Virus record (IMG/VR): IMGVR_UViG_3300045988_175398
Reading direction: 5' to 3' (one strand)
Length of the DNA: 49,837 bases
From: a virus
Part shown: piece after piece, positions 1 to 49,837 of the stretch
How positions within the stretch are numbered: position 1 is the first letter of the stretch
Layout of the letters: each line of letters begins with the position of its first letter
Made by a program: the position numbers and the translations under genes
Notes under the pieces: model-generated
The model's database searches: none
What the model saw: only the letters and a program-made list of their open reading frames with translations
What the model was told of the DNA's origin: nothing

Positions 1-55
1 GCTGGCTATGATTGCAATTTTGGTTTGTGGCTGCTCTGATGATGAGGCAATGAGA
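1..55. repeat. Terminal redundancy of the window: nt 1..55 are identical to 49783..49837 (circular or assembly wrap-around; unit length about 49,782 bp)
   Basis: Direct comparison of the first 55 nt and the last 55 nt of the window; both read gctggctatgattgcaattttggtttgtggctgctctgatgatgaggcaatgaga. Confidence 0.95.
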
Positions 56-109
56 AAGTGTCAAGAAACACATTCTTATGATGTTTGCCACCACACCCTC
101 TATCGCTAG
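1..109 (+). CDS. C-terminal part of a small lipoprotein-like ORF that starts at 49763 and wraps through the window junction (full product about 42 aa: MKKILFMLAMIAILVCGCSDDEAMRKCQETHSYDVCHHTLYR)
   Basis: Frame continues from 49763 ATG across the 55-nt overlap to TAG at 107-109; hydrophobic signal peptide followed by Cys-Gly-Cys-Ser-Asp-Asp-Glu. Confidence 0.55.
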   Translation, partial: LAMIAILVCGCSDDEAMRKCQETHSYDVCHHTLYR

Positions 110-120
110 GGGGTGGAAAA

Positions 121-363
121 ATGAAATATATCATATTTGACAATTTTTTTCCTGTGATTTTCCCTGATACAATTGAGCACAAAGAAGTTGCTGATGGTAT
201 AAACAAAACACCAACATCTGCCGGCTTTATTGAGAATGGAAAATGCACCGGATTTTCAGACAGTCTTGGCATAGGCGTTGGAGAAAAAGATGTGATGCAT
301 ATTAAGATGATGCTGAAATTCATTGCTGATAGACAATTCAATCCTGTGGAGCAAACGAAATGA
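121..363 (+). CDS. hypothetical protein (80 aa)
   Basis: ORF track 85..363; internal ATG at 121 preceded by GGGGGTGG SD-like purine run; stop overlaps start of next ORF (ATGA). Confidence 0.45.
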   Translation: MKYIIFDNFFPVIFPDTIEHKEVADGINKTPTSAGFIENGKCTGFSDSLGIGVGEKDVMHIKMMLKFIADRQFNPVEQTK

Positions 364-719
364 CTTTCACTGATGAAAAGAATGACGGGGCTTGCCTGCC
401 TTGTGAAATGCCGAAGCAGACTTTGCTGAGCAAGCTTGAGAAGATTGAGGAATTTAAGCCTATTTTGGCAGAGTTCTTTGCTGAGTTTGATAAAACAAAA
501 GAGCATTTTGTTTCTGATGAAGACAAAGCAGTCATTTATGACAAATATGATGGCAGATGTTACAAAATTGCTGTTCCGCTTGGTGAAAGAGAACAGTTGG
601 CTCGCGAACAATTGTGCTGTGATAAGGATGGCTGGTTCTCTGAAATTATTACAGATTCAGAAATGACGGAAAAGCTGGTTGAATTCTTCCGGAATTTAGC
701 CAAAGAAAAATTTATGTAA
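360..719 (+). CDS. hypothetical protein (119 aa)
   Basis: ORF track; start overlaps the previous stop (aATGa), typical phage translational coupling. Confidence 0.5.
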   Translation: MTFTDEKNDGACLPCEMPKQTLLSKLEKIEEFKPILAEFFAEFDKTKEHFVSDEDKAVIYDKYDGRCYKIAVPLGEREQLAREQLCCDKDGWFSEIITDSEMTEKLVEFFRNLAKEKFM

Positions 720-724
720 ATTGT

Positions 725-752
725 TTACTTTTGTCAAATAAACAGTTATAAT
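725..752 (+). promoter_or_regulatory. sigma70-like promoter TTTACT-16/17-TATAAT upstream of 788
   Basis: tttact (725-730) ... tataat (747-752), followed by conserved leader atggaaaggaatgaacaATG. Confidence 0.5.
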
Positions 753-787
753 TTAAGTAACTGATAAAATATGGAAAGGAATGAACA

Positions 788-1015
788 ATGAAGAAATTTT
801 TTATAATCTTGGTTCTTGTTTTGATTTTTGTTATGCTTTTTGGCGGGCTTGCATTTTCTGCTGAGAATAGATTCAAAGCAGAGAGTTCAGGAATTGTTGG
901 CTTGTCATTGCTGACAGATTTGGAAACAGGATGCAAATATCTTGTGCCATCAAACCTGTCTTATGTTCAGCCTGTTTTGCTTCCTGATGGAAAGCCTGAC
1001 TGCCGGAGAAAGTGA
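788..1015 (+). CDS. small secreted/membrane protein with N-terminal signal peptide (75 aa)
   Basis: MKKFFIILVLVLIFVMLFGGLAFSAEN hydrophobic N-terminus; conserved leader ggaaaggaatgaacaATG. Confidence 0.55.
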   Translation: MKKFFIILVLVLIFVMLFGGLAFSAENRFKAESSGIVGLSLLTDLETGCKYLVPSNLSYVQPVLLPDGKPDCRRK

Positions 1016-1404
1016 TGAAAGAAAAAGAATTCTGGGAAAAATTTCGTACACTGTTCCAACTCCATACAAAATATTGCGAGCGTGTTGAGAACAGAGTCAA
1101 CCAAGGGACACCAGATGTATTCTGTCTTGGTAAGAATGGTGAGGCAATCTGGGTTGAACTGAAATCAGTCAAGAGCATATACGAAAAGCCGATATTTCAG
1201 CCACAACAGCCTATTTGGCACAAGAAGTATGCAGCAAGCGGTGGCAAGAGCTATGTTGTTGTGTATTGTGGTGACAAAATATACGCTCATGCTGGTTCAG
1301 CCATTAGTGACTTTACATTGAAAGATTTTCATCCAGAATTTGCTGCCGACATAAAGAATAAAGATTCTGTGACATTATTTTTTAAGAGGTTATTTGGAGA
1401 GTGA
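1012..1404 (+). CDS. VRR-NUC / PD-(D/E)XK family nuclease
   Basis: GTPDVFCLGKNGEAIWVELKS contains the D...E-x-K catalytic arrangement typical of VRR-NUC nucleases; size 130 aa. Confidence 0.6.
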   Translation: MMKEKEFWEKFRTLFQLHTKYCERVENRVNQGTPDVFCLGKNGEAIWVELKSVKSIYEKPIFQPQQPIWHKKYAASGGKSYVVVYCGDKIYAHAGSAISDFTLKDFHPEFAADIKNKDSVTLFFKRLFGE

Positions 1405-1405
1405 T

Positions 1406-1576
1406 ATGAAGAATCCAGTCAAAATCAGAAAGCCTACAGAAGATGAGATTGATGAATTTTTAGATGATTCAATTCTTGATTTGGACAACTGCATTGTGGA
1501 TGAGGATTTTGACGAGATTGATATAAATTCTCTTGTTGACAAGAACATTTTGAAAGATTGGAAAGATGCTGGATAA
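1406..1576 (+). CDS. small acidic protein (56 aa)
   Basis: ORF track 1394..1576 (TTG); ATG at 1406 with GGAGAG SD; Asp/Glu-rich. Confidence 0.4.
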   Translation: MKNPVKIRKPTEDEIDEFLDDSILDLDNCIVDEDFDEIDINSLVDKNILKDWKDAG

Positions 1577-2276
1577 AAGCAAAATTATAGAGCAGGTTAA
1601 AAAGTTGCTTGAAGTTAACCAAAGCAATGGTGCAACCGAAGCCGAAGAGAAGATTGCTTTGGAAAAGGCAAACATGCTGATTGAGAAATATCAGATAGAA
1701 AAATATCAGCTTAAAAGCAAGAGCAGCAACATACACGAATATTTCACACCAAAAAAGAAATATCCATTTTATTTGTTCAATGGTGTTATAAATCTGATTG
1801 CTGAATATTTTGGCTGCATATCCTTTGCACAAGGGAAAAAGATGATTATATTCGGTGATGATGAATTTGTCAACTTGGCAATTGATATGGCAAAGAGATT
1901 TGAATTTGAGATGGAGATTGAAGTCCAGATATTTAAGCATTCAGCGAATTATCTTGCCAGCAAAAGACTTGGCACCAATAGCTTGGTGATGACAAATTCA
2001 TTCCGCAATGGATATTGCTCAAAAGTGATTGAGAGATTGTTCGGCTTCATAGAATCCCGTCGGAAAAACTGCCAGAAGTCAACCGGCACAGATTTAATTG
2101 TTCTGAACAGAGAGAATCTGAAAGAAGATTTTATGAAAGATTTTGGTGTTGAGAAAATCTACAAAGCAAAAAGGAATCTGTCAGACAATATAGACCCTGA
2201 GGCAACCAAGAGTGGTTTGGCAGCTGGCGAAAGGTTTAGAATTTCAGAAGAATTGGAGAATGAAAATGACGCCTAA
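1566..2276 (+). CDS. hypothetical protein (236 aa)
   Basis: ORF track; no recognisable motif. Confidence 0.5.
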   Translation: MLDKSKIIEQVKKLLEVNQSNGATEAEEKIALEKANMLIEKYQIEKYQLKSKSSNIHEYFTPKKKYPFYLFNGVINLIAEYFGCISFAQGKKMIIFGDDEFVNLAIDMAKRFEFEMEIEVQIFKHSANYLASKRLGTNSLVMTNSFRNGYCSKVIERLFGFIESRRKNCQKSTGTDLIVLNRENLKEDFMKDFGVEKIYKAKRNLSDNIDPEATKSGLAAGERFRISEELENENDA

Positions 2277-2778
2277 AAATTATCTTGAAAATGTTGTCCT
2301 GAAAACTTGGGATGGAAAAGGAACACAGGAACAGTGTTTTTATGGTTTTCTAGAGGAATTTGGAGAAATAACAGGGAAACTTAAGAAAGCTCATAGAGAT
2401 GATGTTCCTGAGCAGGAAAAACAAGCCGGATTGAAGAAAGAACTTGGCGATTGGGGGTGGTACATAATTCATCTTGGATATTTACGGAAGTCAATTGATT
2501 TCAATCAGCAGCAGTTTAAGCCTGACAATCTTCAGACAAACAAGAAGCCTCAGCAGGTTATCATGTCAATATCTTCCAAGATTGGCATGATGGTCAATGG
2601 AATGGCTGAGGGAAATAAGCAAAAGGAAAGAGCAGCAATGCGTAGTCTTGTGAATAGTTTTACAGACTTGAGCAATTCTCTTGGTTTTGAAACAGAAAAT
2701 GTTTTGAAAACAAATGCTGCAAAATTATTTGACAGAATGGCAAGAAACAAGATGCATGGCTCTGGAGACGAAAGATAG
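2266..2778 (+). CDS. MazG-like nucleoside triphosphate pyrophosphohydrolase
   Basis: EEFGEI (EExxE metal-binding motif of MazG/all-alpha NTP-PPases); start chosen at second ATG (2266), 7 nt after GGAG. Confidence 0.55.
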   Translation: MTPKNYLENVVLKTWDGKGTQEQCFYGFLEEFGEITGKLKKAHRDDVPEQEKQAGLKKELGDWGWYIIHLGYLRKSIDFNQQQFKPDNLQTNKKPQQVIMSISSKIGMMVNGMAEGNKQKERAAMRSLVNSFTDLSNSLGFETENVLKTNAAKLFDRMARNKMHGSGDER

Positions 2779-2994
2779 ATGGGCAAGGGTTGCAAAATTC
2801 TTTATCTTGACAGAGTTGAGATGGCAGATTTCTGTTTTTATGAGATTGGGTATTGCCCGAGCTGTGATAATTTGTTTTCGCCAGTTGACAGGGATGATAT
2901 AATTGAATGCCCAGTTTGCCACAATAAGATATACGGAAGAGCCATTGCCATTAACAATGGATTTTTGGTTGAGAAAGAAGACATTTTGCAATAA
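2779..2994 (+). CDS. zinc-ribbon protein (CPSC...CPVC)
   Basis: Two CxxC pairs (CPSCDN ... CPVCHN) in 71 aa. Confidence 0.45.
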   Translation: MGKGCKILYLDRVEMADFCFYEIGYCPSCDNLFSPVDRDDIIECPVCHNKIYGRAIAINNGFLVEKEDILQ

Positions 2995-3006
2995 GGAGTA
3001 AAGAAC

Positions 3007-3285
3007 ATGGATAAAGAAAAGATGATAACATACGCCGTTTCAGGTGCCAAATTCAAAATCATTAGAGTGATGGCTGACGGCAAAGAAAGAACACCAACTG
3101 AGATTTGCAAGATTATTGGCTTGAAAAATTCAGCTCTGTCACATCTTCTTTCTCAGATGAAAAATGCAGGAATTTTGACTGCAAGGAAGCAAAATCGGTT
3201 TATTTACTATCAGATGAACAAAAAAATAATTGTTGAAATTCAAGCAATTAAGACAAATTTTGAAAAAATATTTGAAAAGTTGTAA
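3007..3285 (+). CDS. ArsR/MarR-like winged-helix transcriptional regulator
   Basis: RTPTEICKIIGLKNSALSHLLSQMKNAGIL resembles the ArsR-family HTH recognition helix region; 92 aa. Confidence 0.5.
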   Translation: MDKEKMITYAVSGAKFKIIRVMADGKERTPTEICKIIGLKNSALSHLLSQMKNAGILTARKQNRFIYYQMNKKIIVEIQAIKTNFEKIFEKL

Positions 3286-3322
3286 AATAATTGCTGACTT
3301 TTGTTCATTTTAGAGATATGTT
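3281..3322 (+). promoter_or_regulatory. degenerate copy of the conserved early promoter (tgtaaaataattgCTGACTt-17-TATGTT)
   Basis: Shares gtaaaataattg(c/t)tgactt with copies at 20281, 44221, 49671; leader ttatggaaaggaataaacaATG follows. Confidence 0.5.
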
Positions 3323-3370
3323 AAATAATGTAAGAACAAATTAACTTAATTTTATGGAAAGGAATAAACA

Positions 3371-3907
3371 ATGACAAACAATGTAGCAAAAGAAATCGAA
3401 CTGGTATTGGAAACAATGACTGGTGCAAAATTAGCCGAACTTTACAACACAACTGTTCCTGAGAACAAGAAGATTGTTAAATTCAGAGACCACAAAACGG
3501 CTGTTGAAAGAACTTTGGCTGCAGTTCTGGCTTTTCGTGACAGAACAACCCTTGGTTATGGTATTGGAGAATTGTTCAAAATGATTGATGAAAACAAAGG
3601 TGACAAAAAGGCTTCAAAGCCTCAGCACTCTGGCAAAAAATCTCAATTTGAGGGCGGCATTATTAAGTCCAATATGAATGCAAATCCTCGTCGTGAAGGA
3701 ACATGGGGATATAAGTCATTTGAGCTTATCATGGCTGCTGGTGATGAGGGAATTTCTTATGAAGACTTTTTGGCAAAAGGCGGAAGAAATAAAGATTTGG
3801 CTTGGGACTGGAATCACGGATTTGTATCTGTGGATGATGAATCTCTTGAATTGGTGTACAAAAGTAGAGACTTGCCGAAATACAAGAATGTTTTGATGGA
3901 CAAATAA
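3371..3907 (+). CDS. hypothetical protein (178 aa)
   Basis: ORF track; conserved leader immediately upstream. Confidence 0.55.
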   Translation: MTNNVAKEIELVLETMTGAKLAELYNTTVPENKKIVKFRDHKTAVERTLAAVLAFRDRTTLGYGIGELFKMIDENKGDKKASKPQHSGKKSQFEGGIIKSNMNANPRREGTWGYKSFELIMAAGDEGISYEDFLAKGGRNKDLAWDWNHGFVSVDDESLELVYKSRDLPKYKNVLMDK

Positions 3908-3978
3908 AAGCCCTTTTAATTTTGAATTGTTAACTATATTTTTTATAACAACCATCACCAAAATTCAAAGAGGCAATA

Positions 3979-6051
3979 ATGTCATCAAATACTTATTTCA
4001 AGACTGATAGAAAATCGCTAGCAACCGAAATAAATGAAAATTTCTTGAACAACTTAACATTGGATGCACAAGAAATTGAAGAATTGACAAAAAGAGGAAT
4101 GAAGCAGCAATTTTTTACTCAGGCTGGATATAAGACTTGGCAGAATGGCAAGAATACACAATCAGCGAAAGCTGTGTCCAAAATTGATTCAAGTTATAAT
4201 TTGACAGGGCATCCTGGTTTTTTCATCAATGCAAATGGCTCAAGAGCCTTTAATGCTCAAACTGGGATGCTCATTCCTATCAGAGACATTGGTGGCAATG
4301 TAAATTATATCTTAAACCGTCCGCGCAAGGCAATTAACAATCGCAAATATTTGCTTTGCTCCTCTGGCAATAAAACAGAGGGTGGAAAGGCATTTCCGAC
4401 AACTCATTGTCCTGTGGTGAATGTTAAGGATGGCAAGCCGAAGAATTGTGGTTCAGTTATACGAATCACAGAAGGACCATTAAAGGCAGATATTGCAACA
4501 GCCCTTGGCAATTATTACACATTGGGATTGAATGGTGTAAATACTGCTCCGCAAGACTTGAAGAATGTGCTGCTTGAGCTTGAAGTGAGCACAGTCAAAA
4601 TTGCCCTTGACAGTGAAGACAGTGCGGCAACTTATAAGATGATTGCTGAGCTTCACAAGCTTGTTAAGGATTTAGGGCTTGATGTTGAGATTGAAACTTG
4701 GGATGAAAATTACAAGGGACTTGATGACATTCTTTTTGCAAAAGGCGAATCTTTCATAAGAAGAATGTCAGATGATGAAGTTAAGATGCTGCTTAAAAAG
4801 GCAGGGTTTGGATGGATTCATATTATTTCAACAAAAGAATATACAGATTCAGGATTGAAGCAGAGATTGGACAAATCTCAGTTGGCAAAGAAGTTGAAGC
4901 TTCCGAAAGATAATATGGTTGATGATATGGTGACTGAATCTGTCATCGATATTGTTGACTGTCCGACATTTGCGCCTGGTCAAGAACTTCTGATTGAAGA
5001 GGACGGCTTGCGCAAGATTAACACTTGGGTGAATCCGTGTGTTGAGCCTATTGACGGAGATGCCAGCATTTTTGAAAATCACCTCAAATTCTTGGTTCCG
5101 GATGAACAAGAAAGACAGATTCTGATTGAATGGTTGGCTTATCAAGTTCAGAATCCAGGTGTTAAAATAAGATGGTCTGTTGTGCTATGTGGTAAACATC
5201 AGCAAACTGGTAAATCTACAATTGGACATTTCATGCGGAAAGTTCTTGGTGAGGATAATGTAAAATCACCAAGCAATGAAAGACTGCACGAAATTTACAC
5301 AGATTGGCAAGAGCAGGCTCAACTTGTAATCGTGGAGGAAATTAAGCATTCCGACCGTATTGAGTTGATGAATAAGATGAAGCCTTTTATCACAGAGCCA
5401 ACAACAATGGTTCGCTTGCCTGGTGGCAGAAGCTATACCATGCCGAATAGATACAACATCTTGATGACAACAAACCATGAAGATGCTTTGCTGGTTGACC
5501 AATACGATAAGCGGTATTGCATTATTCAAGTGCCAGTTGAAAGAAACACGGATGAATATTACCAAAGACTGTATGAATTTTTAGATTCACCAGATTGTGC
5601 AGGAGTTCTTATGAATTACTTTAAGAAAATCAAACTTGACAAATTCAACCCAAAGGGGACAGCCCCAATGACAAAACAAAAACTTGTTTCAATTGAGGCA
5701 AGCCGAAATGCTTTAGAGCAATTTGTTTTTGGCAGAGCTGAAGACAGAGCCCACCCATTTAACATGGATGTTGTTTCAATCAGACACATAAAGGCTTCAA
5801 AATCTGTTCCACAAAATCTTTTGAAGTTTTCTGATTTTAAGTGGGCTGAAGTTATGAAAGATGCTGGCTTTAAACAATACGAAAAGCCTGTATATTTGGA
5901 TGATGGCTCAAGATGCAGAATGTGGATTGTTCCGGAAGCTGTCAGCAATTATGAAAATGCAACGCCTGATGAAATTAAACAGGCATTCAATAAATGGCTG
6001 CAGAATTCAGAGCCAGGTGGAAATCCTGTTGATGATGCATTGCCAATGTAA
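3979..6051 (+). CDS. DNA primase/helicase (TOPRIM-type primase fused to D5/P4-like SF3 helicase P-loop NTPase)
   Basis: VIRITEGPLKADIATALG (TOPRIM E...D motif) and WSVVLCGKHQQTGKSTIGHF Walker A; 690 aa. Confidence 0.7.
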   Translation: MSSNTYFKTDRKSLATEINENFLNNLTLDAQEIEELTKRGMKQQFFTQAGYKTWQNGKNTQSAKAVSKIDSSYNLTGHPGFFINANGSRAFNAQTGMLIPIRDIGGNVNYILNRPRKAINNRKYLLCSSGNKTEGGKAFPTTHCPVVNVKDGKPKNCGSVIRITEGPLKADIATALGNYYTLGLNGVNTAPQDLKNVLLELEVSTVKIALDSEDSAATYKMIAELHKLVKDLGLDVEIETWDENYKGLDDILFAKGESFIRRMSDDEVKMLLKKAGFGWIHIISTKEYTDSGLKQRLDKSQLAKKLKLPKDNMVDDMVTESVIDIVDCPTFAPGQELLIEEDGLRKINTWVNPCVEPIDGDASIFENHLKFLVPDEQERQILIEWLAYQVQNPGVKIRWSVVLCGKHQQTGKSTIGHFMRKVLGEDNVKSPSNERLHEIYTDWQEQAQLVIVEEIKHSDRIELMNKMKPFITEPTTMVRLPGGRSYTMPNRYNILMTTNHEDALLVDQYDKRYCIIQVPVERNTDEYYQRLYEFLDSPDCAGVLMNYFKKIKLDKFNPKGTAPMTKQKLVSIEASRNALEQFVFGRAEDRAHPFNMDVVSIRHIKASKSVPQNLLKFSDFKWAEVMKDAGFKQYEKPVYLDDGSRCRMWIVPEAVSNYENATPDEIKQAFNKWLQNSEPGGNPVDDALPM

Positions 6052-6083
6052 TATGTAACACATAATGAAAAGGAATTAACAAT

Positions 6084-7334
6084 ATGTTAACAGAAAAACA
6101 AGCAGCAGCTTATGACTTAATTTGCAATGCCAAAGAGGGTGTCAGCAAGATTGAAGGATATGCCGGAACAGGCAAGTCCTTTGTGCTGTCAAAAGCTGCA
6201 GCAGAACTTGGCAAAAAATGCCTTGTTTTAACACCTACAAATAAATCAGCACAGGTTTTAAGAGACAAGGGAATTTCTGCCAGCACACTTCACTCAATCT
6301 TGTATTCACCAAGAAACACCCTAAAATTTAAGAAGAATGATGGCAAAATGGAATATCACAAAGATGCTGATGGCAATTTCATTCTTGATGACCATGGTGA
6401 AAAAATACCTATTATTGAGAGTGAAGAGCTGGCATTTGATTTTGTGGCTAATCCAGAAGAGCTGAAAAACAAAATTGCCATTATTGATGAAGCGTCTATG
6501 CTGAAAGAGCAGGAGCTGGCTGATATCACAAGTGTGTTTGATAAGGTTGTTTTGATTGGTGATGGAATGCAGCTTCCGCCTATAAAATCAAAAGATGTTT
6601 TTGCAGAAACAAAGACTGATATTTTCCTTGATGAAGTGCATCGTGTTGCCAAGGAAAATCCAATTATCAATTTGGCAACTCACATTCGCGAGGGTGGCAG
6701 AAATTTCAAACAATTTGAAGATGGTGAGCATTTACTGGTTGCCAACAAATTCCATGAAGAGGTTGTAAAAAATTCTCATAAATATACACACATCTGTTAT
6801 AACAACAATCTTCGCAGAACAATCAATGCCAAAGTTCGTGCCAAACTAGGCTTCACAGAAAATAAGATTTATGAGGGTGAGCCAGTTATTTCATTGAGCA
6901 ACATCAGAGATAGAACAGGCGGTTTTGGTGGAAAAATTTTGGCATTCAATGGTGAGATTTTTTCAGCCGTTAAAAATATTGACATTTCTCAAGACTTGGC
7001 TGGTCTCTCTATAATCTATGTTAAAAGGGCAACTGGCAATGTTCATTCTTTCAATTCATTCAAATTCTGGAATAAGGATTTTTGGAAATATCACGATTCT
7101 GAAAAATTTGAACAAGACTTTGTCAGAATTTGGAAATGCTTGCCAATCAAAGCTGACATCTATCCATTCGATTTTGCATATTGCTTGACTGCTCATAAGG
7201 CACAAGGGTCTGAATTTGATGCTACAATGGTTTGGGACCAAAGTTCAGCTGTTAGGGGTGGAATAATTGACCAAACTCGTTGGCTTTACACAGCTGCAAC
7301 AAGGTCAAAAGAAAAGTTGATTATTGTAAAATAA
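6084..7334 (+). CDS. RecD/Pif1/Dda-like SF1 DNA helicase
   Basis: GYAGTGKSFVL Walker A near N-terminus, IIDEASML Walker B/DEAD-like, C-terminal motif region AHKAQGSEFD; 416 aa. Confidence 0.7.
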   Translation: MLTEKQAAAYDLICNAKEGVSKIEGYAGTGKSFVLSKAAAELGKKCLVLTPTNKSAQVLRDKGISASTLHSILYSPRNTLKFKKNDGKMEYHKDADGNFILDDHGEKIPIIESEELAFDFVANPEELKNKIAIIDEASMLKEQELADITSVFDKVVLIGDGMQLPPIKSKDVFAETKTDIFLDEVHRVAKENPIINLATHIREGGRNFKQFEDGEHLLVANKFHEEVVKNSHKYTHICYNNNLRRTINAKVRAKLGFTENKIYEGEPVISLSNIRDRTGGFGGKILAFNGEIFSAVKNIDISQDLAGLSIIYVKRATGNVHSFNSFKFWNKDFWKYHDSEKFEQDFVRIWKCLPIKADIYPFDFAYCLTAHKAQGSEFDATMVWDQSSAVRGGIIDQTRWLYTAATRSKEKLIIVK

Positions 7335-7337
7335 TGC

Positions 7338-7366
7338 TTTACTTTTACAAAAATATAAAATATAAT
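7338..7366 (+). promoter_or_regulatory. sigma70-like promoter TTTACT-17-TATAAT
   Basis: tttact (7338-7343), 17-nt spacer, tataat (7361-7366); leader gaaaaggaattaacaaaATG follows. Confidence 0.5.
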
Positions 7367-7396
7367 GATAATGTAAAATGAAAAGGAATTAACAAA

Positions 7397-7762
7397 ATGG
7401 TTGTATATATAGTTCAAGAGCCCAAGCCGAAGAATGGATGGACGCCTGACTTTTCAAAGGCTGCAGAATATGGCAGACTGGAAAGAGTTTTTACACCAGA
7501 CCAAAGAGTTTGCTCAATGCCTACAAGGTATATGAGGGAAGCAATGAACACTCTTAAAGAGTTTGATGCTGAATATGATTTTATTCTTTGGCCAAATTTA
7601 GGTGACCCAACCGCTTTGCAATGCGTTTGTTTTGCTTTGGCTTTGCTTGGTTTTAATAAAGTCAGATTCTTGTATTGGAATCGTAAAAGAGATTCTGATG
7701 GAAATAAGACTGATGGATTTTATATGCCACTTGAATTCAATTTGGAGAAAGAACATGGATAA
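7397..7762 (+). CDS. hypothetical protein (121 aa)
   Basis: ORF track. Confidence 0.5.
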   Translation: MVVYIVQEPKPKNGWTPDFSKAAEYGRLERVFTPDQRVCSMPTRYMREAMNTLKEFDAEYDFILWPNLGDPTALQCVCFALALLGFNKVRFLYWNRKRDSDGNKTDGFYMPLEFNLEKEHG

Positions 7763-8375
7763 AAAAGATTTTGATGATTTGCTTCAGTCTGATGCTGAAA
7801 ATGCAGACAAAGATGTGAGCTTAAAGGATTTGCAAACAAAGGCTTCTGAGATGGTAAACTTGGCAAGCGAAATTGCCGAAATGGAAGCTGAGATTGAAGA
7901 AAAGAAAAAACAGTACAGAGAGATTGAAGCAGTAACTTTGCCAGATATGATGACAGGACTTGGCATAAAGAAATTCACTCTTGGTGATGGTTCTGAAATC
8001 ACCATCAAAGATGTTGTTCAGGCTTCTTTGCCATCACGTGGTGCAATCCTTAAAGCTCAAGGAGACGAGAGAGATGCATTGATTGACCGCAACCACAGAG
8101 CATTGGATTGGATGCGTGCTAACGGTGGTGAAGCTATTATCAAGAACAACATTTCTGTTGATTTTGGCAAAGGACAAGATGAAATTGCAGAGAAATTTGT
8201 TGACTTTTGCAAAGAGATTGGTATGGAGTACGACAGGAGCACAACTGTTCACAATGCTTCTTTGACTTCATATATCAAGGAGAAACTTGCCAGTGGTGCG
8301 AATGTACCACTCGACCTGTTCAGTGTGTACACAGGTTTTAAGGCAGTTATTAAACAGCCAAGAAAGATTGGCTAA
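7755..8375 (+). CDS. hypothetical acidic coiled-coil protein (206 aa)
   Basis: ORF track 7602..8375 trimmed to ATG at 7755 (GGAGAAAG SD, overlaps previous stop). Confidence 0.5.
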   Translation: MDKKDFDDLLQSDAENADKDVSLKDLQTKASEMVNLASEIAEMEAEIEEKKKQYREIEAVTLPDMMTGLGIKKFTLGDGSEITIKDVVQASLPSRGAILKAQGDERDALIDRNHRALDWMRANGGEAIIKNNISVDFGKGQDEIAEKFVDFCKEIGMEYDRSTTVHNASLTSYIKEKLASGANVPLDLFSVYTGFKAVIKQPRKIG

Positions 8376-8416
8376 CACACAATTGACAATGTTTAATATT
8401 TTGAAAGGAAAATAAA

Positions 8417-9229
8417 ATGACTGAGAAAAAAGAAGTTGCTTTGAAAAAGGAGACTCCAATTGCCAATGCAGAGCTTGATGCAATGCTGATGGAAGATGCT
8501 GGTGCTGGCACTGAATTCATGAACAAAGATGACTTTGCCATTCCTCGTATTTCCATTTTGCAGTCTGGCTCTGACCAAGTTAAAAAAAGCTCTGGTGGAT
8601 ATATCCAAGGAGCTGAGGAAGGAATGTTCTTTGACAATATCTCCAATGAAGTCAAAGATGGTGCTGAAGGACTGTTGTTCATTCCTGTTTCATACCGCAG
8701 AGCACACATTGAGTGGAAGCCCCGCACAGCTGGTGGTGGATTTGTAGCTGACCATGGCATCAGTGATGAAGAATACAAAGCGTGCGAAGTTGATGACAAA
8801 GGCAACCACATTACAGCTGATGGCAATGAGATTGTTCCGACTGCTGAATATTATGGTTTGGTTGTAGATGAAGAAAAGAAGACCACAAAGCAGGTTGTAA
8901 TTTCTTTGGCGAAATCTCAGCTTAAAAAAGCCCGCAGATGGAACACCCTTATCAATCAGCTTCAAATTCCGAAGCCAGATGGAAAAGGCACAATGAATCC
9001 TGCCATGTTCTATATGGCATACAAATTGACCACTGTTCCAGAAAGCAACGACAATGGTTCTTGGTTTGGCATTTCAGTTGCTGCTTATAAGCCGACGACT
9101 GAAATTGGCGGGGTTGAACTTTATATGGCAGCTCGTGAATTCCGCAAGGCTGTTATTGGTGGTGATGTTAAAGTTGCCAGCCCTGTTGAAATGGCATCTG
9201 ATGCTGAAAGTGATTCAGACCCAATGTAA
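8417..9229 (+). CDS. putative ssDNA-binding/annealing protein (acidic C-terminal tail)
   Basis: 270 aa, ends ...MASDAESDSDPM, reminiscent of the acidic tails of phage SSBs; located in the replication module. Confidence 0.3.
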   Translation: MTEKKEVALKKETPIANAELDAMLMEDAGAGTEFMNKDDFAIPRISILQSGSDQVKKSSGGYIQGAEEGMFFDNISNEVKDGAEGLLFIPVSYRRAHIEWKPRTAGGGFVADHGISDEEYKACEVDDKGNHITADGNEIVPTAEYYGLVVDEEKKTTKQVVISLAKSQLKKARRWNTLINQLQIPKPDGKGTMNPAMFYMAYKLTTVPESNDNGSWFGISVAAYKPTTEIGGVELYMAAREFRKAVIGGDVKVASPVEMASDAESDSDPM

Positions 9230-9239
9230 TGCCAAAAAT

Positions 9240-9270
9240 GGAGGGCAGCCCCTCTGCCCTCCAATCTTTT
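9240..9270 (+). terminator. rho-independent terminator (perfect 9-bp GC-rich hairpin + T tract)
   Basis: GGAGGGCAG-cccct-CTGCCCTCC followed by aatctttt. Confidence 0.65.
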
Positions 9271-9290
9271 AATGCAAAGGAATTAACTAA

Positions 9291-9806
9291 ATGAAAATTG
9301 GAGATATCAAAACAATTCTTGACAGCGGTGATGTGCAAAGATATCACGCCATGCCGTGTGTCAGGGATAAGCAAACAAATTCACAGCACCAATGGCGAGC
9401 ATCTATGATTCTTGGCTTCATCTATAACAAGCCAATATCTTATCAGATGCTTATGGCTTGCCTGCTGCATGACTTTTATGAGATATTCACAGGCGATATC
9501 CCGTCAACTGTAAAATGGGAGCATCCAGAGATTAAGAAGATTGTTGATAGCATTGAAGAGGATTTGGCTATGGCTCACGAAATGTATGTGCCAAGCCAAG
9601 AAGAAAAGGATGCAATCAAGATTGCTGACTGTCTTGAGATGATAACATTTTTGGCTGAGAATACTTCAATTGTTAATTCTGCCAAAGCTCACAAAACTAT
9701 GCTGAATCATATTGAGTGCATTCTTAACAAAGAACAGTACAAATTCAAGCAAGTTTTCAATTCAGATAACATTTACAAAATTGTCGGAGAATACAGTGCA
9801 AGATAG
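9291..9806 (+). CDS. HD-domain phosphohydrolase (YfbR-like 5'-deoxynucleotidase)
   Basis: RYHAMP...H...LLHDFYEIFTGDIP: H, HD, D metal ligands in YfbR-like order; 171 aa. Confidence 0.65.
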   Translation: MKIGDIKTILDSGDVQRYHAMPCVRDKQTNSQHQWRASMILGFIYNKPISYQMLMACLLHDFYEIFTGDIPSTVKWEHPEIKKIVDSIEEDLAMAHEMYVPSQEEKDAIKIADCLEMITFLAENTSIVNSAKAHKTMLNHIECILNKEQYKFKQVFNSDNIYKIVGEYSAR

Positions 9807-10737
9807 ATTACAAATTTGGGGTGCTGGAATGGCAGGGCTTATAGCTGCCAATGTTCTAAGAAAGCACAACCCGATTGTTTATGAAGCAAAATCAGAGCTG
9901 CCTCATAATCATAAAGCCCTTTTGAGATTTAGAACAGATAAAGTGTCGATTGCTACCGGCATTCCATTCAAGAAAGTTAGCATCCGAAAGGCTATATGGC
10001 ACGATGGTAAACTTTACAACGAAAGCAATTTGAAATTTGATAACCTTTATTCCCAGAAAGTCACAGGAACAGTTGCCAAGCGCAGCATCGAGAATTTCCA
10101 TGGTGAAGTTCGCTATATAGCCCCGCACGATTTTGTTGAAAGATTGGCTGAGGGTGTTGAGATTGAATACAATCATAAAGTTGAACAACCAAGTGGTGGT
10201 GTTGCAATTTCAACCTTGCCTATGCCGTTGAATATGAAAATTTCTGGATTGGCTGACAGCACCAAGTATGAATGCAAAGAAATATGTTCTGTGAATTTTT
10301 TCATTGAAGAGCCATTCGTGGATGTTTATCAGACCATTTATGATGTTGATGAGAACACACCATTTTACCGATTGAGCATTTCTGGCAATGAAGGAATTTT
10401 TGAGGGAAGAAAAGAAGTGATTGATGCTTTGTCTGAAAAAGACCCTAATTTCAATTTAGTCAGACCAATTTTAAGGGAATATTTTGGCATAAAAGATGCT
10501 GAATTTACAATCCCTGCAAAGGTTGTTCAGCCACTTGGAAAAATTATTCCTGTGGATGATACAGCCCGCAGAAACAACATTCTTAATTTAAGCCGCGAAA
10601 GGCAAATTTATTCACTTGGCAGATTTGCAACTTGGCGGCAAATTATGCTTGATGATGTGATTGGTGACATTGATGTCATTGAAAAAATCATGAAGCAAGA
10701 CAATTATAACAAAACATTGTACATGTGTAACAGATGA
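9796..10737 (+). CDS. FAD/NAD(P)-binding Rossmann-fold protein (flavoenzyme, function unknown)
   Basis: N-terminal IWGAGMAGLIAANVL (GxGxxG dinucleotide-binding beta-alpha-beta); GTG start at 9796 with GGAGA SD proposed because the first in-frame ATG candidates either lie far upstream (9712, deep overlap) or truncate the Rossmann motif. Confidence 0.45.
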   Translation: MQDRLQIWGAGMAGLIAANVLRKHNPIVYEAKSELPHNHKALLRFRTDKVSIATGIPFKKVSIRKAIWHDGKLYNESNLKFDNLYSQKVTGTVAKRSIENFHGEVRYIAPHDFVERLAEGVEIEYNHKVEQPSGGVAISTLPMPLNMKISGLADSTKYECKEICSVNFFIEEPFVDVYQTIYDVDENTPFYRLSISGNEGIFEGRKEVIDALSEKDPNFNLVRPILREYFGIKDAEFTIPAKVVQPLGKIIPVDDTARRNNILNLSRERQIYSLGRFATWRQIMLDDVIGDIDVIEKIMKQDNYNKTLYMCNR

Positions 10738-10748
10738 AAGGAAACACC

Positions 10749-11351
10749 ATGGCTTCACCAAGAAAAAAGAAGATGGCAAAGTATATGATTGATGATTTGC
10801 TAGCCATCGCAAAGAAACAGATTATCACACTCAATCCTTGTCTTGATTTGAAAGCTGTTTTGCAAAAAATGGCTCAGGAATATGCAGATGTCCAAAAAGA
10901 AATTTTGATAAAACATTTTCCTCAAGATGAAATGGAAATTTTGGCAAAATATAAAAAGGCTTATATTCAGCAGAGCTTTGATTTGCCTCATGCAGGATAT
11001 ACAGGGCAGCTCGGGATTCTTCTTCCTGAAAGTTGGCGATGGAATTTCAGTGATGCAATATATGAAGAAAACCAAAGCAAATATGGAAATATGGTTGATG
11101 AAGAAAAACAGAAGATTAACAAAGAGCTTGAGCTCCAGTTGAAGCCGTACAAGAATCTTCTCAATTCAGTTGGCTATCTTGAAGATGTCATCAAGCATTG
11201 GAACAACAAGGAGGTGGAAGAATACATCTCAAAAAAGTCTGAATGTATAGTTTGCACAGCCTTGGTGACTTTAACTGATGCTGATGTAAAAATCATCAAA
11301 ATGAATGAAAAATTGTTGCAGGAGAAAGAAAATGGAAGTTCGGTTAATTAA
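10749..11351 (+). CDS. hypothetical protein (200 aa)
   Basis: ORF track 10734..11351; ATG at 10749 matches the conserved leader (tgaaaggaaacaccATG). Confidence 0.5.
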   Translation: MASPRKKKMAKYMIDDLLAIAKKQIITLNPCLDLKAVLQKMAQEYADVQKEILIKHFPQDEMEILAKYKKAYIQQSFDLPHAGYTGQLGILLPESWRWNFSDAIYEENQSKYGNMVDEEKQKINKELELQLKPYKNLLNSVGYLEDVIKHWNNKEVEEYISKKSECIVCTALVTLTDADVKIIKMNEKLLQEKENGSSVN

Positions 11352-12057
11352 CTACACCAAAGATGCAGTTGACACACTGCTTTACACGAAAAGCACACGC
11401 CTTGAACTTGGCAAAGAAACAGAAAATAAAATCAAAGCAATGTCAGAAGAAGAAAAGATGGCTGAGCTTGATTATATGAGCAAGACTGTTCCAAGCTCTT
11501 GGGAATTTGTAGATTACATTTTTGAAATCAGAGGTGTGAGCCGTGCATTCACACACCAATTTGTCAGAACTCGTACAGGCTCATACGCACAGCAGACCAT
11601 GCGAATGCTGAATATGGAAAATTTTGACTATGTCAAGAACTATACTTTTGGTGGCAATGGTTTGGCAAGCCAAATTTATGACAAGACCATGGCTGATATC
11701 AATGAAGCATACAAGAAGATGATTGAGCTTGGCATTCCAGAAGAAGATGCAAGGGGCGTTTTGCCGACTAATATTTGCACAAATATCATTGCCAAATTTA
11801 ATTTAAGAACTTTGGCTGAGTTGGCAAAATCTCGCACAGGCTATCGCACACAGAATGAATACAGACAGGTGTTTGATGAGATGATAAAGAGAGTTGTAGA
11901 AGTCCATCCGTGGGCTGAGAAATTCTTAATTTCACATAAAACAGAAGCAGCCATGGGAATGGATAAGTTTATCAATGGTGTTCTGGAAAAGGGTGCTGTC
12001 ACCAAAGATGAAGCTGTTGCTGCTCGCAAGCTTCTTGACATTTTGAGAAAGGAATAG
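11332..12057 (+). CDS. thyX: ThyX-family flavin-dependent thymidylate synthase-like protein
   Basis: RAFTHQFVRTRTGSYAQQTMR aligns to the ThyX signature (RHRx7S region) but with RHR replaced by RTR; 241 aa; start at 11332 (MEVRLINYTKD) with GGAGAAAG SD. Confidence 0.6.
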   Translation: MEVRLINYTKDAVDTLLYTKSTRLELGKETENKIKAMSEEEKMAELDYMSKTVPSSWEFVDYIFEIRGVSRAFTHQFVRTRTGSYAQQTMRMLNMENFDYVKNYTFGGNGLASQIYDKTMADINEAYKKMIELGIPEEDARGVLPTNICTNIIAKFNLRTLAELAKSRTGYRTQNEYRQVFDEMIKRVVEVHPWAEKFLISHKTEAAMGMDKFINGVLEKGAVTKDEAVAARKLLDILRKE

Positions 12058-12059
12058 CA

Positions 12060-12626
12060 ATGGATGAAGTTATTATCTTTGATATTGACGGAACACTTGC
12101 AAAAACAAGTCCTGAACGGCTTAAATTTTTGAAGCCAAAATTTGGAAGTTCTGTTGAATATAATGGTGGAAAATTCATATTTCTTGAGGAGTTGAAAACA
12201 AAGGAAAATATTGTTGTTCTTGAAAATGAGCATGGTGTTTTCTTTGCAGATAAAAGCAAAGTGAAATTTAAACCAGACTATGATTCTTTTAATGATTCTT
12301 TGGAGTTGGATGCTCCAAATGCAAATATTGTTAAAATTTGCCAAGCTCTTTCTGAAATATATCCCATATACATTTGCACAGGAAGGAATGAGAAATTCAG
12401 AGAAAGAACAGAAGTGTGGCTAACCAATAATAATATTCCATACAATCAAATTTGGATGCGACCTAATAATAATACAGAACCAGATGCAATTGTCAAAAAA
12501 AGAATGCTTGATGCAATTCAAGGAACTTGCAATGTAATTGCTGTTTTTGATGACAGAGAGAAAGTTGTTAACATGTGGCGTGAGAATGGCATTCTCTGCT
12601 GCCAAGTTGCCAAAGGAGAATATTGA
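12060..12626 (+). CDS. HAD-superfamily hydrolase/phosphatase
   Basis: N-terminal IIFDIDGTL (DxDGT motif I of HAD phosphatases). Confidence 0.55.
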   Translation: MDEVIIFDIDGTLAKTSPERLKFLKPKFGSSVEYNGGKFIFLEELKTKENIVVLENEHGVFFADKSKVKFKPDYDSFNDSLELDAPNANIVKICQALSEIYPIYICTGRNEKFRERTEVWLTNNNIPYNQIWMRPNNNTEPDAIVKKRMLDAIQGTCNVIAVFDDREKVVNMWRENGILCCQVAKGEY

Positions 12627-13000
12627 TGGTTGATAAAATGACATTTAATGACAAATTGTTAAAATTGTCTGGACTTTCTAGTGAGATTTTATCTAAATCA
12701 GAGAAGAGTGCAGAGTTTATAGCAATCCAAGATACATTGGCAAAAATACACGCTGGCAAGGGCGTTTTGTACGGTGACTATGTGAAAACAAGAAGCCAAG
12801 AGCCTAAGAATTTTGCTTTGCTGTCTTTGTTCTTTGATGTCAAAAGAAAGTATGTCAGATTTGAAAACATGGCAAAGATGATAGCTTCTGGTGAAAAACT
12901 TTCTCATGATGAAATCATCGACACCTTGTCAGATTTGGCTGTGTATGGTGTTATGGGTTTAATGCTTATGGATTATTTGGAAGGAAACAGCAATGACTGA
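12623..13000 (+). CDS. hypothetical protein (125 aa)
   Basis: ORF track; coupled start/stop. Confidence 0.45.
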   Translation: MMVDKMTFNDKLLKLSGLSSEILSKSEKSAEFIAIQDTLAKIHAGKGVLYGDYVKTRSQEPKNFALLSLFFDVKRKYVRFENMAKMIASGEKLSHDEIIDTLSDLAVYGVMGLMLMDYLEGNSND

Positions 13001-13550
13001 ACACAAAAGAATTGCAATTGTATTTGATACAGAGACCACAGGACTGCTGAAGCCTGAATCAACCCCCTTATCAGAGCAGCCACAGATTATAGAATTTGCT
13101 GGCATCAAGGTTGATTTTGACACGCTTGAGGAAATTGACAGGCTTGAATTCTTTGTAAATCCAGGTATCAAGCTTCCTGACAAAATCACAGAAATCACCC
13201 ACATCACAGATGCTATGTTGGCTGGTCAGCCGAAGTTTGCCAAAAGATATCCGGAATTGTGCAGATTTTTCCTTGGCACAACTCACTTGATTGCCCACAA
13301 CTTGGCTTATGACCGTGACATGCTCAAAAATGAATTGTTAAGACTTGGCAAAGGTTGCCAATTCCCTTGGCCAGCTGTTCATATTTGTACATGTGAGGGA
13401 ACAAAGTCCATGCATGGATATCGCCTGAACTTGACCAAATTACACCAAGAAGCCTTTGGAGAAACCTTTGACAATGCCCACAGAGCCATGGGAGATGTGG
13501 AAGCTCTGCTGCGCTGTGTCAAATGGTTAAGAACAAAAGAAATGTTGTAA
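12993..13550 (+). CDS. DnaQ-like 3'-5' exonuclease (DEDDh, proofreading-subunit-like)
   Basis: IVFDTETTGL (Exo I), HNLAYDRDML (Exo II), HRAMGDVEAL (Exo III, H-x4-D). Confidence 0.7.
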   Translation: MTEHKRIAIVFDTETTGLLKPESTPLSEQPQIIEFAGIKVDFDTLEEIDRLEFFVNPGIKLPDKITEITHITDAMLAGQPKFAKRYPELCRFFLGTTHLIAHNLAYDRDMLKNELLRLGKGCQFPWPAVHICTCEGTKSMHGYRLNLTKLHQEAFGETFDNAHRAMGDVEALLRCVKWLRTKEML

Positions 13551-13566
13551 TTTTGGAGTTGAGAGA

Positions 13567-14652
13567 ATGCTGAATAATATTAAAGTCCGCACAGAATATT
13601 CATTCAGAATAGCATACGGATTCATTGAACAAGTTGCCAAGACTATCCCTGGTGATGCCATTGGCATATGCGATAGACACGGGACTTGGGGACATGTTCA
13701 GTTTGCTAAGTATTGCAAAAAATATGGCAAGAAGCCTATTTTTGGAGTTGAGCTGGCGACTGTTGAAAATGCCAAAGAGAATCAGAAGCAGGAAACAACA
13801 TACATTTCATTTTTGGCTCGCAATAATGCAGGACTGAAAGAATTGTATGAGCTGGCGACAAAGTCAACAGAGCAATTCTATTACACACCAAGAATTGACT
13901 ACAATGATGTTTTGGGAGTTAGTGCCAATATTTTCATCATTCTCTCTAACTTTACAGACTACATGCGAGAAAATGAGGATTTTCGGAAGCTATACAGCAG
14001 AGAAAATGTTTTCCTTGGTTTATCCCCCAACACACCTATGAATGCCCACTCGTATGCCAAAAAAATGCGGATTAAATGTGCAGCTGTTTCTGACAACTAT
14101 ATGCTGAAGCCGGAAGATTATCCTGTTTATCAGATTCTTGCCAGTGGTGCAGCTGAATCAAATATCAATCCAATCCATGTTTTGGATGAAGATGAATGGG
14201 AGCTGCTTGGCTGGGATGATGATGAAGCAATTGCCAATGCAAATTTCATAGCTGCTGAGTGTAATGCTGAATTGCCAAAAGCAGAAATGGTGCATCCGCC
14301 TCGTCCTGACACTTTGTACAATATGTGTGTCAAAGGTGCCAAAGAAAGAGGTGTTGACTTAACAAATGAAGTGTACAAAGCAAGATTAAAGAAAGAGTTG
14401 ACTCTTATTGAAAGAAAAGGATTTGAAGATTATTTTTATTTGATTGCCGACTTGTGCAAATTCAGCAAGAAACATATGCTTGTTGGTCCAGCCCGTGGCA
14501 GCTCATCAGGAAGTCTTGTTTGCTATCTTTTGTATATCACTGATATTGACCCAATTCCATATGATTTGATTTTTGAACGCTTTATTGACATCAATCGTGG
14601 AGGGCACAGATTCAATAAAAAAGTTGTTGACTTTTTTGAAAATATGGAATAA
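13567..14652 (+). CDS. dnaE: DNA polymerase III alpha (DnaE-type) N-terminal fragment: degenerate PHP domain + start of palm
   Basis: GPARGSSSGSLVCYLLYITDIDPIPYDLIFERFI matches the conserved DnaE segment GRGSxAGSLVAYxLxITDxDPL...FERFLNPER; ORF stops just before the catalytic PDxDxDF motif. Confidence 0.7.
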   Translation: MLNNIKVRTEYSFRIAYGFIEQVAKTIPGDAIGICDRHGTWGHVQFAKYCKKYGKKPIFGVELATVENAKENQKQETTYISFLARNNAGLKELYELATKSTEQFYYTPRIDYNDVLGVSANIFIILSNFTDYMRENEDFRKLYSRENVFLGLSPNTPMNAHSYAKKMRIKCAAVSDNYMLKPEDYPVYQILASGAAESNINPIHVLDEDEWELLGWDDDEAIANANFIAAECNAELPKAEMVHPPRPDTLYNMCVKGAKERGVDLTNEVYKARLKKELTLIERKGFEDYFYLIADLCKFSKKHMLVGPARGSSSGSLVCYLLYITDIDPIPYDLIFERFIDINRGGHRFNKKVVDFFENME

Positions 14653-14684
14653 AGTTTGATTGACATAAACAGATAGGATTATCT

Positions 14685-15506
14685 ATGCAAGAAAAAGAAG
14701 AGCTTGAAGAACTTTTGAAAAAATACAATTCTCAAAAAAGAGTTGCAGAGATTCTTCATGTTAGCCAAATGGCAATATCTCGCAAGAAAAGGAAACTTGG
14801 AATCACCCATGATGGTAAGATTCTTGCAAATAAAGATTATTCAAAAAGAATGCAGCAATCAGAAATGATGGCAAATAAATATGAATCAAGAGAAATTTCT
14901 CCATATTGGCTTGGCAAAAAACAACCTGAAGAAATGATTGAAAAAAGAGTTGCAAAAATAAAAGGAAAGGCTGCATGGAATTCAGGAACAGCAAAGAAAA
15001 TTGATAGCACCTGCCAGCAGTGTGGCAAAATTTTTCAGCACTCTCCTTCAAGAAAAAGAAAATTTTGTTCACTTGACTGCAGGAATAAATATTTTTCTAT
15101 TTTGTATTCTGATGGAAGGCTTAAAAATAAGAATAATCCGAATTTCGCTAACGGCGAGAAAATACATCTTGCTCACATTCGAGGTTGCTATGAAAATAGA
15201 GTTCTTCCGGAATATACAAGAGGGAAAAAGATAAGACACAATGGCAATACATTCAGAAGCTCATGGGAATATGAATATGCAATCTGGCTTGAAGAAAATT
15301 CAATTGATTATTTATATGAGAGCAAAAGATTTAAGTTATCAGATGGCAGAACATATACACCAGATTTTTATATACCATCTAAAGATGAATTTATAGAAAT
15401 AAAGGGATTCTGGTATGAAAAAGCGAAAGAAAAATTCTGCAAATTTAGACAGGAATATCCTGATATTAAAATTTTAATTATAGAGGACAAGCAATGGAAG
15501 ATTTAA
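14685..15506 (+). CDS. homing-endonuclease-like protein inserted in dnaE (N-terminal HTH, CxxC...CxxC zinc ribbon, C-terminal PD-(D/E)XK nuclease)
   Basis: RVAEILHVSQMAISRKKRKLGI (HTH); CQQCGKIF...CSLDCRNKYF (zinc ribbon); TPDFYIPSKDEFIEIKG (PD...E-x-K); sits exactly between the two DnaE halves. Confidence 0.55.
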   Translation: MQEKEELEELLKKYNSQKRVAEILHVSQMAISRKKRKLGITHDGKILANKDYSKRMQQSEMMANKYESREISPYWLGKKQPEEMIEKRVAKIKGKAAWNSGTAKKIDSTCQQCGKIFQHSPSRKRKFCSLDCRNKYFSILYSDGRLKNKNNPNFANGEKIHLAHIRGCYENRVLPEYTRGKKIRHNGNTFRSSWEYEYAIWLEENSIDYLYESKRFKLSDGRTYTPDFYIPSKDEFIEIKGFWYEKAKEKFCKFRQEYPDIKILIIEDKQWKI

Positions 15507-17530
15507 TTGAAAAAATTGAAGAATTATCCGATAAAAAAGGGCTTAGCAGAAAAATAATCAACAGTGAAATTTCATCATTGCTGTCTTGTGATAAAGTTTT
15601 CAAAAAGATTGAAGCTATGTATGAAGAAGGAAAGAAAATTGATTCTGATAAAATGAATTTTTGGACGCTTTATCTTCTTGGAATAACAGACAAAGAGCCT
15701 ACTCAGCAGCAGCTTGATGAGTGTTTCTATTACATTCCTGACTATCCTGATATTGATATTGACTTCCAAGACACCAAGCGTGATATGGTTTTTGAATACT
15801 TAAAAGAAACATATGGTGCAGAATGCGTTGCCAGAATTGGTTCGGTTAGCCGTTACAAAGCAAAATCTACAATCACTGATGTGGCAAAGGAATTGCAAAT
15901 TCCAGTTTGGGAAGTCGAAGACTTAAAAGGAGCTATCATTGAGCGAAGTGGTGGTGATGCCCGTGCAGCATTCTGTATTATGGACACTTTTAATGAGCTT
16001 GATATTGGCAAGAAAACTCTTGAAAAATATCCGCAGCTGGCTATTGCTGCCAAACTTGAAGCCCATGCCCGCCACACAGGACAGCACGCAGCAGGAACTT
16101 TGGTAACTGCTCATCCATTGAGCAACTATTGCTCTGGTGATGCTCACACAGGTGCAACCCAAATTGATAAAAAGGATGCAGAAGTTCTTGACTTGTTAAA
16201 GATTGATGCTTTGGGGCTTAGAACTTTGACAATCATTCAGGAAATTCTTGACAATGTAGGCTGGACACGTGATGACTTGCTGAATTATCCAATGGATGAC
16301 CAAGAAGCATTTGACATTTTGAACAAAAGAAAATTTACAGGCGTTTTTCAGTTTGAAGGAACAGCACTGCAATCACTTTGTGGACAGATTGATGTCAATG
16401 AGTTTGAAGACATCGTCAGCATCACAGCTTTGGCTCGACCTGGACCATTGGTCAGTGGTGGTGCAACCAAATTCTGTGCAAGAAGGACTGGCAAAGAAAA
16501 AACAACCTATCTGCATCCAATGATGGAAAAGCATACCAAAATTACATATGGCATTGTTGTTTATCAAGAGCAAGTTATGACAATCGGGCGTGATATTGGC
16601 AAGCTATCTTGGGAAGATGTTTCTGCTTTGCGTAAAGCCATGTCAAAATCTCTCGGAAAAGAGTTCTTTGACCAATATTGGGAGAAATTCAAAATTGGTG
16701 CAATTGAGAATGGTTTGACAGAGCAGGAAGCCCAAACAATTTGGGAGCAGATTAACACCATGGGATCTTGGGCATTTAACCGTTCGCATGCCGTCAGCTA
16801 TGGATTAGTTAGCTATTGGACAATGGTTTTGAAGGCAAAATTCCCAATTGAATTTGCAGCTGCAACCTTGCGCAATGCCAAAGATGAAGACCAATGTATC
16901 AGGCTGTTGCGTGAGATGGTTAAGGAAGGATTTGGATATTGTGCATTTGACAAAGAAAAATCTGAAAAGAATTGGAGCATCAAAGACAATACAATCTATG
17001 GCGGATATATCAATGTCAAAGGAATTGGACCAAAGATTGCGGATGATATTGAGTTGAGAAGAAAAGAAGGAAGACCATTGACTCCAAGACAAGAGAAATT
17101 GCTTGAAACAGCTGTTACAAAGTATGACTGTTTGTTTGAAGGCAAAGAAAGATTTGGTGATATTTACGAGCATCCGGAAAAATACAACATTGCCACCAAA
17201 ATAAGCCTGATTGAAGAGTTGGATGGTGATGCTGAGGGTGTTGTGCTTTTCTTGGGCAAAATATCAGAAAAGAACTTGCGTGATGACAACGAACTTATCA
17301 ATGTGGAAAAGCGTGGCGGATATAGAATCAAAGGACAGTCTTTGTTCTTAAACTTCCGCGCTGAAGATGACACAGACAAAATCCTTTGCCGAGTTAACAG
17401 AGACAAATATCTGCAATATGGCAAGCCAATCGTTGAAGATGGCAGAGATGGTGACTGGTACATTTTCAAAGGGCGCAAAATTAAAGGATTGAGAATGGTT
17501 AACATTCTGAGATGGAGAAAAATATCGTGA
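15494..17530 (+). CDS. dnaE: DNA polymerase III alpha (DnaE-type) C-terminal fragment: catalytic palm (PDIDIDF) + fingers/thumb
   Basis: WTLYLLGITDKEPT...YIPDYPDIDIDFQDTKRDMVFEYLKETYG matches DnaE ...LGITDVDPL...PDFDIDF...R..V..Y...KYG; own SD (GAGGA) and ATG. Confidence 0.7.
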   Translation: MEDLIEKIEELSDKKGLSRKIINSEISSLLSCDKVFKKIEAMYEEGKKIDSDKMNFWTLYLLGITDKEPTQQQLDECFYYIPDYPDIDIDFQDTKRDMVFEYLKETYGAECVARIGSVSRYKAKSTITDVAKELQIPVWEVEDLKGAIIERSGGDARAAFCIMDTFNELDIGKKTLEKYPQLAIAAKLEAHARHTGQHAAGTLVTAHPLSNYCSGDAHTGATQIDKKDAEVLDLLKIDALGLRTLTIIQEILDNVGWTRDDLLNYPMDDQEAFDILNKRKFTGVFQFEGTALQSLCGQIDVNEFEDIVSITALARPGPLVSGGATKFCARRTGKEKTTYLHPMMEKHTKITYGIVVYQEQVMTIGRDIGKLSWEDVSALRKAMSKSLGKEFFDQYWEKFKIGAIENGLTEQEAQTIWEQINTMGSWAFNRSHAVSYGLVSYWTMVLKAKFPIEFAAATLRNAKDEDQCIRLLREMVKEGFGYCAFDKEKSEKNWSIKDNTIYGGYINVKGIGPKIADDIELRRKEGRPLTPRQEKLLETAVTKYDCLFEGKERFGDIYEHPEKYNIATKISLIEELDGDAEGVVLFLGKISEKNLRDDNELINVEKRGGYRIKGQSLFLNFRAEDDTDKILCRVNRDKYLQYGKPIVEDGRDGDWYIFKGRKIKGLRMVNILRWRKIS

Positions 17531-19242
17531 TTATTTCACATTACAGCGGAAATTATTGCATCATTAAAGATGGTTGCAAAAACGGCGGTTTTGCCAAGCT
17601 GACAAATCTGCCTGGTTATAAAAGATGGCAAGGGCGTGACCTTATTTTCAGACCAGCAGCCAATGCCATTCAGTTTATCAATGAAAACTTTGATGATGTG
17701 CATTGGGAAGAATCAGCTCAGACATTCTTGGATGAATATATAAGAGTTGCCAAGCAGGCTGAATTGAACAAGAATAACAAGACAGGGAACATAGACTTTT
17801 CCATGGATGGACATCTGTATAAACGCCCGCCAATGGACCACCAGAGAAAAGCATTCATGATAAGTAGAGACCAGCAGGAGTTTGGGCTATTTATGGAGCA
17901 AGGAACTGGCAAGACAAAAGTCATCATTGACACAGCAGCATATCTGTATGGAAAAGGTGAAATTGATTGCTTTGTTATTATTGCTTGGCCAAATGGTGTG
18001 CATCGCAACTGGATTGACACAGAGTTAGATGAGGACATGCCAAATTGGTGTCCTTATAAGGCTTGCTGGTATAGTTCAAACTTGACCAAAGCCAAGAAGA
18101 AAGAAATTGAGGATGTTTACAATTTTGACAAAGGTTTGCGAATTATCAGCTTCAATGCAGAAGCCTTTGTTTCTGATAAAGCCAAAGAATTGATTTATAA
18201 ATTTGTTCATGATTTCAAAACACTGCTGGTGCTTGACCAATCTGCATGTATCAAGAATCCAACAGCCAAGCGCACAAAATTCTTAGCAGATAAAATTGCA
18301 CCTCTTGCCAAATTCCGGCGTATTTTGGACGGACAGCCTGTGGCTGAGGGTGGTGAGGAATTGTACAGCCAGTTCAAATTCCTGAATCCGATGATTATTG
18401 GCTGTGACACTTGGACAGCATTCAAGGCAGAATATTGCAAAATTGGCTTCTTCAATGAAGTGGTTGGTTATAAAAACATGGACAAACTTTATGATAAAAT
18501 TGACGGATATTCATACAGAGTTCTTGAGAAAGATTGTTTGGATTTGCCAAAGCGTATTTACAAAAAATGGCACTTTGATTTGTCAGATAAAGAATCTGCT
18601 ATTTATGAAGATTTGCGAAAGACCAGCATTGCAGAATTTGAGGGTGAAACACTAGCTGAGCAGCTGCCACTTGTCAAGAATATGAGATTGCAGCAAGTTG
18701 CCAGAGGCTGGTGGGTGCAAAGAGATGAAGCCAGTGGAAAAATTGTCACCAAAACAAGAACCATTGAAGAAGTCCCCTCAGCCCTTAAAGCATTGGATGA
18801 AGTCTTGGCAACCTATACTGGCAAAGCAATTATCTTCAGCAGATATCGTGCAGACCTTGAACTGCTTAAAAAGCATCTTGGTGACAAGGCTGTGACATAT
18901 TATGGTGGCATGAGTGATGATGATAAGCACAATGCCAAAGTTCAATTTCAAATCAATCCTGACATCTTGTATTTTATAGGACAGCCCCGCACTGCCGGTA
19001 TTGGGCACACTTTGACTGCTGCCAAGAATGTGATATTCTACAGCAATGATACAAGTTTGCGTTTTCGTGAGGAAAGTGAGAAGAGAGCCCACAGAAAGGG
19101 ACAAACAGAAAGGGTGCATGTTATTGACTTAATTGCCAATGGTACAGTTGACAAGAAAACAGTTAACGCTTTGCGCAGCAAGAAAGAACTGAGCGAATTT
19201 ATTTTGAGAGACCCAGAATCATTCTTTATGAAGGAGGAATAA
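17512..19242 (+). CDS. SF2 (SNF2/DEAD-like) helicase
   Basis: MEQGTGKT (motif I), LVLDQS (motif II, DExx-like), C-terminal helicase domain (IIFSRY...YYGG...GQP); 576 aa. Confidence 0.6.
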   Translation: MEKNIVIISHYSGNYCIIKDGCKNGGFAKLTNLPGYKRWQGRDLIFRPAANAIQFINENFDDVHWEESAQTFLDEYIRVAKQAELNKNNKTGNIDFSMDGHLYKRPPMDHQRKAFMISRDQQEFGLFMEQGTGKTKVIIDTAAYLYGKGEIDCFVIIAWPNGVHRNWIDTELDEDMPNWCPYKACWYSSNLTKAKKKEIEDVYNFDKGLRIISFNAEAFVSDKAKELIYKFVHDFKTLLVLDQSACIKNPTAKRTKFLADKIAPLAKFRRILDGQPVAEGGEELYSQFKFLNPMIIGCDTWTAFKAEYCKIGFFNEVVGYKNMDKLYDKIDGYSYRVLEKDCLDLPKRIYKKWHFDLSDKESAIYEDLRKTSIAEFEGETLAEQLPLVKNMRLQQVARGWWVQRDEASGKIVTKTRTIEEVPSALKALDEVLATYTGKAIIFSRYRADLELLKKHLGDKAVTYYGGMSDDDKHNAKVQFQINPDILYFIGQPRTAGIGHTLTAAKNVIFYSNDTSLRFREESEKRAHRKGQTERVHVIDLIANGTVDKKTVNALRSKKELSEFILRDPESFFMKEE

Positions 19243-19611
19243 TGGAGATGACGGAAAATAATATCAAATTAGAAGCCGGAAGACTTTATTATGTGAAAAA
19301 AACTAAATGGAGATATTGTAATAAGAGAAGCCTGTATATATTCAACTTTAAGAACAGAAAAGGCAATTCCGTTTGTTGATTTTGAAGATAGAGATATTAT
19401 AGAAGTCATAGCTTCAATCCCTGCCTATGAGCAAATTCAAGATACACAGAAAAAGATTGAGATTGCTGTTAAGGCTTTGAATACGATTAAGCATGCTATT
19501 GAGTTTGGTTTTCCTAAAAGAGAGGGAATGAAGATTGATACACCATATACTATGCTTTTGAGAAGTGTCGAAGAAAAAGCACAGCAAGCATTAAAGGAGA
19601 TTAAGAAATGA
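19242..19611 (+). pseudogene. ~122-aa gene broken at an A7 homopolymer (19296-19302): frame 0 ORF 19242..19376 and frame +1 ORF 19297..19611 (no start codon) join if one A is removed
   Basis: Strong SD AAGGAGG before ATG 19242; downstream frame is open for 105 codons with protein-like composition and ends in ATGA coupling with the next gene; the two frames overlap only downstream of the A7 run. Confidence 0.45.
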
Positions 19612-19853
19612 TTGATAAATGCATATTTGTATTTTTGCTCGCTTTATACGGGCTTGCAATTTATTTCTTTGCTGCCAAGATTTTCCCATCATTTTGGCAA
19701 GTGTGCAAAAGCTGTGTGAAATATATCAGAATCATCAGAAAGATTGATTTTGGCACATTCTTGTTTGTTTTTATAACTGCTGTGACATTTTTGGCAGCGT
19801 ATGTTATATACATAATCGGAGCTGCATTATGGATGATGAATTCTATTATTTAG
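19608..19853 (+). CDS. small membrane protein (2-3 TM)
   Basis: Hydrophobic segments FVFLLALYGLAIYFFAA and FLFVFITAVTFLAAYVIYIIGAALW. Confidence 0.5.
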   Translation: MIDKCIFVFLLALYGLAIYFFAAKIFPSFWQVCKSCVKYIRIIRKIDFGTFLFVFITAVTFLAAYVIYIIGAALWMMNSII

Positions 19854-20251
19854 CCTTGTCAGTCAAAGACAGAATAATTAAGGAATGTGTTGCCAAGTAT
19901 GGCAATCTGAAGCAAGCTTCTTTGGAAATTTTTGGTGGTAAAATCTGTCTGTACAGAGATGATTCATTTCCAAAAATAAACGCTGTTTTGAAAGTTTGCC
20001 AAGCTTGCGATGTGTCATTTGATTATATCATGACTGGCAAGAATAAACAGCCATATAAACCTTTGAAAGAAACATACAGCAATCTCATCAAGGAATATTC
20101 AGATGCTTGTTGGAATAAAAATCCATTGGATAAAAGCACAAATGTAATTCTTCATAGACTTAGACATGGTAAACAGACAACATTATCTCTGCCAAATTTC
20201 ATAAAATTCGTGAATAGATATAAAAAATTGCCATCCTATCTTATTGAATAA
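19829..20251 (+). CDS. hypothetical protein (140 aa)
   Basis: ORF track. Confidence 0.5.
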   Translation: MDDEFYYLALSVKDRIIKECVAKYGNLKQASLEIFGGKICLYRDDSFPKINAVLKVCQACDVSFDYIMTGKNKQPYKPLKETYSNLIKEYSDACWNKNPLDKSTNVILHRLRHGKQTTLSLPNFIKFVNRYKKLPSYLIE

Positions 20252-20293
20252 ACATAATAAACAAAAAAAGTTTACAAAAATGTAAAATAATTG

Positions 20294-20322
20294 TTGACTT
20301 ATTTGTTCAAATAGATTATAAT
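20294..20322 (+). promoter_or_regulatory. conserved early promoter TTGACT-17-TATAAT with upstream caaaaaaagtttacaaaaatgtaaaataattg element
   Basis: Exact sigma70 consensus hexamers with 17-nt spacing; about 45-bp block nearly identical to copies at 44205 and 49655; leader ttatggaaaggaataaacgATG follows. Confidence 0.7.
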
Positions 20323-20371
20323 GTAAATATAAGGTTGAGAGGCAACCTGATTTTATGGAAAGGAATAAACG

Positions 20372-20671
20372 ATGATGAATACATATTTGAATAGTTTGAA
20401 TGAATTGAAAACTTTGCCTGTAGAAGTTCAGAAGGATGTTGCAGAGCATCTTGTCAATTACAACGAAGTTTCTGTCTCAAGAGATAATGGAAGATATTCT
20501 TGCTTTAATGGAAGTTGCCTTTGCAACCGGTATGCACACGACCACAAAGTTTGGTATTTTGACAAGAAAACAGTTCAGCAAATTCCTGAATTGGCAGAAA
20601 TCATCAAGCGAGGTGAAGAAGAATATGAAAGATGGTGCGATAACAATGATGTGAATTGGGATGCTTTATAA
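20372..20671 (+). CDS. hypothetical Cys-containing protein (99 aa)
   Basis: ORF track; conserved promoter and leader upstream; terminator downstream. Confidence 0.55.
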   Translation: MMNTYLNSLNELKTLPVEVQKDVAEHLVNYNEVSVSRDNGRYSCFNGSCLCNRYAHDHKVWYFDKKTVQQIPELAEIIKRGEEEYERWCDNNDVNWDAL

Positions 20672-20672
20672 T

Positions 20673-20710
20673 TAAAAGGGAGGAGAACTCCTCCTTTAAT
20701 TTTTATTTAT
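20673..20710 (+). terminator. putative rho-independent terminator
   Basis: aaagGGAGGAGaaCTCCTCCttt hairpin followed by aatttttattt. Confidence 0.5.
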
Positions 20711-20728
20711 AAAATTGGAGAGATAGCC

Positions 20729-20881
20729 ATGATATATTATGTTTATGTCAAAGACAAAGATGGAAATCACATTATATATGGACAGAGTGAAGATATTTTT
20801 GAAGCGAATGAAATTTACAGAAAGGCAAAAGAAGAAGGATATGAATATGTTGCCATTTGGGGTAATCTCATAAATTTCTAG
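20729..20881 (+). CDS. small ORF (50 aa) at the convergent strand-switch
   Basis: GGAGAG SD 6 nt before ATG 20729; MIYYVYVKDKDGNHIIYGQSEDIFEANEIYRKAKEEGYEYVAIWGNLINF; not in ORF track (below 60 aa). Confidence 0.4.
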   Translation: MIYYVYVKDKDGNHIIYGQSEDIFEANEIYRKAKEEGYEYVAIWGNLINF

Positions 20882-21284
20882 CTCTTTTTGCCATCATATC
20901 ACAGACAGATTGCTCATATGTATATCTGTCTTTTCTTTTGGTGTGAGCTTTTCTGTGGTATATATGGAAATTGTCACCAATCAACTCTCTGATGTAAAAT
21001 GCCAGCTTCTTGTATTTACCAGAAGCCTGTTCTGGATTTTTGATTGCATTTATAGCAACCACAGAATCTGTTATGATATTTATTCTTTCTGGTGTGTATT
21101 TAATAGCCTGCTCAGCCCCAAATTTAATTGCCAGCAGCTCAGCTTCATTGTTATCAGCAGCATACGCCGGAATTTCAAAATAATTTCTGTTTATGCCTTT
21201 GGGGCTGAGCATTCTTATCAGAGTGATTGCCAATCCTGCTTTCTTTGTGTTATTGTCAAAACTAGCATCACACCAAATTTGCAT
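20868..21284 (-). CDS. ribonuclease H (type 1)
   Basis: CDASF (Asp1), NNEAELLA (Glu), IITDSV (Asp), C-terminal HRKAH...CDMMAKRA consistent with the RNase HI DEDD active site order. Confidence 0.65.
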   Translation of the reverse strand: MQIWCDASFDNNTKKAGLAITLIRMLSPKGINRNYFEIPAYAADNNEAELLAIKFGAEQAIKYTPERINIITDSVVAINAIKNPEQASGKYKKLAFYIRELIGDNFHIYHRKAHTKRKDRYTYEQSVCDMMAKRARNL

Positions 21285-21285
21285 C

Positions 21286-21522
21286 TTAATCCTTTTCCAG
21301 CTGCAGTTGAGTTTTGCGCAACCGCCCTAACCAATCCCAAAAATTTTCATATCCTTGGTATGGAATCTGCTGCAGTTCTTTGCCAACTTTCTCGCCAGCA
21401 ATTGGCCATTCAATTTCAACTTCTTGAATGCAACTAGAATTGGTTGTGGAGCATGAGCTCAATAATGTCATCACGCTTAGGATTAGGCATAGCAATAATT
21501 TTGGCTTTCTTTTTGGCATCAT
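21286..21522 (-). CDS. o-spanin-like outer-membrane lipoprotein, partly embedded in the i-spanin gene in another frame
   Basis: MMPKRKPKLLLCLILSVMTLLSSCS: signal peptide + lipobox LSSC; ORF track 21286..21564 overlaps 21434..21652. Confidence 0.5.
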   Translation of the reverse strand: MMPKRKPKLLLCLILSVMTLLSSCSTTNSSCIQEVEIEWPIAGEKVGKELQQIPYQGYENFWDWLGRLRKTQLQLEKD

Positions 21523-21652
21523 ATCTGATGACTTCAATTGTTTGAACATCTTTCTTCTTCTCAACTTCTAAAACAATGCTTTTCTTGACTGAAAAATAAA
21601 GTGTGGCGAAAAAGCCTACAACCAAAATAATGGCAATCAGTTTACTCCACAT
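21434..21652 (-). CDS. i-spanin-like protein (N-terminal TM anchor)
   Basis: MWSKLIAIILVVGFFATLYF TM segment, charged periplasmic part; immediately downstream of the holin/endolysin. Confidence 0.45.
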   Translation of the reverse strand: MWSKLIAIILVVGFFATLYFSVKKSIVLEVEKKKDVQTIEVIRYDAKKKAKIIAMPNPKRDDIIELMLHNQF

Positions 21653-21663
21653 TTAATGGTCTC

Positions 21664-21861
21664 CTACACAGCAAATGGTAAAATAAGCGATAAACCCTTG
21701 CCAAAACTCTCTAACTGCTCTGGAGCAAGAAAAATCAGCACAAGGATTAGTCCTATAATAAGCAGCCAAATGGAAAATTTGAGAATAAACTTAACTCTTT
21801 CCCATTTTTTGTCACTCATATTTGAGACAACTTTCCAGAAACATTCATGATGTTTTACCAT
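21664..21861 (-). CDS. holin-like small membrane protein
   Basis: 65 aa, TM segment FSIWLLIIGLILVLIFLAP, adjacent to the endolysin. Confidence 0.45.
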   Translation of the reverse strand: MVKHHECFWKVVSNMSDKKWERVKFILKFSIWLLIIGLILVLIFLAPEQLESFGKGLSLILPFAV

Positions 21862-22343
21862 TTGAACACTCCTGTTTCAATTGTTCTTGCAATTCTGCCA
21901 GCCCTAGTCGGAAGCTCTCTGCCATATTTGCTGTTTAAGCACTCAGCAGCAGCTTGTTTATAAAATCCTGTTCCCATATAGCTCAGCATCTTTTTGAAGC
22001 TCAGAAGCCCTTTTTTGCTGTTGCCAATTCCCATGTTGAATGCCATGTCAAGCAAAGCATATTGCCGTTCATCATCTAAATTCTCGTAAAATGGGACTGC
22101 TCTTTTTAATTCAGCATCAAAATTCAGGATATCTTTGGTCAATATTGCAAAGGCTTGGGCTTTGGTTATTCCTTTGGTCATATAATCTTTGTCAACCAGC
22201 CGGAGCTCTTCTTCTGTGAATGGTCTGTCTTCAATATTTCGCCCAATTCCAATGGTGAGCTTATTGGCTGTGCATCTGTACGGCTTGCTCCTGAATCCTT
22301 CATGGATTGCCAATCTTTGTTTAATTTCATCCAGACTTAACAT
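21855..22343 (-). CDS. endolysin, T4-type lysozyme (GH24)
   Basis: IHEGFRSKPYRCTANKLTIGIGRNI aligns to T4 lysozyme [21 protein letters not shown] (catalytic Glu conserved; Asp20 position is Cys). Confidence 0.7.
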   Translation of the reverse strand: MLSLDEIKQRLAIHEGFRSKPYRCTANKLTIGIGRNIEDRPFTEEELRLVDKDYMTKGITKAQAFAILTKDILNFDAELKRAVPFYENLDDERQYALLDMAFNMGIGNSKKGLLSFKKMLSYMGTGFYKQAAAECLNSKYGRELPTRAGRIARTIETGVFKW

Positions 22344-22406
22344 ATGAAAATTCCCTCATCTTGCTGACAAGGGAATTATAAGCCTTTTTTCGCAAAAAGT
22401 AAATAT

Positions 22407-22685
22407 TTATTTCTTGTGGGCAGATGCAGCATAGATTTTCATCTTGCCAATCCGCTTGAAATCTGGGTCAGAAACAAATCTGTATCCATCTTTGATATAC
22501 ATTGAATCTGGTTTGTCTTCATCATAAAAATCAGAATACACCATGTTCACAGCTGCATACAAATCCCATTTCTTGTACCTTTTTGTCTCAAGAGGAATGC
22601 CAAGCTGTTCGGCAGCATTGAAAACATCTTCCGGATGCTTCCAATGTGGACCATCTGTTCCATCAATATTTTCAAGCTCACTCAC
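22407..22685 (-). CDS. hypothetical protein (92 aa)
   Basis: ORF track. Confidence 0.4.
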   Translation of the reverse strand: MSELENIDGTDGPHWKHPEDVFNAAEQLGIPLETKRYKKWDLYAAVNMVYSDFYDEDKPDSMYIKDGYRFVSDPDFKRIGKMKIYAASAHKK

Positions 22686-22775
22686 AAACTTCTTTCAGCT
22701 TACTTTTCCGCATATTCCTGCATTTGGTCTTAACATCTTTGACTGAACCTCTCGGCATAATAACCTCTGCAAAAA

Positions 22776-23069
22776 TTAGCCTTCCGAAATCTTTTTAATC
22801 GCAACTGCAATACCATATCCAACAACCGTCATGAATCCAATAATAACTGACTTCACAAAAATCTCTTTGGCAATCTCCCAAGTCCTTTCGCAATTGTCAT
22901 TACCACTTCTTGCCCAATTAAAAACATCTCTTAATTTATGAAGCCCCTCATCTGTGGCTGGGTCAATATCAGTTATGTTTTTAATTTGCTGGTAAATTTC
23001 CTGCTTTGTTTCCTCTCTGGCTTCTTTGACTGTCTGTTTAATTATCAGTTGAATTTCTTTGTTTGTCAT
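22776..23069 (-). CDS. small protein with C-terminal TM helix
   Basis: VIIGFMTVVGYGIAVAI hydrophobic C-terminus. Confidence 0.4.
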   Translation of the reverse strand: MTNKEIQLIIKQTVKEAREETKQEIYQQIKNITDIDPATDEGLHKLRDVFNWARSGNDNCERTWEIAKEIFVKSVIIGFMTVVGYGIAVAIKKISEG

Positions 23070-23436
23070 CAGCTATCTTTTCTCTATTCAGAATTGTTTT
23101 ATATATTATAGTTGAAGTGAACGAAAAAAACAACAAAATTTCTACAAATATAAAAAATTGTCGTGCCACGAAGCCCAGAATCTGTCCATCAGTCAGCCCT
23201 AAGTCATCAAGCAGCGAGAAGAAAAAAGCCGAGCACCAGTGAATTGCCATGGCAAGAAGAAACATTTTCAAAGTTGAATTTTCTTTATTTGCCAAATGAT
23301 AAGCAGCAACTGAATAAACTGCTATGATAAATCTGCAATCATTGGCAAACACATACCAAGCCAAATCACCATCCAAAAAATAATGGGTGTATGACAAGGC
23401 ATAGCAGCCAATGATTGCAATCAAAATCTTCATCAC
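23038..23436 (-). CDS. integral membrane protein (about 4 TM)
   Basis: Multiple hydrophobic helices (ILIAIIGCYALSY, FIIAVYSVAAYHL, MFLLAMAIHWCSAFFFSLL, FFIFVEILLFFSF). Confidence 0.45.
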   Translation of the reverse strand: MMKILIAIIGCYALSYTHYFLDGDLAWYVFANDCRFIIAVYSVAAYHLANKENSTLKMFLLAMAIHWCSAFFFSLLDDLGLTDGQILGFVARQFFIFVEILLFFSFTSTIIYKTILNREKIADDKQRNSTDN

Positions 23437-23437
23437 A

Positions 23438-23575
23438 TTAATTCTTTGACGGAGTCGGCTTTTTCGGACTTCTCATAGATGATGTGCCAGAGGGCTTGCA
23501 TCTTTTTGACGGAGTTGGATTCTTCGGACTTCTTAAAGAATTCTGTGATGTAGGTTTTGAAGCAGCTTTTACCAT
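23438..23575 (-). CDS. 45-aa K/P/S/T-rich micro-protein with tandem repeat RSPK(N/K)PTPSK
   Basis: AAGGAGAT SD 8 nt before ATG (minus strand); MVKAASKPTSQNSLRSPKNPTPSKRCKPSGTSSMRSPKKPTPSKN; encoded by a 30-bp direct DNA repeat (23444-23473 / 23501-23532); below ORF-track size cut-off. Confidence 0.4.
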   Translation of the reverse strand: MVKAASKPTSQNSLRSPKNPTPSKRCKPSGTSSMRSPKKPTPSKN

Positions 23576-23602
23576 GGATTTATCTCCTTGAAAATGTTAT
23601 TA

Positions 23603-23676
23603 TGGAGGGCGACACTGGAATTGAACCAGCCTAAAAGGATTTGCAGTCCTCTACATAACCGCTCTGTCAATCGCCC
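23603..23676 (-). tRNA. tRNA-Cys (anticodon GCA)
   Basis: Reverse complement reads GGGCGAT...GGTTCAATTCCAGTGTCGCCCTCCA: 7-bp acceptor stem, T-loop GGTTCAATTCC, anticodon loop CTGCAAA, encoded 3' CCA; 74 nt. Confidence 0.75.
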
Positions 23677-23720
23677 ATCATAATAAATATAATAATAATT
23701 TTGTGAAAAGTAAAATGCTT

Positions 23721-24335
23721 TTAATTGGTTATTTTTGTAATGTAGTATAACCCGCAGCCAAAAATAAAGCCAACCACAACTTCACTTATTTGAGTTGGTG
23801 CTCTGCAGAATTTATGCAGTCTGCTAAAAATCCAATTTTCTCTTTCCCAAAGAGTGTGATTAAAAGCATAAACTGGACTTACCAAAGCACCAATCAAAAC
23901 AAAAACTGGTGACAAAAAATATAGAACAGCCATTGGACAAGTGTACCTCATGCCCATATACATAAAATCATACAAGAATCCATATTTATGTTCATCGGCA
24001 TTCATTTTGTTGAACCACCAATCTAAGGGCTTGTGATACCAGCGTTCATTGTAGCGTTTGATGGTTGTTTCGTCTGGTGTTCCTCTGCCAATATCAAAAC
24101 ATGCACCATGCCCTCTGCTCCAAAATTGGAATTGCAAATAACAAGTCAGAACCAAAGAGGCAACTGCACCTTGCCAACTCTTAAAACTGCAGAAAAGCAG
24201 AAACATTGACAGCATCATAACTATGGTTTGCACACCTCTGTTTCTCAGCAAAGGATATTGCTCAAGACAACCACCATACCAACGCCGTAGGAATCCCCAC
24301 CATAAGCCATAAGCAACCATGAATAAATATTCCAT
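23721..24335 (-). CDS. polytopic integral membrane protein (function unknown; candidate moron)
   Basis: 204 aa with about 6 hydrophobic helices, Trp/Tyr-rich; lies between the tail-fibre genes and the tRNA. Confidence 0.45.
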   Translation of the reverse strand: MEYLFMVAYGLWWGFLRRWYGGCLEQYPLLRNRGVQTIVMMLSMFLLFCSFKSWQGAVASLVLTCYLQFQFWSRGHGACFDIGRGTPDETTIKRYNERWYHKPLDWWFNKMNADEHKYGFLYDFMYMGMRYTCPMAVLYFLSPVFVLIGALVSPVYAFNHTLWERENWIFSRLHKFCRAPTQISEVVVGFIFGCGLYYITKITN

Positions 24336-24470
24336 TTCTATTCCTCCATTTGATATTGATTGTTTTATTTTATTGTTTTAACAGCTTATTCAATTTTCTC
24401 AAAAAGCTCTGTATTTTCATTTTCTGTGAAAAGTTCAAACAGCTTTATACAGAAAAGTCAAGTCTATTTA

Positions 24471-25007
24471 TTAGAGTGTAGGCAGATTGTCGTCCCATGT
24501 AATTTTCTCCAATTCTTCGGCTGTCTTTGCGGCGTCAATTTGAGCCTTGAGAGCTGTTGCTTTTTCATGGCATGTATTTGACCAAGTGGCCAGAGCAACA
24601 ATCAATCCGCCAAGTTGCTGGGCATTTAAATCTATTGTCGAATTATCTTGACAGGTCCAAGTAATAACCGGAGCTTCTTCTGTAATAGGCAGCAAAGACA
24701 TCGCTTGGGAAGCACAAGCCATTCTTTGACAAGAAATTGGGTCAGAATCAAAAACCTTTCCCATGTACTCAAATCCGCCTTGTTCTGCGGCATCACGAGC
24801 AGCATTAATTTCAGAACGTTTATCTTGTTTAGCTTTTTCAAATGCCTCTGTAGCAGTAATATAGGTTCCATCAACAAGTTTATACTCGTCTTTTGTTTCT
24901 TCAATACTTGTATATTTAACAAAAGGATTGTTTTCGAGTTCTTCACGAGTATTCGCAACGCTTGCAATAAACTCAACACCGTTATTTTCTTGATAACCTA
25001 AAAACAT
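24471..25007 (-). CDS. tail-fibre-associated protein (assembly/chaperone or distal fibre part)
   Basis: Position immediately downstream of the putative tail fibre; 178 aa. Confidence 0.3.
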   Translation of the reverse strand: MFLGYQENNGVEFIASVANTREELENNPFVKYTSIEETKDEYKLVDGTYITATEAFEKAKQDKRSEINAARDAAEQGGFEYMGKVFDSDPISCQRMACASQAMSLLPITEEAPVITWTCQDNSTIDLNAQQLGGLIVALATWSNTCHEKATALKAQIDAAKTAEELEKITWDDNLPTL

Positions 25008-26212
25008 TATTTTACTCCCTCATCATAAATAAATCTAAAAGAATTTGTTCTTCCTTTGGCGTCATACACTACTATAACTTTTTCATTTTTTAATATCGGA
25101 TACAACAAACACAATCTAGAATCAGGGTTTGATGCATGTATCGTTAGTGTATATCTACTATCATTATTAAATTGGATAAACTGCCCTTGTGCAGTAGCGC
25201 GTTTATCCAAAAAAAACCACCCATTTGCAGGAGCTGTATAGGTTGTACCACTTGCACCCAACGTCAAATCAACGTATCTGTTACTTGGTTTACCTTGAGC
25301 AGATATAAACTCTTTACCTGATGTTGTGATATTGTTCATATCGGCATTAGCCTTACCACCAAGAGCCGTCATAAACTCTGCCGCTTGTGCAACACTTGCT
25401 TCTGCCGCACTTGAATAAAGAACAACGTAAGCTCTATAGGTGGCGTGGTCAGGATTTACTTTAACTCCATTTTTGTAGGTTGAGGAAGAGCGGGAAGCAT
25501 TGAAACCAATTATTCCGCCTCTTGCTGAACTTCCTGCTTTTATCTCATAAGTATAAGTATTTCTTAAATTAAAAACACCTGATGAACTTAAAGTTCTTCC
25601 ACCTGTTACATCAATTATATCACCCGTAATATTCGGCAAACTTTCTGCACCAAATATAGATGGTGTTTGTCCGGCTTTCAAATAAACGTCTTTCAGCAAT
25701 GGTACTTTGAAACGCTCGTTTGATGTATCAAGAGCGAAGAAACCACAAGAGCCGTTTGCACTTACTTTGCTATCAAAATCTGTTACTGTTATGCTTTGGA
25801 TTTTTCCGTCAACCAACATTTGGTAAATATCAGGGAACTGCGCTTTTGTGTATAAAGCTCCATCGCACCAAGCTCCGCCTAAAGGAACTTCTGTGCTTGC
25901 GGTGTATTGAATGTCTCCAATGTTCCCAAATGAATTCTTGGCAGAAGCATCGGCATAATCAAACTGGTTGTCTGAGTTTACCATTAAAAGTTTGCCAACC
26001 GGAATATTATTGACCACATCAGCAATGGCTTCAATATATTTCAATTTCTGGAAAATACCGTCTTTCTCATAGTTGATATTTCCGCCGTCGATGACTTCGG
26101 GAATGCCGTCCTGGTATCCATTTTCAATTTGTGTCGCTGTATATGCGGTTTTTATGCCACCGAAGTTATCCGGTAATGAAACGCTCGGTTTAGATGGTTT
26201 TTGTGTTGCCAT
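25007..26212 (-). CDS. tail fibre / receptor-binding protein
   Basis: 401 aa, Gly/Ser/Thr/Asn-rich beta-type composition, last large gene of the baseplate block. Confidence 0.4.
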   Translation of the reverse strand: MATQKPSKPSVSLPDNFGGIKTAYTATQIENGYQDGIPEVIDGGNINYEKDGIFQKLKYIEAIADVVNNIPVGKLLMVNSDNQFDYADASAKNSFGNIGDIQYTASTEVPLGGAWCDGALYTKAQFPDIYQMLVDGKIQSITVTDFDSKVSANGSCGFFALDTSNERFKVPLLKDVYLKAGQTPSIFGAESLPNITGDIIDVTGGRTLSSSGVFNLRNTYTYEIKAGSSARGGIIGFNASRSSSTYKNGVKVNPDHATYRAYVVLYSSAAEASVAQAAEFMTALGGKANADMNNITTSGKEFISAQGKPSNRYVDLTLGASGTTYTAPANGWFFLDKRATAQGQFIQFNNDSRYTLTIHASNPDSRLCLLYPILKNEKVIVVYDAKGRTNSFRFIYDEGVK

Positions 26213-26855
26213 TTGTGCTCTCCGTCATCAGATTTCTAATTCCTACACCACTGCCCAAAATACTCTCAATGTCTGATTTTGTATCTTGAGTGAAAAATAA
26301 ATTATCACCAACCAATGTCACATCTAATAACATGATGTCAACATTTTTGATTTTAACTTTTTTGGCAAAAGTCATATTCTTGATGATAGCAATATTATCT
26401 TCACGAGTGCATTTGCTGATATTTGCACCTGCTTTGGCTTTGATTCTTGCTCTGAAATCTCTGTCTTCAAGACTTCCAGATGGTGCCACAAAATCAGTTT
26501 CAGGCTCGCTGAACCATATATATTTTTCAGTGTTTACATCTGCTCTGTTATAGCTGAAGTATGCTGAAATGTCAAAATATCTTCTTGATATTCCAACCAG
26601 CCACCCCCAATAGTCAAGAAAAACACCCTCTGCCAAATTGATATCAATTGAATCTAACAGATATTGAGCATTCTTTTGCAAATTGTCTTTCAAGCCAGCA
26701 TCAGCACCAATTAAAGCCATATATTCAGGATTGTTCCTGAATTGACCAAGGGAATATGCTTGATTCAGAGCAAAATAATCAAGATTCTTCATATACTTGT
26801 ATCCTTGTGCTATCGAAATTTGGAACTTGGGTCTTTGACAACTGGATTTGGTCAA
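26190..26855 (-). CDS. baseplate protein (gpI-like position)
   Basis: Gene order downstream of the J-like protein; 221 aa. Confidence 0.3.
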   Translation of the reverse strand: MTKSSCQRPKFQISIAQGYKYMKNLDYFALNQAYSLGQFRNNPEYMALIGADAGLKDNLQKNAQYLLDSIDINLAEGVFLDYWGWLVGISRRYFDISAYFSYNRADVNTEKYIWFSEPETDFVAPSGSLEDRDFRARIKAKAGANISKCTREDNIAIIKNMTFAKKVKIKNVDIMLLDVTLVGDNLFFTQDTKSDIESILGSGVGIRNLMTESTNGNTKTI

Positions 26856-27957
26856 CCCAATCTAAATTATTCTTTGATATTTTAAGCTGAGTTATACCAG
26901 CCACACCATCAGCTTCATAAATTGATGCAGCAAACATGTTGGCATAAATGATTGAACCCATATCAAATCCATGCTCTGTGATATATGCCATGATGTTGTT
27001 TTTAACTTCTGATTGAACATTTGCCAAAGGAATTCCATTCTTGACTGCGACTTTGACTTGGATATAAATATCTTGCACTTCAGCACGGTCAAATTTGATT
27101 GTTTCAGTTTGTCCCTCGCTATCTGTAACTGTAACAGATATTGCTCCTTGAAGCCCGAACATATTGCCATCAACAAGATGTTTGAAAATAGTTTGAGCAA
27201 CTGTTTCATCATCATATGCTGTGTTGATAACAATTTTCAGAGAGTGGGCTGGAATTCCATCAACTTCTTCGCCAGTCCTATTATTAAAAATCTGCAAATC
27301 TGAATCTGTATTTACAAGCTCCAACAATGCCTTTTCAAGCCCGTCATCTGTATTAGCTCCAACTGTAGAAGAATTTAACATCCAGCGTTTTCTGAACTCT
27401 TCATCAGTTTCATATTCTTGTCCAATTTGGATTGTATTTCCTTGCTCATAATAAACACCAGTCAAATTTGCCAAAGGAGTAATGACATTTATCAGAGCAT
27501 CAGATGGCAAGTCAATTGCTCCGCTTTCTTCAGCCGTAAAAGAGCCAAAGGCTTTGCCTGTGCTGTCAAAATTTATTGGGTCATTATTTTTGAATTGGTC
27601 TTTTGTAGAGGAATTTTCAATTGTCAGTGCGCCAGCTTCAATAACTGTATTTGGTGTTCCTTCGCAAGTCCTTGAAACAACTGTGTATGTTGCTTGTCTT
27701 CTTGTTAATCCTATAATGGAATACAACCTGTCTTGCCACTCACCCTCGGCTGTATAAGGATTCATTTGCTTAATCAGGAATGCTATCTGATTTTCGACAT
27801 CCATCACTGATAATGAAGATGCAGTTGCAACATTATCAACAACCCCCTCTTTCTTGATATTGAAATCATTGCCAAACACTGTGCGAAGCTTATTTGTCCA
27901 AAATGCCAAATTCTCATCTAGAGTGCTTAAAACAAATCCTTTGCTGTTGATTATCAT
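26779..27957 (-). CDS. baseplate J-like protein
   Basis: 392 aa, position after the gp25/W-like small protein as in P2/Mu-type baseplate clusters. Confidence 0.4.
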   Translation of the reverse strand: MIINSKGFVLSTLDENLAFWTNKLRTVFGNDFNIKKEGVVDNVATASSLSVMDVENQIAFLIKQMNPYTAEGEWQDRLYSIIGLTRRQATYTVVSRTCEGTPNTVIEAGALTIENSSTKDQFKNNDPINFDSTGKAFGSFTAEESGAIDLPSDALINVITPLANLTGVYYEQGNTIQIGQEYETDEEFRKRWMLNSSTVGANTDDGLEKALLELVNTDSDLQIFNNRTGEEVDGIPAHSLKIVINTAYDDETVAQTIFKHLVDGNMFGLQGAISVTVTDSEGQTETIKFDRAEVQDIYIQVKVAVKNGIPLANVQSEVKNNIMAYITEHGFDMGSIIYANMFAASIYEADGVAGITQLKISKNNLDWVDQIQLSKTQVPNFDSTRIQVYEES

Positions 27958-28295
27958 AATCTATACACCTCATCCACTCTAAGCACAGAATTGCCAGCAA
28001 CCACATTTACACCAACATGGTATTCATCACCAACTTTATGAAACAAATAGTCTCTGACTTCCTGAACATCCACCACTTCTTTTATAGCCTTTTTAATTTC
28101 AGATTTCAATATTTTTGGATATGCTTTGAGACCATTGATATAATCAATGCCAGCACGATAATCCAAGAACCAATCTCCCTTGAGAATTTTTAAACCTACA
28201 ACAACCTGCTGGGCAACTCTTTCAATGCCATCTACAAGTTTAAAATCACCATTCTCAAGAACCAAATGTCCATCTTTCAAAGCAATATCTTTCAT
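27954..28295 (-). CDS. small baseplate wedge protein (gp25/gpW-like position)
   Basis: 113 aa, between spike and J-like genes. Confidence 0.35.
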   Translation of the reverse strand: MKDIALKDGHLVLENGDFKLVDGIERVAQQVVVGLKILKGDWFLDYRAGIDYINGLKAYPKILKSEIKKAIKEVVDVQEVRDYLFHKVGDEYHVGVNVVAGNSVLRVDEVYRL

Positions 28296-28305
28296 TCATC
28301 TTCCT

Positions 28306-28977
28306 CTATTTTGGTGGCTGAGTTGGAGTTGGACTGCCTGGACCTGGATTGTAATCATGGGTGTGATTTTTAAGGCTTATTCCACCACCAATTACATCTT
28401 CCGAAACAGTCACAGTTCCATTCACACTCACATCACCATTTATTGAAGTGCTTGCTGAATTTATTATAATGCTTTTTGCTTTAATAGTAAAGTCTCCTGT
28501 TTCATTTACAGATAAAATAAATTGGCTGTTTTTAAGTCCAATGACAATTTCTCCATCAGGAAAAACAAATTTTTCATTGCTTGGCAGAAAACCAAGCTGA
28601 AAAATGCCATCACTTATAGAGTGGCAGCGTTCGTCACCATTATAATTTTCATTGCCAAAACGGTATTCTTCAATTGACTTATCACAAAATTTAATGACAC
28701 CTCTGTCGCCTTTTTTGATTTTCAACATGATATAAGCACGGGCTGTTTCCGGATATATGACAGGAACAGTTATAACACAATCTTCAATTTCATCATTGCG
28801 TATTGCCAAAACATTAACTGTGCCATCTTCGTTGACTTGCATAACCTTGGCAGGAAGCTGGCAGTTTATTTCATTTTTAATTTTTTCCGATAGTAAAAGC
28901 AAATTTTCTTGAACTGTCATTTCACCCAAACCTCCGTCAAACCAATTGTTCCATAGTTGTTGCCTCTTTTGACGCAT
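28306..28977 (-). CDS. baseplate spike (gpV-like)
   Basis: C-terminal ...VTVSEDVIGGGISLKNHTHDY with an HxH motif typical of P2 gpV-type spike apex; 223 aa. Confidence 0.5.
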   Translation of the reverse strand: MRQKRQQLWNNWFDGGLGEMTVQENLLLLSEKIKNEINCQLPAKVMQVNEDGTVNVLAIRNDEIEDCVITVPVIYPETARAYIMLKIKKGDRGVIKFCDKSIEEYRFGNENYNGDERCHSISDGIFQLGFLPSNEKFVFPDGEIVIGLKNSQFILSVNETGDFTIKAKSIIINSASTSINGDVSVNGTVTVSEDVIGGGISLKNHTHDYNPGPGSPTPTQPPK

Positions 28978-29864
28978 TTATAAATTTCTTTTACACCAGA
29001 CAAAACATCAAATTCACACTTGCAATAATGCCCAACTCTTATGCTTGGCAGAAGCTTGGTTTCAAAATGATATCCAATCTGATTATTATTTTGCTCTGCT
29101 TGAGGCTTGGTGGAATTTTCCCCATTGAATAAAAAGCCGTAAATTTTTTGTTTGTTTCCGTTGAATAAATGTAGAACTCCATTGTCAATGATATATTTGC
29201 ATCCTATTTTTCCGCAAATTTCTCGCAGTATAGTGCGAACTTTGCCACGAGCTACATAGTTATTCATTTCTGGATAATTATCCACTTCGTCACCCATAAA
29301 AATGCCCATAGCAGCAGCACAGTCATGAATTATTTGCTGAGATGACACAGTTCCTTGATATGATTTGCTTATAACTGCAGAATCAAACGAGTGCAAACTG
29401 TCAATTAAAGTTATTTCTGTGGCAATATCATTTTCACCACCAACTGCATCCTCTTTTTTCAAAAATCCTCTTGACTTATTGTTACCACCAATGGCTTTTT
29501 TCTGTGACGAAAAATATGGTGTGCCTCTAAAAATAAGCCCCCAATCATCATTACCCTCAGCACAATACAATTCAAAAGCATTAGCATAGTTTGCAATCTG
29601 ATTGAATGAATCATTGGTTATATTCCAAAGTGTCAAATTTGCTGTGCTTGGCTCTTTGCCATTCGTCTGCTGTATTTCAAAATCAATATCAATGCCACTT
29701 TCTTTATCATCAATCTTGTCTTCATAACGAATTCCATTGGTTGATTGATAAAAATCTGCTATATTTGGAATTGCCAGCTTTGCTTCTCTGTCAAATTGGA
29801 TATCCAATCGCAGTCTGAAATTCAAGTCTTGAACTTTGGTTTTATTCTCTGGCAGTATTTTCAT
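28917..29864 (-). CDS. baseplate hub / tail protein
   Basis: 315 aa, position between TMP-proximal genes and the spike. Confidence 0.35.
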   Translation of the reverse strand: MKILPENKTKVQDLNFRLRLDIQFDREAKLAIPNIADFYQSTNGIRYEDKIDDKESGIDIDFEIQQTNGKEPSTANLTLWNITNDSFNQIANYANAFELYCAEGNDDWGLIFRGTPYFSSQKKAIGGNNKSRGFLKKEDAVGGENDIATEITLIDSLHSFDSAVISKSYQGTVSSQQIIHDCAAAMGIFMGDEVDNYPEMNNYVARGKVRTILREICGKIGCKYIIDNGVLHLFNGNKQKIYGFLFNGENSTKPQAEQNNNQIGYHFETKLLPSIRVGHYCKCEFDVLSGVKEIYKCVKRGNNYGTIGLTEVWVK

Positions 29865-30183
29865 AATATAAAATATAATCCTTTATCGTCTCAGGGGTTG
29901 GCTCACCAGACAGATTGTCTTTGTGAAGAAAATACAAAGTTGGTATTTTTCGTTTGTCTGTCAAAATTATTACACCAGCAGTCAATGCATTGCCAGTATT
30001 AACTTCTTCTCCATTGCTGTCGAAAATGCTCATAAAACAGCAATTGCAATATTCATTCCATTTGAATGTTATACGATATGTTTCATCGCCAAAATTTGTA
30101 TATATTGAAATGAATTTGTTATTTGATAAGTCTGGACATTCAATATACATTCTATCCTCCCCATCCCATCTTAAATCCTTCAA
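29842..30183 (-). CDS. hypothetical tail-module protein (113 aa)
   Basis: ORF track, coupled overlaps. Confidence 0.35.
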   Translation of the reverse strand: MKDLRWDGEDRMYIECPDLSNNKFISIYTNFGDETYRITFKWNEYCNCCFMSIFDSNGEEVNTGNALTAGVIILTDKRKIPTLYFLHKDNLSGEPTPETIKDYILYYENTARE

Positions 30184-31150
30184 CTATACCTTTAATCCAG
30201 CTCTTGCCAATTTCTTTTGTCTCATCAAGAGCTTTCTTATAGCCATTGGATTCTTCTTCTATTGTTTTTGTGCTTTCTGGAATTAACTTATTGGCAACTT
30301 TCTTAACAGTTGAAGATGCTATGCTTATATTCAATGGAACAAGTTGAACTTTGCCAACTGCTATTTTCTTAAATTCAAGAGAATAAGCATAGCCTGCACT
30401 TGCACCTCTGGCAGGAGTAAAATTTGTCAAAACAACATTTTCTTTGATATTGTCTCCAAGCACAACATTGACTGCTATTTTTCTTTCTCTCAAATTTAGC
30501 AAAATGTCTTCAAATTCATCACCTGAATAATTCCTGCCATCTTGCAAATAGCATTCCAAATTTAGCATATCAGGCAAATTGTGAATGTATTCCTGATATG
30601 TCTGTCCACTTTGAACACGGCGGTCAGGCGTTTCTGCTGAATAATTCCTTCTATCAGACAAAGTGGCATCAACTTCAATCACCTCATATCCTTCGGTGTT
30701 TTCTCTTGTCTTCTGTCCTGTGAAAAAATCTGACAAAGCACTACCAAAATTCTGAAAAGATTTTATAAACTGCTGAACATTGACACCATTTTCAGATTTT
30801 AGGGCTGTTTTTAGCTGTTCCACAGACTGGAATCCCATAGCAATAGCAGTTTGGTTAAGGGCTTGTGGAAATCCTTGTGTCAAGTATCCGAATGCTGTTT
30901 CATTGCTTATTTTTCCTTGAGTCAATAGCTGAGTCAAGGCAATGCCAGAGAATTTATTTGCAATTTCATCTGAATTTTCAACTATCAATTTGGCTGTATT
31001 TTTCATAACAGTCGTGACATTGGAAAAACTCAATCCACCAGTTGTAACTCCTGATATGAGTTTATTTGCCAAGCTCGAAATTCCGCCTGCTTTGTCTTCT
31101 TTGCTGGCAGTTGAAGTTTCTTGTGGTATCAATATGGCACAATATGGCAT
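30152..31150 (-). CDS. tail protein (distal tail/baseplate-associated)
   Basis: 332 aa directly downstream of the tape measure gene. Confidence 0.35.
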   Translation of the reverse strand: MPYCAILIPQETSTASKEDKAGGISSLANKLISGVTTGGLSFSNVTTVMKNTAKLIVENSDEIANKFSGIALTQLLTQGKISNETAFGYLTQGFPQALNQTAIAMGFQSVEQLKTALKSENGVNVQQFIKSFQNFGSALSDFFTGQKTRENTEGYEVIEVDATLSDRRNYSAETPDRRVQSGQTYQEYIHNLPDMLNLECYLQDGRNYSGDEFEDILLNLRERKIAVNVVLGDNIKENVVLTNFTPARGASAGYAYSLEFKKIAVGKVQLVPLNISIASSTVKKVANKLIPESTKTIEEESNGYKKALDETKEIGKSWIKGIVEGFKMGWGG

Positions 31151-32559
31151 TAGCTCATCACTCCTAAGGCTATTTGTTCAGAAAGAGCATCATTTATTTC
31201 CTGTGCTGTTATTTTCGGGTCTCTAGCTCCATTGACATTGATATTGACACTTTGGTTAATATTGTTTGCCTGATAAGATTTTGAATTTGCAATTTGCTGG
31301 TTAATAGGCATCATATTGCGAACTGGTGGTTCATTCAATGCACCTTGCGAAAATGTACCCTTGAATTGCTTTCGTTCTTCCCACCAACCAGTTTCTCTGC
31401 CAACATAGTTCAAAACTTTATATGTGCCACGCTCAATACTGTCAATTGCTTCAGCATACCAATTCCACTCACCTTTTAACATTTTTATTGTTTGAATTGC
31501 TAATTCAATAACAGCAATTATTTTCAAAAATGGAGCTGACATTGCCCAAGCCTGAATGGCGAATGCTTTCATGGCAGGCAAAGAAGCGATGATTGCAAAT
31601 TTAATTGATGAAAAAATTCCAATGCCAGAAGCTAAATTCAAGAAAAATAAATCAAGCAAAGGTATAGCTTTAACAATTGATGGTATGAATGCTGCAAGAA
31701 TAATTATTGCAACTGTGTCAATATTTTTAGCAAGAAACACAATGACTTCTGCCAAAACTTTACTTGCTCCTGTCATTTCATTCAATCTGTTTAAGAATTT
31801 GCCAACACTGTTGCTGAGTGTGACAAAAGCCTGTCCGATTGTTTTATCCATTTTTTGGAATTCTTGATTGACTTTCGGGGCTTGGTTAAGAATTGCATTG
31901 AGCACTTTGTCAGGAGTCAAACCACCCTCTGCAGCCACAGTTCTCAGCTGACCAATCTGAAGTCCCATTCCTTCTGCAATCATTCTTGCAAGTCTTGGTG
32001 ATTGTTCAAGAATTGAATTGAGCTCTTGCCCTCTAAGCTGACCACTTGCCAAGCCTTGTCCAAGCTGAACCAATGCAGCCTGATTGCTGGCAGCTGAACC
32101 TCCACCGATGATGATTGCTTTGTTAATGGCTTCTGTTATTTGCAATCGCTTCTGTTCACTCAATCCAAGAGTTTCAGTTGCTGTTGTAATACGACGATAC
32201 AAATCCACAGTTGCCATCATATTTTGGCGAGTGTCTTGAGATATGTTAAACAACCTTTCCTGAACACGCAGTCTTTCTTCCTCACCTGCTGTAACAAGAG
32301 AAAGAATTGACTTGATATTTGTCCATTCATCAGCATAGCGAGCTATTTCTCTGATTCCAAGATAAGCTCCTATTGTTCTAAATGCTTTGCCAAGCGCAAA
32401 ACCAGTTGAGGCAACTTCTCTATTGCTGGCTGCAACTATCTTGTTGTTATTGATGACTTTCTTCTGCTGCTGGTCAAGAATTGTGAAGCCTTTGATGGCA
32501 CCATTATCATTGAACACAGTTTCAATAACAAACTGGTCTATTTTATCAAATGACACCAT
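31150..32559 (-). CDS. tail tape measure protein
   Basis: GGGSAASNQAALVQLGQGLASGQLRGQELNSILEQSPRLARMIAEGMG matches the conserved tape-measure N-terminal domain; hydrophobic GxxxG-rich stretch; follows the frameshifted chaperone pair. Confidence 0.7.
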   Translation of the reverse strand: MVSFDKIDQFVIETVFNDNGAIKGFTILDQQQKKVINNNKIVAASNREVASTGFALGKAFRTIGAYLGIREIARYADEWTNIKSILSLVTAGEEERLRVQERLFNISQDTRQNMMATVDLYRRITTATETLGLSEQKRLQITEAINKAIIIGGGSAASNQAALVQLGQGLASGQLRGQELNSILEQSPRLARMIAEGMGLQIGQLRTVAAEGGLTPDKVLNAILNQAPKVNQEFQKMDKTIGQAFVTLSNSVGKFLNRLNEMTGASKVLAEVIVFLAKNIDTVAIIILAAFIPSIVKAIPLLDLFFLNLASGIGIFSSIKFAIIASLPAMKAFAIQAWAMSAPFLKIIAVIELAIQTIKMLKGEWNWYAEAIDSIERGTYKVLNYVGRETGWWEERKQFKGTFSQGALNEPPVRNMMPINQQIANSKSYQANNINQSVNINVNGARDPKITAQEINDALSEQIALGVMS

Positions 32560-32833
32560 CTAAACTCTTCCTTTGCTCTTCAATTTGCTGAATGACTATT
32601 TCATACATCATTAGCAAATCATCTGTTTCCATATCATATACATCTTTCGGCTTGAAAGACAAATTATTCTGCATAAATAAAACAGAATAAGAAATCATTA
32701 TTTTCTTGACTTGTCTTTCATTTTCTTCCGAAGTCCTTCGCCAATCATTTCTGTCTGCTGCTCCAGAAGAGCCTTTAAAGACTCTGCTATATTGCCGAGA
32801 GACCCGTTCAATTTCTCTTTCAAGCCTTTCCAT
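32546..32833 (-). CDS. -1 frame extension of the tail assembly chaperone (GT-like product via programmed frameshift)
   Basis: Open in the -1 frame relative to 32698..33201 across the overlap; slippery heptamer T_TTA_AAG at 32773-32779 (minus strand). Confidence 0.5.
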   Translation of the reverse strand: MERLEREIERVSRQYSRVFKGSSGAADRNDWRRTSEENERQVKKIMISYSVLFMQNNLSFKPKDVYDMETDDLLMMYEIVIQQIEEQRKSLDGVI

Positions 32834-33201
32834 TCCCCCAAGCTGTTATATGCCATCATCACTGTGATTGTATAAACAGCAAGGAAATTTCCAGCAAAAT
32901 GCTCACTCAATTCATTTTCATCCACAGGATTGCCATCAATATAGAGAACATTTGCTTTGTCATGTAAAAACAAATTGACCATCCAAATCCAGTCATCTTT
33001 GTCAAATACATCTTTGACAACTTTGTAAAAGCTATCAAGGTTGTCGCCTTGCTCAAATTTATTAGCAAAGACGACGCCTGTAACAGCCCCAAAGCCAAAT
33101 AATTTTTGAACCATGCGAACTCCGAATGCAGTTAGCTCACCAAAGCTCAAAGCATTGCGGGAATATTTATGGCCATCATATTCAACTTCAATTTGCTTCA
33201 T
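32698..33201 (-). CDS. tail assembly chaperone (G-like, upstream frame)
   Basis: 167 aa ORF immediately upstream of the TMP, overlapped in the -1 frame by 32546..32833. Confidence 0.55.
   Translation of the reverse strand: MKQIEVEYDGHKYSRNALSFGELTAFGVRMVQKLFGFGAVTGVVFANKFEQGDNLDSFYKVVKDVFDKDDWIWMVNLFLHDKANVLYIDGNPVDENELSEHFAGNFLAVYTITVMMAYNSLGEWKGLKEKLNGSLGNIAESLKALLEQQTEMIGEGLRKKMKDKSRK
32773..32779 (-). promoter_or_regulatory. candidate -1 ribosomal frameshift slippery site T_TTA_AAG
   Basis: XXXYYYZ heptamer in the zero frame (tct tta aag) 75 nt before the G-frame stop; shifted reading gives ...VFKGSSGAADR... = the downstream ORF. Confidence 0.45.
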
Positions 33202-33569
33202 TATTTAACCTCTTCACAGTAAATAATCATTTCCCATTGACCACCATCTACAGGCTCTGTATGCGACTGAATATAAGCTGTGGTTGAAGTCTTGGTGACA
33301 CCAGTATTGTCATCTTTATACTGGAATGGCAATTGAGTCCCATATTTTTCCCAGGTGTCAACTTGCCCTTTGATTGGTGAGAAAACATTCTGTGTGATGC
33401 GAAATGTGTCAAACTGGTCATATCTCTTCAAAGTAACGGCGTCTCCAACAACTCCTTTGATTTTTTCAATGGCATCATTTTCACGAATATGTTCGCAGAA
33501 AACATCACCAAAATTTGTCAAGTTGATGCCATTCAAGCATGCGAATTGGAGTTTTCTATCATATTTCAT
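33201..33569 (-). CDS. tail tube protein
   Basis: 122 aa, between sheath-size gene and chaperones. Confidence 0.45.
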   Translation of the reverse strand: MKYDRKLQFACLNGINLTNFGDVFCEHIRENDAIEKIKGVVGDAVTLKRYDQFDTFRITQNVFSPIKGQVDTWEKYGTQLPFQYKDDNTGVTKTSTTAYIQSHTEPVDGGQWEMIIYCEEVK

Positions 33570-33580
33570 CCATTTTCTCC

Positions 33581-34720
33581 TTACATTTCAATTGCTGATT
33601 TTTCTGAATCTGACGGATTAACAGTCAAATCAATAATAACCTTTGTGCCAGTCAATGCATCAATATACCAGCCTTGAGCGTGATAAACTTGATTTCTGTA
33701 ATCAGTCGGATAATTTGTTTTGACTTTGGCAATCGGCATGCATTTCAAGTAAAAACCATTGGTGTCTTCACTATCTTGAACAATAAGGTCATTGCTCTGG
33801 CAGCCAATCAGAACAGATTTCAGATTCTCTTCAAGAATGCTGTTTGAACTCTCTTGATAGCTGAGCTTTTTAGCCAGAAAATCAAGAACCTTAAATTTCA
33901 GCAGCAGGTCGATTGTAAATCTGATATAACGGCGTTTTGTGATTTCACCATTGACTTGTTTATTACCATAAAATATTTTCTTGGCATACTGTTCAACACC
34001 AACACCACTGATAGCATTAACATATGAATAATAACCAACATTGTTCTTATCAAAGTTGCTCATGGAAGTTGAATCATAATTCTGAGGTGTTACACCAGAA
34101 AATTGAGAATACAAATCACCAACACTGCCCAAATACGGATTAGCCATCACACCCAGCAAAGCTCCTTTAAGGCTTTCCGAATCAATATGTGTGATTAACT
34201 TTGTATTGGCATAATTTTTTGCAACCAAAGTTTCAGCAACATTGCCTGCAGTTCCAGAGGCAACATCTTCATCAGAAGTCTGGGCAATGAATAAACGACC
34301 GCTCACCTCTGCTTTTGCAGCAACAGCAACAATATCTGCTTTCAAAGAAGAAGAGATATACAACTGAGAGAAGTTTGCATTCAAATTCATCAAAGCTGTA
34401 AAGGCTGATGCAATATCATCTTCATCAGTTTTTTGGAAAACAACCACTTGATTGATTCTGCTCTGATTCGGCTTTGCATTGTTTTTCTGCATCAGAAGAA
34501 CTGACAAATCATTATAATATTTAGTGCCAGGCGCGAATATTGAATCCAGTTCATCAATGTTAGAAATGACAACAACTTTATTTGCAGGCATATTGTATCC
34601 AGAAACAAGGTCTGAAGAGGTAAAATCCCCAACATACCCTGCATTGGACAAATATGCTGAAATGTCGGTCGCTTGTGGCAGTGTAAAGCCAATTTCAACC
34701 AATTTATCAATACTTATCAT
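33581..34720 (-). CDS. tail sheath protein
   Basis: 379 aa, upstream of tube-size gene; contractile-tail gene order sheath-tube-chaperone-TMP. Confidence 0.5.
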   Translation of the reverse strand: MISIDKLVEIGFTLPQATDISAYLSNAGYVGDFTSSDLVSGYNMPANKVVVISNIDELDSIFAPGTKYYNDLSVLLMQKNNAKPNQSRINQVVVFQKTDEDDIASAFTALMNLNANFSQLYISSSLKADIVAVAAKAEVSGRLFIAQTSDEDVASGTAGNVAETLVAKNYANTKLITHIDSESLKGALLGVMANPYLGSVGDLYSQFSGVTPQNYDSTSMSNFDKNNVGYYSYVNAISGVGVEQYAKKIFYGNKQVNGEITKRRYIRFTIDLLLKFKVLDFLAKKLSYQESSNSILEENLKSVLIGCQSNDLIVQDSEDTNGFYLKCMPIAKVKTNYPTDYRNQVYHAQGWYIDALTGTKVIIDLTVNPSDSEKSAIEM

Positions 34721-34722
34721 CT

Positions 34723-35238
34723 TTAATTACCTCTCACAATATTAACAACAACATCTTTACCAACTTGTTTCTGAATCTGAACTACATCATTGAAGCCAAA
34801 TGTAACATCAAATTCATATCTGTAAACATAACCGCCTGCTGTCAATTCGGTTAAGTCTCGGAGCTCTGATATATCATTAACTGACATATCATTCGCCAGA
34901 AATTCATAAGCAGCATCAAGTGGCTCAAAACTGTTTTTCAATTTTCTGGCATTACTTTCTGCAAAATAATTTTTCTCATCAAGATTACCATCTTCAGCAA
35001 CACCATCATTGTAGATGGCAAAAGTAACAACCATATTTTTATACATTGTCACTTCTTGAATATTGCCTGCGAGCTCTCTTTCAGAAGTCCTGCTGTCAGT
35101 CTGCTCCGGAACAATAGCTCTAAGCAGGCAAAACGGCTTTTTTGGCTCATCTTTGCGTTCATTTGCCCAATAAATTTTGTTTTCAAAATCAGCTGGCAGA
35201 ATTTCTTTGACAAAATCTAGGATTATTTGTTTTCTCAT
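34723..35238 (-). CDS. tail completion/terminator-like protein
   Basis: 171 aa, position only. Confidence 0.3.
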   Translation of the reverse strand: MRKQIILDFVKEILPADFENKIYWANERKDEPKKPFCLLRAIVPEQTDSRTSERELAGNIQEVTMYKNMVVTFAIYNDGVAEDGNLDEKNYFAESNARKLKNSFEPLDAAYEFLANDMSVNDISELRDLTELTAGGYVYRYEFDVTFGFNDVVQIQKQVGKDVVVNIVRGN

Positions 35239-35582
35239 TGATTGTCAACCCTCACCAGATAAGCCTTAAAATGTTCCAGAAATGTCTTTCTGCCATTATG
35301 CTCAACATTCCTGATTTCATACAATATATTATCCCTTAAAATTCTCTGACCTTCAACAACTTTTTCACTTGTATACATGTTATATACAGATAAAATTTTG
35401 TCACCAGCTTCAGAGGCAGATAAAGAATCACCATATTTATTGTTTGCTTGAATGTTGCATAGAATTTCTTTGATGGGCTTCCAAACAATTGCTTCAGAGC
35501 CATTAGGCTTTATTTCAGAAGTCTTTTCAAGAACCTGCACTTTTTCATTTTCTCGAATGCCGAGCAGAACAGAATTAAACAT
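35235..35582 (-). CDS. head-tail joining protein
   Basis: 115 aa, position only. Confidence 0.3.
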   Translation of the reverse strand: MFNSVLLGIRENEKVQVLEKTSEIKPNGSEAIVWKPIKEILCNIQANNKYGDSLSASEAGDKILSVYNMYTSEKVVEGQRILRDNILYEIRNVEHNGRKTFLEHFKAYLVRVDNQ

Positions 35583-36022
35583 CAGTGCACCTCATAATCA
35601 ATTGATTTTACAAGCTGTCCTGTGTCAACCAAGGTTATGTCTGTAACATTATTTGATTTTGGACGAACTGCATCATCCAGAATTCTTTCTTTGATTCGCT
35701 CTTTCTGGTAACTGCCTATGTCAGTCAAAACACCATTAGCATTTTTGTTTTCATTAAAGGCAATTGCAATAATTGAGCTCAGCTCCCTTTTATATTTGGT
35801 GACAAATTTGAAAATTCTCAGCCACATTCTTGGTGGCAATTTAGATGTGCCAAATTCCTGATAACTTCCAACTTCTGCAGTTGTAACATCGCTATCTGGA
35901 TATCTTTTATTGTCTTTGCTATGGATGCCAGTTGTAACAGAACGTCTTTGCAATTGCTTTAACATTCCATTAAAACGATTGCAATGACTTTTGTTTAAAT
36001 CTGCTGCATTTCTTATTAGCAA
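35582..36022 (-). CDS. HK97 gp10-like head-tail/tail-completion protein
   Basis: EFGTSKLPPRMWL resembles the E-F-G-T...PRPF signature of the HK97 gp10 family. Confidence 0.5.
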   Translation of the reverse strand: MLIRNAADLNKSHCNRFNGMLKQLQRRSVTTGIHSKDNKRYPDSDVTTAEVGSYQEFGTSKLPPRMWLRIFKFVTKYKRELSSIIAIAFNENKNANGVLTDIGSYQKERIKERILDDAVRPKSNNVTDITLVDTGQLVKSIDYEVH

Positions 36023-36474
36023 TATCCAACCTCCACACCAAATTCAAAATAAGGATATAGCAAATTGTATGTGTTATCAGATTTGAACTGATTATCTTTA
36101 TTGCCATCTCCAAATTCAACTGCTGTATCTTGAACTCTCATGGATTTTACACCAGAAATATCAGAGCCGAATGCAGAATTGAACCTGTAAATTGCCAAGG
36201 CTTCTTCACAGCACGCTTCAAGCAGAACATTATCATCTGTTTGCTGACAATAAATAATCCTTGGAAATTTCAGTTTCTGCTCCTCATCAACTTTTTCACC
36301 AGCGAATTGCATTCTGTCGATGCTTCTTGTAGCTGACACAAGCAATTTAGCCTTATCTTCATCAGAAATTGCATCCCAGCCAGAATTGAAGAAAGCAGCA
36401 AAATACTCATCAGCTTCTTCAGCTGTCGCATAAACAGGATATTCTTTTCCATTTATGTTGATGCATTTTGCCAT
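36016..36474 (-). CDS. head-tail adaptor/connector protein
   Basis: 152 aa, position after capsid genes. Confidence 0.3.
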   Translation of the reverse strand: MAKCININGKEYPVYATAEEADEYFAAFFNSGWDAISDEDKAKLLVSATRSIDRMQFAGEKVDEEQKLKFPRIIYCQQTDDNVLLEACCEEALAIYRFNSAFGSDISGVKSMRVQDTAVEFGDGNKDNQFKSDNTYNLLYPYFEFGVEVGYC

Positions 36475-36482
36475 GTGCTTTC

Positions 36483-36818
36483 CTATTCTACATCATCACC
36501 ATTGGCATCTTCTTCAGCTTCTTCAGCCAGCTTTTCAATCTGCTCAATCATTTCTGACTTGTTTCCTGATAAAACAACACCAAACTCAGATTCAGCAAAA
36601 GCAGCCAACTCAACTTTGGTCATCTCCTGAAGAGTTTTCTTTCCTTCACCAGAATTTGAGCCAGAAGAAATTTCCTCAGCATACTTGTGAGCAATCATCT
36701 CTTCGGCAATTTCTTTGTGCTTAACTTTTTCAATGCCAAATTCTTCATCCTTGCGGAATTCAACTTTGTTAAAATCAATGCACCAAGCAAAATCTTTTAA
36801 TGCCTTAAACATCATCAC
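36483..36818 (-). CDS. acidic hypothetical head-module protein (111 aa)
   Basis: ORF track; Glu-rich. Confidence 0.35.
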   Translation of the reverse strand: MMMFKALKDFAWCIDFNKVEFRKDEEFGIEKVKHKEIAEEMIAHKYAEEISSGSNSGEGKKTLQEMTKVELAAFAESEFGVVLSGNKSEMIEQIEKLAEEAEEDANGDDVE

Positions 36819-36827
36819 ACCTTTCTT

Positions 36828-36870
36828 AAAATAAGGGGCTCAGGCATCTCCAAAGCCCCTTTTTCATTCA
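36828..36870. terminator. symmetric hairpin (AAGGGGCT...AGCCCCTT) flanked by T/A tracts; potential bidirectional terminator/attenuator inside the late operon
   Basis: aaggggctcaggcatctccaaagcccctttttc on plus; the reverse complement also ends in a T-rich tract. Confidence 0.4.
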
Positions 36871-36874
36871 TCAA

Positions 36875-37264
36875 TTAAGCAACTGCTTTGTGGCGAGCAT
36901 TGCCAAGGATAACCACAGCACCAACAGTTGCAGAAATTGCGGAATCTTTCGCAATTTTCACTTTAATAAACTGTTTGTGGCCACGATATCCAACCTTACT
37001 AACCGCACCAGCAGCAGCCATACTTTCCGAAGCATTGATTAAATCACGGTCTGCAACTGCAGTAAAACTACCATCAGAAGTATCACATTCAGAAATGGAA
37101 ATTTTTCCTGCACCAGAAGTGAAAGAAGACATCTGTGCAATAACAGTCACAGATTCAAAACCTGCAGTATCAATCGCTGCAGATTCAGATGAATCATCAG
37201 TTAAAGCAGCAGAATTAACTGCATTAACAACTTTGATATTGTTCACCAAATCATATGCACTCAT
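36875..37264 (-). CDS. Ala/Ser-rich capsid-associated protein (decoration/Ig-like candidate)
   Basis: 129 aa immediately downstream of the major capsid gene and followed by a hairpin. Confidence 0.3.
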   Translation of the reverse strand: MSAYDLVNNIKVVNAVNSAALTDDSSESAAIDTAGFESVTVIAQMSSFTSGAGKISISECDTSDGSFTAVADRDLINASESMAAAGAVSKVGYRGHKQFIKVKIAKDSAISATVGAVVILGNARHKAVA

Positions 37265-37274
37265 TTATGCCTCC

Positions 37275-38486
37275 TTATGCTTTAATTTTCAGCAATTTGA
37301 TAGCTTCTGCCATCGTTACTTGACCAGTGTTCCAACGGTGCCATGTCATTTCGATAATGGCTTTTTTCTTGGAGGTGTATTCATCACGAATCATGCCCAT
37401 CTGAGTTGAATCAAGAATGGTATAACCAGCGAACAAATCACCAAACAGAACTGGTGTTGCGTTAACAGCTACATCCGGCATGTCATCAAAAATGACATAT
37501 TTGTAGTCACCGATAACAGCAGGCATGTTTTCACCACCCATTCTCCACAAATACTGACCATTCTGGTCTTTGGCAGTGCGGAGAGCATACAGTGTACGGC
37601 GATTGAAGCCATAAACCGGATTTTTGTAACCAGATTTCAATTCAGCAGGCAAAGCCAAAACATCATCGAATACCAGTTTGCCAGAGGTTGAGCCTTCAAT
37701 TCTTTCAATAGAAGAATTCGTCAGAATTCCTTCCGGCTGTTTGTATCCAGAGCCTTTTAAGAATGCTCTGCCCTCACCAATGGCAAAAGCGGTAGCAACA
37801 TCAGCAGCAAATTCAGATTCAACATTATAGTTGCTGAACTGCAACAAGTCCAAAGTGACAGGCAGCGTTACTGTCTGACGATAAGCCGTCAAGGTCTCGG
37901 AATCGAACTTGTCTTCACTCTCCGGAGATTCCTCAGTTTCACCAACATATTTGGCAACTGGAATATCAGTGCGAACAGGGATTGTCAAATCCTTTTTAGA
38001 GGTGCTGCGAACTCTTGCAAATGAGCGAATCGGCGAAACATCATGCAACTGGCGCAGAATATCAGAAGCAAATTCCGGATGAACCAGATAACCGCCCTGA
38101 ACATCAGTGTCTGTGCGCATTGTTTTGCTGCCCTCACCACGCAGGAAATATTCTTTGAAGGCAATATGCTCTTCAGAATTCTTCCAAGCATCAGAAGCAC
38201 CAGCCGGAGCTGCAGAATGCAAAGCAATTTCTTTTTCCAATTCTTTGATGCGTTCAGAATTGTCACCAGATGCTTTCGCCAATTTTTCAATTTCGTCCTG
38301 CTTAGCGGCAATTTCACGCTGTGCATTTTCCAGTTCAGCCTGCTTTTTAACCAATTCCTGATTTTTCTTTTCAGAAGCATCAAGAGCAGACTGCAGTTTG
38401 TTAATTTTTTCCTGGTCAGCTGACTTTTTCTCAACTTCATTGCGAAGCTCTTTCACAGCCGACATAACATCATCAATTTCAGCCAT
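37275..38486 (-). CDS. major capsid protein (HK97 fold candidate) with N-terminal coiled-coil delta/scaffold-like region
   Basis: 403 aa directly downstream of the HK97-type prohead protease; N-terminal about 100 aa charged coiled coil (EVEKKSADQEKINKLQSALDASEKKNQELVKKQAELENAQREIAAKQDEIEKLAK). Confidence 0.6.
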   Translation of the reverse strand: MAEIDDVMSAVKELRNEVEKKSADQEKINKLQSALDASEKKNQELVKKQAELENAQREIAAKQDEIEKLAKASGDNSERIKELEKEIALHSAAPAGASDAWKNSEEHIAFKEYFLRGEGSKTMRTDTDVQGGYLVHPEFASDILRQLHDVSPIRSFARVRSTSKKDLTIPVRTDIPVAKYVGETEESPESEDKFDSETLTAYRQTVTLPVTLDLLQFSNYNVESEFAADVATAFAIGEGRAFLKGSGYKQPEGILTNSSIERIEGSTSGKLVFDDVLALPAELKSGYKNPVYGFNRRTLYALRTAKDQNGQYLWRMGGENMPAVIGDYKYVIFDDMPDVAVNATPVLFGDLFAGYTILDSTQMGMIRDEYTSKKKAIIEMTWHRWNTGQVTMAEAIKLLKIKA

Positions 38487-38487
38487 T

Positions 38488-39189
38488 TTAGACTTTCTCC
38501 TTAATTTCAGTTAACATTGCAATGATTTTTGAATAATCCTCCCGACTATCCTGCTTTTTGCCAACTTCCCGATGGCTGAACAGCTCTTTCATCTTGCTGA
38601 TGAAATGCTTACTTTTGTTTGATGACAAAAATTCACCAAGATATCTTTCAGCATCTCTTTCTGTTTTAATCTCATCAATTGATTTAACAGAATCAACAGT
38701 TGCCAAAGGATTCATCGGGAATGTCACCAAACTAACTTCCCACAGCGTCAGCTCTTTCAAATAAGTGATTCCATCAACAATTTCGTATTGGTCAACAGAA
38801 TAGCCAATGGACATCGACTTGATTGAGCCAGTCTTCAGCTGCGGATAAACTCTTCCTGATACAAATGTATCAGTCTTAGGCATCTTGCCTTCAAGATAAA
38901 GCCCTTTTGAGTCTTCGTGTATTTCTGCAAAGACACCCAATGGCTCACCTCTGTCATGTTGCCAGAGAAGAACTGGAGCTTGTTTCATCAGAGTCTGCTT
39001 AAAAGCTCCCTGAACAACTACATCTCCCCCTCTGTCAACATTGCCGAATGTTGAACCATAGCCTTTGAAATAATAAAAGTCATCATCTTCAGAGACTTCT
39101 TTGACTTCAAAAGGAACTTCAAGACGCTTAACTTTCATTTCAGCATCTTTTTTCAAGAATTTTTTGTTTTCAAATGTGTTCATCAACAC
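38488..39189 (-). CDS. prohead maturation protease (HK97 family, S78)
   Basis: FKGYGSTFGNVDRGGDVVVQGAFKQTL...LLWQHD...HEDSKGLYLEG matches the HK97 protease signature GYASxF...D..GD...GAF...LL.xHD...ED..GL. Confidence 0.75.
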   Translation of the reverse strand: MLMNTFENKKFLKKDAEMKVKRLEVPFEVKEVSEDDDFYYFKGYGSTFGNVDRGGDVVVQGAFKQTLMKQAPVLLWQHDRGEPLGVFAEIHEDSKGLYLEGKMPKTDTFVSGRVYPQLKTGSIKSMSIGYSVDQYEIVDGITYLKELTLWEVSLVTFPMNPLATVDSVKSIDEIKTERDAERYLGEFLSSNKSKHFISKMKELFSHREVGKKQDSREDYSKIIAMLTEIKEKV

Positions 39190-39248
39190 CTCGCATTATA
39201 TTTGTCTATATTATAGCACCAAAAATCAAAAAAGTAAAGCATTTTGTT

Positions 39249-40067
39249 TTATTTATTATACCTGACAGCACAATAACAATTAACCACATTGCCTGCAGTT
39301 GCTCCCATGCTTGTATCACCTGGATATTTGAGATATTCCCCACCAACATAGAACAATTCGCTTGGTGCAACCTTTTGACCATGGGCTGCAGCATGGGCTG
39401 GTCTTGTTGTAGGCAATAAAGCAGACAACCATTCTTTTTCATAGCCAATTGGAGCATCAGTCATATAAGAAGAAACAGCCAGACTTGCATCTTGCTCAAC
39501 TGCCTGAACAAGAAAACTATTCTTGTTATTGGTCAAACAATCCGCCTCAATATTTTTAACAGTCTCTGCTACATATTGAGTTTCAGTCATGGCAATGGTT
39601 GTGGCTCTTGATTCAATCTTTCTGCCAAATATCTCCAAAGCCAAAGCAGCAACTGCATCATTGCTTATGGGCATAGATTCCTGCTGCATATACAATTCAG
39701 CCTTGCTTATGCTATCTGCCATTTGCTCTGTGCTTGTATCAATTATTTGACGGCTTGATGCTGATGCTCTCTGCTCCCTCATAATTTGCAAAGCCAGAAT
39801 AAATAATGCCATCTTGTCTCTGCTCATTGGCATATCAAGCTCTTCAGATGCCACTCCAATAAACTCATCTTGGACATTTTTATAATGCCTTGCCAAAAGC
39901 CTTTGCCATTTTTCTACATAGGCATTGAAATCCAAATAAACGCCCTTTTCAGCATACAATTTTTCAAAATCCCGAGCCATCTGTCTCAACAGTCTTTCTG
40001 CTTTTTTCCGGATTTTGCTGTCTAATTGTATCTTGGCATTCAGCTGTCTTGCTTGGTCTTTGTCCAT
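39249..40067 (-). CDS. minor head / head morphogenesis protein (SPP1 gp7 / Mu F-like position)
   Basis: 272 aa immediately downstream of the portal. Confidence 0.4.
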   Translation of the reverse strand: MDKDQARQLNAKIQLDSKIRKKAERLLRQMARDFEKLYAEKGVYLDFNAYVEKWQRLLARHYKNVQDEFIGVASEELDMPMSRDKMALFILALQIMREQRASASSRQIIDTSTEQMADSISKAELYMQQESMPISNDAVAALALEIFGRKIESRATTIAMTETQYVAETVKNIEADCLTNNKNSFLVQAVEQDASLAVSSYMTDAPIGYEKEWLSALLPTTRPAHAAAHGQKVAPSELFYVGGEYLKYPGDTSMGATAGNVVNCYCAVRYNK

Positions 40068-41428
40068 AATTCATTCGCCTCATTATCAGTGCAGCCGAGT
40101 TTCTTCATTCTCAGCACAAAATTGTTTCTCTTTGTAGTCTCTGTGTCATACTCTGCAGCATCAACTGGTGCCATGCTTGTGGGCTTATAAATCACATCTC
40201 CACCACTCAAAGAATCATAGCCAAGCTCTGTGCGAATTTCATTGTCAGTCAAAACACCAATCTCACTCAAATTCTTTGCCCATTCAGAGGTGCGTTGCTG
40301 CAAGGCAGGAATGTCATTGGTTGAATAGCTTATGCTGAAATTGCTCTCAAGCATGCCACGACGTTTGAATAATTCTTCAAATTTGCCAAAAATATCACCA
40401 ACCAGAGGCAGCACAGCATCATCATACAAACTGACTTTGGCAACTGAATAATTGTTGTATGTCTGTGAGCCTGTTTTATACAATGGCTGAGGAATATTGA
40501 ACTTGCTGTAAATAATATCTTCAGCATCTGTCTTGAGCTCAAGAATCTGCATGTCTTTGTTTGTGGCATTGATAGGCTTGAAATCTATGTTATCAGCATG
40601 GGCTGCAATATACTTGCCAGCATTGCTATTGCCAGAGAAATAAGTTGACACCTGCTGGCGAAATTCCTCAATTGCCTTTCTGTCACTTGTTGCTAACTTA
40701 AAAATACCAGACAATGTTACACCATTCTTCAGCAGAGAAGCATTATGTATAGACGAACCATTAGCAATTTCAATTTCTTTCAAAATGCTATTCATCAGAG
40801 GCAAAGCAAAAATTTCATCACCAGAATTTCGACAATAGCCTTTAAGGTGAATCAGCTCTCTGTAGTCTGTATTTGTGAATGACTTGGTCTTGCTATTGAA
40901 TGAATAAATGCCATTGAACACTCTCATTCTGTTGGATGCAGATATTTGATAAACAGGCTGTGAATTGGCATCTATGCCATTGACAATAACATAGCTTGAC
41001 TTAATTGGATACAACTCCAAAATCTCACGATTGACATTGCCTGTGGCAATTAAGAACAGATTGCCTGTCACCAGCTTGTTCAAAGCACATTCAAAAATAA
41101 ACTCACGCCAGCTTTGGTTCCTGTTCGGCTTGGCAAGCAGCACATTCAAATTGTGCTTTTCTTTCAACTCCCAATCCTCATCAAAAATGCAAGGCTTAAT
41201 ACTCTTGATGTGATTGCAAATTGTGTCAACAGCATCTGACAAGGCAGCGGTTGTTTCATACAAATTGTATGCCATACTCATTGAAGCATATTCCATGCCA
41301 TTCTGATGTAGATAATCCCAAAATGAACTCAAACATGGATTGCAAGCAGAAGAAGCATTAGAACAGCCACTTTTTTCTGCTTTTTTATCAAACATTTTCT
41401 TAAAAAATTTCATCCAAATTTTCTCCAT
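40040..41428 (-). CDS. portal protein
   Basis: 462 aa directly downstream of the large terminase. Confidence 0.55.
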   Translation of the reverse strand: MEKIWMKFFKKMFDKKAEKSGCSNASSACNPCLSSFWDYLHQNGMEYASMSMAYNLYETTAALSDAVDTICNHIKSIKPCIFDEDWELKEKHNLNVLLAKPNRNQSWREFIFECALNKLVTGNLFLIATGNVNREILELYPIKSSYVIVNGIDANSQPVYQISASNRMRVFNGIYSFNSKTKSFTNTDYRELIHLKGYCRNSGDEIFALPLMNSILKEIEIANGSSIHNASLLKNGVTLSGIFKLATSDRKAIEEFRQQVSTYFSGNSNAGKYIAAHADNIDFKPINATNKDMQILELKTDAEDIIYSKFNIPQPLYKTGSQTYNNYSVAKVSLYDDAVLPLVGDIFGKFEELFKRRGMLESNFSISYSTNDIPALQQRTSEWAKNLSEIGVLTDNEIRTELGYDSLSGGDVIYKPTSMAPVDAAEYDTETTKRNNFVLRMKKLGCTDNEANELWTKTKQDS

Positions 41429-41431
41429 TCA

Positions 41432-42739
41432 TCAGCAGAAATAAATCTGTTCATCAGCTATTTTACTGCCAAACCACAAAAAAGTAAAGCCCCAAACCAT
41501 GGCATCAATTCTATTTGGCGACCAACCGCTTTCTGGCGTCCATGTCACCATTTCATCTTCCAAAGCAGCAAGCACACCAACATGGTGAATAAGTCCTTGT
41601 TCATAGAGTGCAACAATTGGGTCAGCACGCAAAGCCTTGCCACGAGTTGCCCGAACTTGCTTGAATGGCACGCCCTTGTCAACTGAACGAATTGTATTCT
41701 CAACCATATCTCCGCCGAAGTTCACTTCACCAACAATACAATCTGCTTCCCATCTTTCATAGAGAGCAATTGCCTTTTTCGCCCACTCATTCGGCTTCAT
41801 TTTGCCAGTGGCATCCTCAAGCACCCATCCATGGCCAGAATAATCCTTCCCAACCACAATTATGCCTGTGTCATCAGAACTTGCATTGCTTGTTCCAGCT
41901 GGGTCAACTGCCACTACAAGCTTTTTGAACTCTGGCAAATCTGCTTTGCTCATCCTTGTGGCATCCAACAGTTCAGTTTTCCACAGGGCTTTTTCATCAT
42001 CATCTGTCCAATCACCATCTTTGAATCTCTTCCGGCTTTTGGCAGACATACTATCAAGAACAGCCAGATAAGACTTGGCAATATTTTGCTTGTTGTCATC
42101 AGGATTCATTCTCAACCAGACATAATCAGCTGCATCCGGCAGAGGCTGTTTGTCAATAGGGTTTTTGCCCAAAACAAATACAATGTATGTCCAGTGGCGT
42201 TTGCTTGGGGGGTTGCAGTCAAAATACATCTTCAGTGACAGCTCTTCTTCCTCACCATTATTGTTCGTGAACATCACTTTCTGTGCCAAACGGCTCTTGA
42301 CCATCTCAACCGAATCCCAGCCAATCTCGCTCACTTCATTGATATATATGGTGCAATATTCATTACCAAGAATCTTCTCAAGCCGTTCACCATTGTCAAG
42401 CCCAGCCAGCCAAATTTCAGAACCATTGGTGAACTTGATGAACCAATCTGACTTGTTCTCAACATAATCCTTATCTTTGACCAAATTCGGAAAGCATATT
42501 TTAAGCACTTTCTGCAGCGTGTCATAATATATTGACTGCTTAACATGGTTGAATCTCTTTCTGGCAATAAGATGACGGCTGTTTGGTGCTTTTAATGCCC
42601 GCACAATGATATCACGCACATTGATAAATGTTTTGCCAGAGCGTGAACCACCAGAAAGCAAGATAAATGTGGCTGGACTTGCATGCAGCCTTGTTGCTTC
42701 CTTCTGTTTTTCTGTTTTAATAAAGCCCTTTGCCATCAC
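41432..42739 (-). CDS. terL: terminase large subunit
   Basis: N-terminal Walker A LLSGGSRSGKTF; 435 aa; C-terminal acidic nuclease-like region. Confidence 0.75.
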   Translation of the reverse strand: MMAKGFIKTEKQKEATRLHASPATFILLSGGSRSGKTFINVRDIIVRALKAPNSRHLIARKRFNHVKQSIYYDTLQKVLKICFPNLVKDKDYVENKSDWFIKFTNGSEIWLAGLDNGERLEKILGNEYCTIYINEVSEIGWDSVEMVKSRLAQKVMFTNNNGEEEELSLKMYFDCNPPSKRHWTYIVFVLGKNPIDKQPLPDAADYVWLRMNPDDNKQNIAKSYLAVLDSMSAKSRKRFKDGDWTDDDEKALWKTELLDATRMSKADLPEFKKLVVAVDPAGTSNASSDDTGIIVVGKDYSGHGWVLEDATGKMKPNEWAKKAIALYERWEADCIVGEVNFGGDMVENTIRSVDKGVPFKQVRATRGKALRADPIVALYEQGLIHHVGVLAALEDEMVTWTPESGWSPNRIDAMVWGFTFLWFGSKIADEQIYFC

Positions 42740-42838
42740 CCAACCAGACCCAAACCAAATTTCATTTGTTAAAACAGCATCTCACAGCAAAAACTTGCCA
42801 TTGCAACCCACCAAAATTTCATCATCTCAGACAGCATC

Positions 42839-43309
42839 TCACAATCCTTCATCATCTTTATCAATAACAACAAGAGCAACTCCTCCTTTGACTTCACCAG
42901 ACAGATTGGTGTCTGTTTTGTTTTTCCACTTATCAGATTTGCGATTGTTCAGCCAATATTTGATTGCATTGATGTTTGGTTCATGGTAACGGCTTATTGT
43001 CTCAATTCCCATGCCTGGCACTGCCACCTCTTCTGTGTACTCAAAGCCTGTGGCAATCTTATGCAAAGCATCCACAACAAGCATATCGGCTTTTTCGCCA
43101 CCCTCCTTGGCTGCTTCAGCAAAATCCGGATAATCTACCATCCATTGCAAGAATACCTCCTCAGGCACATTAAAAATGCTGCTAGCGATGTCCTTAAATT
43201 CCATGCCTAACATAACTGCTTGCTTCACCAGTGCTTTGTATTCTGCTCTATATTTATATGCACCTGACTTCTGCTGGCTGCTCTCACCTGGTGCTATCTT
43301 TAAGACCAT
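42839..43309 (-). CDS. terminase small subunit candidate
   Basis: First gene of the late operon, immediately upstream of terL; start set at MVLKIAPGE (GGAG SD 7 nt upstream) instead of track start 43372. Confidence 0.4.
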   Translation of the reverse strand: MVLKIAPGESSQQKSGAYKYRAEYKALVKQAVMLGMEFKDIASSIFNVPEEVFLQWMVDYPDFAEAAKEGGEKADMLVVDALHKIATGFEYTEEVAVPGMGIETISRYHEPNINAIKYWLNNRKSDKWKNKTDTNLSGEVKGGVALVVIDKDDEGL

Positions 43310-43337
43310 GAAAATTCTCCACAAATTGTTTGTTAAA

Positions 43338-43366
43338 ATTATAGTTAATTCTGTGGGAAAAGTAAA
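43338..43366 (-). promoter_or_regulatory. sigma70-like promoter (TTTACT-17-TATAAT) driving the late structural operon
   Basis: On minus strand: gggcTTTACTtttcccacagaattaacTATAATttt, 29 nt before the terS ATG. Confidence 0.5.
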
Positions 43367-43456
43367 GCCCAAATATTTTAGGCGGAGAATTTTGTGTGAA
43401 GTGCACCGAGCACATTTTTATAAGCATGCGAAAAATAAGTTTGCAGTTGCTTGCTT

Positions 43457-43486
43457 TTAGCGAAAAATTTTAATTATTTTCGCTAA
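43457..43486. repeat. perfect 10-bp inverted repeat TTAGCGAAAA-n10-TTTTCGCTAA at the left edge of the iteron region
   Basis: Read directly from sequence. Confidence 0.8.
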
Positions 43487-43490
43487 TTCT

Positions 43491-44081
43491 ACTCGGAGTT
43501 ATGCGAAATTTAGCTTTACAGCCCTAAAATCTCAAAATTACATACATTATTTTGTCACTACATTTTTTCTCTAAGGTTTTTTAAACTCCGAGTAGAAATA
43601 GGAAAATATACATTAAGCAACTGTACTCATTAATAATTCTTAACAACAAAAAATTAAGCTAAAACAAGCACTTAACTGTATCTCATTGAACAGATACAGT
43701 TGCTTACTCGGACTTTGAAAATGTCCGAGTGAAAACCACAATTCGACCACATTTTTCTTCAGCTATTTCAACGACTTAGCTCTACTCGGACTTTTTTCAA
43801 GTCCGAGTGAAGTCCGAGTAGAAATTTTTAACAATGTTATTTCAATAACTTAAACAACTATCTTAAATCGCGCCTTTAATAAAAAATCGCATTTTTCACA
43901 CATTTTACAGCTCACAAAAATAATAATCATTATCGTTTTTCACTCGGACTGGCACCCTTTTCACTCGGACTCCGAGTAAAACTCCGAGTGAGCCATTTTT
44001 ATAGTTTAACATGTTGTTTTACAACAATTTTCTTGCATCCAACCAACTTTCTGGCATTCGGACTGATTTCCAACTCCGAGT
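43491..44081. repeat. array of about 13 copies of the near-palindromic 9-mer ACTCGGAGT/ACTCGGACT (and reverse complements), several as 8-9-8 inverted pairs, in an about 850-bp non-coding divergent region
   Basis: Copies at 43491, 43585, 43706, 43723, 43784, 43801, 43811, 43942, 43963, 43969, 43981, 44056 (variant), 44073; no ORF of 60 aa or more that is not anti-sense. Confidence 0.85.
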
Positions 44082-44089
44082 GGGATTTT

Positions 44090-44117
44090 TAGCCGAAAAT
44101 TTTTATTTTTTCGCTAA
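44090..44117. repeat. imperfect inverted repeat AGCCGAAAA-n-TTTTCGCT at the right edge of the iteron region (related to 43457..43486)
   Basis: Read directly from sequence. Confidence 0.6.
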
Positions 44118-44232
44118 AATTGGCACCAGAAACTTTTTGTTTACTTTTGGCATCCATCCTTATAAAATATCTATATAACAAATTGTTTTAACACATAAAT
44201 TCAAAAAAGTTTAGATTTTTGTAAAATAATTG

Positions 44233-44261
44233 TTGACTTTATAGAAAATGTGTTATATAAT
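44233..44261 (+). promoter_or_regulatory. conserved early promoter TTGACT-17-TATAAT with upstream caaaaaagtttagatttttgtaaaataattg block
   Basis: Second copy of the about 45-bp promoter cassette; leader gtaaaggaataaacaATG follows. Confidence 0.7.
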
Positions 44262-44303
44262 GAAAGTGTAAAATGATTAAACAGTTATGTAAAGGAATAA
44301 ACA

Positions 44304-44573
44304 ATGAACAATGCAACTTTAATTCTCCATGCTAAGGCAGCCAACAATATTCCATTGGATGAAGAGCTTCACACCTTTGCTGAGTGGAAGCGTTTGGGCT
44401 TTTCAGTCAAGAAAGGAGAAAAAGCCAGATGCAAAATTGCCATTTGGAATAAATCCATCAAGAGCAAGAAAGATGATGAGGAAGCTCCGCAAGAGGACGA
44501 CAGCTATTTTTACACCAAAGTTGCAGCATTCTTCACTCGTAACCAAGTTCAGTCATTAGATGCAAAGGAATAA
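44304..44573 (+). CDS. hypothetical early protein (89 aa)
   Basis: ORF track. Confidence 0.5.
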   Translation: MNNATLILHAKAANNIPLDEELHTFAEWKRLGFSVKKGEKARCKIAIWNKSIKSKKDDEEAPQEDDSYFYTKVAAFFTRNQVQSLDAKE

Positions 44574-44575
44574 AC

Positions 44576-44743
44576 ATGTTTACAATTGAATCTCTAAAAT
44601 TAAAAGTTATTGGCTTTTGGGACAGATGCTTCTTCCGACACAATAGCCAAGAATCAGGCGTCATTTGTTTGGATGAGGATGGCAATGAACATTTGTATTC
44701 ATATTTTGAGTTAAGAAAGATGCTTAGAAAGGCAGGTGTGTAA
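44576..44743 (+). CDS. small early ORF (55 aa)
   Basis: aaggaataaacATG leader; MFTIESLKLKVIGFWDRCFFRHNSQESGVICLDEDGNEHLYSYFELRKMLRKAGV; stop overlaps next ATG. Confidence 0.4.
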   Translation: MFTIESLKLKVIGFWDRCFFRHNSQESGVICLDEDGNEHLYSYFELRKMLRKAGV

Positions 44744-45078
44744 TGGAACAGTCGAAATATAAAATTGGTGATATTGCTGAAGCAGAAAACATCCATGGGA
44801 CAAAATTTATATTTAAAGTTGCTGAAATAAGAATAACACCATCAGGAGAAATTTTGTATTTAGCAGCAAGCCATTTTACAGGCTTGAAAGAAAGCGAAGT
44901 AAGACTGGCTGATTCTCAGAAAAATTCATATGATTTGATGTTTGGTGAAATGTTAGCAGAAAAAGCAAAATTAACCGATGATTTCAGAACAGTTGCCAAA
45001 GTTCTTGCAGATAAAAATCCAGAGCTTGGCAGCTGGCTGCTTTGCAATTGGGGCAGTGAGTTGTCTGGCCATATTTAA
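44743..45078 (+). CDS. hypothetical early protein (111 aa)
   Basis: ORF track. Confidence 0.5.
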   Translation: MEQSKYKIGDIAEAENIHGTKFIFKVAEIRITPSGEILYLAASHFTGLKESEVRLADSQKNSYDLMFGEMLAEKAKLTDDFRTVAKVLADKNPELGSWLLCNWGSELSGHI

Positions 45079-45088
45079 GGAGTAAACA

Positions 45089-45268
45089 GTGTCAAAATTA
45101 ACAAAACAAGATATTCAAGACATAGCCAATGGCTATGCTGTCAAATATGTATCAAATTCACTCACAAAAGATGAATTGATAATTGAGTTGGCAAAACTTT
45201 GCCTGCAAGCAATTGACGAAAAGGAAGAAATTTTGTCACAGCCTGTTGAAATTGATGAGGAGGAATAG
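45089..45268 (+). CDS. small acidic early ORF (59 aa, GTG start)
   Basis: AAGGAG SD 6 nt before GTG 45089; VSKLTKQDIQDIANGYAVKYVSNSLTKDELIIELAKLCLQAIDEKEEILSQPVEIDEEE. Confidence 0.35.
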   Translation: MSKLTKQDIQDIANGYAVKYVSNSLTKDELIIELAKLCLQAIDEKEEILSQPVEIDEEE

Positions 45269-45271
45269 ACC

Positions 45272-45520
45272 ATGGCTGATAAAATTGAACAAAACATTCG
45301 TGAAATTGCCAGTAGATACAAGTGGACAATCAATGAAAAGAATCTGCCGAAGATTGCCAATGCAAAACGCCGTTTCTTTGGCGAGGAAGATTGGAGCAAA
45401 TGTCCTTGCTATCCACCGGAAGATAATACTCATGGCTGTGGCTCAGCTGCATGTTGTCAGGAAATAACAAAGAATGGCATATGCCATTGCAATCTGTTCA
45501 TGAAAGATGGAGAAAAGTGA
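45272..45520 (+). CDS. ferredoxin-thioredoxin reductase catalytic-subunit-like Cys-cluster protein
   Basis: CPCYPPEDNTHGCGSAACCQEITKNGICHCNLFM resembles the FTR catalytic chain CPC...CPC...CHCxLF pattern; 82 aa. Confidence 0.5.
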   Translation: MADKIEQNIREIASRYKWTINEKNLPKIANAKRRFFGEEDWSKCPCYPPEDNTHGCGSAACCQEITKNGICHCNLFMKDGEK

Positions 45521-45714
45521 TGGGACAGAGATACATATTGGTCGAAGTTGTTTCAACTGGAACAAAGGCTGAATTTGATAATTTCATCAATAGAGTGAAT
45601 GAAAAGATTGATGAAGGATATGAGCCCTGCGGAAATTTGCTTATTGAAACTAAAGAATCAATATCTGGCAAAATTAAAATATACACCCAACCAATGTTTA
45701 AAAGGAGCAAATGA
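45520..45714 (+). CDS. hypothetical early protein (64 aa)
   Basis: ATG overlapping previous stop (TGATG); ORF track 45451..45714 trimmed. Confidence 0.4.
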   Translation: MGQRYILVEVVSTGTKAEFDNFINRVNEKIDEGYEPCGNLLIETKESISGKIKIYTQPMFKRSK

Positions 45715-46076
45715 TGTTTTTTAAAATTTATTTTAGCCGAAGAAAATTTGAGCAAGATGCTGCAGCTTTGGTACAGAAACAAAATGGCTGGGCAGCCGGA
45801 GCTTATTGTGGTGCAAGAATTCTTTCTGCTTCACCTGATGAGCAATACATAAGCCCTTTGGAAGCAAAGAAGAAAATTCGGCAAGCTAACAGTGATTTTG
45901 CCATAAACAATATTGGTGAAGTTTTGGGTGGTTTGAAGCGTGCTCGTGAAGAGTTATTCGCTCTTGACACTTGGGATAAGTACAGGAAATCTCGTATTGA
46001 TAGCAAATTGAAAACAGCCAAAGACCTCTTGGAGCAATTGGTTTGGAAGCCCGTAAAAAGAAAGGAAGACAAATGA
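45711..46076 (+). CDS. hypothetical early protein (121 aa)
   Basis: ORF track. Confidence 0.5.
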   Translation: MMFFKIYFSRRKFEQDAAALVQKQNGWAAGAYCGARILSASPDEQYISPLEAKKKIRQANSDFAINNIGEVLGGLKRAREELFALDTWDKYRKSRIDSKLKTAKDLLEQLVWKPVKRKEDK

Positions 46077-46402
46077 GTTTGGCAGATAAAATCGAGATTC
46101 TTCAAGAAGAAAACAGACAGATGTTTGAGCTTCTTGAAAAGGTGGCAAGAGGAATACATCTCGGGTGTGATACTGAAGATGTTATCAGAATTACATCAGA
46201 TGTTAAGAAATTTTGTATTGCAAAACACCAGAAACAGGACCATCAGGAACTTTGGGATATCAAATTTGTCAAGGATGGTGGAACAACCGAAATTGTTGAC
46301 ACTTATGCTTCAGAAGAAGCTTGTCAGCAAGAGCTTGCATATTACAGAAGCAAGCCTGGAATTGGTGTTAGATATTTCATGGAGAAAAAGAATGACCAAT
46401 AA
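46073..46402 (+). CDS. hypothetical early protein (109 aa)
   Basis: ORF track 46043..46402 trimmed to ATG overlapping previous stop. Confidence 0.45.
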   Translation: MSLADKIEILQEENRQMFELLEKVARGIHLGCDTEDVIRITSDVKKFCIAKHQKQDHQELWDIKFVKDGGTTEIVDTYASEEACQQELAYYRSKPGIGVRYFMEKKNDQ

Positions 46403-46799
46403 GAATTTCATCTGTATCAGCATAAAGCACACATATTATAGCAATTCTGGCTGGGTGCTTTTGTGCAAAAATAAATCAGGATACACAGGCGATGTCAATA
46501 TGGCAGGGCTTTATTCTCCGGAAGATTTCACAGGTAAATATGAGGATGTGCCTGTGGTCAAAATGCATAAAGATTTGGTGAAGCATTATTGCAAGAAGTA
46601 TGATTCTGTGCTTGTTGACAGAGATGAATTCGTCAATTTTATTGCTGACCTTAAAAACTGCAAAAAGCAAGAGAGCATTGATGTGGTCAAGACTTGTTTG
46701 TATAGCCTTGAGTGCATATTGACTTCTGACAGTATTGAGCCAAATATCCGGATTGAAAAGGCATTGGCTAAAATTAGAGAGATAAGGAGCAGCAACTGA
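46392..46799 (+). CDS. hypothetical early protein (135 aa)
   Basis: ORF track 46125..46799 trimmed to internal ATG with GGAGAAAAAG SD; avoids 280-nt out-of-frame overlap. Confidence 0.45.
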   Translation: MTNKNFICISIKHTYYSNSGWVLLCKNKSGYTGDVNMAGLYSPEDFTGKYEDVPVVKMHKDLVKHYCKKYDSVLVDRDEFVNFIADLKNCKKQESIDVVKTCLYSLECILTSDSIEPNIRIEKALAKIREIRSSN

Positions 46800-47011
46800 T
46801 GATAAAATTGTTTGAAATTGGCGAGGAAGTGTCTGTACTTATTGGTAATGAGATATTTGAATTCAGATGCAGCTCAATCCATGACGAAAGATTGGAAACA
46901 AATGGTTCTGTGACAGAACGCCGGTATTTCGGATTTAATTCAAATTCAGGAGTACATATGAGTTTAAGTTGGGAAGATAAGTTGCAAGAAAGGAATGACA
47001 AAGATGAATAA
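46799..47011 (+). CDS. hypothetical early protein (70 aa)
   Basis: ORF track. Confidence 0.4.
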   Translation: MIKLFEIGEEVSVLIGNEIFEFRCSSIHDERLETNGSVTERRYFGFNSNSGVHMSLSWEDKLQERNDKDE

Positions 47012-47855
47012 CATTGTGCTTGATGTACATGGATACAGATGCTTGGCAGAGGTTTTTTACCACAGAAATGGTGAGTTCAAACTGCAGTTGCCAAGAGAAA
47101 AATTGCAGCAACTTTGTGCTGAACAAAGCAAGCGAATTGAAGTCTATTTTTATTTTAACATGAAGTGGTCAGAGATGATTTTGGCTCATCTTGTTGCAGA
47201 GCTGAGGATGATAGGCTTTTCAGCAATTAAACTTGCCTGTCCATATTTGCCATTTGGGCGGGCTGATAAGCCTGAAAAAGAAAATGGCTGCCGAAGAGCA
47301 ATTATCGCAACATTCTTCAAAATGCTGAAAAAGATTGGCATCAATGAGATTGTCACATACGATTTTCATCTTGGCAATCAAGGTGATTCAATTGAGGGAA
47401 TTCTCTTCAAAAATATTAGCTTTTCAGAAGCATTCAAAGATGAAATTGCAACCATAAGCCGTAAGCATAATAAGGACAAATTTCTTGTTTTCGCACCTGA
47501 CTCAGGCGCAGCTGATAGGGCTTGGCAAACTTATAATCTGCTGTCAGCTTATTTGCCGAGCAATCCGCTGTTTTGCAAGCACATGGTATTTACCAAAAGA
47601 AGAATGCAAGGAAATCTTCAGCTGTACGGGCTTAATGAATATGCAAACAATCCATCTTATCAGAGCAGAGTATGCATCATTGTAGATGATATGATTGATT
47701 CTGGCAAGACAATGATGGCTGCTATTGAAAAGGTGCGGGGATTTAAGCCGAAGAAAATCTATGTTTTGGTGACACATCTGCTGAATGATGAGTTCAAAGC
47801 ACCAGCTGATGTAGAATTTATGTGGAAATTCAATGGAGCTGAATATGGCGAATAA
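46995..47855 (+). CDS. ribose-phosphate pyrophosphokinase (PRPP synthetase, Prs) family protein
   Basis: ACPYLPFGRADKP (compare Prs PYxGYARQDRK), VFAPDSGAADRA, VCIIVDDMIDSGKTM (PRPP/phosphoribosyl-binding loop); 286 aa. Confidence 0.65.
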   Translation: MTKMNNIVLDVHGYRCLAEVFYHRNGEFKLQLPREKLQQLCAEQSKRIEVYFYFNMKWSEMILAHLVAELRMIGFSAIKLACPYLPFGRADKPEKENGCRRAIIATFFKMLKKIGINEIVTYDFHLGNQGDSIEGILFKNISFSEAFKDEIATISRKHNKDKFLVFAPDSGAADRAWQTYNLLSAYLPSNPLFCKHMVFTKRRMQGNLQLYGLNEYANNPSYQSRVCIIVDDMIDSGKTMMAAIEKVRGFKPKKIYVLVTHLLNDEFKAPADVEFMWKFNGAEYGE

Positions 47856-48117
47856 GTTGATGGCACCACACATGTCGTTGCATTGCAATTTATGTGGCAA
47901 AGATGTTTTCAAAAACGAAGAGGATTATTTTATGTTAAAAGACGAGATTTGGGATGAAGTCTGTGATAATGATTATGTCAGCAAAACAGACGTCCTCTGC
48001 AAAGATTGCACAGAATATTGGCTTGACAGAAAGTTGACACCAGAAGATTATTCAGATGCACCAGTTAATAGCTTTTTGAGGCACAAAGATGGAAGTGTTG
48101 GATTCGATAAAAAATAA
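47833..48117 (+). CDS. Cys-rich zinc-binding small protein (94 aa)
   Basis: CNLCGKD ... CKDCTEY CxxC pairs. Confidence 0.4.
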   Translation: MELNMANKLMAPHMSLHCNLCGKDVFKNEEDYFMLKDEIWDEVCDNDYVSKTDVLCKDCTEYWLDRKLTPEDYSDAPVNSFLRHKDGSVGFDKK

Positions 48118-48718
48118 AGACATCATCAAGCTCAGCAAAATTTTTAAGCCGTTAATTAACAAATGGATTCATAAATACGACTGGAGCAGAGTTGACAGAG
48201 AAGATTTGAAGCAGGAAGCGATGTTTGCTGTGATGAGTGCTGTCAAATATTTCGATGTTGAAAAGAGCTCGAGCTTTGGTCTTTATCTTGAATATTGGCT
48301 GCATTATCATCTTGGGCGGTATGTTTTGAGGAATGTCAATCTTGTGAGACCTTGTACCAATTATCTTGTTTTTGAGAGTGCAGAATTATCTGAGGTGACA
48401 AAGAAAGCAATTGATGATTATCACAACTTCAGTTATATTGATATTGATAATCCGGAATGCGAATATCAACTTCCAGAAAAGCCCAAAGACTGTGACAGAG
48501 TCATTTGTGGGAAGCAGCTTAAAAAGCTGGCAAAGAAAGAGCTGTCAGAAAGGACTTATGACATATTGTATGGAAGATGCGATGGCAAGTCATTGAGCCA
48601 GCTTGGCAAAAAATACTCTTTGAGCAAGGAGAGAATCAGACAGATAGAGCTGCTTGCCATTAAGAAAATGAGAAAAAAGTTAGGAATTAGCGAAAATGGA
48701 ACAGAAAAATTTAGTTAA
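48089..48718 (+). CDS. sigma-70 family RNA polymerase sigma factor (small, regions 2 and 4)
   Basis: DLKQEAMFAVMSAVKYFD (region 2.1/2.2) and SLSQLGKKYSLSKERIRQIELLAIKKMRK (region 4.2 HTH). Confidence 0.75.
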   Translation: MEVLDSIKNKDIIKLSKIFKPLINKWIHKYDWSRVDREDLKQEAMFAVMSAVKYFDVEKSSSFGLYLEYWLHYHLGRYVLRNVNLVRPCTNYLVFESAELSEVTKKAIDDYHNFSYIDIDNPECEYQLPEKPKDCDRVICGKQLKKLAKKELSERTYDILYGRCDGKSLSQLGKKYSLSKERIRQIELLAIKKMRKKLGISENGTEKFS

Positions 48719-49157
48719 AATCTGGAAAAATGGCTTTGATTTTGGCAAATTTAAGGATATGACTGAACGCCATAAAAAGCTGTTTGCAGGAGCTAATATA
48801 GAAAATCAGCTTCTGAAATTCACAGAGGAAATGGATGAGCACTTAGCATCTCCATGTGATGAAGATGAAATGGCTGATTGCTACATTGCTGCAGCAGGCA
48901 TATACAATTTCAATCCGTATGCTGCTGTGATGATTCTGAATTATTTGGGCAGCTATGGCGGAGCTCTGCCTCATAAGATAGAAAAGGCAGCTTCTGAAAA
49001 GATGCACAAAAACGAAACAGAAAGAGTCTGGATGGTTGTAAATGGTGTTATAAGACATGTCAAATTGCCGGCATATGCTGATGAACTTGGATTTATAGAT
49101 TTGCCAGATGGCAAATATTTGCCAAGCCATTATGAATGTGTTTTGAGAAAGGCTTGA
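48696..49157 (+). CDS. hypothetical protein, possible all-alpha NTP-pyrophosphohydrolase-like
   Basis: 153 aa; acidic helix LKFTEEMDEHL loosely MazG/DUF-like; weak. Confidence 0.3.
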   Translation: MEQKNLVKIWKNGFDFGKFKDMTERHKKLFAGANIENQLLKFTEEMDEHLASPCDEDEMADCYIAAAGIYNFNPYAAVMILNYLGSYGGALPHKIEKAASEKMHKNETERVWMVVNGVIRHVKLPAYADELGFIDLPDGKYLPSHYECVLRKA

Positions 49158-49158
49158 G

Positions 49159-49677
49159 ATGGAAAAATTCCCAACATTCCGTGGACCATTTAAAGATGGT
49201 GAGATGATAAGAGCCAGCATCATTGGGCGAGTGTATAAAATGACACCAAGGCATTGGGCAGCATATCTGATGTGTTTTCGTAAAGGCGGAATAATGAGTG
49301 GTGCTACTCTTAATAACATCAGCAAACAAGACCTTGAAAATCACCAGTTCATTTTTCCGTTAAGCCGTAAAGAAATATTGGCTCAGCCGTTTATGTTTCC
49401 ACAAGAATATTTGGAATTTGTTCAGCAGAGACCATTGACATTCAAATTCTATTTAATTTCAGATATGGGATTTGCAAGAAATTTCTTGCTGCGTGCTGAA
49501 AAGGAAAGCAAATTCAATATCAGATGGAAAAAGAAGCTCGCCAAAAATGCTAAAAAGGCTGCAAAAGTAAGAAGAGAAAAAGAAAAAATTCGTGTAAAAA
49601 ACAGAAAGAAAAGAGAAAAAATATGGGCTAAGATATTGAAAGAACGAGAAAAACAAAAAAAGTTTACATTTTTGTAA
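49159..49677 (+). CDS. hypothetical protein with strongly basic K/R-rich C-terminal tail
   Basis: 172 aa; last 50 aa KKKLAKNAKKAAKVRREKEKIRVKNRKKREKIWAKILKEREKQKK. Confidence 0.45.
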   Translation: MEKFPTFRGPFKDGEMIRASIIGRVYKMTPRHWAAYLMCFRKGGIMSGATLNNISKQDLENHQFIFPLSRKEILAQPFMFPQEYLEFVQQRPLTFKFYLISDMGFARNFLLRAEKESKFNIRWKKKLAKNAKKAAKVRREKEKIRVKNRKKREKIWAKILKEREKQKKFTFL

Positions 49678-49685
49678 AATAATTG

Positions 49686-49714
49686 TTGACTTTTTGTTTA
49701 GAACATAGTATAAA
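49686..49714 (+). promoter_or_regulatory. conserved early promoter TTGACT-17-TATAAA with upstream caaaaaaagtttacatttttgtaaaataattg block
   Basis: Third copy of the promoter cassette; leader ttatggaaaggaattaacattATG follows. Confidence 0.7.
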
Positions 49715-49762
49715 GACAATGTAAGAGAAAATTAACTTATTTTATGGAAAGGAATTAACATT

Positions 49763-49837
49763 ATGAAGAAAATTTTGTTTATGCTGGCTATGATTGCAAT
49801 TTTGGTTTGTGGCTGCTCTGATGATGAGGCAATGAGA
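49763..49837 (+). CDS. N-terminal part of the small lipoprotein-like ORF that continues at 1..109
   Basis: ATG 49763 after conserved leader; MKKILFMLAMIAILVCGCSDDEAMR... Confidence 0.55.
   Translation, partial: MKKILFMLAMIAILVCGCSDDEAMR

Follow-up and report, generated by a model that had tools for sequence, protein, structure and literature searches.

A gut-phage dnaE gene probably fractured into two separately translated halves by a free-standing homing endonuclease gene

How does a phage make the α subunit of DNA polymerase III (Pol III) when its dnaE gene is interrupted just ahead of the codons for the catalytic aspartates? The question is raised by a locus in a viral stretch of 49,837 nucleotides (IMG/VR record IMGVR_UViG_3300045988_175398; hereafter the window), in which an endonuclease gene separates two partial dnaE genes. 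We consider it probable that this gut-phage dnaE was fractured without an intein or intron, so that Pol III α consists of two polypeptides and its active site is composite, in a manner resembling nrdA/mobE of phage Aeh1.

Anatomy of the interrupted locus

A preliminary description of the window had reported dnaE as split into two ORFs by an endonuclease gene, and all three ORFs are present as described (Table 1). As it had suggested, the halves were aligned to DnaE profiles (Pfam), and both have DnaE homology. The N fragment matches the PHP domain and positions 2–98 of the 260 in the DNA_pol3_alpha profile and is 37% identical to residues 3–325 of the DnaE of Vibrio phage VA-RY-3; the C fragment matches positions 73–260 of 260 together with the finger domain (5.5e-41) and is 46% identical to residues 299–915 of VA-RY-3 DnaE. 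The N-fragment core contains the GPARGSSSGS loop (aa 307–316, nt 14485–14514) and the original palm helix, SLVCYLLYITDIDP...FERFIDINR (nt 14512–14598), and the catalytic residues Asp-86 and Asp-88 of the C fragment, whose codons start at nt 15749 and 15755, map onto Asp-463 and Asp-465 of Taq Pol III α (2HPI). The C fragment does start from an ATG of its own, at 15494 in the final 13 nt of the endonuclease ORF, and its ribosome-binding site, GAGGA (15483–15487), lies 6 nt upstream. The N fragment had been said to end ...INRGG, but it runs on for 15 more residues before its end (HRFNKKVVDFFENME).

Comparison with relatives having an uninterrupted dnaE, a check also proposed earlier, places the inserted DNA at 14599–15736 (1138 nt). 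The N-fragment core is collinear with the intact alleles L010 and L011 as far as 14598, and the insert follows the Arg codon of FERFIDINR and precedes the x-D-Y/L-PDIDIDF strand, 4–5 residues ahead of the first catalytic Asp. The junction in intact alleles reads ...INR-LDYPDIDIDF, with the L010-type sequence being ATCAATCGT before and CTTGATTATCC after the insertion point, and the site codes for an active-site motif that is invariant in all intact alleles. The N-fragment tail is missing from L010, L011, and every other intact locus. In the flank just upstream, split and intact alleles are 15–19% diverged, compared with ~3–8% farther upstream, and their aligned translations differ at seven fixed amino acids; this flank may be a co-conversion tract. 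Searches of the spacer upstream of the endonuclease gene found no significant RNA hairpin and no convincing promoter or terminator.

Table 1. Features of the dnaE locus (window positions)
Feature	Position	Strand	Description or basis
DnaE N fragment ORF	13567–14652	+	361 aa; PHP domain and first half of palm
DnaE N-fragment core	13567–14598	+	PHP domain, N-terminal palm half
Cassette-linked flank	14388–14598	+	~210 nt directly 5' of insert; sliding identity, segment BLAST, alignment
N-fragment C-terminal tail	14599–14652	+	cassette-borne (GGHRFNKKVVDFFENME) plus stop codon; not in intact DnaE
Spacer 5' of endonuclease gene	14653–14684	+	weak AGGA ribosome-binding site, 14675–14678, read from sequence
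Free-standing homing-endonuclease-like gene	14685–15506	+	273 aa, between the two dnaE halves; HTH, zinc ribbon, T7 endonuclease I-like PD-(D/E)XK domain
DnaE C fragment ORF	15494–17530	+	678 aa; rest of palm, fingers, C-terminal part
C-fragment N-terminal extension	15494–15736	+	cassette-borne, 81 codons, predicted helical; missing from intact alleles
Degenerate second palm-helix copy	15659–15736	+	within extension (FWTLYLLGITDKEPTQQQLDECFYYI); Pfam and PHROG profile overlap
DnaE C-fragment core	15737–17530	+	catalytic strand PDYPDIDIDF, remaining palm, thumb, fingers, C-terminal OB-like part

The endonuclease comprises an HTH (aa 3–40), a CxxC...CxxxC zinc ribbon (aa 110–132, nt 15012–15080), and a C-terminal PD-(D/E)XK domain resembling T7 endonuclease I (aa 182–266). 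The predicted catalytic residues Glu-195, Asp-227, Glu-238, and Lys-240 (codons starting at nt 15267, 15363, 15396, and 15402) are invariant among 19 homologues, and catalytic residues were aligned in the match to T7 endonuclease I in the PDB (1m0d, E=7.7e-7). Further matches were obtained to Phage_endo_I (4.5e-8) and HTH_50 in Pfam, to resolvase/endonuclease families in PHROGs, and, with Foldseek and an AF2 model (pLDDT 80.6), to T7 endonuclease I, Bax1, and Vsr. The exact protein was found on 21 contigs. Its homologues contain NUMOD3/HTH modules, which are typical of homing endonucleases, and we know of no characterised member of this family. A resolvase or repair nuclease useful to the phage, for example as a replication accessory expressed along with the polymerase, rather than a selfish enzyme, would be in keeping with the nearest solved relative, T7 endonuclease I, being a Holliday-junction resolvase and with the purifying selection on the gene (dN/dS 0.10 against the copy in L007). 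We find this unlikely, however, since the gene is dispensable (missing from six close split relatives and from those with intact dnaE), its HTH and zinc ribbon and the NUMOD3 of homologues are sequence-specific DNA-binding modules of the homing-endonuclease type, and its sole observed location is one conserved codon position in dnaE.

Allelic states and conservation of the cassette

Among close relatives at >90% nucleotide identity, we observed three allele types: intact dnaE (L010 and L011), split dnaE with the endonuclease gene (the window and L007), and split dnaE without it, with two different junction types (L004, L005, L006, L008, L009, and L022). Protein lengths of 941, 678, and 360/361 aa all recur in one 590-member cluster drawn from many samples. 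Other metagenomic dnaE genes (L003, L040, and L041) are broken by apparent frameshifts. The L004 allele is the window sequence minus 14651–15481, with ATA microhomology at the join; the tail in L005 ends in ...GV and a stop codon, as the L030 tail does just before its endonuclease start; and the insert in an endonuclease-less allele is only ~300 nt long. Many close relatives keep the split although they lack the endonuclease gene, and the unit is therefore not this gene by itself but a cassette consisting of the tail, an endonuclease gene that is usually present but optional, and the extension.

We read the context of seven full-length endonuclease homologues, the window's own and six at 36–58% identity. 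Each of the seven comes from a divergent phage and is flanked by a DnaE-N and a DnaE-C, and the seven lineages share the dnaE split codon, homologous tails beginning RGG[HYWF], an endonuclease stop overlapping the C-fragment start, and homologous extensions with ...NS.L.Y.LGITDEKP.... As outgroups, ~40 more distant loci are all intact. Split lineages are scattered among intact ones in N-core and C-core trees alike, and endonuclease identity follows host-gene identity; long vertical co-descent with repeated loss would account for this patchy distribution as well as horizontal homing would. These sequence comparisons indicate that the cassette is old and conserved.

Could dnaE have been split first, with the endonuclease gene a later, opportunistic insertion between already separate genes and not the cause of the fracture? 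The six close relatives that are split without it, by two different compact junctions, are compatible with such an order, as is the fact that intergenic gaps are the usual place of free-standing homing endonuclease genes (PMC3045599). We nevertheless judge it improbable: the endonuclease gene, its stop overlapping the C-fragment start, is present in all seven divergent lineages, every one of the seven homologues with context read occupies this dnaE site, and the endonuclease-less split alleles are confined to the window's clade and look like deletions (L004 and L005).

The cassette also holds a repeated piece of palm. Because the N fragment covers positions 2–98 of DNA_pol3_alpha and the C fragment 73–260, positions 73–98 (~26) are covered twice, which bears out the earlier statement that a segment of ~25 aa occurs in both halves; in all of the >40 intact loci compared, N residues 320–344 and C residues 60–84 match one and the same stretch of 25 codons. 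When the extension was compared with the upstream palm by profile-profile alignment (hhalign) with PDIDIDF removed, E was 9.6e-5, and when Y.LGITD..P was removed too, the match was not significant (E=0.29); thus, duplication is supported for about one helix (SLVxYLLGITDxDP), with weak traces of FERF. The downstream copy (YLLGITDKEP...) is degenerate. Its Tyr-60, Leu-62, Gly-63, Asp-66, and Pro-69 are invariant across lineages, and the amino acids of extension residues 50–70 are invariant among window-clade alleles despite synonymous changes. Rather than a fresh target-site duplication, the duplicated junction is an old, degenerate, selected part of the cassette, common to at least seven divergent phage lineages.

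Coding constraint and splicing signals

Coding constraint was observed on every part of the locus. In eight alleles, variable sites in the extension fall 9/5/35 by codon position, and 29 codons vary only synonymously compared with 13 with amino acid changes; dN/dS is about 0.1 (range 0.05–0.2) at dS up to 0.66. The polymerase core has a dN/dS of 0.02 at dS 0.3–0.4. This pattern of substitution indicates that the 81-codon extension is translated. A break five residues ahead of the catalytic aspartates looks disabling, and, together with the apparent frameshifts in L003, L040, and L041, could suggest a decaying pseudogene or assembly artefact in a phage that uses another polymerase. We regard this as extremely unlikely given the very strong purifying selection on both halves, the recurrence of the architecture on dozens of independent contigs from different samples, and its retention across lineages only ~40% identical. 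Further, no second DNA polymerase was found among the ORFs scanned, which cover part of the window.

Group I introns do occur in phage polymerase genes, and the preliminary description had kept one as a fallback: a group I or other self-splicing intron with the endonuclease ORF in its loop would restore dnaE mRNA by splicing. The ~300-nt endonuclease-less insert is of plausible intron-core size, and the exon-1 side ends in T. However, the insert ends ...ACATT and not in G, the tail has a conserved in-frame stop, and the extension, which is preceded by a ribosome-binding site and begins with an ATG of its own, is an uninterrupted run of 81 codons in the downstream frame, showing strong third-position bias as well as the low dN/dS noted above. 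An Rfam intron search (E≤10) of 14300–16000 and of the endonuclease-less allele gave no match, and we reject the intron as scarcely credible.

Very unlikely, too, is a split intein, possibly an atypical one whose N part is very short, made up of the tail and extension and joining the DnaE halves by trans-splicing. The order host-N, endonuclease, host-C is identical to that of fractured genes, three of them dnaE (PMC2677866); one ORF (P0043) combines an intein-splicing domain with a distant homologue of the nuclease domain; and ...HN/S or ...N/S stands right before the Y.LGITD copy in some lineages. In the window, however, that position is N/F, the first residue after INR is Gly rather than Cys/Ser/Ala, and the residue after the extension is Pro/Asp/Leu rather than Cys/Ser/Thr. 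The tail and extension total ~100 aa, smaller than known mini-inteins, and the alternative excision point would take out conserved DnaE sequence. A Hint/intein Pfam search of both fragments (E≤0.1) gave no match. No constant frame relation was found.

Lacking both an intron and an intein, the locus must yield the polymerase in two separate chains. Both proposals of the preliminary description, a two-polypeptide Pol III α and a dnaE fragmented by a free-standing homing endonuclease gene instead of an in-frame intein, are supported. The separately translated polypeptides would associate non-covalently and rebuild a Pol-β-like palm, to which the N fragment would contribute the glycine/serine loop and the C fragment the DxD aspartates. 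Judging from Aeh1 NrdA-a/NrdA-b, the tail and extension most likely help the halves to assemble. An AF2 model of the C fragment alone renders the extension all-helical, but with low confidence (pLDDT 30–46) and with no bearing on how it packs. During co-infection, the endonuclease most likely cleaves the highly conserved site in intact dnaE alleles, and recombinational repair of the break would bring in the cassette together with some of the DNA beside it. Because the insert would destroy the target site, split alleles would be immune, and later loss of the endonuclease gene would leave a stable split gene. The direction of these events is what we infer.

Comparison with known fractured genes

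In the cyanobacterial DnaE split intein (Ssp/Npu DnaE), Pol III α likewise comes from two genes, but these are at distant loci, split at a different site, without an endonuclease, and the halves are ligated by protein trans-splicing, whereas the genes here are adjacent and without intein motifs. The fractured genes of Dassa et al. 2009 (PMC2677866) share with this locus the order host-N, free-standing endonuclease, host-C, an origin in uncultured phages, dnaE among the hosts, and one allele without endonuclease (gp41-7). Their defining split intein was looked for and not found here, their dnaE integration points are intein sites at which the +1 residue has to be Cys, Ser, or Thr, and this site has none of these, and their endonucleases are GIY-YIG or Vsr-like (EDxHD) rather than endonuclease-I-like. 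The same paper includes an intein-less SbcD-like locus fractured by an endonuclease, with tails of 25 and 9 residues.

T7 endonuclease I (gp3; PDB 1M0D, 2PFJ) has the same E...D...E-x-K catalytic constellation but acts as a structure-specific resolvase and has neither HTH nor zinc-ribbon modules. I-Ssp6803I provides a precedent for a PD-(D/E)XK enzyme as a homing endonuclease (PMC2677866), although it is intron-encoded and very divergent.

Two-piece replication enzymes with an endonuclease gene between the pieces are also exemplified by gp43 (PolB), split in Aeromonas phage 25 and its relatives, and by T4 gp39/gp60, split by mobA (cited in PMC2677866 and PMC3045599); both function as separate polypeptides. 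By contrast with the present case, gp43 is a B-family polymerase and not a C-family Pol III α, the nucleases are GIY-YIG and HNH rather than of the present family, and T4 gene 60 also uses ribosomal bypassing, of which we saw no sign here.

The closest parallel is Aeh1 nrdA-a/mobE/nrdA-b (Friedrich et al. 2007; Crona et al. 2010, PMC3045599), in which, likewise, a free-standing homing endonuclease gene interrupts an essential gene of nucleotide metabolism or replication at the active site, without intron or intein, with separately translated halves, a composite active site, and C-terminal and N-terminal tails that are foreign to intact homologues and arrived with the insertion. In Aeh1 NrdA, these mobE-insertion-derived tails are essential (PMC3045599). 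A consistent opposite-charge pattern was sought in the tail and extension and, unlike in Aeh1 NrdA, none was seen. Further, the host gene is dnaE instead of nrdA, the nuclease is T7-endonuclease-I-like PD-(D/E)XK instead of HNH, and the N-terminal extension, at ~80 aa, is long and repeats the preceding host helix in degenerate form. The fractured dnaE is a new example of an already known kind of gene fracturing, and its cassette is conserved at one site in at least seven divergent lineages, compared with a single phage in the Aeh1 case.

The split dnaE locus and its duplicated palm segment

The window is a tailed-phage genome of about 50 kb, encoding terminase, portal, capsid, tape measure, primase-helicase and ThyX, with a DnaQ-like exonuclease encoded just upstream of dnaE, and its contig has also been recorded from human gut metagenomes. 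The region 13567-17530 is occupied by three ORFs, all on one strand, as listed in the table. When the two outer ORFs are combined, Pfam recovers the full domain set of a C-family polymerase (DnaE/Pol III alpha): PHP, a palm that includes the catalytic DxD, and fingers (DNA_pol3_alpha positions 2-260 in total). Membership of that family was judged on these domains and on the two DxD aspartates.

Features of the split dnaE locus in the window
Feature	Coordinates	Strand	Description
DnaE N fragment	13567-14652	same strand as the other two ORFs	361 aa; PHP and Pfam DNA_pol3_alpha positions 2-98 of 260
Tail (end of N fragment)	14599-14649		followed by the stop codon
Middle ORF	14685-15506	same strand	273 aa; Pfam Phage_endo_I (E=4.5e-8) and HTH
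DnaE C fragment	15494-17530	same strand	678 aa; DNA_pol3_alpha positions 73-260 and finger domain
Extension (start of C fragment)	15494-15736		

The outer ORFs are jointly collinear with one intact homologue, with the free-standing endonuclease ORF between them. Against PHROG 405 (DNA polymerase), the halves show a clean break at profile position 439/440; a second PHROG profile gives a 25-position overlap between them, in line with the overlap seen in Pfam (positions 73-98). D86 and D88 of the C fragment align to D463 and D465 of Taq Pol III alpha (2HPI), and on this structure the break falls after the equivalent of R458, five residues ahead of the catalytic D463/D465.

Megablast of the locus against GenBank phages gave no match. 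Among isolates, Vibrio phage VA-RY-3 and Cronobacter phage Ss1 come closest; both have a single 931-aa DnaE, only about 46% identical. The N fragment aligns with residues 3-325 of the isolates' DnaE (...FERFIDINR) and diverges beyond, and the C fragment is alignable from residue 299 (YLMGITEVDP...) on. In every intact locus fetched, N-fragment residues 320-344 and C-fragment residues 60-84 match the identical 25 codons. The preliminary description had placed a junction segment of about 25 aa in both halves, and these overlaps bear it out, but the duplication is degenerate: compared directly, the two copies are barely alike. When the extension was compared, profile against profile, with the palm sequence upstream, the match had E=3e-11 with PDIDIDF included and E=9.6e-5 without it, and nothing significant was left by hhalign when both PDIDIDF and Y.LGITD..P were removed. 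The duplication is therefore demonstrable for about one helix, and we rejected a longer one. Extension residues 50-70, which include the duplicated helix, are invariant in protein sequence in eight split alleles despite synonymous change. Because the N-fragment copy is also fully conserved, the two helix copies cannot both sit at the native position.

We also note features of the surrounding replication module. The SNF2-family helicase gene (17512-19242) begins 19 nt before the dnaE-C stop (overlap 17512-17530); in three further loci (L076-L078), where the helicase start is called differently, the overlap is 4 nt. This, together with the overlap between the endonuclease gene and the C fragment, suggests that translation is closely coupled along the entire replication operon. 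In the genes at 9291-9806, 2212-2778, 11305-12057 and 9712-10737, the module includes an HD-domain dNTPase weakly similar to DatZ (PDB 6ZPA, E=1e-3) as well as a MazG-like pyrophosphatase and ThyX. A neighboring 341-aa ORF has no Pfam or PDB match, and there is thus no evidence for PurZ.

Allelic states and conservation of the cassette

IMG/VR contigs that are more than 90% nucleotide-identical to the window fall into three classes. The first (L010 and L011) carries an intact, single-ORF dnaE reading ...ATCAATCGT CTTGATTATCCTGATATTGAT... (INR-LDYPDIDIDF), and the site of the L010 type is TTCATTGATATCAATCGT followed directly by CTTGATTATCCTGATATTGAT. In these alleles, at 97% amino acid identity, the equivalent of 14598 is joined directly to that of 15737. 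The comparison with uninterrupted dnaE that had been proposed earlier thus defined the insertion site, the intact sequence delimiting the insert as window 14599-15736. The second class (L004, L005, L006, L008, L009 and L022) is split without a middle ORF and shows two types of junction. The L005 tail terminates in ...FFEGV*, and the stop-to-start link is TAATGATGG, with an AAGGAG ribosome-binding site; L004 equals the window sequence minus 14651-15481, removed at an ATA microhomology. The third class, split with a middle ORF, comprises the window and L007, the endonuclease of which is 90% identical. A single 90%-identity protein cluster of 590 members, from many samples, contains 941-, 678- and 360/361-aa proteins, and about 40 more distant loci at 33-66% identity are all intact.

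Just upstream of the insert, a tract of about 210 nt is 15-19% diverged between split and intact alleles of the window's clade, compared with about 3-8% in neighboring segments. Such a tract is what co-conversion with the inserted sequences would leave, and is compatible with it without being proof. A search for the donor of this flank was unsuccessful, as no fetched locus matches it better than the window's own clade. Intact alleles contain a perfect 12-bp palindrome, ATTGATATCAAT (about 6058-6069 in L010/L011; window 14584-14595), which ends 3 nt before the insertion point, and in 8/8 split alleles this position reads ATTGACATCAAT, a synonymous GAT>GAC change. The palindrome may be part of the endonuclease target or may be hitch-hiking.

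To read the wider context, we compared the window's endonuclease with six full-length homologues of 36-58% identity (P0003, P0011, P0013, P0009, P0006 and P0010). In all seven contexts the endonuclease gene lies between a DnaE-N of 332-365 aa and DnaE-C, the break follows FERFID(I/V)(N/D/T/S)R, the tail begins GG[HYWF] (encoded GGAGGN), and the C fragment starts within or immediately next to the end of the endonuclease gene. The extension has 76-84 residues in each of the seven and ends ...NS.L.Y.LGITDEKP..., followed by (D)(L/Y)PDIDIDF. Tail and extension are absent from all intact loci and conserved in the seven lineages; together with the optional endonuclease gene they form what we refer to as the cassette, which, judged by these sequences, is old and specific to this dnaE site. 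Split lineages are scattered among intact ones in both N-core and C-core trees, and endonuclease identity roughly follows host-gene identity, so that horizontal homing and vertical descent with repeated loss are both possible. A profile search with the extension alone recovered only one fragment, probably because clustering has placed the split fragments under representatives that are intact.

In several other loci, dnaE looks interrupted. The annotation of Vibrio phage PVA7 (PQ582223.1) at 4049-6745 breaks dnaE into three overlapping CDS that change frame, without any gene between them; this pattern resembles frameshifts from sequencing, not a split caused by an endonuclease. L041 (1209-4022) appears to be broken elsewhere, into a 280-aa PHP ORF and a 638-aa ORF starting MLVGPAR, and L040 (3184-5836) has a 611-aa dnaE C part preceded by about 800 nt with no called gene; these two may be other splits, frameshifts or scaffold gaps. 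The shorter DnaE hits P0093 and P0101/P0102, considered as other break points, are probably frameshifts or gaps. In a divergent split lineage (L030, 5825-8329; ENA ERZ23498458 scaffold_199), the 834-aa DnaE C fragment contains an additional insert, in frame, at aa 466-568 that weakly resembles Intein_splicing (E=7e-6, which does not reach the Pfam cut-off), and this dnaE may host both an endonuclease cassette and a mini-intein.

Expression of the polymerase as two polypeptides

The halves could in principle be joined at the level of RNA, protein or translation. A group I intron had been the fallback explanation in the preliminary description, which proposed a search for the corresponding structure. 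Rfam scans (E<=10) of the window and of the endonuclease-less insert of about 300 nt were negative for introns, the last base of the insert is T and not G, and the extension evolves as coding sequence; we therefore rejected the intron. Over the 81 codons of the extension in eight split alleles, variable sites number 9, 5 and 35 at codon positions 1, 2 and 3, with 29 codons varying only synonymously and 13 with an amino acid change. Pairwise dN/dS is 0.05-0.2 (about 0.1 overall, with dS up to 0.66), which indicates that sequence at the break that is absent from intact homologues is kept by selection.

Splicing of the protein fares no better. Pfam detected no Hint or intein domain in the fragments, and the residues at the junctions (Gly after INR, and Pro/Asp before PDIDIDF) are not ones that could support protein splicing. 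Tail and extension total about 100 aa. A split intein by the criterion of Dassa et al. (Cys/Ser at position 1, terminal Asn and Cys/Ser/Thr at +1) was rejected on the same grounds. Finally, the frame offset between the halves varies among alleles, which rules out their fusion by a programmed frameshift or bypass.

The two halves carry separate translation signals, namely the N-fragment stop at 14650-14652 and GAGGA plus ATG for the C fragment at 15483-15496. Hairpins, promoters and terminators around the endonuclease and C-fragment starts did not rise above chance. Both polymerase cores are under very strong constraint (dN/dS 0.02). With intron, intein and frameshift excluded and the cores constrained, we conclude that the polymerase is made as two polypeptides, as had been proposed, and, as far as sequence conservation can tell, is probably functional.

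The endonuclease, a proposed mechanism and known systems

The C-terminal domain of the middle ORF can be aligned to T7 endonuclease I (PDB 1M0D) at E=7.7e-7. It retains the catalytic Glu, Asp, Glu and Lys of that enzyme as E195, D227, E238 and K240, which are invariant in 19 homologues. The AF2 model (pLDDT 80.6) consists of HTH helices, a beta-ribbon with CxxC...CxxxC and an alpha/beta nuclease domain, and Foldseek matched it to T7 endonuclease I, Bax1 and Vsr, all weakly. NUMOD3 and HTH modules are present in homologues. The gene evolves with dN/dS = 0.10 (window versus L007) and is dispensable, since close relatives lack it. Its presence or absence at one conserved dnaE site among close relatives, its intact active site and its DNA-binding modules (HTH, zinc ribbon, NUMOD3) support the view that it is a putative homing endonuclease. 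Invariant active-site motifs are the usual target choice of homing endonucleases, and the target site here encodes such a motif, invariant in all intact alleles. Overall, the observation of a split dnaE is confirmed and its main interpretation, a gene split by a free-standing homing endonuclease gene, is supported, with the intron alternative rejected.

Related nucleases occur elsewhere. A 237-aa protein (P0017; L036, 4001-4714), free-standing among tail-module genes of an unrelated phage, shares the nuclease domain alone (52% identity over about 30% of the query), and the domain is therefore also found outside dnaE with other N-terminal parts. In L038 (3252-6810) and L039, a 388-aa ORF (P0043) has both an intein-splicing domain and a region resembling the endonuclease-I-like nuclease; flanked by 249-aa and 548-aa ORFs directly upstream of the portal gene, it may mark a terminase-like gene that has been fractured and harbors a related nuclease.

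We propose that the N fragment would supply the PHP domain, the glycine/serine loop (GPARGSSSGS) and two palm helices, and the C fragment the DxD strand, the remaining palm and the fingers, the two associating non-covalently into a composite Pol-beta-like active site. Tail and extension may aid assembly, as mobE-derived tails do for Aeh1 NrdA (PMC3045599). The endonuclease would cut intact alleles during co-infection, repair would copy the cassette into the cut allele, the insert would confer immunity, and the endonuclease gene could afterwards be deleted. The core dN/dS and the long persistence of the split lend indirect support to an active two-chain enzyme. AF2 modeling of the C fragment by itself gave low confidence for the extension and for a large part of the palm. 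An electrostatic zipper between tail and extension was rejected, no consistent charge pattern being found.

A bolder proposal, possible but in our judgment rather unlikely, is that the cassette is a portable "break-and-mend kit": a hitherto uncharacterized family of T7-endonuclease-I-like, HTH and zinc ribbon homing endonucleases devoted to one phage dnaE codon, plus an antidote (the tail and the extension of about 80 residues with its palm-helix mimic). With this antidote, any recipient dnaE could still yield a Pol-beta-like catalytic core, folded from two chains. On this view, phages in lineages about 40% identical would long have replicated with a C-family polymerase of two chains that form one active site between them, and the extension would act as a naturally occurring module for split-protein complementation that can be transferred.

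With the split dnaE, a C-family replicative polymerase would join, through its catalytic subunit, the few essential enzymes known to work after a mobile endonuclease gene has severed them at the active site, with no splicing. One human-gut phage population holds the empty, invaded and invaded-minus-endonuclease stages of the homing cycle side by side, and this allele series, with conservation across very divergent phages, offers a natural system for how a selfish element neutralizes its own damage. It also yields candidate engineering parts (a Pol III alpha split site, assembly peptides and a new endonuclease with a long conserved target), and suggests that "361-aa" and "678-aa" metagenomic DnaE calls be annotated as real two-gene polymerases, not fragments.

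The arrangement is the same as in Aeromonas phage Aeh1 nrdA/mobE, phage 25 gp43, T4 gp39/gp60 and the SbcD-like locus of Dassa et al., where genes are fragmented by free-standing endonucleases (PMC2677866, PMC3045599). It differs from a "fractured gene" in the strict sense of Dassa et al. in having no split intein; the three known dnaE loci that are fractured and carry split inteins are interrupted elsewhere in the gene (PMC2677866). Further, a translational hairpin has been described for mobE and for fractured genes, and none of this type was found around the endonuclease and C-fragment starts here. In the literature we consulted, neither this dnaE split nor any homing endonuclease of the endonuclease-I-like type is described. 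What is new is the intein-less split of Pol III alpha adjoining its catalytic aspartates, a predicted endonuclease-I-like nuclease in a gene-fragmenting role, and an extension carrying a host-helix mimic. Also new is that the entire cassette is conserved in at least seven lineages, and that a single population contains the complete series of alleles.

Follow-up and report, generated by a model that had tools for sequence, protein, structure and literature searches.

A unique array of thirteen iteron-like sites in the divergent hub of an uncultured gut phage is a candidate primase-helicase replication origin

A repeat array between two divergent promoters

The window, by which we mean the whole 49,837-nucleotide stretch analysed (IMG/VR record IMGVR_UViG_3300045988_175398), was assembled as a complete circle, its ends overlapping by 55 bp. 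Its packaging genes and its early genes are transcribed away from each other, and the hub between them carries a dense set of short repeats. The initial annotation put the length of this hub at 850 bp; the distance from the terS ATG (43309) to the first early gene (44304) is larger, at about 990 bp. The features discussed below are as follows, with the thirteen repeat sites numbered S1 to S13.

3371..3907, plus strand: uncharacterised ORF of 178 aa, third candidate binder, with a homolog at the hub in a sister lineage
3979..6051, plus strand: primase-helicase of 690 aa, proposed initiator, with a DUF3854 Toprim-like N-terminus, a DUF5906/VapE SF3 helicase and a C-terminal winged helix
42839..43309, minus strand: small terminase TerS (PHROG 309), rival candidate binder
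43338..43366, minus strand: promoter-like site of the packaging/late operon, TTTACT-17-TATAAT, kept in L038, L040 and L041
43457..43486: left bracketing palindrome, perfect, TTAGCGAAAA-N10-TTTTCGCTAA, about 100 bp upstream of the late-promoter -35
43491..43499, plus strand: S1, ACTCGGAGT, an exact match kept in relatives
43585..43593, minus strand: S2, ACTCGGAGT, convergent with S1, centres 94 bp apart
43706..43730, both strands: S3 (plus) and S4 (minus), inverted repeat ACTCGGAC-N9-GTCCGAGT, exact in sequence
43784..43819, both strands: inverted repeat of S5 (plus) and S6 (minus), with S7 (minus) 11 bp beyond, from the site map
43820..43941: central AT-rich spacer of about 29-30% GC flanked by oppositely oriented sites, from the composition profile and site map
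43942..43989: four-site cluster of S8 (plus), S9 (plus), S10 (minus, overlapping S9) and S11 (minus), from the site map
44056..44081: S12 (plus) and S13 (minus), S12 being degenerate here (ATTCGGACT)
44088..44117: right bracketing palindrome, imperfect, about 130 bp upstream of the early-promoter -35
44161..44260: least stable 100-bp duplex of the genome in a nearest-neighbour stability scan, 13-18% GC
44233..44261, plus strand: early promoter-like site, TTGACT-17-TATAAT, kept in relatives

All 13 copies of the motif, tYY-ACTCGGA-S-T, fall inside positions 43,491-44,081, with none elsewhere in the 49.8-kb circular genome; the CTCGGA core is exact in 12 of them and degenerate in one. Exact matches to ACTCGGAST number 11, every one of them within the same interval, against an expectation of 0.06 from dinucleotide shuffles of the window, in which the count never exceeded two. 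Two near-copies, ACTCGGACA at 43722 (minus) and ATTCGGACT at 44056 (plus), bring the total to 13, and the shorter string ACTCGGA occurs 12 times in the window, each time in the hub. The consensus derived from the oriented sites, t-Y-Y-ACTCGGA-S-T-t, is asymmetric and longer than 9 bp. The motif is absent from all other promoter regions of the genome, and the remaining non-coding gaps (2277-2724 and 9230-9711) hold no arrays.

From left to right the orientations run + - / + - / + - -, then the AT-rich stretch 43820-43941, then + + - - / + -. The convergent dyads have 16-17 bp from centre to centre, and site spacing shows no helical phasing (Rayleigh R ≤0.34). Upstream of terS, about 180 bp separate the start codon from the array, and the sites nearest to a -35 element lie about 125 bp (late promoter) and 150 bp (early promoter) upstream of it. 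The left palindrome, whose arms are kept while its spacer varies in L038 and L041, is probably a site for a second, dimeric protein. The least stable segment, a candidate unwinding element, begins about 80 bp past the last site and overlaps the early promoter. Cumulative GC-skew reaches its minimum at 44202 and its maximum at 20862.

Much of the initial description holds at this resolution: its estimate of about 13 copies is the number counted, the two ACTCGGAC-N9-GTCCGAGT inverted repeats that it placed at 43706 and 43784 are both exact, and its late and early promoters are each the best consensus match on their own strand. Its "triple cluster" at 43942-43989 is indeed a cluster, though of four sites, and of the two bracketing palindromes that it reported, both present, only the left one is perfect. 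Its statement that the region has no plausible ORF is borne out, as no hub ORF is preserved throughout the clade (all are broken by stops or frameshifts in L011, and most also in other relatives); an Rfam search of the hub returned only sub-threshold noise. The array is real and non-coding.

Three other explanations were set aside. Against Chi-like sites or restriction-site decoys stand the fixed spacing of the dyads and the consensus extended to 13 nt, both of which point to a protein that binds a specific sequence. Reading the repeats as promoters of the phage sigma factor is at odds with 13 copies in both orientations within one gap, and with a sigma factor that has diverged by 50% where the motif is identical. 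Intrinsic terminators would carry T-tails, and the repeats have none.

Conservation of the sites and their association with a primase-helicase family

At least 12 related gut-phage genomes, among them 11 IMG/VR relatives and L038, retain the sites while the spacers drift, and the array is also present in the gut-metagenome locus L067. Most relatives keep the arms of S3/S4 without change, L011 and L038 almost without change, and the 9-bp spacer between the arms varies. S12, degenerate in the window, is a perfect CACTCGGACT in 11 of 11 IMG/VR relatives. A blastn search with the hub against 50,697 deposited phage records gave no match, a scan of the genome collection found no close relative, and IMG/VR searches seeded with the terS of L061 and the helicase of L056 gave no matches. 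An IMG/VR scan for the operator-like inverted repeat recovered the same clade plus six GC-rich contigs, in which the repeat does not cluster and which we judged to be chance.

The initial annotation had regarded homologous phages with the same gene order but lacking the array as evidence against it. None occurs within the clade. Such phages do exist one step further out, in a sister lineage of about 60 kb (L054, the same as L061/L196; TerL 79% identical) that has no copy of ACTCGGAST and whose hub holds two different conserved arrays in its place. Ten phages with TerL 43-49% identical have neither hub nor motif; distant TerL relatives (L012-L021) differ in gene order and are uninformative on the array itself.

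Such arrays follow the primase-helicase family rather than the terminase. Clustered 7-mers were found at 30 of 60 metagenome helicase loci and at 3 of 60 shuffled controls. In the metagenome loci, 10 arrays began between -200 and +800 nt of the helicase stop codon where 2.97 were expected (P = 2.5e-4), and an independent set of bacterial-genome loci gave 10 where 3.41 were expected (P = 1.4e-3), both tests including near-duplicate loci (L099/L100, L135/L137). On inspection, the family arrays have copies in tandem, two or three at a time, and inverted counterparts on the far side of AT-rich DNA. One apparent array, at L073 (five copies of CGGATTA), was discarded as it lies within coding sequence.

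One of these loci, L099, is an integrase island, where 18 kb of fetched sequence contain no terminase; at another, L097, terS and TerL are more than 1.7 kb from the array and are transcribed toward it. Three other loci, L056, L079 and L096, share the helicase with the window phage at 31-36% identity (L079 and L096 also share a wider replication module) and carry iteron-like arrays in a divergent hub, beside three unrelated terminase types. L079 and L096 are intermediate cases, with the array 5.1 kb and 2.2 kb from the helicase gene, respectively. L056 and L096 have a TCGCTT core in common, and the helicase is the only protein that they detectably share; their putative recognition helices are not alike, and the resemblance of their motifs could be chance.

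These observations yield a simple annotation rule that could be of wide use: an iteron array often goes with a DUF3854/DUF5906 primase-helicase, whether in a phage, an integrative island or a bacterial MAG (Planctomycetota, Chloroflexota, Bacillota). The array usually lies at the 3' end of the gene and, in some phages, at a divergent hub beside the packaging genes.

A candidate iteron-type origin

The initial annotation proposed operators, an origin or a packaging site and chose none. The evidence supports its general idea of a protein-binding array, favours the origin and disfavours classical operators. We place about even confidence in the specific reading that the array is a replication origin of the iteron type, to which the phage primase-helicase binds through its C-terminal winged helix. 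It is favoured because arrays track the primase-helicase family, because this protein has a C-terminal winged helix, and because the elements that putatively read the DNA co-vary with the motif. Both the binding of the helicase to the sites and the start of replication at the array are inferred. The primase-helicase was not among the binders considered in the initial annotation.

The winged helix spans residues ~575-665 (nt ~5701-5973). In the L011/L050 lineage, which keeps the motif, the putative recognition helix KWAEVMKDAGF and the wing YLDDGSRCRMWI are unchanged. In the sister lineage, which lacks the motif, the winged-helix region is 59% identical as against 85% for the remaining helicase, and helix and wing have both changed. 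This co-variation comprises two lineage contrasts, in which TerS and ORF 3371 shift in the same direction; it is not unique to the helicase, because TerS also diverges where the motif is swapped (52% identity, as against 79% for TerL).

Under the origin reading, early transcription from the promoter at 44233 would supply the primase-helicase, whose winged helix would recognise the 13 tYY-ACTCGGA-S-T copies. With these sites in both orientations, mainly as convergent pairs flanking AT-rich spacers, many bound protomers could allow helicase rings to assemble on the DNA and an adjacent AT-rich stretch to melt, either the central spacer (43820-43941) or the segment at 44161-44260. The same protein would then prime synthesis and unwind the DNA, and replication would proceed bidirectionally, co-directional with transcription in both divergent arms.

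Two systems offer precedents. The Rep/PriRep initiator of Staphylococcus aureus pathogenicity islands (SaPIs) is a self-loading SF3 helicase, fused to a primase in some islands, with a C-terminal winged helix, and its origin has 6-12 short repeats on either side of an AT-rich centre, with copies in opposite directions (PMC9371898). The window resembles this arrangement: its 13 short repeats point both ways and surround AT-rich spacers, and its helicase has its domains in the same order. It differs in several respects: SaPI iterons are 5-6 bp long and lie directly downstream of rep, whereas the window has a 7-9-bp core within a consensus of about 13 nt, in an array of about 600 bp that sits some 9.7 kb from the gene, in a divergent hub beside terS; most of its copies form convergent dyads; and SaPI Rep and the window helicase have no detectable sequence relationship beyond the superfamily.

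In satellite phage P4, a single polypeptide, the alpha protein, unites primase, SF3 helicase and a winged-helix domain at the C-terminus that binds the origin (PMC2777425; PDB 1KA8). The primase-helicase of the window likewise ends in a winged helix, and it gives a weak match to TIGR01613, the model of the P4-family primase C-terminus (E = 4e-5, below cutoff). Its N-terminal primase domain, DUF3854 (Toprim-like), may differ from that of P4. P4 iterons (ori and crr) are octamers in both orientations at two loci kilobases apart, which would be a precedent for gene-distant sites, although the window has a single locus.

Set against a P4/SaPI-type origin, for which one would look for at least six short specific copies at a single non-coding locus, the hub has 13. 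Repeats of opposite orientation occupy both flanks of an AT-rich stretch, and the same genome encodes an SF3 primase-helicase with a C-terminal winged helix. One would also look for an origin directly downstream of the initiator gene, and in this respect the window departs from the type: the array is about 9.7 kb upstream of the helicase gene on the circular map, whereas the rule across the family is adjacency, which counts against an origin. So do the convergent pairs with 16-17 bp between centres, a spacing typical of dimeric regulators, the lack of helical phasing, and the two different conserved arrays in the hub of the sister lineage, which imply that such hubs have at least one further array-binding function. 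Two compositional features that favour an origin are both confounded: the GC-skew switch falls where transcription changes direction, and the low-stability segment contains the early promoter. Position alone does not separate an origin from a packaging site, because in all four phage lineages that have a hub array it is directly upstream of the packaging operon.

The analysis provides an uncultured clade of ~50-kb human-gut phages, which is without deposited relatives, with an origin assignment that can be tested and with a named initiator domain. If the assignment is true, the hub fragment and the helicase gene would constitute a minimal replicon for engineering such phages. As P4 and SaPIs have already shown the mechanism, the conceptual advance is modest: a useful annotation and not a new mechanism.

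Alternative readings of the hub

The strongest competitor, though in our judgement a fairly unlikely one, is an upstream regulatory or architectural array. Here a phage protein other than the helicase or TerS would coat the hub and, by looping or by forming a nucleoprotein complex, control the divergent promoters (early shut-off, late turn-on). The array does lie exactly between two conserved sigma-70-like promoters, its convergent dyads with 16-17 bp between centres would suit dimeric HTH or winged-HTH proteins, and two further palindromes stand about 100 and 130 bp upstream of the respective promoters. Classical operators are disfavoured because no site comes within ~125 bp of either promoter, so that none overlaps or abuts one, and because the motif recurs at no other promoter in the genome. 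This is also the point of difference from phi29, in which p4 inverted-repeat sites occupy a divergent early/late hub between A2c/A2b and A3, and p4 together with p6 controls the promoters. The likeness lies in repeated inverted-repeat sites within such a hub, but the phi29 sites overlap or abut their promoters, four within ~220 bp, whereas those of the window number 13 over 600 bp at the distances given above.

As for the protein involved, the initial annotation had suggested binding tests with the ArsR-like protein (3007..3285) and the sigma factor (48089..48718); both are unlikely binders, being only 51% and 50% identical, respectively, in the L011/L050 lineage, whose array is identical. One candidate is the family of ORF 3371-3907, a homolog of which sits at the hub in the sister lineage and whose identity is 83.5% alongside a retained motif and 47.5% alongside a replaced one. 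This family has 660 homologs and no known domain, and searches of Pfam, PHROG, NCBIfam and PDB, profile search included, gave no match, leaving it without a recognisable DNA-binding domain; a single-sequence AF2 model was unusable (pLDDT 38.8). A regulatory array would, moreover, leave the association with the helicase family unexplained.

We consider it unlikely that the array is a pac or cosB-like packaging site. In that reading the N-terminal helix-turn-helix of TerS would bind the motif upstream of its own gene, and the DNA would wrap around the TerS oligomer, positioning TerL for the first cut of headful packaging. TerS, the third protein for which the initial annotation had proposed binding tests, is a possible candidate; its family, with 20 clusters at ≥64% identity, is narrower than covariation analysis requires. 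The array starts close to terS, as noted, and the hub arrays of L056, L079 and L096 also adjoin the packaging operon. The motif-less sister lineage, in which most of the changes in TerS fall in its N-terminal HTH-like region, has a different array beside the terS promoter. TerL shows weak similarity to the PBSX family, headful phages of PBSX-like type such as SPP1 have pac in or near terS, and a permuted genome would agree with the circular assembly. SPP1 pac and lambda cosB consist of repeated TerS-binding motifs beside or upstream of terS, overlapping the promoter region of the packaging operon, and the window array is similarly placed directly upstream of terS.

Several comparisons nevertheless argue against packaging. 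Across related genomes the arrays do not follow the terminase: they accompany the helicase gene at loci whose fetched sequence lacks a terminase or has one at a distance (L099, L097, L135-137 and many bacterial-genome loci), the hub arrays adjoin three unrelated terminase families, L056 and L096 have an iteron core in common and no detectable TerS or TerL similarity, and the ten phages with TerL 43-49% identical lack hub and motif alike. In the L011 lineage the motif is unchanged, although three of the six residues that open the putative recognition helix of TerS are substituted (PEEVFL to PREILL). Characterised pac or cosB sites are much smaller than 600 bp with 13 sites, which counts against pac; compared with those of SPP1 and lambda, the window array is much larger, has more copies and tracks the helicase family rather than the terminase.

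It is conceivable, if improbable, that the array is more than an origin: a shared nucleoprotein hub that couples replication initiation, the early-to-late switch and packaging initiation, and to which the ORF 3371-3907 family binds, either by itself or with the helicase and TerS. Under this reading the sister lineage, in which the ORF 3371 homolog has moved to the hub and the arrays are two, would represent an "unbundled" state.

A plasmid-type partition centromere (parS/parC-like), with the phage persisting as a plasmid, is highly improbable: the array is unique in the genome and clustered short repeats in two orientations do resemble type Ib/II centromeres such as R1 parC, but scans of the non-structural genes against Pfam, PHROG and NCBIfam placed no ParA, ParB, ParM, ParR, integrase or repressor among the annotated proteins, and the genome looks strictly lytic, with its own replication machinery. 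Just as remote is a non-coding RNA or small protein gene that would account for the conservation, a reading largely refuted by the broken hub ORFs and the Rfam search described above. The inverted repeats could form 8-bp hairpins on either strand, but these have no terminator tails, the arm changes in L038 are not compensatory, and the single copies and the overlapping S9/S10 are unable to form hairpins.

Position and composition of the array

The first and last 55 bp of the window (1-55 and 49783-49837) are identical, which shows it to be a complete circularised assembly whose ends are not physical genome ends. The genome is ~49,782 bp with 37.8% GC, and the contig names of its near-identical relatives show that its source is human-gut metagenomes. 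A minus-strand arm of packaging, head, tail and lysis genes extends from terS (42839-43309) down to ~21.4 kb, and a plus-strand arm of early and replication genes extends from 44304 across the assembly end to ~21.4 kb. The array hub is the ~990-bp gap where these arms diverge. No integrase, repressor or partition protein was found among the annotated proteins.

The sole Rfam match in the genome is a single tRNA gene (23606-23676, minus strand), located between the lysis genes and those of the tail end. The gene for DNA polymerase III alpha is interrupted: one ORF (13567-14652) covers the PHP and N-terminal part and another (15494-17530) the remainder, and between them is a 273-aa ORF (14685-15506) with HTH_50 and phage endonuclease I-like domains that resembles a homing-endonuclease insertion. 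The gene is a single undivided ORF in a sister lineage of ~60-kb phages (L054) and bears an intein in another retrieved locus, L058.

The initial annotation described an iteron-like array of about 13 copies in the hub, and this holds: 11 exact copies of ACTCGGAST (0.06 expected), all within 43,491-44,081, and two near-copies give 13 sites.

43722, minus strand: near-copy of ACTCGGAST, ACTCGGACA
44056, plus strand: near-copy of ACTCGGAST, ATTCGGACT

Oriented sites share a longer asymmetric consensus, t-Y-Y-ACTCGGA-S-T-t. Their orientations run (+ -), (+ -), (+ - -), an AT-rich segment, (+ + - -), (+ -), with centre-to-centre gaps of 94, 121, 16, 62, 16, 11, 131, 21, 6, 12, 75 and 17 bp; no helical phasing was found across this 13-site spacing. 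The bracketing palindromes noted earlier are present (TTAGCGAAAA-N10-TTTTCGCTAA), as are the promoters on each side, which are strong, sigma-70-like and directed outward. A fourth exact copy of the half-site TTTTCGCTAA, the only one outside the hub, lies at the 3' end of the sigma-factor gene (48687-48696, minus strand).

Every site is retained in eleven IMG/VR genomes, whose TerL is 90-98% identical, and in a single Logan contig (L038); in all 11 IMG/VR genomes the window's degenerate copy is perfect. Variation among these relatives falls in the spacers, the hairpin loops and even the first early gene. The few hairpin-arm changes in L038 are non-compensatory, which argues that conservation acts on double-stranded DNA sites. 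The ACTCGGA array recurs in a gut-metagenome locus, L067. All ORFs in the gap are broken in the relative L011 and most are broken in the others, bearing out the view that the hub has no plausible ORF, and Rfam gave no match to the hub at gathering thresholds and only noise at E up to 1. The array is genuine and conserved, lies in non-coding DNA and has no second copy in the genome.

The first gene past the conserved early promoter (44262-44600) is a swapped cassette among the otherwise near-identical genomes L001-L011. Only the window and L004 have an ArdC-N-like (anti-restriction-like) gene there (44304-44573); the remaining relatives have unrelated genes in its place.

Candidate binding proteins

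Five proteins were considered as readers of the array, the first three having been proposed in the initial annotation.

3007-3285: ArsR-like protein
48089-48718: sigma factor
42839-43309, minus strand: TerS
3371-3907: unannotated ORF of 178 aa
3979-6051: primase-helicase of 690 aa

The primase-helicase has the same domain layout as P4 alpha (PMC2777425), a layout also in common with SaPI Rep/PriRep, for which the sites read by the winged helix are 6-12 short iterons that flank an AT-rich centre in opposite orientations (PMC9371898). ORF 3371-3907 belongs to a family of at least 660 proteins that lack a match in Pfam, PHROG, NCBIfam or PDB and whose C-terminal block (NPRREGT...G..YE.F...GGR..DL.WD..HG) is conserved; it adjoins the primase-helicase gene in the window, and its homologue in the sister lineage lies at the hub (L061 1352-1837).

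We pieced the sister lineage together from L054/L055 and L061/L196/L197, a join supported by two links: each protein cluster has a member on a contig of 60,246 bp, and each locus closes with a 142-aa ORF running off its edge. The sister TerL is 79% identical to the window's. Its 2.4-kb hub (L061 1837-4251; L196 7130-9522) contains no ACTCGGA and has two conserved arrays, one of GCGACTRGGAG...GTAGTCGC units and one of TATACATAC-N6-CGAATGTAT dyads, which shows that the hubs of these phages can carry sites of more than one kind. Small genes in this hub are swapped between L061 and L196, and a copy of the early-promoter sequence is directed toward terS, not away.

Motif retention and protein identity to the window
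L011/L050: ACTCGGA kept; helicase 92%, helix KWAEVMKDAGF and wing YLDDGSRCRMWI unchanged; ORF 3371 83.5%; TerS 78%; ArsR-like 51%; sigma 50%
Sister, ~60 kb: ACTCGGAST absent; helicase 80% (winged-helix region 59%, other domains 85%), helix and wing changed; ORF 3371 47.5%, moved to hub; TerS 52%; ArsR-like 26%; sigma 39%

These figures make the ArsR-like protein and the sigma factor poor candidates, since they are only 51% and 50% identical where the motif is retained. The helicase, TerS and ORF 3371 would each be compatible with the co-variation, the helicase appearing to fit best.

Arrays linked to related helicases

In three distant phages, an iteron-like array occupies a divergent hub that separates the packaging genes from genes transcribed in the opposite direction. 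The three differ in terminase family.

Hub arrays and terminases of distant phages (helicase identity to the window)
L056 (36%): RCTCGCTT; Terminase_6N with GIY-YIG insert
L079 (34%): RACCGGGT around an AT-rich centre; Terminase_6C
L096 (28%): ATTCGCTT around an AT-rich centre; HNH + Terminase_4 + TerL_ATPase/nuclease

Beyond the helicase and an SF1 helicase (38%), L056 has no detectable similarity to the window. L079, L096 and the window have a wider replication module in common (Pam3 gp32-34-like proteins, ThyX, exonuclease), with PolIII alpha common to L096 and the window, and essentially no packaging genes. L056 and L096 share a TCGCTT core, and no protein other than the helicase is detectably common to them; this resemblance could be chance.

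Scanning metagenomes with aligned sequences of the helicase and homologues yielded 78 loci. A locus was scored as having an array when some 7-mer occurred at least 5 times within 700 bp and this cluster made up at least 60% of that 7-mer's occurrences in the locus; 30/60 loci and 3/60 shuffled controls qualified. Ten metagenome arrays started -200 to +800 nt from the helicase stop codon (2.97 expected; P = 2.5e-4, slightly inflated by two pairs of near-duplicate loci). In bacterial genomes, which supplied an independent set with 38 testable loci, the same interval held 10 arrays (3.41 expected; P = 1.4e-3). By eye, these helicase-linked arrays have the appearance of classical iteron origins, with tandem doublets or triplets at 9-11 bp and inverted copies across AT-rich DNA.

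A further locus, L091, has an 8-bp tandem repeat (CTCGGTGC, ~10 copies, 1-111) at the contig end, 1.2 kb upstream of a primase-helicase gene; the protein is 69% identical to that of L096, whose array motif differs.

The array as a probable replication origin

The best-supported reading, in which we have moderate confidence, is that the array is an iteron origin whose sites are recognised by the winged helix of the primase-helicase that the phage itself encodes. Cumulative GC skew is lowest at 44202 and highest at 20862, and the least stable 100-bp duplex in the genome (44161-44260) lies ~80 bp past the last site. These features are consistent with an origin that has an unwinding element beside it, yet both are confounded by the switch in transcription direction and the early promoter. 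Iteron origins are an already known kind of element. Unlike textbook examples, this array lies ~9.7 kb from its initiator gene, in a divergent hub adjoining terS, spans ~600 bp, and has most of its sites in convergent dyads.

Of the other functions considered, a regulatory or architectural role upstream of the promoters, with another protein binding the array, is less likely; the sites lie between two outward promoters, at least ~125 bp from either. A pac site for TerS is a little less probable again: TerS fits the co-variation and its gene adjoins the hub, but the L011 lineage, which keeps the motif, has three substitutions in the putative TerS recognition helix. Among the helicase-linked loci, L099 is an integrase island with no terminase within the 18 kb fetched, and in L097 terS and TerL lie >1.7 kb from the array and are transcribed toward it.

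The iteron-origin reading would be useful mainly as an annotation rule and as a way towards building a minimal replicon for an uncultured clade of gut phages. Iteron arrays also lie directly 3' of DUF3854-type primase-helicase genes on bacterial MAG contigs (L141-L192; Planctomycetota, Chloroflexota, Bacillota and others) and metagenome contigs (L097-L137), some with 12-16 copies, which suggests that self-replicating integrative elements of this sort form a large class still lacking annotation.

Follow-up and report, generated by a model that had tools for sequence, protein, structure and literature searches.

The 49,837-nt stretch of phage DNA analysed here (the window) carries at 46995..47855, on the + strand, a gene of the Prs family (ribose-phosphate diphosphokinase-like) whose longest open reading frame encodes 286 aa and ends in a TAA stop codon (47853-47855). 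The first and last 55 nt of the window are identical, so it is a circularly closed genome with 49,782 unique bases. The reading frame and its translation are as given in a preliminary description of this DNA, with one correction: the true start is probably the ATG at 47004, yielding a protein of 283 aa that begins MNNIVLDV, because the Shine-Dalgarno-like sequence AAGGA (46990..46994, + strand) abuts the ATG at 46995 but is placed 9 nt before the one at 47004, and because most relatives start with MNNIVLDV. AAGGA is located within the 3' end of an upstream 70-aa ORF (46799-47011), which suggests that translation of the two may be coupled, and the overlaps of the Prs-like gene with both this ORF and a downstream 94-aa ORF make it part of a tightly packed rightward block. 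The three Prs motifs quoted in the preliminary description are all present: PYLPFGRADK (aa 83-92, nt 47241-47270), VFAPDSGAADRA (aa 165-176, nt 47487-47522), and IVDDMIDSGKTM (aa 229-240, nt 47679-47714). The sole match in an Rfam search was one tRNA, with no riboswitch for PRPP or of any other kind in the vicinity of the gene, and a scan for promoters and terminators gave counts not above those in shuffled sequence.

Genes on the + strand span from 44 kb to the end of the window and then from 1 to 20.7 kb, in a block that runs from an ArdC-N-like protein, small ORFs, the Prs-like gene, and a phage sigma-70-family factor with regions 2 and 4 (48089..48718, + strand) through a MazG-like protein, an ArsR-type HTH protein, a VapE/DUF5906 primase-helicase, a RecD-like helicase, Pam3 gp32-34-like proteins, an HD 5'-nucleotidase, and ThyX to a HAD phosphatase, a DnaQ-like exonuclease, a split PolIII alpha, and an SNF2 helicase. 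The - strand from 20.8 to 43.4 kb holds the structural and lysis genes and RNase H. The phage has its own DNA polymerase, ThyX, a nucleotidase/phosphatase, and a MazG-like protein, without a ribonucleotide reductase or a PRPP-consuming enzyme, and Pfam searches of both strands detected no second gene of the phosphoribosyltransferase (PRT) fold, no glycosyltransferase, and nothing related to NAD. The preliminary description had placed the gene among small early ORFs; small ORFs do surround it, but not solely, since its conserved downstream neighbour is the sigma factor gene, which follows it in every related locus, even that of a relative only 40% identical. The order Prs-like gene, sigma factor, two ORFs of no assigned function also holds in this 40%-identical relative. 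PHROG annotation of the conserved neighbours was uninformative, and several of them have no known function. Elsewhere in the genome, a lipoprotein-type ORF (21286-21564) adjoins the lysozyme gene, an arrangement that hints at a Gram-negative host.

Profile and structure searches place the protein in the Prs family (TIGR01251, PF13793+PF14572) at scores far beyond chance, as the preliminary description had proposed. It matches PHROG 619 'ribose-phosphate pyrophosphokinase' at E = 1.6e-25 over aa 18-263 and TIGR01251 at E = 6e-23. Pribosyltran (PF00156; E = 3.9e-10) is the sole Pfam family above its gathering score, Pribosyl_synth falling just short of its own (26.6, cutoff 27), and the best PDB match by sequence is the Prs 3dah (E = 2.3e-9), the best solved relatives all being PRPP synthetases at about 20% identity. 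An AF2 model built from 18 family sequences (pLDDT 87.8, pTM 0.81) has a two-domain PRT-like fold and resembles the E. coli and human PRPP synthetases, and its top 50 Foldseek matches in the PDB are PRPP synthetases or PRPS-associated proteins (E down to 2e-11, TM about 0.57). From sequence and model together, the gene product is a two-domain protein of the PRPP-synthetase fold. It is not a housekeeping Prs. Beyond its low identity to solved Prs, it scores 81 bits and its family relatives 55-86 bits against TIGR01251, all below the curated cutoff of 113 bits; Pfam gives no match to Pribosyltran_N, the model of the Prs N-terminal domain; and the first ~64 residues are unmatched by Prs models, which like the Prs structures align over aa 65-262. 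This N-terminal subdomain is rebuilt: in the model, a beta-hairpin takes the place of the first canonical helix, and the 'flag' strand is followed by a helix at aa 34-43. Insertions also follow the DFH motif and precede the catalytic loop. In the alignment, the C-terminal tail past the conserved T-H motif has 25 residues against 65 in E. coli Prs, so that about 40 residues are missing from the terminal region that in class I Prs contributes the helices of the ADP/Pi allosteric site and the hexamer-stacking interface.

The catalytic and substrate-binding elements of Prs are found in order along the + strand. HRNGE (aa 23-27; 47061..47075) is the counterpart of F35-x-D37-G-E39, an element by which the adjacent subunit contacts the adenine of ATP; His takes the place of the usual Phe35, and there is almost no variation within the family at N25, G26, and E27. 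R89-A-D-K92 (47259..47270) corresponds to R96-Q-D-R/K99, with which the regulatory flexible loop begins, and the loop beyond (aa 90-96) is modelled at low confidence; the equivalent of Q97 is Ala, as it also is in the Adps of phage ICP1 and in 7 of 124 Prs-type sequences. D-F-H125 (47361..47369) matches the DLH of Prs and is invariant in the family, in Adps, and in Prs, and P-D169-S-G (47496..47507) holds the invariant counterpart of the E. coli ribose-5-phosphate (R5P) contact D170. The catalytic flexible loop or beta-hairpin K201-R-R203-MQGNLQLYG (47595..47630) supplies the equivalents of E. coli K194 and R196, K201 being also the equivalent of ICP1 Adps K185 (PMC13586617), and the ribose-5-phosphate loop D231-D232-M-I-D235-S236-G237-K-T239 (47685..47711) those of D220, D221, D224, T225, G226, and T228. 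The R5P contacts established for E. coli Prs (D170, D220, D221, T225, and T228; PMC9232217) thus fall on D169, D231, D232, S236, and T239, and K194/R196, H131, and R96 on K201/R203, H125, and R89; all are invariant among the 9-18 family members, 39-91% identical, over which invariance was scored.

The family to which the protein belongs is an isolated and strictly phage-borne clade. A word-indexed search recovered 32 relatives, 40-96% identical and mostly on contigs of about 50 kb, and a further 11 loci of this lineage are in IMG/VR. When 1.84 billion representatives were searched exhaustively with a profile, three matches fell below 1e-30, all members of the family, the next standing at 6e-20, and among 185,579 bacterial and archaeal species (one genome each) there was no family member, the best matches being housekeeping Prs (28-31%); no prophage copy or family member that could assign a host was found in bacterial genomes. 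Megablast of the 40-49.8 kb region against phages found no close cultured relative. The terminase is 48% identical to those of Synechococcus phages Ssp-JY42 and Yong-M4-211, whose genome plan differs and whose comparison yielded neither synteny nor host information, and a search with the primase gave distant matches only. Values of dN/dS between 0.14 and 0.29 show that purifying selection acts on the gene. Its divergence in some relatives far exceeds that of the flanking sequence (67% against 98-99% identity in L099, for example), a pattern that points to mosaic exchange.

The preliminary description had offered two readings of the gene: a true PRPP synthetase, or a lone Adps-like component of the NARP1 pathway of NAD+ reconstitution. 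Phage Adps (the ADPR-PP synthetases of NARP1) such as ICP1 NrsA and the SpbetaL1 and Bas63 Adps are similar to the present protein in several respects, being phage-encoded, of about 280 aa, and of the Prs fold, with equivalents of R87, H121, D161, K185, D212, and D213 and with loss of the first N-terminal helix and of the class I C-terminal regulatory helices (PMC13586617). A structural study of ICP1 Adps describes how the donor-binding 'PP loop' (C215-S220) is remodelled and capped by Phe (F221/F223) and how K185 sits in a catalytic hairpin, and it proposes these features as an annotation rule for phage PRPS-like proteins (PMC13586617). In the present family the corresponding loop is of the Prs type, reading I-D-S-G-K-T-M in our protein against C-D-G-G-x-T-F in the Adps consensus DD-I-C-D-G-G-x-T-F, G-K-T standing where ICP1 Adps has A218-S220 and M240 aligning with the Adps-invariant Phe, and the catalytic hairpin lacks the Adps signature K-x-R-D-x-x-T, taking the form K-[RE]-R-[TM].

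Two other discriminators were rejected. The TIGR01251 cutoff is uninformative on substrate because two Namat-linked Adps, those of Seu621 (168 bits) and Phabio (139 bits), exceed it, Adps proteins as a group (88-168 bits) scoring closer to the curated Prs model than the present family does. Nor does fold search separate the two types: the PDB copy searched apparently holds no Adps structures so far, and the best structural match in BFVD is a Prs-like protein of an Aeromonas phage. We relied on phylogeny, competing profiles, and individual alignment positions, with E. coli prs and three Namat-linked Adps genes (ICP1, PJN02, and Seu621) as reference sequences. In a neighbour-joining (NJ) tree of 152 sequences, with saturated distances and a Prs-type comparison set chosen by similarity to the family, we defined the Adps clade as the smallest clade holding the three reference Adps (19 sequences), having rejected a regex-defined set that was not monophyletic because it missed ICP1 and PJN02. 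All sequences with a loop of the Adps type fall within this clade, which excludes the Prs-like family in 290 of 300 bootstraps, and the family itself is monophyletic in 200 of 200. The phylogenetic check that the preliminary description had called for thus sets the family outside the Adps clade and also apart from housekeeping Prs. When two HMMs compete, family members score 54-72 bits better on the Prs-type than on the Adps model, in line with controls in which held-out Adps gained 30-139 bits on the Adps model and held-out Prs-type sequences 68-187 bits on the Prs model. Three alignment positions discriminate fully. At E. coli I223 the Adps clade has Cys (17) or Ser (1), Prs-type sequences Ile, Val, or Leu, and the family Ile (7) or Val (2); at T225 the states are Gly (16) or Tyr (2), Ser (62) or Thr (57), and Ser in nine of nine; and at L229 they are Phe in 18 of 18, Leu, Ile, Met, or Val, and Met (7) or Ile (2). 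In each case the family's state is that of Prs. As an independent check, the Adps loop and the K-x-R-D-x-x-T hairpin occur together in all seven phage Prs-like genes with Namat nearby (ICP1, PJN02, Seu621, Listeria LPML1, Gordonia Trax, Yersinia phiR1-37, and Pseudomonas Phabio), and the loop DDM[IV]D[ST][GA]xT[LM] in the sequences without it, namely two of two cellular Prs and the present protein. Judged by its sequence, through tree, HMMs, discriminating positions, and invariant contacts alike, the protein is not of the Adps type.

The partner enzyme that an Adps would be expected to have, the NAMPT-like Namat, is likewise missing, in agreement with the preliminary description. Six-frame searches of the closed genome by tblastn and with an HMM from three diverse Namat returned nothing (best E 0.5), while the three queries (ICP1, Bacillus PJN02, and Klebsiella Seu621) matched one another at E <= 1e-100 as a positive control. 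These empty searches dispose of a frameshifted or otherwise missed Namat, a gene whose discovery the preliminary description had named as evidence against its own account. A further 15 related phage loci (254 kb) also have no Namat, so that it is present in none of the 16 genomes or loci of the lineage; a published survey found it within 10 genes of 97% of Adps-clade genes (bioRxiv 10.1101/2024.02.11.579819). NAPRTase/NAMPT, NMNAT, NadR, and PnuC have no Pfam match on either strand, and we reject on this ground the partners of NARP2 and NARP3 (Nampt with Nmnat, PnuC with NadR), of which NARP3 includes no Prs component (PMC13464706).

On balance we think it likely that the protein is a streamlined, probably feedback-insensitive PRPP synthase that is expressed early. 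It would be an active diphosphokinase with ribose-5-phosphate most likely still its substrate, transferring the beta,gamma-diphosphoryl group of ATP to C1 of ribose-5-phosphate to give AMP and PRPP, an activated ribose on which nucleotide synthesis depends. The phage form would be streamlined in having a remodelled N-terminal subdomain and only some 25 residues, rather than about 65, past the final strand of the core, and it is probably not feedback-inhibited since the C-terminal elements that form the filament interface and the allosteric ADP/Pi site are missing. Lying in the rightward early/middle block just 5' of the phage sigma factor, the gene may serve to supply more PRPP for the host's de novo and salvage synthesis of nucleotides and, secondarily, for NAD synthesis; any such benefit rests on host enzymes, because the phage encodes none that consumes PRPP. 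Substrate, loss of regulation, and physiological role are what we infer from these features. Of the two readings first offered for the gene, that of a PRPP synthetase is the better one, although the expectation that came with it, a clustering with housekeeping Prs, gives way to an isolated phage-only clade. Counting against this reading are the divergence from canonical Prs and the ATP-site changes F35 to His and Q97 to Ala, and the overall divergence of the family leaves room for altered specificity.

The protein has in common with class I Prs (E. coli Prs, PDB 6ASV/7XMU; TIGR01251) the two-domain fold, the motifs R-x-D-K, D-x-H, P-D-x-G, K-x-R, and DD-x-x-D-[ST]-G-x-T, all five R5P contacts, and the catalytic Lys and Arg; it differs in being confined to phages and in the changes at both ends and in the ATP site described above. 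Class III (archaeal) Prs such as that of Methanocaldococcus jannaschii (PDB 1U9Y, 284 aa) are similarly short. Their sequence similarity to our protein is weaker than that of class I (E of 0.005 against 2e-9). Class III Prs are not known to show classical allosteric regulation by ADP, and they retain the canonical N-terminal helix. A role for a phage-encoded PRPP synthase has precedent in the genuine, host-like class I Prs genes that occur in jumbo phages and megaphages, for example the prs of Microcystis phage MaAM05. These too are Prs-type genes without Namat, presumed to boost nucleotide supply, but at about 310 aa they are not shortened, they share 35-51% identity with E. coli Prs, and they were evidently acquired from hosts recently, whereas the present gene represents an old, isolated, and trimmed lineage in a 50-kb phage.

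Among the alternatives, the one that fares best, though we consider it unlikely, is a diphosphokinase with another acceptor, such as a different sugar phosphate, or with a dedicated use, making PRPP for an unrecognised phage transferase that modifies nucleic acid or the cell envelope. The extreme divergence and isolation of the clade, the remodelled N-terminal subdomain, the two insertions, and the conserved neighbours of no known function would all suit such a specialisation. So would the nearest NJ neighbours of the family, Prs-like genes with the loop DDEICSG[NK]TL in bacterial polysaccharide-synthesis clusters, in which PRPP is a dedicated precursor, but that sister relationship is weak at such distances, all R5P contact residues are retained, and the genome has no detectable gene of the phosphoribosyltransferase fold or for a glycosyltransferase. 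A more doubtful idea is that of counter-defence by a single gene with no partner encoded by the phage, through an unregulated PRPP synthase that feeds host salvage or through convergence on ADP-ribose or another acceptor by way of a Prs-type loop. Defences that cleave NAD+ or ATP would release ADP-ribose or ribose phosphates together with free bases; host ADPR and nucleotide hydrolases could then provide R5P for conversion to PRPP, from which host NadV/PncB, Apt, and Hpt could rebuild NAD+ and ATP.

We regard a lone Adps as very improbable. In that account the protein would convert ADP-ribose to ADPR-PP, and a host enzyme of the NAMPT/NadV type or an unrecognised phage partner would complete the reconstitution of NAD+ against NAD+-depleting defences. 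Besides the phage origin, common fold, lost terminal helices, and Aeromonas phage match already mentioned, the R-A-D motif (RADR in ICP1 Adps) and the weak use of ADPR-PP by the Nampt of KVP40 (bioRxiv 10.1101/2024.02.11.579819) could be cited in its favour, but the tree and the HMM scores speak against it, every Adps-specific state (C215, G217, F221, and the hairpin) is absent, the Ser/Thr pair that binds the 5-phosphate of R5P is retained, and the lineage lacks the Namat that accompanies nearly all Adps genes. We give still less credence to an inert Prs-like protein that, like the eukaryotic PRPS-associated proteins, binds and modulates host Prs hexamers or another host target. PAP39 and PAP41 are among the structural and sequence matches and the score on the Prs model is below its cutoff, but the catalytic and substrate-contact residues are invariant across 39-91% identity, which together with the dN/dS values leads us to expect an enzyme rather than a scaffold. 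A single-domain type I phosphoribosyltransferase, for example for purines or pyrimidines, which the Pribosyltran match and weak HGPRT/UPRT model matches over aa 220-260 might suggest, is effectively refuted by domain architecture, those weak matches being limited to the shared PRPP/R5P loop of a protein that has two PRT-like domains, the Prs-specific R-x-D-K, D-x-H, and K-x-R motifs, and alignments to PHROG 619 and to Prs models and structures along most of its length.

Since the discovery of NARP1, 'ribose-phosphate pyrophosphokinase' annotations in phages have tended to be taken as Adps, and in the sample of cultured phages that we examined the genes so named are indeed all Adps with Namat nearby. 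The family described here is different in that a lineage of phages of about 50 kb retains a lone Prs-type enzyme as a conserved core early gene, and the comparison gives a simple, testable three-position rule (E. coli I223/T225/L229 against Cys/Gly/Phe in Adps) for telling the two types apart. Prs as an auxiliary gene of phages was already known; what is new is an old, isolated, and trimmed Prs-type lineage that has no Namat and is distinct from Adps, and it implies no new kind of biology unless its substrate proves unusual. Counter-defence, if true, would make the gene a one-gene variant of NAD+ and nucleotide reconstitution. If the protein is instead a minimal, feedback-insensitive PRPP synthase of about 283 aa, it may offer a compact unregulated Prs for metabolic engineering, and it would indicate that the supply of PRPP is limiting for some phages.

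The first 55 nucleotides of the window (nt 1-55) are identical to its last 55 (nt 49783-49837), the signature of a circular assembly at k=55; the genome is therefore complete, with 49,782 unique bases. When compared with the related phage loci L096-L100, the Prs-like gene (46995-47855, + strand) is in some relatives far more diverged than its flanks: for example, between L099 and the window identity is 98-99% in the upstream ORFs, 67% in the Prs-like gene, and 80% in the sigma factor gene. Divergence exceeding that of the flanks points to mosaicism or allelic exchange of the Prs-like gene within the lineage, despite a dN/dS of 0.14-0.29. The Prs-like gene is separated from the sigma factor gene by a CxxC-rich ORF of 94 aa (47833-48117; phrog_6053, unknown function), which none of the 15 related loci has and which is therefore a recent insertion in this genome. 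The stretch 44233-44573, at the head of the rightward block, holds the best sigma-70-like promoter match in the region (TTGACT-17-TATAAT, 11/12) and, 3' of it, an 89-aa ORF (44304-44573) resembling the ArdC-N anti-restriction domain. Promoter matches show no excess overall relative to shuffled expectation.

Elsewhere in the genome, DNA polymerase III alpha is encoded in two separate ORFs (13567-17530), the first (13567-14652) containing the PHP domain and the start of the NTPase domain and the second (15494-17530) the remainder of the NTPase domain and the finger. Between them, a 273-aa ORF (14685-15506) combining an HTH with a phage endonuclease-I-like domain looks like a mobile endonuclease insertion. 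A cluster of nucleotide-metabolism genes (9291-12626) includes an HD YfbR-like 5'-deoxynucleotidase (9291-9806), a Rossmann protein bearing GxGxxG (341 aa; 9712-10737; phrog_4828; function unknown), an unknown 205-aa ORF, ThyX (11305-12057), and a PNKP-type HAD phosphatase (12060-12626). The only Rfam match in the window is a tRNA-Cys (GCA) on the minus strand (23603-23676), between the tail-fibre and lysis genes.

Members of a Prs-like subgroup with the loop DDEICSG[NK]TL, found in L109 and a JGI 3300072015 contig (P0100, P0117), lie in polysaccharide-biosynthesis clusters with Bac_transf, HAD, epimerases, DegT, and a flippase, and are presumably dedicated suppliers of PRPP for ribofuranose-type sugars. 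In Listeria phage LPML1, the 589-aa product of L105:11034-12803, annotated "hypothetical protein", is clearly homologous to Namat (E 4e-110) and its gene sits three genes 3' of the annotated prs; this phage therefore carries an unannotated NARP1 pair. The Namat-linked Adps of Klebsiella phage Seu621 (L007:3842-4642) and Pseudomonas phage Phabio (L108:8884-9765) score 168 and 139 bits against TIGR01251, above its 113-bit cutoff, so standard pipelines will label both "ribose-phosphate diphosphokinase". Some phage-labelled records among L104 and H91-H115 look like bacterial chromosome contigs: in "Acinetobacter phage MD-2021a" (L104, CAKLQH020000007.1) the neighbours are the housekeeping genes dnaG, hemA, lolB, prsA, rplY, and pth, and several of the "phage" records among H91-H115 that are named for Listeria, Enterococcus, and Staphylococcus, whose prs is E. 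coli-like (42-50%), are probably chromosomal as well. Bacterial contigs labelled as phage would inflate counts of "phage Prs".
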